Shown: one piece after another, positions 1 to 11,672 of the stretch
Layout of the letters: every line of letters begins with the position of its first letter
How positions within the stretch are numbered: the stretch's first letter is position 1
Source of the DNA: a virus
Lineage: Duplodnaviria; Heunggongvirae; Uroviricota; Caudoviricetes
Direction: 5' to 3' (one strand)
IMG/VR virus record: IMGVR_UViG_3300042259_000065
Length of the DNA stretch: 11,672 nt
Program-made: the position numbers and the translations under genes
The notes under the pieces: model-generated
The model's input: the letters and a program-made list of their open reading frames with translations, nothing else
What the model was told of the DNA's origin: nothing
Databases searched by the model: none

Positions 1-399
1 GCTAACCCTAAATTCCGTGAAGTTTACAACATGTACCAAAATTCTGGTAAGCAACTTCTACGTGATGACCTGAGTGCATACTACTCATGGGGTGTTACTG
101 ATTTCTTCGAACATCGTGGTGTACGCTTCATTGCTTACAACCCAACTTTCCTAGAAGCAGATGGTTCAGAAGTTACTGTTCTTGGTGCTGGTCAAGGTAT
201 CGCTGTTCCACGTGCTGGTCGTGACCTTCTTCGTGGTTACTTCGGTCCTGCAAACAAACTATCTCTGGCTAACCAAGGTGGTCAAGAAATGTTTGCATTT
301 GAACGTACTTCTCAAGATGATGAATCTCATACTCTTGAAATTCAATCTAAGAAACTGTACTTTGCTACTAAACCAGAAGCAATCATCCAACTAACTTAA
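1..399 (+). CDS. Major capsid protein, C-terminal part (Phage_cap_E / lambda gpE-like fold family); 5' end lies outside the window
   Basis: Frame is open from base 1 (ANPKFREVYNMYQN...). C-terminal pattern YFGPANK...NQGGQEMFAF...LEIQSKKLYFATKPEAII resembles cap_E-family capsids. Codon choice is biased as for a highly expressed gene, and a strong terminator follows. Confidence 0.85.
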   Translation, partial: ANPKFREVYNMYQNSGKQLLRDDLSAYYSWGVTDFFEHRGVRFIAYNPTFLEADGSEVTVLGAGQGIAVPRAGRDLLRGYFGPANKLSLANQGGQEMFAFERTSQDDESHTLEIQSKKLYFATKPEAIIQLT

Positions 400-418
400 T
401 AATTAGTTGAATAATATG

Positions 419-455
419 AAGCCTCCTCCTATTTGGAGGAGGTTCTTTTGTTTTT
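419..455 (+). terminator. Intrinsic terminator after capsid gene
   Basis: Stem GCCTCCTCC (421-429) / GGAGGAGGT (435-443), loop TATTT, followed by TCTTTTGTTTTT. Confidence 0.8.
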
Positions 456-466
456 GGAGGTAGAAA

Positions 467-976
467 ATGACACTAGAAGAGCTGGTTTCTGCTATTTATC
501 TTGCTATGGGGTTGACATCAGAAACTCTCCCACAAACAACTGTAGAAGCTTACATTCTATTGTGGCAGGATACATATCCAGACAATGATTGTCAAGTGAT
601 GTATAATACAATTTTATCTCTTTATTCTTGGTTGATTAAATCTTCTGCTGCGGATAATACGGGTGGAGGTAAGATTCGTGAAAGAGAAGGTTCTGTAGAA
701 ATTGAACACGATAAAGTTGACAAGAGTTCAGATTGGGAAAGTGCTAGGGATGAATTTGTAAAGAATCCTTGGGAATCATTACCTCAATGTCGAGTCGAAT
801 TCACTAAGAGTTCTGTTTCACCTATTATTCTTGGTGGTGTGCGTAAAGATGAAGTTTCTCGTGTAAGACGTGATACTAACAGATTTAGTCAATATTCTGA
901 GAGGTCTCCATACAGCCCTAGACGTAAACGTTATAGAAGTTTGACTAATATCAACTCTGTTGATGAAGATTGTTAG
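467..976 (+). CDS. Putative head-tail adaptor (169 aa)
   Basis: SD GGAGG upstream; lies directly after the capsid gene. Size, helical N-terminus and the IREREGSVEIE / IILGGVRKDEVSRVR segments resemble adaptors of Felix/ICP1-type myoviruses (recalled, not searched). Confidence 0.6.
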   Translation: MTLEELVSAIYLAMGLTSETLPQTTVEAYILLWQDTYPDNDCQVMYNTILSLYSWLIKSSAADNTGGGKIREREGSVEIEHDKVDKSSDWESARDEFVKNPWESLPQCRVEFTKSSVSPIILGGVRKDEVSRVRRDTNRFSQYSERSPYSPRRKRYRSLTNINSVDEDC

Positions 977-1096
977 GATTTAGAGGATAGAGGTTGGAGT
1001 AGCTACCGCCTTGAACGACATTCCAGAGTGTCTTCCTCGCCTTTTCTGGCTACAATTTGATATGAATTATTATCTGGATAATGGTTCTAACAATAC

Positions 1097-1136
1097 ACCC
1101 AATTTTCTTTATCAAGGAAGTTGGGTTTTATTTTAT
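1097..1136 (+). terminator. Terminator-like hairpin directly upstream of the RBS of the 297-aa gene
   Basis: 13-bp stem 1097-1109 / 1114-1126 (two G-U pairs), loop TATC, followed by TTTATTTTAT. Confidence 0.55.
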
Positions 1137-1146
1137 ATAGAGGAAA

Positions 1147-2040
1147 ATGATGTTATATATTATGGAATCAATATCCAATAATGATTGGGTTAGTGTAAAT
1201 AGCATAAGTGGTGTTACCATTGGTGAAAAGTTTACCTTAATAAACCAAGGAAGTACCCCTCTTTTGTTACAAGAATCTGACACAAAACCAGATGCGTCTT
1301 TAAATTTAGGTAAAGTTCTTCAGGATTCTGGAGATGAAGGTTTGTCTCGTACAGTGGTATTAGCTACTGCAAAAGAAATATGGGTAAAATCTTCCTCTAA
1401 TGTAAAAGGAAGATTATATGTACAAACAACTTACCCATTTACCGATTTTGGCGAAACTGACCCACGAGTCCAATCTGGTGGTGCAGCTTTAACAGTGCAA
1501 TCTTATGATGAAAGCAATAAGAAGGCTGGTGTGCAGTGGGAAGCTTCTCGTTTAGTTAATGCAACAAACGCAACATATTATTATTCTGTTATTGTTACTG
1601 GAGATAAACCAGTTGATTTAAAACGTCGAGAGTTTGCATATACAGATTTAGGTTTGATTGGTTATATTTACAAGAACCCAACTTATACAGGTGGTACTCC
1701 AGACGAAGTATATAATATGACCGATATCAACCCTGTTGCATCAGGTATACAGCTTTTGACAGGGATAACTATCACCAACCCTACACAAATTCCAACCAAT
1801 AATGGAACCAATGCTCCTGCTGCATGGGGAACTCCTTTCGGTGCTCCTATTTATGCAATTGGACCTGTTAATAATCAAACCTCTGGTTCTACAACTCAAT
1901 CTTTTGCATCAAATCGTATACTAGCACCGAATACTTCATATCTTCTTGTATTTTATTCTCGTAGTGCACAAGAAATTAGTGCTCGATTAGAATGGTACGA
2001 AGGCGATATAGACCGCAATGGTGGTGGAGTGATCGTATAA
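1147..2040 (+). CDS. Hypothetical protein, probably virion-associated (beta-rich, 297 aa)
   Basis: Long ORF with SD AGAGGA; rich in Thr/Gly/Ser/Asn/Tyr; located in the head gene cluster. The ORF is secure but the function is inferred from position only. Confidence 0.6.
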   Translation: MMLYIMESISNNDWVSVNSISGVTIGEKFTLINQGSTPLLLQESDTKPDASLNLGKVLQDSGDEGLSRTVVLATAKEIWVKSSSNVKGRLYVQTTYPFTDFGETDPRVQSGGAALTVQSYDESNKKAGVQWEASRLVNATNATYYYSVIVTGDKPVDLKRREFAYTDLGLIGYIYKNPTYTGGTPDEVYNMTDINPVASGIQLLTGITITNPTQIPTNNGTNAPAAWGTPFGAPIYAIGPVNNQTSGSTTQSFASNRILAPNTSYLLVFYSRSAQEISARLEWYEGDIDRNGGGVIV

Positions 2041-2044
2041 ACTA

Positions 2045-2068
2045 AAGCCCACTCATTTGAGTGGGCTT
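2045..2068. terminator. Bidirectional terminator between convergent genes
   Basis: Perfect 10-bp stem AAGCCCACTC / GAGTGGGCTT, loop ATTT, between the stop at 2040 (+) and the stop at 2077 (-). Confidence 0.85.
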
Positions 2069-2076
2069 CTTCTTAT

Positions 2077-2253
2077 CTAAATATACTCTATTTCAACGTA
2101 GGAAGCTCTCAGAGAAGATTTAAACATCTCAGGCATAGATTGTTCATCAAAAATGTAAGCCTTCTCTCTGCTCGTTACAGAGCCATTTAAGGTCCAATAC
2201 ATAATCTGACCAGAGATGTTGACTTTTACGATGAATTTGTCAGTTGTCCTCAT
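2077..2253 (-). CDS. Small hypothetical protein (58 aa), not in the ORF track
   Basis: MRTTDKFIVKVNISGQIMYWTLNGSVTSREKAYIFDEQSMPEMFKSSLRASYVEIEYI*. The ATG overlaps the nrdG end, AAGGAG lies upstream, and the ORF fills the gap and stops 8 nt before the terminator. Confidence 0.6.
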   Translation of the reverse strand: MRTTDKFIVKVNISGQIMYWTLNGSVTSREKAYIFDEQSMPEMFKSSLRASYVEIEYI

Positions 2254-2731
2254 GAACTACCCAATCTCCTTTTATATTTTTCCATATGTGTTGGTTGGTA
2301 CTTCCTCTCCATATTAAAGATGTGTCTCTTAGTGATTGAATATATTTCCCATCAACCAACACATCTATCACATCCAAAATTTGACTACGTAATAAATCAT
2401 TTTGAATTTCTTCAAGAGTATAGCCTGTCCATAGCCAAATATCTTTATTTGGTAAAAGAGTTTTAACTTCTCTAGAGAAAATTAATACTTCTTCTAAGTT
2501 ACTTTTATGTAAAGGGTCTCCACCTGACCAAGTTAATCCTTTTATATAAGGTTGAGATAAGTCTTGTAATATTTGATCTTTGAATTCTCGTGTAATTATA
2601 TTACCAACATTACCCCATGAGTTTTTATTAAAACAACCTTCACATCCGTGTGAACACCTTGACACCCAAATGACACATCTAGCACCAGTCCCATTCTGTG
2701 TATCAAATTTTGAGTAATCTATATATTTCAT
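2240..2731 (-). CDS. nrdG: Anaerobic ribonucleotide reductase activating enzyme (radical SAM)
   Basis: CSHGCEGC (CxxxCxxC), GLTWSGGDPL, DIWLWTGY, DVLVDGKY and WRGSTNQ motifs; 4-nt ATGA overlap with nrdD. Confidence 0.97.
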   Translation of the reverse strand: MKYIDYSKFDTQNGTGARCVIWVSRCSHGCEGCFNKNSWGNVGNIITREFKDQILQDLSQPYIKGLTWSGGDPLHKSNLEEVLIFSREVKTLLPNKDIWLWTGYTLEEIQNDLLRSQILDVIDVLVDGKYIQSLRDTSLIWRGSTNQHIWKNIKGDWVVHEDN

Positions 2732-4815
2732 GCATTCTTAACCCGACACTTCTGCTCATCAAACTTACCTTTATTAGCTGGACGGGCTAAAGCTGAGTGG
2801 GTATACCCAGAGATACGCTTTATACATTCAGCAGTTTCTGGATTATTATTGCCGCACTCTGGACAGAAATAACCATGTTCATCAGCATCAAATTCTCCAC
2901 GATAACCACACTCAAAGCATTTATCTACAGGTTGGTTACAGATTAAGTAGTTGACTTTATCATATGCTGCTTTAACTACAGACTCAAATCCTTCGATATT
3001 ATTTATCATACTAGGCAACTCAATATTATTCACATTGCCACCTGATGCTAATAAATAATAGTCACTTTCTTCATCAAACTTGTCAACAATATTTAAATTT
3101 TTAAACACAGGTTGGTGAAAAGAGTTGGTAATAAAATCTCTGTCAAATTTCCACTCAGGGAACTCAGATTTAAGCTTGTTTGCAATAGTATAACAACCGT
3201 TCTCTAAGGGGCTACCGTATGGACTAAAAGCAATATTTGTCTTTTTAGTATATTCTTCTGTTTTATCTTTTAAAAACTCAATCACCTTCATGCCAAAATG
3301 TTTCGTCATATCATTAAGGATCTCTTGTGCTTCATATAAACCCCCATAGCCAATACTACAAGTTGCGTTACCATTATAGAATAAGTGGTCAATAGTATCT
3401 TCTGCTTTAAGAGTAGCTAATGCTCCATATTGCCATAAGATAGGACTTACTTTAGCTTTAGTTCCTTTCATTCTCTCTATACGAAACATATTTGCTTCAA
3501 AAGCTTTGTCACATAAAAATGACAATTCATCAAAGAACTTATCCTTATCACCATCAGCTTTTAAGGCAGCATAAGGTAATGATACAGTGGTTACGCCAAG
3601 GTTAAATCTACCAGATACTTTCTCTTTACCATCTTCTGTATATTTACCAACAAAACTTCTGCAGCCCATCGCTGTAATTACGTTCTCTGAATTTCCTGTC
3701 ATTTTTCTATTATTGGGCGCCATGACAAAATCAGGGTACATATGTTTTGCGGAACATTCTAAAGCTAGAATAAATTCTTCGTGATTTGGGTCTTCTTTAT
3801 TAAGATTAACACCTTCCTCTACAAAGTAGAGAACTTTAGGAAAAATAGGGCTTCTATGTTCTTTACCAATACCATTTATATGACATTTCAAATATTCTTC
3901 CTTAATCATCTTACAAAGTGGGTCTTGTGATAAAGATAAGCTTATTGTTGTAAATGCAGACTGACCATTAGACGACGTAACCGTTTGAATTTGGTATATA
4001 AATTTCTGACAAGCATCATAAATTTCTTTACGTAAAGATTCCTCTACGTAACTGTCAGGTAGTCCGTATTTCTCTTGTGTTTGTTTAATCTTCTTAAGAC
4101 TTTTCTCAGCATAAGGTTGCAACACTTTATCAAATTCATGCATTGATTGTCCACCATATGAAGATCCTGAAATCTTACTAAATATTTGACAGGCAACATT
4201 AGCTGCGGTTCCAATTGAGTTTGGTTGTTCAATCTCAACATCCCCTAGTTTTACACCATTTGCCAACATATACTCAAAATCATAAACTCCACAATTATGA
4301 ATCCCTTTACTAATAAAGTAATCTTTATCATGTATATGAATTGCACCCTTATCTTCAAGTTCGATAAGATGTTGTGGGTAAGATGTTTTTGCTAAGTGTT
4401 TGCTAACAATACCAGCAATAAGGTCTCTGTGAGTTACAGTTTGATTAGAGTCTTTATTAGAGTTCTCTCTAGAGACATCTTCATTACTACCATTGAGGAA
4501 TTCCTCAATATCATAAAATACTTTATGCTTACCTTCCCTGATACGATCTCGTTCAGCACGATATCTAATATAATGTTTTGCAATATCTTTGTGCTTACTT
4601 ACCATTAACGTATTTTCTACAACATCTTGTATACGTTCTACAGTTAAGTTGTGTTCGTGTGTAAGTTTAAATACTACCTTTGTTGTAATTTGATCTGCAA
4701 TATTGTGTGAATCATAATCAGAATACCCAACACTAGAACACGCTTTCTTTACAGCATTGAAGATTTTATTGGTATTGAAATCTTGTTCGATACCATCACG
4801 TTTAATTACTTTCAA
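2728..4815 (-). CDS. nrdD: Class III (anaerobic) ribonucleoside-triphosphate reductase with N-terminal ATP cone
   Basis: VIKRDG ATP cone, IHIHD, NC and MGCRSF active-site cysteines, CFECG/CPECG Zn site, RISGY glycyl-radical motif; TTG start with SD AAGGAGG. Confidence 0.98.
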   Translation of the reverse strand: MKVIKRDGIEQDFNTNKIFNAVKKACSSVGYSDYDSHNIADQITTKVVFKLTHEHNLTVERIQDVVENTLMVSKHKDIAKHYIRYRAERDRIREGKHKVFYDIEEFLNGSNEDVSRENSNKDSNQTVTHRDLIAGIVSKHLAKTSYPQHLIELEDKGAIHIHDKDYFISKGIHNCGVYDFEYMLANGVKLGDVEIEQPNSIGTAANVACQIFSKISGSSYGGQSMHEFDKVLQPYAEKSLKKIKQTQEKYGLPDSYVEESLRKEIYDACQKFIYQIQTVTSSNGQSAFTTISLSLSQDPLCKMIKEEYLKCHINGIGKEHRSPIFPKVLYFVEEGVNLNKEDPNHEEFILALECSAKHMYPDFVMAPNNRKMTGNSENVITAMGCRSFVGKYTEDGKEKVSGRFNLGVTTVSLPYAALKADGDKDKFFDELSFLCDKAFEANMFRIERMKGTKAKVSPILWQYGALATLKAEDTIDHLFYNGNATCSIGYGGLYEAQEILNDMTKHFGMKVIEFLKDKTEEYTKKTNIAFSPYGSPLENGCYTIANKLKSEFPEWKFDRDFITNSFHQPVFKNLNIVDKFDEESDYYLLASGGNVNNIELPSMINNIEGFESVVKAAYDKVNYLICNQPVDKCFECGYRGEFDADEHGYFCPECGNNNPETAECIKRISGYTHSALARPANKGKFDEQKCRVKNA

Positions 4816-4844
4816 AACACCCTCCTTATTTAGTGTGTATAATT

Positions 4845-4886
4845 ATTATCGCAGGGTTTCAGATGATCAACTTTGATCTATATCAA
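4845..4886 (-). promoter_or_regulatory. FNR box plus extended -10: class II FNR-dependent promoter for nrdDG
   Basis: TTGAT-CTAT-ATCAA at 4873-4886 is a full match to TTGAT-N4-ATCAA. TG-C-GATAAT lies at 4853-4845 (-). With +1 at ~4838 the box centre is at -41.5. Confidence 0.75.
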
Positions 4887-4917
4887 ATATAATAATATTA
4901 CATGAGAGCAATTTTGC

Positions 4918-4944
4918 AAAAGAAAAAAGCCTCCGAAGAAGCTT
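4918..4944 (-). terminator. Intrinsic terminator insulating the nrdD promoter
   Basis: AAGCTTC-TTCG-GAGGCTT hairpin (UUCG loop) followed by TTTTCTTTT on the - strand. Confidence 0.85.
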
Positions 4945-4987
4945 ATGTAGTAATAGTTAAAATAACTCCTGTAATCAATCCTAACAT
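4943..4987 (-). CDS. Possible 14-aa hydrophobic micropeptide MLGLITGVILTITT
   Basis: AGGAG 11 nt before the ATG; the stop abuts the terminator stem. Confidence 0.3.
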   Translation of the reverse strand: MLGLITGVILTITT

Positions 4988-5082
4988 CTTTTAAATATCT
5001 CCTAATACGATTCATCATCTTACAGATTAAAACGTCTTAGAATGCGTCTCAGTTTTAATTTGAGCTATTCTGCTTATCAATA

Positions 5083-5325
5083 CTAACGTTTTAATCCTTT
5101 TCCTACGCAACTTAAATCCCCAAGCCGTGTTTCAATTACCAAACCTTTTGATGCTACACAATTATCACTAAACTCTTTTTCTAATTGAGCCTGTATAGTG
5201 CTACCTATTAAGGCTATAACTATTGTAGCAATAAGTACTCCGAAGAATGCAATATTATACCTATCAATGTAAGCTAAACTTACTGCAAATAAGATAAAAC
5301 CTAAAATTAAAACTAAGTATATCAT
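5083..5325 (-). CDS. Small membrane protein (two predicted TM helices, 80 aa)
   Basis: SD AGGAG; two hydrophobic stretches, then a polar tail with two Cys. Confidence 0.75.
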   Translation of the reverse strand: MIYLVLILGFILFAVSLAYIDRYNIAFFGVLIATIVIALIGSTIQAQLEKEFSDNCVASKGLVIETRLGDLSCVGKGLKR

Positions 5326-5338
5326 AATTATTTCTCCT
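5322..5338 (-). repeat. 17-bp direct repeat copy 1 (AGGAGAAATAATTATGA, RBS plus start codon)
   Basis: Identical to 8274-8290. Confidence 0.85.
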
Positions 5339-5341
5339 GTT

Positions 5342-5406
5342 AAAAAATAAAACCCTGCTTAACATAAGCAATCTTTGTTGATAAGAATCTTAGCTCAAAC
5401 AGGGTT
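5342..5406 (-). terminator. Long-loop terminator after the polymerase gene
   Basis: 12-bp stem AACCCTGTTTGA (5406-5395) / TTAAGCAGGGTT (5362-5351) with two G-U pairs, followed by TTATTTTTT. Confidence 0.55.
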
Positions 5407-5415
5407 GTGTGTCAA
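5387..5415 (-). promoter_or_regulatory. sigma70 promoter for the 80-aa membrane gene
   Basis: TTGACA (5415-5410), 17-nt spacer, TAAGAT (5392-5387). Confidence 0.75.
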
Positions 5416-5418
5416 GGG

Positions 5419-7068
5419 TTATTCTACTTCAACTCTAAAATTAATATCATCACCAAGAACTTTAATATATCCTTTTCTAAAGTAGTCTACAGCTTTGTGG
5501 ATTTTACTTTCAGCAACAGTAATACTATCGTGCAATGGGAGCAAAACAATATTATCATCTAACAACAACCTAGCTGTCTCTACAATAATATCACTGTCAA
5601 TTCTCATAAGTCTTTTTGAAACACCTGTATAGAAATGATGGGATATAGGTTTGTTATGGGATTCAACTTGGTTTATGATTTCTTCAACATCTGCCATAGG
5701 TACTCCAACATAGTCCATACTGTCTTCTTTGCTTGTACCTGCTTTTTGATAATCTTGAATCATTTTGTATCTAAGAGCTTTGATAGCGTCTTGTTTAGAT
5801 TTAGAATTCAACATAACAAGTAATGCAATTTTAGCTACAGACCTTAGAGGATTGTATTTCTCAATATTATAGTATTTACAATACTTATTTATATCCTTAG
5901 TGTCGATAGTGATATTAAGTTTTGGATACGGATCAAAATCATCAGGTAGTATAATACCCTCCTCCCTGTATAATAAGCTAGGATGAAGTGCTTTAATATC
6001 AGCGGTCAAGGTCTTCTCACCATCAATTTTAAGCAATTTTCTCTTTGGTTTTGGTAGTGTAGTCCATTCACCTCTATCAAATAGCCTACCGCATAAGTCG
6101 AAACTTGAATCAATAAATATACGAGAGAAAGATATCCCATCCAAAACAACACCATCAATGTCTATAGTATGTTCACTGATAGTATCATTTAATTTATTCA
6201 TAATATTTTCATTCACTTCAATGAACTCCTCTAAATTATCAAAACAATCTATAGATACGATATTCTTATCTGAATCTCTGACTATAATAGTATTCCTTGG
6301 TTTATTATTTTCTTTGATATAAAGCTCATCTCTGCAAACACTAATCAGGTGAGCAAGTAGTTCTCCTTTAGGTATGAAAAGTGAAGACTCAGAACTTTTA
6401 TCTTTATACTTAAATCCAATAAAGGATACACCCATGCGGTTATACTCTAGCATATCAACCAAGTCCATTAGGTAGTTAAAATTAGGATGCACCATAGATT
6501 CTTTAATATCTCTATCATCTTTAATGGCTTTTGTATATACACCTTTCCACCTATAATACATAAGACCCATATTGGAATTCTTTATCATCCTATGTAAGTG
6601 TTTAGCAAAGAATAAACAAGTGTCTTCTAACGGTTTGCTATGTATACGCGCCTTGTTAACTACATTCTTGTAATAGAACCTTAACATAGAAGACAGGAAC
6701 AAGGCTGTATCAACAATACTGGTACTCTGCAAAGAATCTTTCCTTACAGAGGTATAACATATACACTTCTTAAATTGAGCAATATCCAATAAGAATTTAC
6801 TCATAAGATCCCATCTAGATGAACCATCAATCAAACTATATAAACTATCTATACAATCACTATACTCTACAATAGAAATATCACTATTATCACTATCTAA
6901 AGACTCTATGTAGTGTGTCCTTGTAAGAGAGCTTATAGAGCAAGATAAAAGTTTCTCATCAACATCTTGTAAGTCTTTGGTTTTCTTAGGTAATCTACTA
7001 TAAGGTGTCTTATAAAAAGGTAAATTACTAACCTTTTTCTTTGAAGATTTTTGTACCTTTTTTACCAT
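5419..7068 (-). CDS. Divergent family A DNA polymerase / T7-RNAP-like right-hand nucleotidyltransferase (TV-Pol-like), ~549 aa, no recognisable exonuclease domain
   Basis: GRLF (6090-6079), motif A TADIKALHPSLLY (Asp at 6000-5998), motif B LRSVAKIALLVMLN, motif C LLPLHDSITV (HD at 5532-5527), in the correct order. Start reassigned from TTG 7092 to ATG 7068 because SD GAGGTG lies 6 nt upstream. Confidence 0.7.
   Translation of the reverse strand: MVKKVQKSSKKKVSNLPFYKTPYSRLPKKTKDLQDVDEKLLSCSISSLTRTHYIESLDSDNSDISIVEYSDCIDSLYSLIDGSSRWDLMSKFLLDIAQFKKCICYTSVRKDSLQSTSIVDTALFLSSMLRFYYKNVVNKARIHSKPLEDTCLFFAKHLHRMIKNSNMGLMYYRWKGVYTKAIKDDRDIKESMVHPNFNYLMDLVDMLEYNRMGVSFIGFKYKDKSSESSLFIPKGELLAHLISVCRDELYIKENNKPRNTIIVRDSDKNIVSIDCFDNLEEFIEVNENIMNKLNDTISEHTIDIDGVVLDGISFSRIFIDSSFDLCGRLFDRGEWTTLPKPKRKLLKIDGEKTLTADIKALHPSLLYREEGIILPDDFDPYPKLNITIDTKDINKYCKYYNIEKYNPLRSVAKIALLVMLNSKSKQDAIKALRYKMIQDYQKAGTSKEDSMDYVGVPMADVEEIINQVESHNKPISHHFYTGVSKRLMRIDSDIIVETARLLLDDNIVLLPLHDSITVAESKIHKAVDYFRKGYIKVLGDDINFRVEVE
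6833..6896 (-). repeat. Cluster of short direct repeats (ATAGTGAT x3, ATAGTTT x2) inside the 5' end of the polymerase gene
   Basis: On + strand: ATCACTAT at 6856, 6880 and 6889; AAACTAT at 6833 and 6842. Confidence 0.5.
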
Positions 7069-7204
7069 ATAATTCACCTCTCGTGATTTCAATTTCTTCT
7101 GGATTATTGACTATAAATTCAAAACTGTCCTCTAGTTTAAGCTTATGCTTTCTTACAATATGCATAACAATATCCATAGAATCCTGTTTAAGACTTACTC
7201 TCAT
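7028..7204 (-). CDS. Small protein (58 aa), possible ribbon-helix-helix DNA-binding protein; not in the ORF track
   Basis: MRVSLKQDSMDIVMHIVRKHKLKLEDSFEFIVNNPEEIEITRGELYGKKGTKIFKEKG*. TAATG overlap with the HTH stop, GGAG 8 nt upstream, overlaps the polymerase start by 41 nt. Confidence 0.65.
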   Translation of the reverse strand: MRVSLKQDSMDIVMHIVRKHKLKLEDSFEFIVNNPEEIEITRGELYGKKGTKIFKEKG

Positions 7205-7407
7205 TAATTAATCTCCATATAAATATTAAGGCCTAATGTATGGATTGCTTGTTCGATTCTTTCCACTTTAACACCATCACCATTGTGATTTATGATCTGG
7301 AATAATTGACTTCTTGCCAAACCCGTTACCTGTTGTAAAGTGGAGTAAGACAATTTATTTTCAATCTTATAGTTCTTAAAAGTAGAACAAAGTTTCTCTC
7401 TAATCAT
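7204..7407 (-). CDS. Cro/XRE-like HTH DNA-binding protein (67 aa)
   Basis: KLSYSTLQQVTGLARSQLFQIIN...KVERIEQAIHTLG follows the XRE HTH pattern; SD GAGGT. Confidence 0.8.
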   Translation of the reverse strand: MIREKLCSTFKNYKIENKLSYSTLQQVTGLARSQLFQIINHNGDGVKVERIEQAIHTLGLNIYMEIN

Positions 7408-7490
7408 ATCTACCTCTTAATATCTTGTATCTGAAAACAAGAACACTTGTCAAGAGTGTATACTCTATAACTTAATATCTATCAAGTTTC

Positions 7491-7712
7491 TTAAACCATC
7501 AACATCACAACAACCGTACTCACCACAATGCTTACCCAAAACTCTTTGAAGCAATTCTTATCAGCACGATCCATAATAGATTGAATGTTTTGTCCAAGAA
7601 TCAAAGTTTTGACAAGGGTTTCAATGATTGCAAACATGATGCATACTACTGCACCCATAATCATTGCAGAAGCAAATCCTTCTCCAAAATGTGTTTGAAT
7701 ATATTCGATCAT
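7491..7712 (-). CDS. Small membrane protein (73 aa, two hydrophobic segments)
   Basis: SD AAGGAG; ATGA overlap with the upstream ORF. Confidence 0.7.
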   Translation of the reverse strand: MIEYIQTHFGEGFASAMIMGAVVCIMFAIIETLVKTLILGQNIQSIMDRADKNCFKEFWVSIVVSTVVVMLMV

Positions 7713-7915
7713 GATTCAACTCCTTTCTTCTTACAATTATTCAAATGGCAAATGTAATCATGGAAACCATTAAGCCATTCATTCCACTTATAATCATCTG
7801 ACACAAGATTAGATTCTTGATTTAGGTAATTATACAGATCATTAATACAAAATCCATAACCTTTATGAAGTTTTTCTGCTTCAAGCAACCCTTGCATCCA
7901 AGTTGGTTTATTCAT
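7709..7915 (-). CDS. Hypothetical protein (68 aa; start reassigned to ATG 7915)
   Basis: GGAG 8 nt upstream of ATG 7915, just after the upstream stop; W/Y-rich helical protein. Confidence 0.7.
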   Translation of the reverse strand: MNKPTWMQGLLEAEKLHKGYGFCINDLYNYLNQESNLVSDDYKWNEWLNGFHDYICHLNNCKKKGVES

Positions 7916-7917
7916 GT

Positions 7918-8277
7918 TTAACACTCCACTTTACTAATTGCATGTTCTTTATTCTTAGCAGGAATAGACTCACCTACTTTATCAAATCCACGATTTTCAA
8001 GGTTATCCATCTTCCAAGAATTACCTTTGTATCCAACATAAAATGCAATTGCAAGTTGAATAATGAATGAGGCAATCATAACATCATCGGTATGTTGACC
8101 AAGTTCTTCCATAAAGGAAAGTGCTAACATTGCAAGGATATAACCTCCTGCAAGAAGCCACAGCTTATTCCAAAGGAACCATAGTACTCCAAACAACAGA
8201 CCTGTATAAGAGAAGCCTACTTTGACAGCAACATATTTGTTCAATTTTGTGTGGTGGTAAACATTCCAAATTTTCAT
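7918..8277 (-). CDS. DUF2628-like membrane protein (119 aa)
   Basis: VKVGFSYTGLLFGVLWFLWNKLW ... GYKGNSW...LENRGF pattern recalled for DUF2628; strong RBS. Confidence 0.7.
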   Translation of the reverse strand: MKIWNVYHHTKLNKYVAVKVGFSYTGLLFGVLWFLWNKLWLLAGGYILAMLALSFMEELGQHTDDVMIASFIIQLAIAFYVGYKGNSWKMDNLENRGFDKVGESIPAKNKEHAISKVEC

Positions 8278-8290
8278 AATTATTTCTCCT
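8274..8290 (-). repeat. 17-bp direct repeat copy 2 (AGGAGAAATAATTATGA)
   Basis: Identical to 5322-5338. Confidence 0.85.
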
Positions 8291-8309
8291 TTCGTTTTAA
8301 GTTATCTAA

Positions 8310-8338
8310 ACAATAATACACTATTTTCAACAAGTCAA
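8310..8338 (-). promoter_or_regulatory. sigma70 promoter driving the reverse-strand block
   Basis: TTGACT (8338-8333), 17-nt spacer, TATTGT (8315-8310). Confidence 0.6.
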
Positions 8339-8352
8339 GGACTTTTTTAACC

Positions 8353-8366
8353 TTTTATGTTATAAT
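8353..8366 (+). promoter_or_regulatory. Extended -10 promoter (TTTTATGTTATAAT) for the neck operon, divergent from the reverse block
   Basis: TG-n-TATAAT at 8358-8366, no -35 match, 33 nt before ATG 8400. Confidence 0.65.
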
Positions 8367-8399
8367 AGTTTATGTCAATGAATAATAGGAATTAAGTAT

Positions 8400-8624
8400 A
8401 TGGCAACTTTGAACAAAGATCTAGTACTTTTGACAGCAAAAAGTAAACTTGAGAAAGATGGATTTGAGATCACAGATAAAGATCTTCAAAAGGAAGTCAC
8501 TAAACTTTCAACAAACATGGACTTCTTGGAAGCAGTCAACATTGTTTATGCTAAACTTTCTGCTGGTGTGCAAGAGGAAAAGGTTTATAAGAGTTTCATT
8601 GTAGACTGGTCGAGGAATTGGTAA
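8400..8624 (+). CDS. Hypothetical protein (74 aa), first gene of the neck operon
   Basis: SD AGGA; TAATG coupling to the next gene. Confidence 0.75.
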   Translation: MATLNKDLVLLTAKSKLEKDGFEITDKDLQKEVTKLSTNMDFLEAVNIVYAKLSAGVQEEKVYKSFIVDWSRNW

Positions 8625-9103
8625 TGGCAAAGATACCAGAGTTTGAAGATTTCTTTGATGATCTAGAGATGATTGCAGGGTATCTGAATGATCATCAAGT
8701 AGAATATGGTTATCCGACTAACAAGATGCACAAAGAAGCAGGGCTACCCGTTGCTCAAGTAGCAGCATTGCAAGAGGAAGGGGTTATGAACAAAGACGGT
8801 TCTTGGCATACAGTTCCTCGCAGATTCATGACTGAAGCAGAACTTCTTAATGAAAATACTACAGAAGGTATGCTCTACGACCTCTCCAATGCGATTCTGA
8901 CAGGTAAAAAACTTAACGTAACACGTATGCTCCATAAAATAGGTAGAGCTAGTGCAGATGACGTTAGAGAAGCTATTCTGTATGGACAATACCCTCCACT
9001 GAAACCGTCCACAATAGCGAAAAAAGGGCACAGTACCCCATTGATTGAAACAGAACAATTGTACAATGATGCTGATTATAAAATTACAAAAGGAGATGAA
9101 TAA
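8624..9103 (+). CDS. Putative neck / tail-completion protein (HK97 gp10 / Mu gpG-like), 159 aa
   Basis: VEYGY...VAQVAALQEEG...VPRRFM...YPPLKPSTIAKKGHSTPLIETEQL resembles the 'PLxxxTIxxKG.xxPLIdTGxL' neck motif. Start set at ATG 8624 (SD GAGGA, TAATG overlap). Confidence 0.75.
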   Translation: MAKIPEFEDFFDDLEMIAGYLNDHQVEYGYPTNKMHKEAGLPVAQVAALQEEGVMNKDGSWHTVPRRFMTEAELLNENTTEGMLYDLSNAILTGKKLNVTRMLHKIGRASADDVREAILYGQYPPLKPSTIAKKGHSTPLIETEQLYNDADYKITKGDE

Positions 9104-9633
9104 TGGCTCTTAGAGCAAAGAAACTTATCAAAAGATTTCCACTTCCACTTTACCATCGTACAAAAGTAGTTGATACAAATAATTCCCCTTGGGGTGGTGA
9201 TGAAAATACGACTATGACAATTGTTACAGAAGTTGCTCAGGAATGTACACTTCAGGCTGTTAAGCGACAAGAATTATCTTCTGAGCAAGAAGGTCTAAGC
9301 ATTAATGACATTTTCATTCTTCGTACAAACACCCCAGTTTATGCACCAGTAGAAGGTACAGATTTTATTGGAAGTGGTATTTATATTCCACCAAGTTATT
9401 TTGTACCAGAAGGTTCTACTTTCATTCCACCTAATGTAGGTGGATATTATAATGTTGTAGAAGTAAAAGTGTGGAACAATGGGGTAATTAATCACATTGA
9501 AGCAATGATTGTAAGAGATTACACAGTTGAAGTAGGTTATTATCCAGAAGCTAAGGTTATTGCAACAGCAGCAGATATGAACACACTGGCTAAATTAAAA
9601 GCTGGTGATTGGATTGCAGGGTGGACAGCATAA
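9103..9633 (+). CDS. Putative head-closure protein (176 aa)
   Basis: Position between neck and terminator genes; CTLQAV, FILRTNTPV and YNVVEVKVWNNGVINHIEAMIVR resemble beta-barrel closure proteins. Confidence 0.55.
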   Translation: MALRAKKLIKRFPLPLYHRTKVVDTNNSPWGGDENTTMTIVTEVAQECTLQAVKRQELSSEQEGLSINDIFILRTNTPVYAPVEGTDFIGSGIYIPPSYFVPEGSTFIPPNVGGYYNVVEVKVWNNGVINHIEAMIVRDYTVEVGYYPEAKVIATAADMNTLAKLKAGDWIAGWTA

Positions 9634-10313
9634 TGGCAGGTATTAGTGAAGTATTAGAACAATCCGCAGCAAAGCAATTTGCTATTGATAAACTTGGATA
9701 TTTCATTCTGGAAGTATTACCAAATAGGAAATTAGTACCAGATTCACCTAATTCCTCAATACCAACAACAGATTTTATTTCATTAGATATCCTGAACCAG
9801 ACCAGCTACAGTGGTGGGATGGGGCAACGACATATTTACTATGAAATTGATGAGCTTGGGAATGAGACTTATGTTTACAAAGATAAAGTTGTTGTAGAAT
9901 TATATGCTTATATTGGTAAAGCAAATAATGACTTAGATAAACTTCGTACAATGTTAAATAATAAATATTTGAAATTCAAGCATTTTGGATCTACAAATGG
10001 TTTAGTTGGTGTAACAGAAATTGGTAATGTTATTGATAACAAAGTGACTGTTTATGAATCACAAGAAACTCGTTCTGGTGCAAGATTACGTTTGGCATTA
10101 ACTTATATTTACAAAGTTGTTGACAACTATGGTGAATATGTTGATGAAGTTAAATATGTTACAAAGTCTAATGTAGCTGACCAATCAATTATTCAAAACA
10201 ACCACACAATCTTAGGGTTATCAGAAGAAACATTAGCTTCTATAAACGCATTACATTTTCATATTAACTATGAATTGCCGGGAGGTGGTGACTCAACGTG
10301 GACTATGGTTTAG
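9633..10313 (+). CDS. Putative tail terminator / neck protein (226 aa; start reassigned to ATG 9633)
   Basis: TAATG coupling; lies directly before the sheath; VVVELYAY and ETRSGARLRLALTY resemble myovirus terminator proteins. Confidence 0.55.
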   Translation: MAGISEVLEQSAAKQFAIDKLGYFILEVLPNRKLVPDSPNSSIPTTDFISLDILNQTSYSGGMGQRHIYYEIDELGNETYVYKDKVVVELYAYIGKANNDLDKLRTMLNNKYLKFKHFGSTNGLVGVTEIGNVIDNKVTVYESQETRSGARLRLALTYIYKVVDNYGEYVDEVKYVTKSNVADQSIIQNNHTILGLSEETLASINALHFHINYELPGGGDSTWTMV

Positions 10314-10348
10314 TTTAGACGATAATAATTCTCTTTTAAATTAAGAGT

Positions 10349-10362
10349 TTTTATGCTACAAT
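10349..10362 (+). promoter_or_regulatory. Extended -10 promoter (TTTTATGCTACAAT) for the sheath operon
   Basis: TG-n-TACAAT at 10354-10362; same TTTTATGnTAnAATA context as 8353-8367. Confidence 0.6.
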
Positions 10363-10477
10363 ATAGTTATGCCTTTCATATTTTCTGAAACGGTGTACAC
10401 CTATCCGAGCTTGATCAGCTCAAACTTCCTTTGTGTTTCTAACACAATATTATTTGAATTCAATAAAAGGAATAATA

Positions 10478-11672
10478 ATGGCAACTTATTTTAAGAATAC
10501 GGTTGAGGTTCAGGTATTTACAGAAGGTGCTCCAACAGAAACTCAAAGTTTCTCATACCCTCTGTGTATGGTTCCTCACAATATCACTGCCAATACTATC
10601 GATAGCTTTGGTACAGTATCTGCATTAACTTCTGCAGGATTTGCTGTTAACTCCCCAGCTTATATGATGGTACAAGGCTCACTTTCTGGTATTGCTCCAC
10701 CTGACCTAGTTAAAATTGGTCGTATGGATGTAAATACTATTACTATTACAGTGGATACTCTACTCACAGAGGGTGAAGTAATCTCTGTAAACACGAATGT
10801 AGCAGGTGTTGATGCTGTAGTATCTTATACTGTTCTTGCTGGAGATACAACTACTACTTTGATTGCAGCAGGTCTTGCAGGTGCATTGACAGCAGCATTT
10901 GGTGGAAGTGGTGACCCAACTTTCCTAGCATCTGGTGCAACTATCGTAGTTACTCCTAACACAAGCTCTTGTAGCTTTGGTTGGAATAGTATCACAGGTA
11001 CAAAACCACATACTACAATTACTACACAAACTTCAGATTCTTACACCACAGCAATTGGTGATTCACTGGCAAAAGATGATGACGTTAGTTTCATTATTAT
11101 TGAATCTAAATCTGAAGCAGATATTAAACTAGTAGCTGCATATACAGAAACTCTACAACTACAACAGTTCTTGACTTCAACAGATATTGCAGATGTGAAA
11201 GATAGTGGTTCAACAACTAACCTAGCATTGGATCTACAAGGTTTCGCATATGACAAAACCTATATGCAATATCATCCAGCAGCTAAAAACCACTTCCCAG
11301 AATGTTCTTGGTTGTCTAACTTTGCAAATCTTGACCCATGGACTCTTTATAATCCTGGTGGTTTAGTAGCAATGTCTGGTGTTCCAGCAGTTACTTTAAC
11401 TGAACAAGAGAAAATCACTCTTACAGGACGTAATGTAAGTTTTAATAACCTTCAACGTGGTCAATATTACCTCAAAGGTGGTTGGGCATCAAGCGGTATG
11501 TTCTTGGATTATCAACGTTTTGCATTGTGGCTGAAATATGCTTCTGAGACAGCGTTGTTTGATCTTAAACGTAAGAAGAACAATCTTGGCCTAACTGTTC
11601 CTTATTCCGACGCTGGTGCCCGTATGATGGAGAATGCCATTCAGAAAGATGTAATTAATGTTGGTATTCGTG
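10478..11672 (+). CDS. Tail sheath protein (DUF3383-like), N-terminal 398 codons; absent from the ORF track because it runs off the window
   Basis: Open frame from ATG 10478 (SD AAGGA) to the window end: MATYFKNTVEVQV...PPDLVKIGR...GMFLDYQRFALWLK...TVPYSDAGARMMENAI, a typical DUF3383 pattern. Confidence 0.9.
   Translation, partial: MATYFKNTVEVQVFTEGAPTETQSFSYPLCMVPHNITANTIDSFGTVSALTSAGFAVNSPAYMMVQGSLSGIAPPDLVKIGRMDVNTITITVDTLLTEGEVISVNTNVAGVDAVVSYTVLAGDTTTTLIAAGLAGALTAAFGGSGDPTFLASGATIVVTPNTSSCSFGWNSITGTKPHTTITTQTSDSYTTAIGDSLAKDDDVSFIIIESKSEADIKLVAAYTETLQLQQFLTSTDIADVKDSGSTTNLALDLQGFAYDKTYMQYHPAAKNHFPECSWLSNFANLDPWTLYNPGGLVAMSGVPAVTLTEQEKITLTGRNVSFNNLQRGQYYLKGGWASSGMFLDYQRFALWLKYASETALFDLKRKKNNLGLTVPYSDAGARMMENAIQKDVINVGIR

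Follow-up and report, generated by a model that had tools for sequence, protein, structure and literature searches.

The locus and its genes

The window, by which is meant the whole stretch of 11,672 nucleotides analysed here, is part of a 39.6-kb viral contig. Its minus strand carries nrdD, nrdG and a small gene, orf58 (Table 1). The assignment of the first two as phage nrdD and nrdG, made in a preliminary description of this DNA, is borne out by the Pfam domains of both products and by the homology of NrdD to proteins of named phages. A glycyl-radical NrdD is paired with a radical-SAM activase, NrdG, the combination that marks a class III ribonucleotide reductase (RNR) operon. The Radical_SAM Pfam match of nrdG is itself sub-threshold. 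nrdD begins with a TTG codon at 4815, preceded by AAGGAGG. No Pfam family was matched by orf58, which is probably co-transcribed as the third gene of the nrdDG unit, and the 10-bp hairpin downstream is likely the end of that unit.

Table 1. Features of the nrdD-nrdG-orf58 locus in window coordinates
Feature	Position	Strand	Evidence
nrdD, class III ribonucleotide reductase, N-terminal ATP-cone	2728..4815	-	Pfam NRDD 1.2e-138, ATP-cone 1.8e-22, Gly_radical 3.5e-17
nrdG, radical-SAM activase, overlaps nrdD stop	2240..2731	-	Pfam Fer4_12 1.5e-45
orf58, small conserved gene (58 residues), overlaps nrdG end	2077..2253	-	66% identical to same-position gene in 11895-B1
10-bp hairpin between convergent genes	2045..2068	.	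likely end of the unit
FNR-type inverted repeat, TTGAT-ATAG-ATCAA	4886..4873, centre 4879.5	-	sequence; 10/10 to consensus
22-nt spacer, box to -10 hexamer	4851..4872	-	length kept in all seven lineages, sequence not
Extended -10, TGcGATAAT (TG 4853-4852, c 4851, GATAAT 4850..4845)	4853..4845	-	sequence
Predicted transcription start, A4838, 7 nt after the -10	4838	-	inferred from geometry only
Intrinsic terminator of the upstream operon, AAGCUUC-UUCG-GAGGCUU hairpin (4944..4927) plus U run, tail UUUUUUCUUUU	4918..4944	-	terminator scan, fold

Two near-identical sister phages were found, G001 of 125 kb (99% complete) and G002 of 90 kb. G001 encodes a second reductase, a class I RNR, elsewhere in its genome; the large subunit of this enzyme matches in two pieces (84861-85079 and 86119-87426). 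In many relatives an insertion interrupts nrdD itself after about residue 385 (L002 4001-6393, L003 3989-6335, and also L009, L012-L015, L035 and L036). Some of these insertions carry HNH or I-HmuI-like endonuclease genes. The nrdD of the window is uninterrupted.

By NrdD protein the closest named phages are Vibrio phage 11895-B1, at 70% identity, and Pseudaeromonas phage KLEP7, at 58%. Phage 11895-B1 is known to be related to the cholera phage ICP1 (PMC9040626). The three complete genomes, those of G001, 11895-B1 and ICP1, all have a G+C content of 35-37%. The window phage is a lytic, ICP1-related phage, and its DNA is present in metagenomes from wastewater, bioreactors, the subsurface, shale gas and food; no RNA run was among those listed for the window. 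The hosts of the cultured relatives are Vibrio and Pseudaeromonas, and in both of these genera an FNR with E. coli-type specificity is expected.

Promoter architecture upstream of nrdD

Read along the minus strand, a hairpin with a U run is followed by an inverted repeat, 22 nt, TGcGATAAT, AAGGAGG and the TTG start codon. The repeat, TTGATATAGATCAA (TTGATCTATATCAA on the plus strand), agrees at all ten half-site bases with the FNR consensus TTGATNNNNATCAA (PMC4601167) and lies 64.5 nt upstream of the nrdD start codon. At the -35 position stands AAGTTG, which matches TTGACA at one base of six. A recognisable -10 is thus joined to a poor or absent -35, as in class II promoters. The -10 hexamer begins 29.5 nt downstream of the centre of the box, which puts that centre at -41.5 for a start seven nucleotides after the hexamer. 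The preliminary description had claimed the perfect FNR box, the extended -10 and the -41.5 spacing. The box, with its coordinates, and the extended -10 were confirmed on the sequence, and the arithmetic of the spacing is right because the 22-nt gap and a start seven bases past the hexamer, a start predicted from the geometry, together give this value. The predicted start sits in an ATACACA motif that also follows the -10 in 11895-B1 and in the metagenomic relative L014.

The operon upstream ends in an intrinsic terminator, in which a G+C-containing hairpin with a 7-bp stem and a UUCG loop leads directly into a U run. The scan found one such element where shuffles gave 0.2, and the fold has a minimum free energy of -7.8 kcal/mol (z = -2.0). 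G001 shows two compensatory stem changes, G-C to A-T and U.G to C-G. The earlier claim that the terminator cuts nrdD off from upstream transcription holds in part: the terminator is present, but the cut-off was overstated, as the hairpin is modest and has no counterpart at that place in L016 or ICP1, where the box comes within 6-9 nt of the stop codon of the gene before it. A 14-codon hydrophobic mini-ORF (4986..4942, minus strand), with AGGAG in front, ends at the terminator. It is probably no gene and was not treated as one because its ATG is CTG in G001.

Rarity of the composite

Chance predicts 0.04 perfect boxes per window and 0.47 per 125-kb genome. The composite of box, 22 nt and -10 scores 15/16. 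When the 150 nt upstream were shuffled, none of 3000 mononucleotide and none of 500 dinucleotide versions attained this value. The nrdD site is the only perfect box in the 39.6-kb record. A genome-wide count of FNR boxes, one of the checks proposed at the outset, gave three perfect boxes in the 125-kb G001, and only the one before nrdD has a good -10 with TG at 22 nt. The composite occurs once per genome in G001 and in 11895-B1, and in ICP1 no other site joins a consensus-like -10 with a TG.

The other two perfect boxes of G001 (107519-107532 and 122100-122113) are apparently coding by our own reading of the frame. Both would encode F-D-x-N-Q-Y-K, and a common peptide motif, not regulation, may account for them. 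Elsewhere in the window, in the gap that precedes a small-gene/polymerase-like operon (7407..5419), a 9/10 box (7472-7485, minus strand, TTGATAGATATTAA) is followed after 18 nt by a TTGACA hexamer. The box is centred at about -60, and its mismatch removes the key C of one half-site.

Conservation among haplotypes and relatives

Three haplotypes of the window phage were compared over 4816-4944: the window itself, that shared by G001, G002 and X9, and X14, the last from listed changes only. The listed differences amount to 21 of the 129 positions (16%) and five indels. None of the listed changes falls in the ten half-site bases or the 9-nt extended -10 (hypergeometric p = 0.026). Half-sites and TGcGATAAT are invariant in G001 and X9, and for X14 no change in them is listed. 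X14 has one listed change in the N4 of the box (at 4880), and four substitutions and no indel in the 22-nt spacer. An alternative promoter register, TTGATC-17-AATAAT, has both of its hexamers hit by changes among the G001 and X14 haplotypes.

Megablast of the region against the phage collection returned no match, and a related-locus search of viral contigs returned only the near-identical phages and L021. Relatives were therefore reached through NrdD protein searches. Upstream DNA was compared from NrdD homologues found in a search of 5.8 billion proteins, from the two named phages and from ICP1. A metagenome scan for related loci added L022-L031, mostly without a box.

A common design precedes nrdD in seven lineages that have an intergenic region there: wTGAy-N4-rTCAw, 22 nt, and a -10 usually extended by TG (Table 2). 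The six lineages other than that of the window are four metagenomic phages, Vibrio phage 11895-B1 and Vibrio phage ICP1. In L016, L014, L009 and ICP1 the TG stands at the same position as in the extended -10 of the window. The ICP1 counterpart of window 4816-4917 spans record positions 59780-59866, with a predicted start near 59837, some 7 nt past TATAAT. Mean pairwise identity across the seven is 0.79 in the ten half-site bases and 0.74 in the -10, and elsewhere at background level: 0.33 in the N4, 0.29 in the 22-nt spacer and 0.33 in the 20 nt of upstream flank. The distance from box to start codon varies from 64.5 to 72.5, with the spacer constant at 22 nt. Conservation of the box in related phages had been set as a check on the idea, and this check came out in its favour, the half-sites and the 22-nt spacing being kept in six diverged relatives, ICP1 included, within surroundings at background identity.

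Table 2. The layout before nrdD in seven phage lineages
Lineage	NrdD identity to window	Box	Box to -10	-10
Window / G001		TTGATATAGATCAA	22 nt	TGcGATAAT
L016	67%	TTGATGTAGATCAA	22 nt	TGtTATTAT
L012	74% (N-terminal exon)	TTGATTTATAGCAA	22 nt	TATACT
11895-B1	70%	TTGACACTGGTCAA	22 nt	TATAAT
L014	68%	ATGATCTGTGTCAA	22 nt	TGgGAAAAT
L009	72%	ATGATCTCGGTCAT	22 nt	TGtTAGAAT
ICP1	26% overall	TTGACACAAGTCAA	22 nt	TGgTATAAT

The boxes of the relatives were located with the same score that is reported for them, so each locus was tested against its own shuffles, a correction that applies per locus only. In four lineages p was below about 0.002, and in two it was 0.02-0.06. The match to the FNR consensus is 10/10 in two lineages, 9/10 in one and 8/10 in 11895-B1 and ICP1, which have TTGAC/GTCAA. 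The outer T:A pair of the half-sites (TTGA/TCAA cores) is found in the window, L016, L012 (one half-site degraded), 11895-B1 and ICP1. An A replaces the FNR-specific first T in both halves in L009 and in one half in L014.

The NrdD of ICP1 (gp113, L046 2290-4455) resembles that of the window in its first 25 or so residues. Since this stretch and the promoter design are common to the two phages while overall identity is only 26%, the comparison suggests that the body of the ICP1 nrdD gene was exchanged behind a conserved promoter and 5' end.

Eight relatives (KLEP7, L015, L017, L021 and L033-L036) have no box. In these nrdD lies directly behind another gene, which leaves no room for a promoter of its own; the wiring is thus not general for phage nrdD. 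Two loci whose NrdD is more distant (52-55% identity), L022 (about 480-560) and L028 (about 1420-1500), have a different, conserved palindrome before nrdD, ATGCACTT-N12-AAGTGCAT, which runs into the -10 (TATAAT/TATATG) and suggests that a different regulator may act at their nrdD promoter.

In 11895-B1 a 35-nt direct repeat (L002 2911-2945 and 3926-3960) consists of the box and a hairpin, CAACACA-AGGA-TGTGTTG. The two copies flank a cassette of about 1 kb that holds a KilA-N 'ant' gene with its own promoter, and TATAAT is kept in the downstream copy only. The cassette looks like an insertion into the nrdD promoter region. A recurrent phage promoter motif in 11895-B1 was considered and rejected, as there are just these two copies, formed by the direct repeat around the ant cassette.

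CRP-type cores in the same phages

ICP1 contains 17 perfect GTGA-N6-TCAC cores, where base composition, by a rough estimate, predicts about 1.5. In the early region four of these cores lie exactly 22 nt before a -10 (record positions 5141, 6362, 8878 and 10324). G001 has a cluster of CRP-type cores at 109817-113041 (L042), several of them likewise exactly 22 nt before a -10. These early promoters resemble the nrdD promoter in having a 14-bp core, 22 nt and a -10. They differ from it in their core, GTGA-N6-TCAC in several clustered copies as against a single TTGA-N6-TCAA before nrdD. Phages of the G001/ICP1 type therefore combine a single promoter design with either of two cores. Published work tells CRP sites from FNR sites by the outer base pair of the half-site, G:C in the former and T:A in the latter. 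Because the early promoters use the same geometry with CRP-type cores, the T/A discriminator at the nrdD site looks meaningful.

Comparison with known systems

The promoter shares with the class II FNR promoters of E. coli and other gamma-proteobacteria a perfect consensus site, a centre at -41.5 (for the predicted start), the lack of a usable -35 and a -10 with TG. It differs in lying on the genome of a lytic phage, in being known from sequence, and in having relatives with ATGA or TTGAC half-sites.

In E. coli and Salmonella nrdDG is FNR-activated and NrdR-repressed (Roca et al. 2008, as cited in PMC2892513 and PMC4009431). The host promoter and that of the phage place the same type of operon behind FNR-type boxes, and the physiological logic would be shared, an oxygen-labile enzyme being made only in anoxia. 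In E. coli two such boxes, TTGAGCTACATCAA and TTGATGCAAAGCAC, precede nrdDG at a distance of 31 bp from each other, whereas the phage has one. By our own reading of the sequence the two E. coli boxes lie at about -64.5 and about -33.5, reportedly in agreement with Roca et al. Across Enterobacterales a box of at least 9/10 was found within 450 nt of the nrdD ATG in 54 of 76 cases, most of them at about -250 to -210. E. coli nrdDG also has two NrdR boxes, at 19/22, 31 bp apart, and a leader of about 200 nt, as against predicted leaders of about 22-30 nt in the phages and about 22 nt in the window. NrdR boxes have the consensus acaCwAtATaTwGtg (PMC4009431) and come as two, about three helical turns apart. 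In the window promoter the best candidate NrdR boxes scored 16/22, a value that 162 of 1000 shuffles also attained, and no score in any of the seven phage promoters exceeded shuffles. With one box at -41.5, no NrdR box and a short leader, the phage promoter is not a copy of the host nrdDG promoter.

Cyanophages carry PhoB boxes before pstS and phoA, and sites for NtcA, a Crp/Fnr-family protein, in promoters. The likeness is that a lytic phage puts the site of a host global regulator before a metabolic gene, whose expression would then follow the physiology of the host. The present case differs from these in the signal, oxygen through FNR, in the gene, a class III RNR, and in the phage and host group, ICP1-like phages whose cultured relatives infect Vibrio and Pseudaeromonas.

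A model for FNR-dependent activation

The interval 4886..4838 is read here, with a probability of roughly 0.6, as a class II, activator-dependent sigma-70 promoter that would be activated by host FNR and would drive nrdD-nrdG-orf58. From the layout we infer that the box is bound by FNR, acting as an activator, and that +1 lies near 4838. RNA polymerase would find only the extended -10, TGcGATAAT, and no -35, and would be recruited by a host FNR dimer on TTGATATAGATCAA centred at -41.5. FNR binds DNA only with an intact [4Fe-4S] cluster, that is, when there is no oxygen. The terminator at 4944..4918 would let less transcription through from the operon upstream. In oxygen, the oxygen-labile class III reductase would then be made at a low basal level at most, and the class I reductase would serve aerobic infection. 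In anoxia nrdDG would be induced. The box stands before the one operon whose product oxygen destroys. Because the FNR-type layout recurs in six diverged relatives, ICP1 among them, the phage probably reads the oxygen state of its host.

Candidate regulators at the box

The case for and against FNR, from which the above probability is drawn, leaves some room for another regulator and little for an incidental palindrome. The main doubts about FNR are the temporal class of the ICP1 genes and the ATGA half-sites in two lineages.

The palindrome could instead be the operator of a phage-encoded dimeric regulator or of a host regulator other than FNR, which from a class II-like position would turn nrdDG on at middle times irrespective of oxygen. 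This is possible but rather unlikely. ICP1 gp112-114 (ant, nrdD and nrdG) were classed as 'Middle' in a standard laboratory infection time course, a source that gives temporal classes only (PMC7567579 Table S1). This class is a rare one in ICP1, and it means that nrdDG transcripts arise under those conditions with a phage-like timing, which would also suit a phage-made activator; read-through out of gp108-112 is a possible source of the same transcripts. The FNR-specific T is lost in L009 and L014, where the half-sites drift to ATGAT/GTCAT. ICP1 moreover has a second TTGAC-N4-GTCAA palindrome 2.1 kb upstream (TTGACAAAGGTCAA, L046 180-206), which covers the -35 of the annotated early promoter Porf108, 7 nt before TATAAA. 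It has the half-sites of the nrdD box in a repressing position, and the pair would suit a switch that is off early and on at middle times. A second copy of the box also lies before ant in 11895-B1.

Against such a regulator, a middle motif should recur at many other genes of DNA metabolism, but the composite is found once per genome in G001 and 11895-B1. The 10/10 and 9/10 matches to the FNR consensus in three lineages also speak for FNR, and the second copy in 11895-B1 belongs to the direct repeat that flanks the inserted ant cassette and is without a -10. A search for a Crp/Fnr-family protein (PF13545) gave nothing but weak sub-threshold HTH matches in G001 and none in 11895-B1. The ant-like genes beside the box differ in family, pRha in ICP1 and KilA-N in 11895-B1, and neither was found when sought in G001. 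Since pRha and KilA-N are both missing from G001, the idea of one Ant/Roi-type binder for all lineages was dropped.

That the promoter is an ordinary constitutive one of the extended -10 kind, whose palindrome binds nothing or binds FNR to no effect and owes its presence to common descent and an AT-rich composition, is improbable. A promoter with an extended -10 can be active even if it lacks a -35 and has no activator. Boxes of at least 7/10 are common in AT-rich DNA, the window holds five boxes with at most one mismatch against 1.4 expected, and the composites of L009 and L014 are only marginally above shuffles. Descent alone, however, leaves unexplained why the half-sites are kept at 0.79 beside a spacer at 0.29 and flanks at 0.33, why the 22 nt are invariant, and why three haplotypes that differ at 16% of neighbouring positions have no listed change in the half-sites.

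The preliminary description had further proposed a toggle, in which FNR would repress a second promoter, TTGCAA-16-TATTAT (4919..4892), while activating the one downstream; the hexamers exist (a 9/12 match) and a start about 7 nt past TATTAT would fall at about 4885, inside the box, but the proposal is very improbable, since promoter-like matches occur here at chance density (8 found, 6.0 +/- 2.3 expected), TATTAT (4897..4892) is not conserved, being CATGGT in G001, G002 and X9 and, by the changes listed for it, TATGGT in X14, with the box and the downstream -10 intact, its -35 overlaps the U run of the terminator, and the relatives have neither a comparable upstream promoter nor room for one.

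Biological significance

The observation is confirmed and is strengthened by its conservation, and host FNR is the best-supported explanation of the layout. By its bases and spacing the phage promoter resembles canonical class II FNR promoters, here in a biological setting that is new. As a mechanism this is textbook knowledge; what is of value is the new context and the conservation, not any new principle. A literature search returned no report of an FNR box before a phage nrdD, and a 2026 paper on ICP1 and PLE has nothing on nrdD.

A survey of phage RNRs (PMC3653736) calls for their expression to be studied under different conditions. In many phages of facultative anaerobes an aerobic RNR is accompanied by an anaerobic one, which raises the question of how they choose between the two. 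A conserved FNR-type class II promoter offers a concrete and cheap answer: the phage would borrow the oxygen sensor of its host. Tentatively, and at somewhat less than even odds, ICP1-like lytic phages may run parts of their programme on two host sensors of the Crp/Fnr family through a single promoter design, with CRP-type early promoters reading the carbon state and the FNR-type nrdDG-orf58 promoter serving as an anoxia module. ICP1 has the same design, which opens the idea to immediate test in a phage and host that are genetically tractable and encounter each other in the anoxic gut. If it is true, the supply of DNA precursors to the phage would be matched, through the oxygen sensor of the host, to gut-like or sediment-like anoxia.

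What the first reader, a model, noticed from the sequence alone, without database searches (positions are those of the whole stretch)
5419..7407. Coupled HTH - RHH-like - divergent family A/T7-like polymerase module of unknown function
Seen: three overlapping genes (TAATG overlap, then a 41-nt overlap) followed by a terminator. The largest keeps the palm motifs in order (GRLF, D-x-x-A-L-H-P, R-x-x-x-K, LHD). It has ~300 aa of unrecognised N-terminal sequence and no visible 3'-5' exonuclease. Established (from memory): superfamily A polymerases and T7 RNAPs share these motifs, and a divergent phage/transposon branch (TV-Pol) was proposed computationally. Inference: this is not the replicative polymerase. 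It may be an origin-specific primase/initiator, a dedicated transcriptase or an anti-defence nucleotidyltransferase, recruited or regulated by the two small DNA-binding proteins. This is the best candidate for an undescribed system in the window.
Basis: partly seen in the sequence, partly recalled or inferred. Interest (0 to 1): 0.78.

Follow-up and report, generated by a model that had tools for sequence, protein, structure and literature searches.

The report
Extra mini DNA-polymerase-like gene cassette
This Vibrio-type phage carries a small three-gene cassette whose large gene encodes a stripped-down relative of DNA polymerase I. The enzyme family has been described computationally (TV-Pol, 2008; divPolA2, 2024) but never tested. 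It probably helps to start phage DNA replication.

Summary
Three minus-strand genes (67 aa, 58 aa, 549 aa) overlap as described and end at a hairpin plus U-run. The four motifs sit at the stated codons and are invariant in 106 relatives.

[quoted passage not shown] There is no exonuclease. The N-terminal domain (1-250) has no solved counterpart.

The family is not undescribed:
- It is divPolA2 of Yutin et al. 2024 (hhalign 99.94% to their representative AUR84708).
- It is related to TV-Pol of Iyer et al. 2008 (hhalign 85.6%, all motifs aligned). The N-domain recurs in bacterial TV-Pol-like proteins.

Complete relatives (K406, ICP1) also encode a canonical ~835-900 aa PolA, so this is an accessory enzyme.

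The cassette is the homologue of ICP1 gp98-gp99-gp100. It is syntenic in K406, ICP1 and Shewanella phage 1/4, each with a 41-50 nt overlap. In ICP1 it is transcribed by 4 min and lies a few kb from the early theta-origin coverage peak.

Best reading (about 0.4-0.45): an early priming or initiating polymerase for replication. Rivals are an RNA polymerase or a repair DNA polymerase.

Other follow-ups in this scan reported TV-Pol/divPolA2-type genes on other DNA. Verdict: new member of a known, biochemically untested kind.

The parts
7408..7490 (-). Upstream control region of the cassette. It holds a TTGACA -35-like hexamer (7448-7453) with a weak -10, bracketed by two exact AGATATTAAG copies (7416-7425, 7471-7480) that are candidate operator sites.
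   Evidence: Sequence read. Repeats (2 exact copies in the window; 7 matches with up to 1 mismatch against 2.25 expected). K406 and ICP1 have clearer sigma-70-like promoters at the same place.
7204..7407 (-). 67-aa XRE/Cro-type helix-turn-helix protein, homologue of ICP1 gp98.
   Evidence: phrog_8994 at E 2e-16. Pfam HTH_19 and HTH_37 are weak. Homologues give HTH_37 at E 1e-5 and HTH_26 at E 1e-3. tblastn finds it in 54 phage records, next to the polymerase in every listed record for which the polymerase position was also listed.
7028..7204 (-). 58-aa small protein, homologue of ICP1 gp99. Its pattern (short strand, then two helices) is compatible with ribbon-helix-helix, but this is unverified. 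Its last 41 nt overlap the polymerase gene.
   Evidence: phrog_11248 at E 5.5e-5. Alignment with the K406, ICP1 and Shewanella 1/4 homologues is. No RHH profile hit. tblastn gives 71 phage records at E<=1.
6316..7068 (-). Polymerase residues 1-251: the family-specific N-terminal domain. It is helical, with a winged-helix-like unit at about residues 144-233.
   Evidence: AF2 models have pLDDT 92 (whole protein) and 86 (domain alone). The best solved-structure match is only Z 5.5. The same domain heads bacterial 'family A palm domain' proteins and also occurs as stand-alone proteins in AFDB.
5422..6315 (-). Polymerase residues 252-549: minimal family A-type palm and fingers core without an exonuclease.
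   Evidence: VIA-align Z 14.1 (apicoplast Pol), 13.5 (Aquifex Pol I), 12.6 (Klenow), 12.0 (yeast mtRNAP), 11.6 (T7 DNAP) and 10.8 (T7 RNAP); the top 21 rows are all PolA or single-subunit RNAP. Foldseek gives 115 PDB hits at E<=1e-3; the 50 listed are all family A DNAPs.
6085..6090 (-). G327-R328, the beta-hairpin arginine.
   Evidence: R328 is invariant and G327 is at least 90% conserved in 106 sequences. It lies in strand 326-330 of the model and aligns with the G-x-R of the Ma-LMM01 TV-Pol.
5998..6000 (-). D357, the motif A catalytic aspartate. H362 (5983-5985) sits at the steric-gate position (+5).
   Evidence: Both are invariant. D357 ends strand 351-358. H362 aligns with Glu in AUR84708 and with His in the Ma-LMM01 TV-Pol.
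5830..5844 (-). R409-x-x-x-K413, the motif B (O-helix) basic pair.
   Evidence: K413 is invariant and R409 is at least 90% conserved. The pair lies in helix 407-421.
5527..5532 (-). H513-D514, motif C, in the turn between strands 510-512 and 515-519.
   Evidence: Both are invariant. The pair aligns with H-D of the TV-Pol profile.
5340..5406 (-). Terminator-like hairpin (5351-5406) plus U-run (5340-5350). It overlaps a TTGACA...TAAGAT promoter-like site for the next gene.
   Evidence: Fold at -21.1 kcal/mol, z -2.5. The promoter-like site scores 10/12.

Best explanation
The 549-aa gene encodes an accessory, exonuclease-free minimal family A-type nucleic-acid polymerase of the divPolA2 / TV-Pol kind. 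It has a family-specific N-terminal domain (helical, with a winged-helix-like unit, probably binding nucleic acid) joined to a palm and fingers core. The core keeps the hairpin Arg, both metal-binding Asp residues and the R-x-x-x-K of the O-helix, so it is most likely catalytically active.

The gene is the last in a self-contained early cassette: own promoter, XRE-type HTH (probable autoregulator), a 58-aa protein translationally overlapped with the polymerase, then a terminator. This is the homologue of ICP1 gp98-gp99-gp100.

Most likely function (inferred, about 0.4-0.45): it starts or primes phage DNA synthesis early in infection, as a primase-polymerase or origin-proximal initiator. It would hand over to the T7-like replisome (gp4-like helicase plus canonical PolA) that these phages also encode.

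Shown: fold, motif conservation, family membership, synteny of the triad, a separate replicative PolA in relatives, and early transcription in ICP1.

Inferred: catalytic activity, DNA rather than RNA product, the priming role, and any contact with the two small proteins.
For: Fold: AF2 pLDDT 92, pTM 0.89. Residues 252-549 match PolA and ssRNAP at Z 10-14, filling the top 21 rows. Foldseek gives 115 PDB hits at E<=1e-3, and the 50 listed are all PolA.

Motifs: R328, D357, H362, K413, H513 and D514 are invariant in 106 relatives. D357 ends a strand and H513-D514 sits in a beta-turn-beta, as in a palm.

Family:
- hhalign against the divPolA2 representative AUR84708 gives 99.94%, E 1.2e-36, 363 columns.
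- hhalign against the Ma-LMM01 TV-Pol profile gives 85.6%, E 5.5e-6, 174 columns spanning all motifs.
- The N-domain is shared with bacterial 'family A palm' proteins.

Accessory status: K406 and ICP1 each have a separate canonical PolA.

Core gene rather than a drifting insert: the same triad, with a 41-50 nt overlap and its own SD, sits beside the divergent neck/tail genes in the window, K406, ICP1 and Shewanella phage 1/4.

Timing: ICP1 ORF98-100 reads are ~0 before infection. ORF100 has 12.9-33k reads at 4 min and 20-41k at 8 min, then declines. This is as early as the helicase gene and earlier than the PolA gene (PMC7567579 Data Set S1).

Place: the ICP1 theta-replication coverage peak is 'near the 60 kb position' (PMC7145576). 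ORF100 is at 58.95-60.6 kb in MH310934, or 56.0-57.7 kb in the CRISPR-deleted reference.

Precedents: TV-Pols were predicted to be primase-polymerases from their helicase, integrase and transposase contexts (PMC2579912). CcPol, which Iyer et al. (2008) included in the TV-Pol group, is a DNA primase when bound to a small partner (PMC7581432).

Other support: a divPolA2-like gene sits in a tRNA-Ser island in which no other replication gene was recognised (three of its proteins have no family match). No Toprim, T7-type zinc-ribbon or AEP primase profile hits were found anywhere in ICP1 or K406. A bulky residue at the steric-gate position (His here, Glu in AUR84708) favours dNTP use (inference).
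Against: - There is no biochemical datum for any divPolA2 or core TV-Pol.
- The authors who named divPolA2 found its neighbourhood variable and favoured a repair DNA polymerase or an RNA polymerase.
- No helicase, integrase or other replication gene adjoins it here. The neighbours are small membrane proteins and nrdDG.
- The ICP1 origin peak is read from a coverage plot. In the deleted reference it lies 2-4 kb from ORF100, so co-location is loose.
- By eye, the N-terminal third of ICP1 gp57 has TOPRIM-like acidic motifs, so the phage may have its own primase.
- No iterons or AT-rich unwinding element were found next to the cassette.
- Fold scores do not separate DNA polymerases from RNA polymerases.
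Confidence: 0.45

Rival explanations
1. It is a DNA-dependent RNA polymerase, a minimal T7/N4-RNAPII-like enzyme. It would either transcribe a class of phage genes or make an origin transcript that primes replication, with the HTH and the 58-aa protein as specificity or recruitment factors.
For: The fold matches yeast mtRNAP at Z 12.0, T7 RNAP at 10.8, N4 vRNAP at 8.1-8.8 and N4 RNAPII at 6.5. Several AFDB relatives are auto-named 'DNA-directed RNA polymerase'. Yutin et al. consider an RNA polymerase possible. The gene is expressed early, before middle and late genes. T7 itself primes its primary origin with its RNAP (established knowledge).
Against: The steric-gate position carries an invariant His here and Glu in the divPolA2 representative, not the Gly of T7-like RNAPs. 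The Tyr of T7 Y639 is Asn421 (the T7 residues are from memory). The N-terminal domain is unrelated to RNAP promoter-binding domains. The only tested enzyme that Iyer et al. placed in the TV-Pol group, CcPol, prefers dNTPs. The cassette and the ICP1 early genes have sigma-70-like promoters.
Confidence: 0.22
2. It is a specialised DNA polymerase for repair, gap filling, translesion synthesis or recombination-dependent replication, not for initiation.
For: It has an active-looking palm without proofreading. It is encoded alongside a regular replicase. This is the first suggestion of Yutin et al. for divPolA2. The neighbourhood varies across the wider family.
Against: Within ICP1-like phages the gene is strictly syntenic and expressed very early, not with recombination genes. 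The large N-terminal domain and the paired small DNA-binding proteins suggest site-specific action. In small islands and phages it appears to be the only replication-type gene (earlier scan notes, not re-tested).
Confidence: 0.18
3. It is a selfish TV-Pol mobile element lodged in the phage genome, or an anti-defence nucleotidyltransferase, with no role in the phage's own replication or transcription.
For: TV-Pols typify transposon-like elements, and one sits next to IS605-type transposases in phage Ma-LMM01. The cassette is self-contained, with its own promoter and terminator. Some phages carry two copies.
Against: There is no integrase, transposase, resolvase or terminal repeat around it. Its position is conserved across phages whose orthologues are only 30-61% identical. 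No PADLOC search was run. Nothing links it to a known anti-defence family.
Confidence: 0.08

Closest known systems
divPolA2 (Yutin et al. 2024, Virol J 21:200, PMC11348598); representative AUR84708 of Vibrio phage 1.063.O (MG592441)
   Same: Homologous over 363 columns (hhalign 99.94%, E 1.2e-36). Same architecture: a unique N-terminal globular domain plus a PolA-like palm and fingers, with no exonuclease. It is encoded in addition to a regular DNA polymerase. It sits at the same place, in the leftward early operon beside the neck/head-closure genes.
   Different: The window's clade is longer (549 aa against 430 aa) and has an extra ~100-residue N-terminal extension. It has invariant His, not Glu, at the steric-gate position, and H-D-S where the representative has F-D-E in motif C. 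It is preceded by the HTH and 58-aa genes, which are absent upstream of AUR84708. The paper (main text; the one stored supplement holds 796 characters) does not mention ICP1, the triad, or any tie between the N-domain and TV-Pol.
TV-Pol family (Iyer, Abhiman and Aravind 2008, Biol Direct 3:39, PMC2579912), e.g. Microcystis phage Ma-LMM01 MAP_030
   Same: Minimal PolA-like core with a beta-hairpin Arg, two Asp residues, R-x-x-x-K and no nuclease. It shares the signatures G-x-R-x-Y..GG-x-Q, D-x-x-K-x-H and H-D (hhalign 85.6%, E 5.5e-6). [quoted passage not shown]
   Different: Sequence similarity is only at profile level. No D5-like helicase, integrase, resolvase or transposase is linked here. 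The gene is a syntenic core gene of large lytic phages, not part of a small mobile element.
CcPol-MP primase of SCCmec and the PolA-SSB primases (PMC7581432; bioRxiv 10.1101/2022.12.02.518924)
   Same: An A-family polymerase core, without working proofreading, is encoded in one operon with a small protein. CcPol is the only enzyme that Iyer et al. placed in the TV-Pol group to have been shown to act as a primase.
   Different: CcPol is close to Pol I and keeps the Pol I sugar-discrimination residues. Its partner MP is an OB-fold protein encoded downstream and followed by a helicase. Here the small gene is upstream, looks helical and has no helicase next to it. Binding was not established.
T7 RNA polymerase and N4 RNAP II (single-subunit RNAPs)
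   Same: Same palm and fingers fold (Z 10.8 and 6.5). T7 RNAP also primes the T7 primary origin for a gp4/gp5 replisome of the type ICP1-like phages encode (PMC7145576).
   Different: No promoter-recognition N-terminal domain or specificity loop was recognised. The residues at the sugar-selection positions differ. No sequence-level similarity was detected.

Membership tests
divPolA2 | Homology to the published representative AUR84708 | tested here: met
   hhalign of A1 against MG592441 25469-26761 gives 99.94%, E 1.2e-36, 363 columns. A direct search gives E 5.9e-11.
divPolA2 | PolA-like palm with motif A, B and C residues; no 3'-5' exonuclease | tested here: met
   Invariant D357, K413 and H513-D514. 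Fold Z 10-14 over residues 252-549 only. No exonuclease hit in Pfam, NCBIfam or PDB.
divPolA2 | N-terminal globular domain without a known counterpart | tested here: met
   The domain model has pLDDT 86, and its best solved match is Z 5.5. The same domain is found only in relatives and in stand-alone AFDB proteins.
divPolA2 | Encoded in addition to a regular DNA polymerase | tested here: inconclusive
   The window's own record is a 39.6-kb fragment (31% complete) with no PF00476 hit. The complete relatives K406 and ICP1 have both genes.
TV-Pol | Beta-hairpin Arg, two palm Asp residues and R-x-x-x-K in the fingers | tested here: met
   R328, D357, D514 and R409/K413 are conserved and placed on the expected secondary-structure elements.
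TV-Pol | Profile similarity to a bona fide TV-Pol | tested here: met
   A1 against the Ma-LMM01 MAP_030 profile gives 85.6% probability, E 5.5e-6, 174 columns through all motifs. The score is moderate and rests on one reference clade of 7 sequences.
TV-Pol | [quoted passage not shown] | tested here: met
   The N-domain model matches residues 39-252 of a 517-aa 'family A palm domain' protein (E 6.8e-4) and several 150-260 aa stand-alone proteins.
TV-Pol | Linkage to a D5-like helicase, or to an integrase, resolvase or transposase in a mobile element | tested here: not met
   The neighbours are an HTH, a 58-aa protein, small membrane proteins and nrdD/nrdG. No repeats bound the cassette.
CcPol-MP / PolA-SSB primase | OB-fold ssDNA-binding partner encoded next to the polymerase and bound to it | tested here: inconclusive
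   A small co-translated gene exists, but its sequence pattern is strand-helix-helix, not beta-rich. Its fold was not modelled.
CcPol-MP / PolA-SSB primase | Helicase gene in the same operon | tested here: not met
   There is no helicase in the cassette or its flanks.
T7-like single-subunit RNA polymerase | Palm and fingers fold | tested here: met
   Z 12.0 (yeast mtRNAP) and 10.8 (T7 RNAP).
T7-like single-subunit RNA polymerase | Small residue at the steric-gate position and Tyr639-type rNTP selection; promoter-binding N-terminal domain | tested here: not met
   His362 and Asn421 occupy these positions (register; T7 residues from memory). The N-domain has no RNAP match.
Canonical family A DNA polymerase (Pfam PF00476) | Match to the DNA_pol_A profile | tested here: not met
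   No Pfam hit at E<=0.1. hhalign against the ICP1 canonical PolA gives 0.2%.
Ribbon-helix-helix (58-aa protein) | RHH profile match or RHH fold | tested here: inconclusive
   No RHH family at E<=0.5 for it or four homologues. The conserved M-x-R-x-x-L-S / MD-x-VM-x-IVRK pattern is compatible with RHH.

The most novel reading that the evidence does not exclude
The gp98-gp99-gp100-type cassette is the origin-specific initiator of theta replication in ICP1-like phages. The winged-helix-bearing divPolA2, helped by the co-translated 58-aa protein, would bind near its own gene and lay down the first primer de novo. It would then hand over to a T7-like replisome whose helicase lacks the zinc-ribbon needed for template-directed priming. 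That would make a family A polymerase the working primase or initiator of a lytic phage.
Probability: 0.3. Interest if true: 0.75.

Novelty: new member of a known kind. Interest (0 to 1): 0.5.

Why it matters
divPolA2/TV-Pol enzymes form a very large family: 3,124 cluster representatives at E<=1e-3. They occur in phages, islands and virophage-like elements, yet none of the core members has been assayed.

This finding ties the family to ICP1 gp100. ICP1 is a genetically tractable model phage for which replication time courses, RNA-seq and engineering tools exist and whose theta origin and initiator are unknown.

That makes two open questions directly testable:
- What do these minimal polymerases do?
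- How does a T7-like replisome start without a T7-like RNA polymerase?

Tried and rejected
- Complex prediction of the polymerase with the 58-aa protein returned 'no answer'. It is neither support nor evidence against binding.
- Sequence searches of the 549-aa protein against Pfam, NCBIfam and PDB, as a single sequence and as a profile, found nothing.
- hhalign against the ICP1 canonical PolA found nothing.
Linkage rests on the phage records inspected.
- The N-terminal domain gave only weak matches. Winged-helix proteins score Z 4.2-5.5. Atlas rows naming IncFII_repA, DnaD_N, RP-C and HTH_36 have TM 0.27-0.34. These are leads only, below the level where a fold assignment is safe.
- Programmed frameshift fusing the 58-aa ORF to the polymerase was considered because of an A-run in the overlap. 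It was set aside: each orthologue has its own strong SD and ATG, and the A-run is not conserved in length.
- The 'phage lacks any primase' argument was weakened by TOPRIM-like motifs seen by eye in ICP1 gp57.
- No iterons or unusual repeats suggesting an origin were found in 4800-8500.
- Literature searches for ICP1 gp98/gp99/gp100 found nothing. No finer ICP1 origin coordinate was found.
Full report
**Observation.** The minus strand carries three tightly packed genes: 7204-7407 (67 aa), 7028-7204 (58 aa) and 5419-7068 (549 aa). The first two share one base in TAATG. The last two overlap by 41 nt, and the polymerase ATG is preceded by GAGAGGTG. A 56-nt hairpin (-21.1 kcal/mol, z -2.5) followed by UUUAUUUUUU lies just after the stop. 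The codon coordinates given for D357 and H513-D514 are exact.

**Is it a polymerase?** Pfam, NCBIfam and PDB sequence searches are blank. PHROGs files the protein under phrog_4756, unknown function. An exhaustive HMMER scan finds 3,124 cluster representatives at E<=1e-3, and the conserved part is residues ~285-549. In 106 of them, G218, R328, R343, D357, H362, K413, H513 and D514 never change.

AlphaFold2 on that alignment gives pLDDT 92 and pTM 0.89. Foldseek returns 115 solved chains at E<=1e-3, and the 50 listed are all family A DNA polymerases. An aligner independent of Foldseek puts residues ~252-549 on several enzymes:
- apicoplast Pol, Z 14.1
- Aquifex Pol I, Z 13.5
- Klenow, Z 12.6
- Pol nu, Z 12.6
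- yeast mitochondrial RNAP, Z 12.0
- T7 DNAP, Z 11.6
- T7 RNAP, Z 10.8

The top 21 rows are all of this superfamily. D357 ends a beta-strand and H513-D514 sits in a beta-turn-beta, which is the palm arrangement. I could not read model coordinates, so the Asp-Asp distance itself was not measured.

**Which family?** A lead from earlier notes of this scan pointed to Yutin et al. 2024, and I checked it. That paper defines divPolA2 as a diverged PolA with an active palm, no exonuclease and a unique N-terminal domain, encoded beside a regular polymerase. Its representative is AUR84708 of Vibrio phage 1.063.O. The window's family profile aligns to that very protein at 99.94% probability (E 1.2e-36, 363 columns). 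BFVD also returns a barbavirus 'DNA polymerase' at E 6e-22.

Independently, I located the TV-Pol of Microcystis phage Ma-LMM01. It is MAP_030, next to IS605-type transposases, as in Iyer et al. 2008. A profile of it and six homologues aligns to the window's family at 85.6% (E 5.5e-6, 174 columns). The alignment runs through the hairpin G-x-R..GG-x-Q, D-x-x-K-x-H, the motif B Lys, L-Q-x-x-D/E and H-D.

The N-terminal domain, folded alone (pLDDT 86), has no convincing solved counterpart (best Z 5.5, winged-helix-like for residues ~144-250). It does recur at the head of 470-520-aa bacterial proteins auto-named 'family A palm domain-containing' or 'DNA-directed RNA polymerase', and as stand-alone 150-260-aa proteins. 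This fits the N-terminal domain that Iyer et al. described for a TV-Pol subset. So the enzyme is a member of a family described twice by computation.

**Context.** The window is part of a 39.6-kb fragment of a Vibrio-type phage. The nearest complete relatives are K406 (61% identity for this protein) and, more distantly, ICP1 (30%). Both encode a separate canonical PolA of ~835-900 aa, so this is an accessory enzyme.

The cassette is ICP1 gp98 (annotated transcriptional regulator), gp99 and gp100. The same HTH, small-ORF and polymerase order recurs in K406, ICP1 and Shewanella phage 1/4, always beside the divergently transcribed neck/tail genes. Each has a 41-50 nt overlap and its own Shine-Dalgarno. 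tblastn finds the polymerase in 116 phage records, the 58-aa protein in 71 and the HTH in 54. They lie next to one another in every listed record for which both positions were listed.

Outside this group the small ORFs are not homologous or are absent. HTH assignment rests on sub-threshold but consistent Pfam hits. The RHH idea for the 58-aa protein fits its conserved pattern but has no profile support.

**Function.** Nothing here measures activity. Several points favour an early role in starting DNA synthesis:
- ICP1 RNA-seq counts show ORF98-100 already high at 4 min and peaking at about 8 min. This matches the helicase gene and precedes the PolA gene (PMC7567579 Data Set S1).
- ICP1's early bidirectional replication peaks 'near the 60 kb position' (PMC7145576). 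ORF100 is at 58.95-60.6 kb in the wild-type record and 56.0-57.7 kb in the CRISPR-deleted reference. It is therefore within a few kb, but not demonstrably on the peak.
- ICP1's replisome is T7-like, with PolA plus a gp4-type helicase, and the ICP1 papers read here describe no phage-encoded RNA polymerase.
- No Toprim, T7-type zinc-ribbon or AEP primase profile scores anywhere in ICP1 or K406. However, gp57's N-terminal third shows TOPRIM-like acidic motifs by eye and no Cys4 ribbon.
- TV-Pols were predicted to be primase-polymerases from context. CcPol, which Iyer et al. included in the TV-Pol group, is a dNTP-using primase once bound to a small partner.
- A divPolA2-like gene lies in a tRNA-Ser island in which no other replication gene was recognised.

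Several points count against this reading. The authors of divPolA2 found variable neighbourhoods and suggested repair or RNA synthesis. No helicase or origin-like repeats flank the cassette. Fold scores do not separate DNA from RNA polymerases. The invariant His at the steric-gate position (Glu in AUR84708) argues mildly for dNTPs.

**Verdict.** The polymerase is a new, longer clade of a known but untested family. Three things go beyond the published descriptions, and all three are computational or circumstantial:
- the conserved HTH, small-protein and polymerase cassette;
- its identity with ICP1 gp98-100, together with early expression and origin proximity;
- the tie between the divPolA2 N-domain and TV-Pol-type bacterial proteins.

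I put replication priming or initiation at about 0.4-0.45, RNA polymerase at about 0.2, repair-type DNA polymerase at about 0.2, and other roles at about 0.1.

Noticed in passing
L003 3620-6415 (also L004 3658-6453): A 931-aa protein fuses a reverse-transcriptase domain (RVT_1, residues 148-284) to a divPolA2-like core (residues 617-912). It sits inside a row of polysaccharide-biosynthesis genes in a metagenomic bacterial contig.
   Followed up: partly
L007 5783-12249: A divPolA2-like 488-aa gene lies in an island inserted after recA-recX-alaS-lysC-csrA-tRNA-Ser(GCT). It is accompanied by a 653-aa HNH/homing-endonuclease-like protein (weak CapR-homology hit) and a Cro-like regulator. No integrase or helicase was recognised.
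   Followed up: partly
window 7416-7425 and 7471-7480 (-): Two exact copies of AGATATTAAG, 55 nt apart, bracket the TTGACA of the HTH gene's promoter region. They are the only exact copies in the window and are a candidate operator for autoregulation. They are not seen at the same place in K406 or ICP1.
   Followed up: partly
window 5322-5338 and 8274-8290: An exact 17-nt repeat TCATAATTATTTCTCCT forms identical ribosome-binding and start regions for the 80-aa (5083-5325) and 119-aa DUF2628 (7918-8277) membrane-protein ORFs on the minus strand.
   Followed up: no
L019 2438-4486 (ICP1_2001_A gp57): The T7 gp4-like helicase of ICP1 has a 330-aa N-terminal region with no Pfam Toprim or zinc-ribbon hit and no Cys4 motif. 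By eye it carries TOPRIM-like LEAEED, LDNDH and KDARD motifs. It may be a primase domain lacking the zinc-binding module.
   Followed up: partly
L022 3470-4762 (AUR84708) versus window 5983-5985 and 5527-5532: The published divPolA2 representative has Glu at the steric-gate position and F-D-E in motif C. The window's clade has invariant His362 and H-D-S. The family may therefore be split in sugar selectivity or metal-site geometry.
   Followed up: no
window 2240-4815 (-): Complete nrdD (695 aa; ATP-cone, NRDD, glycine radical) and nrdG (163 aa) genes lie directly downstream of the cassette on the same strand.
   Followed up: no
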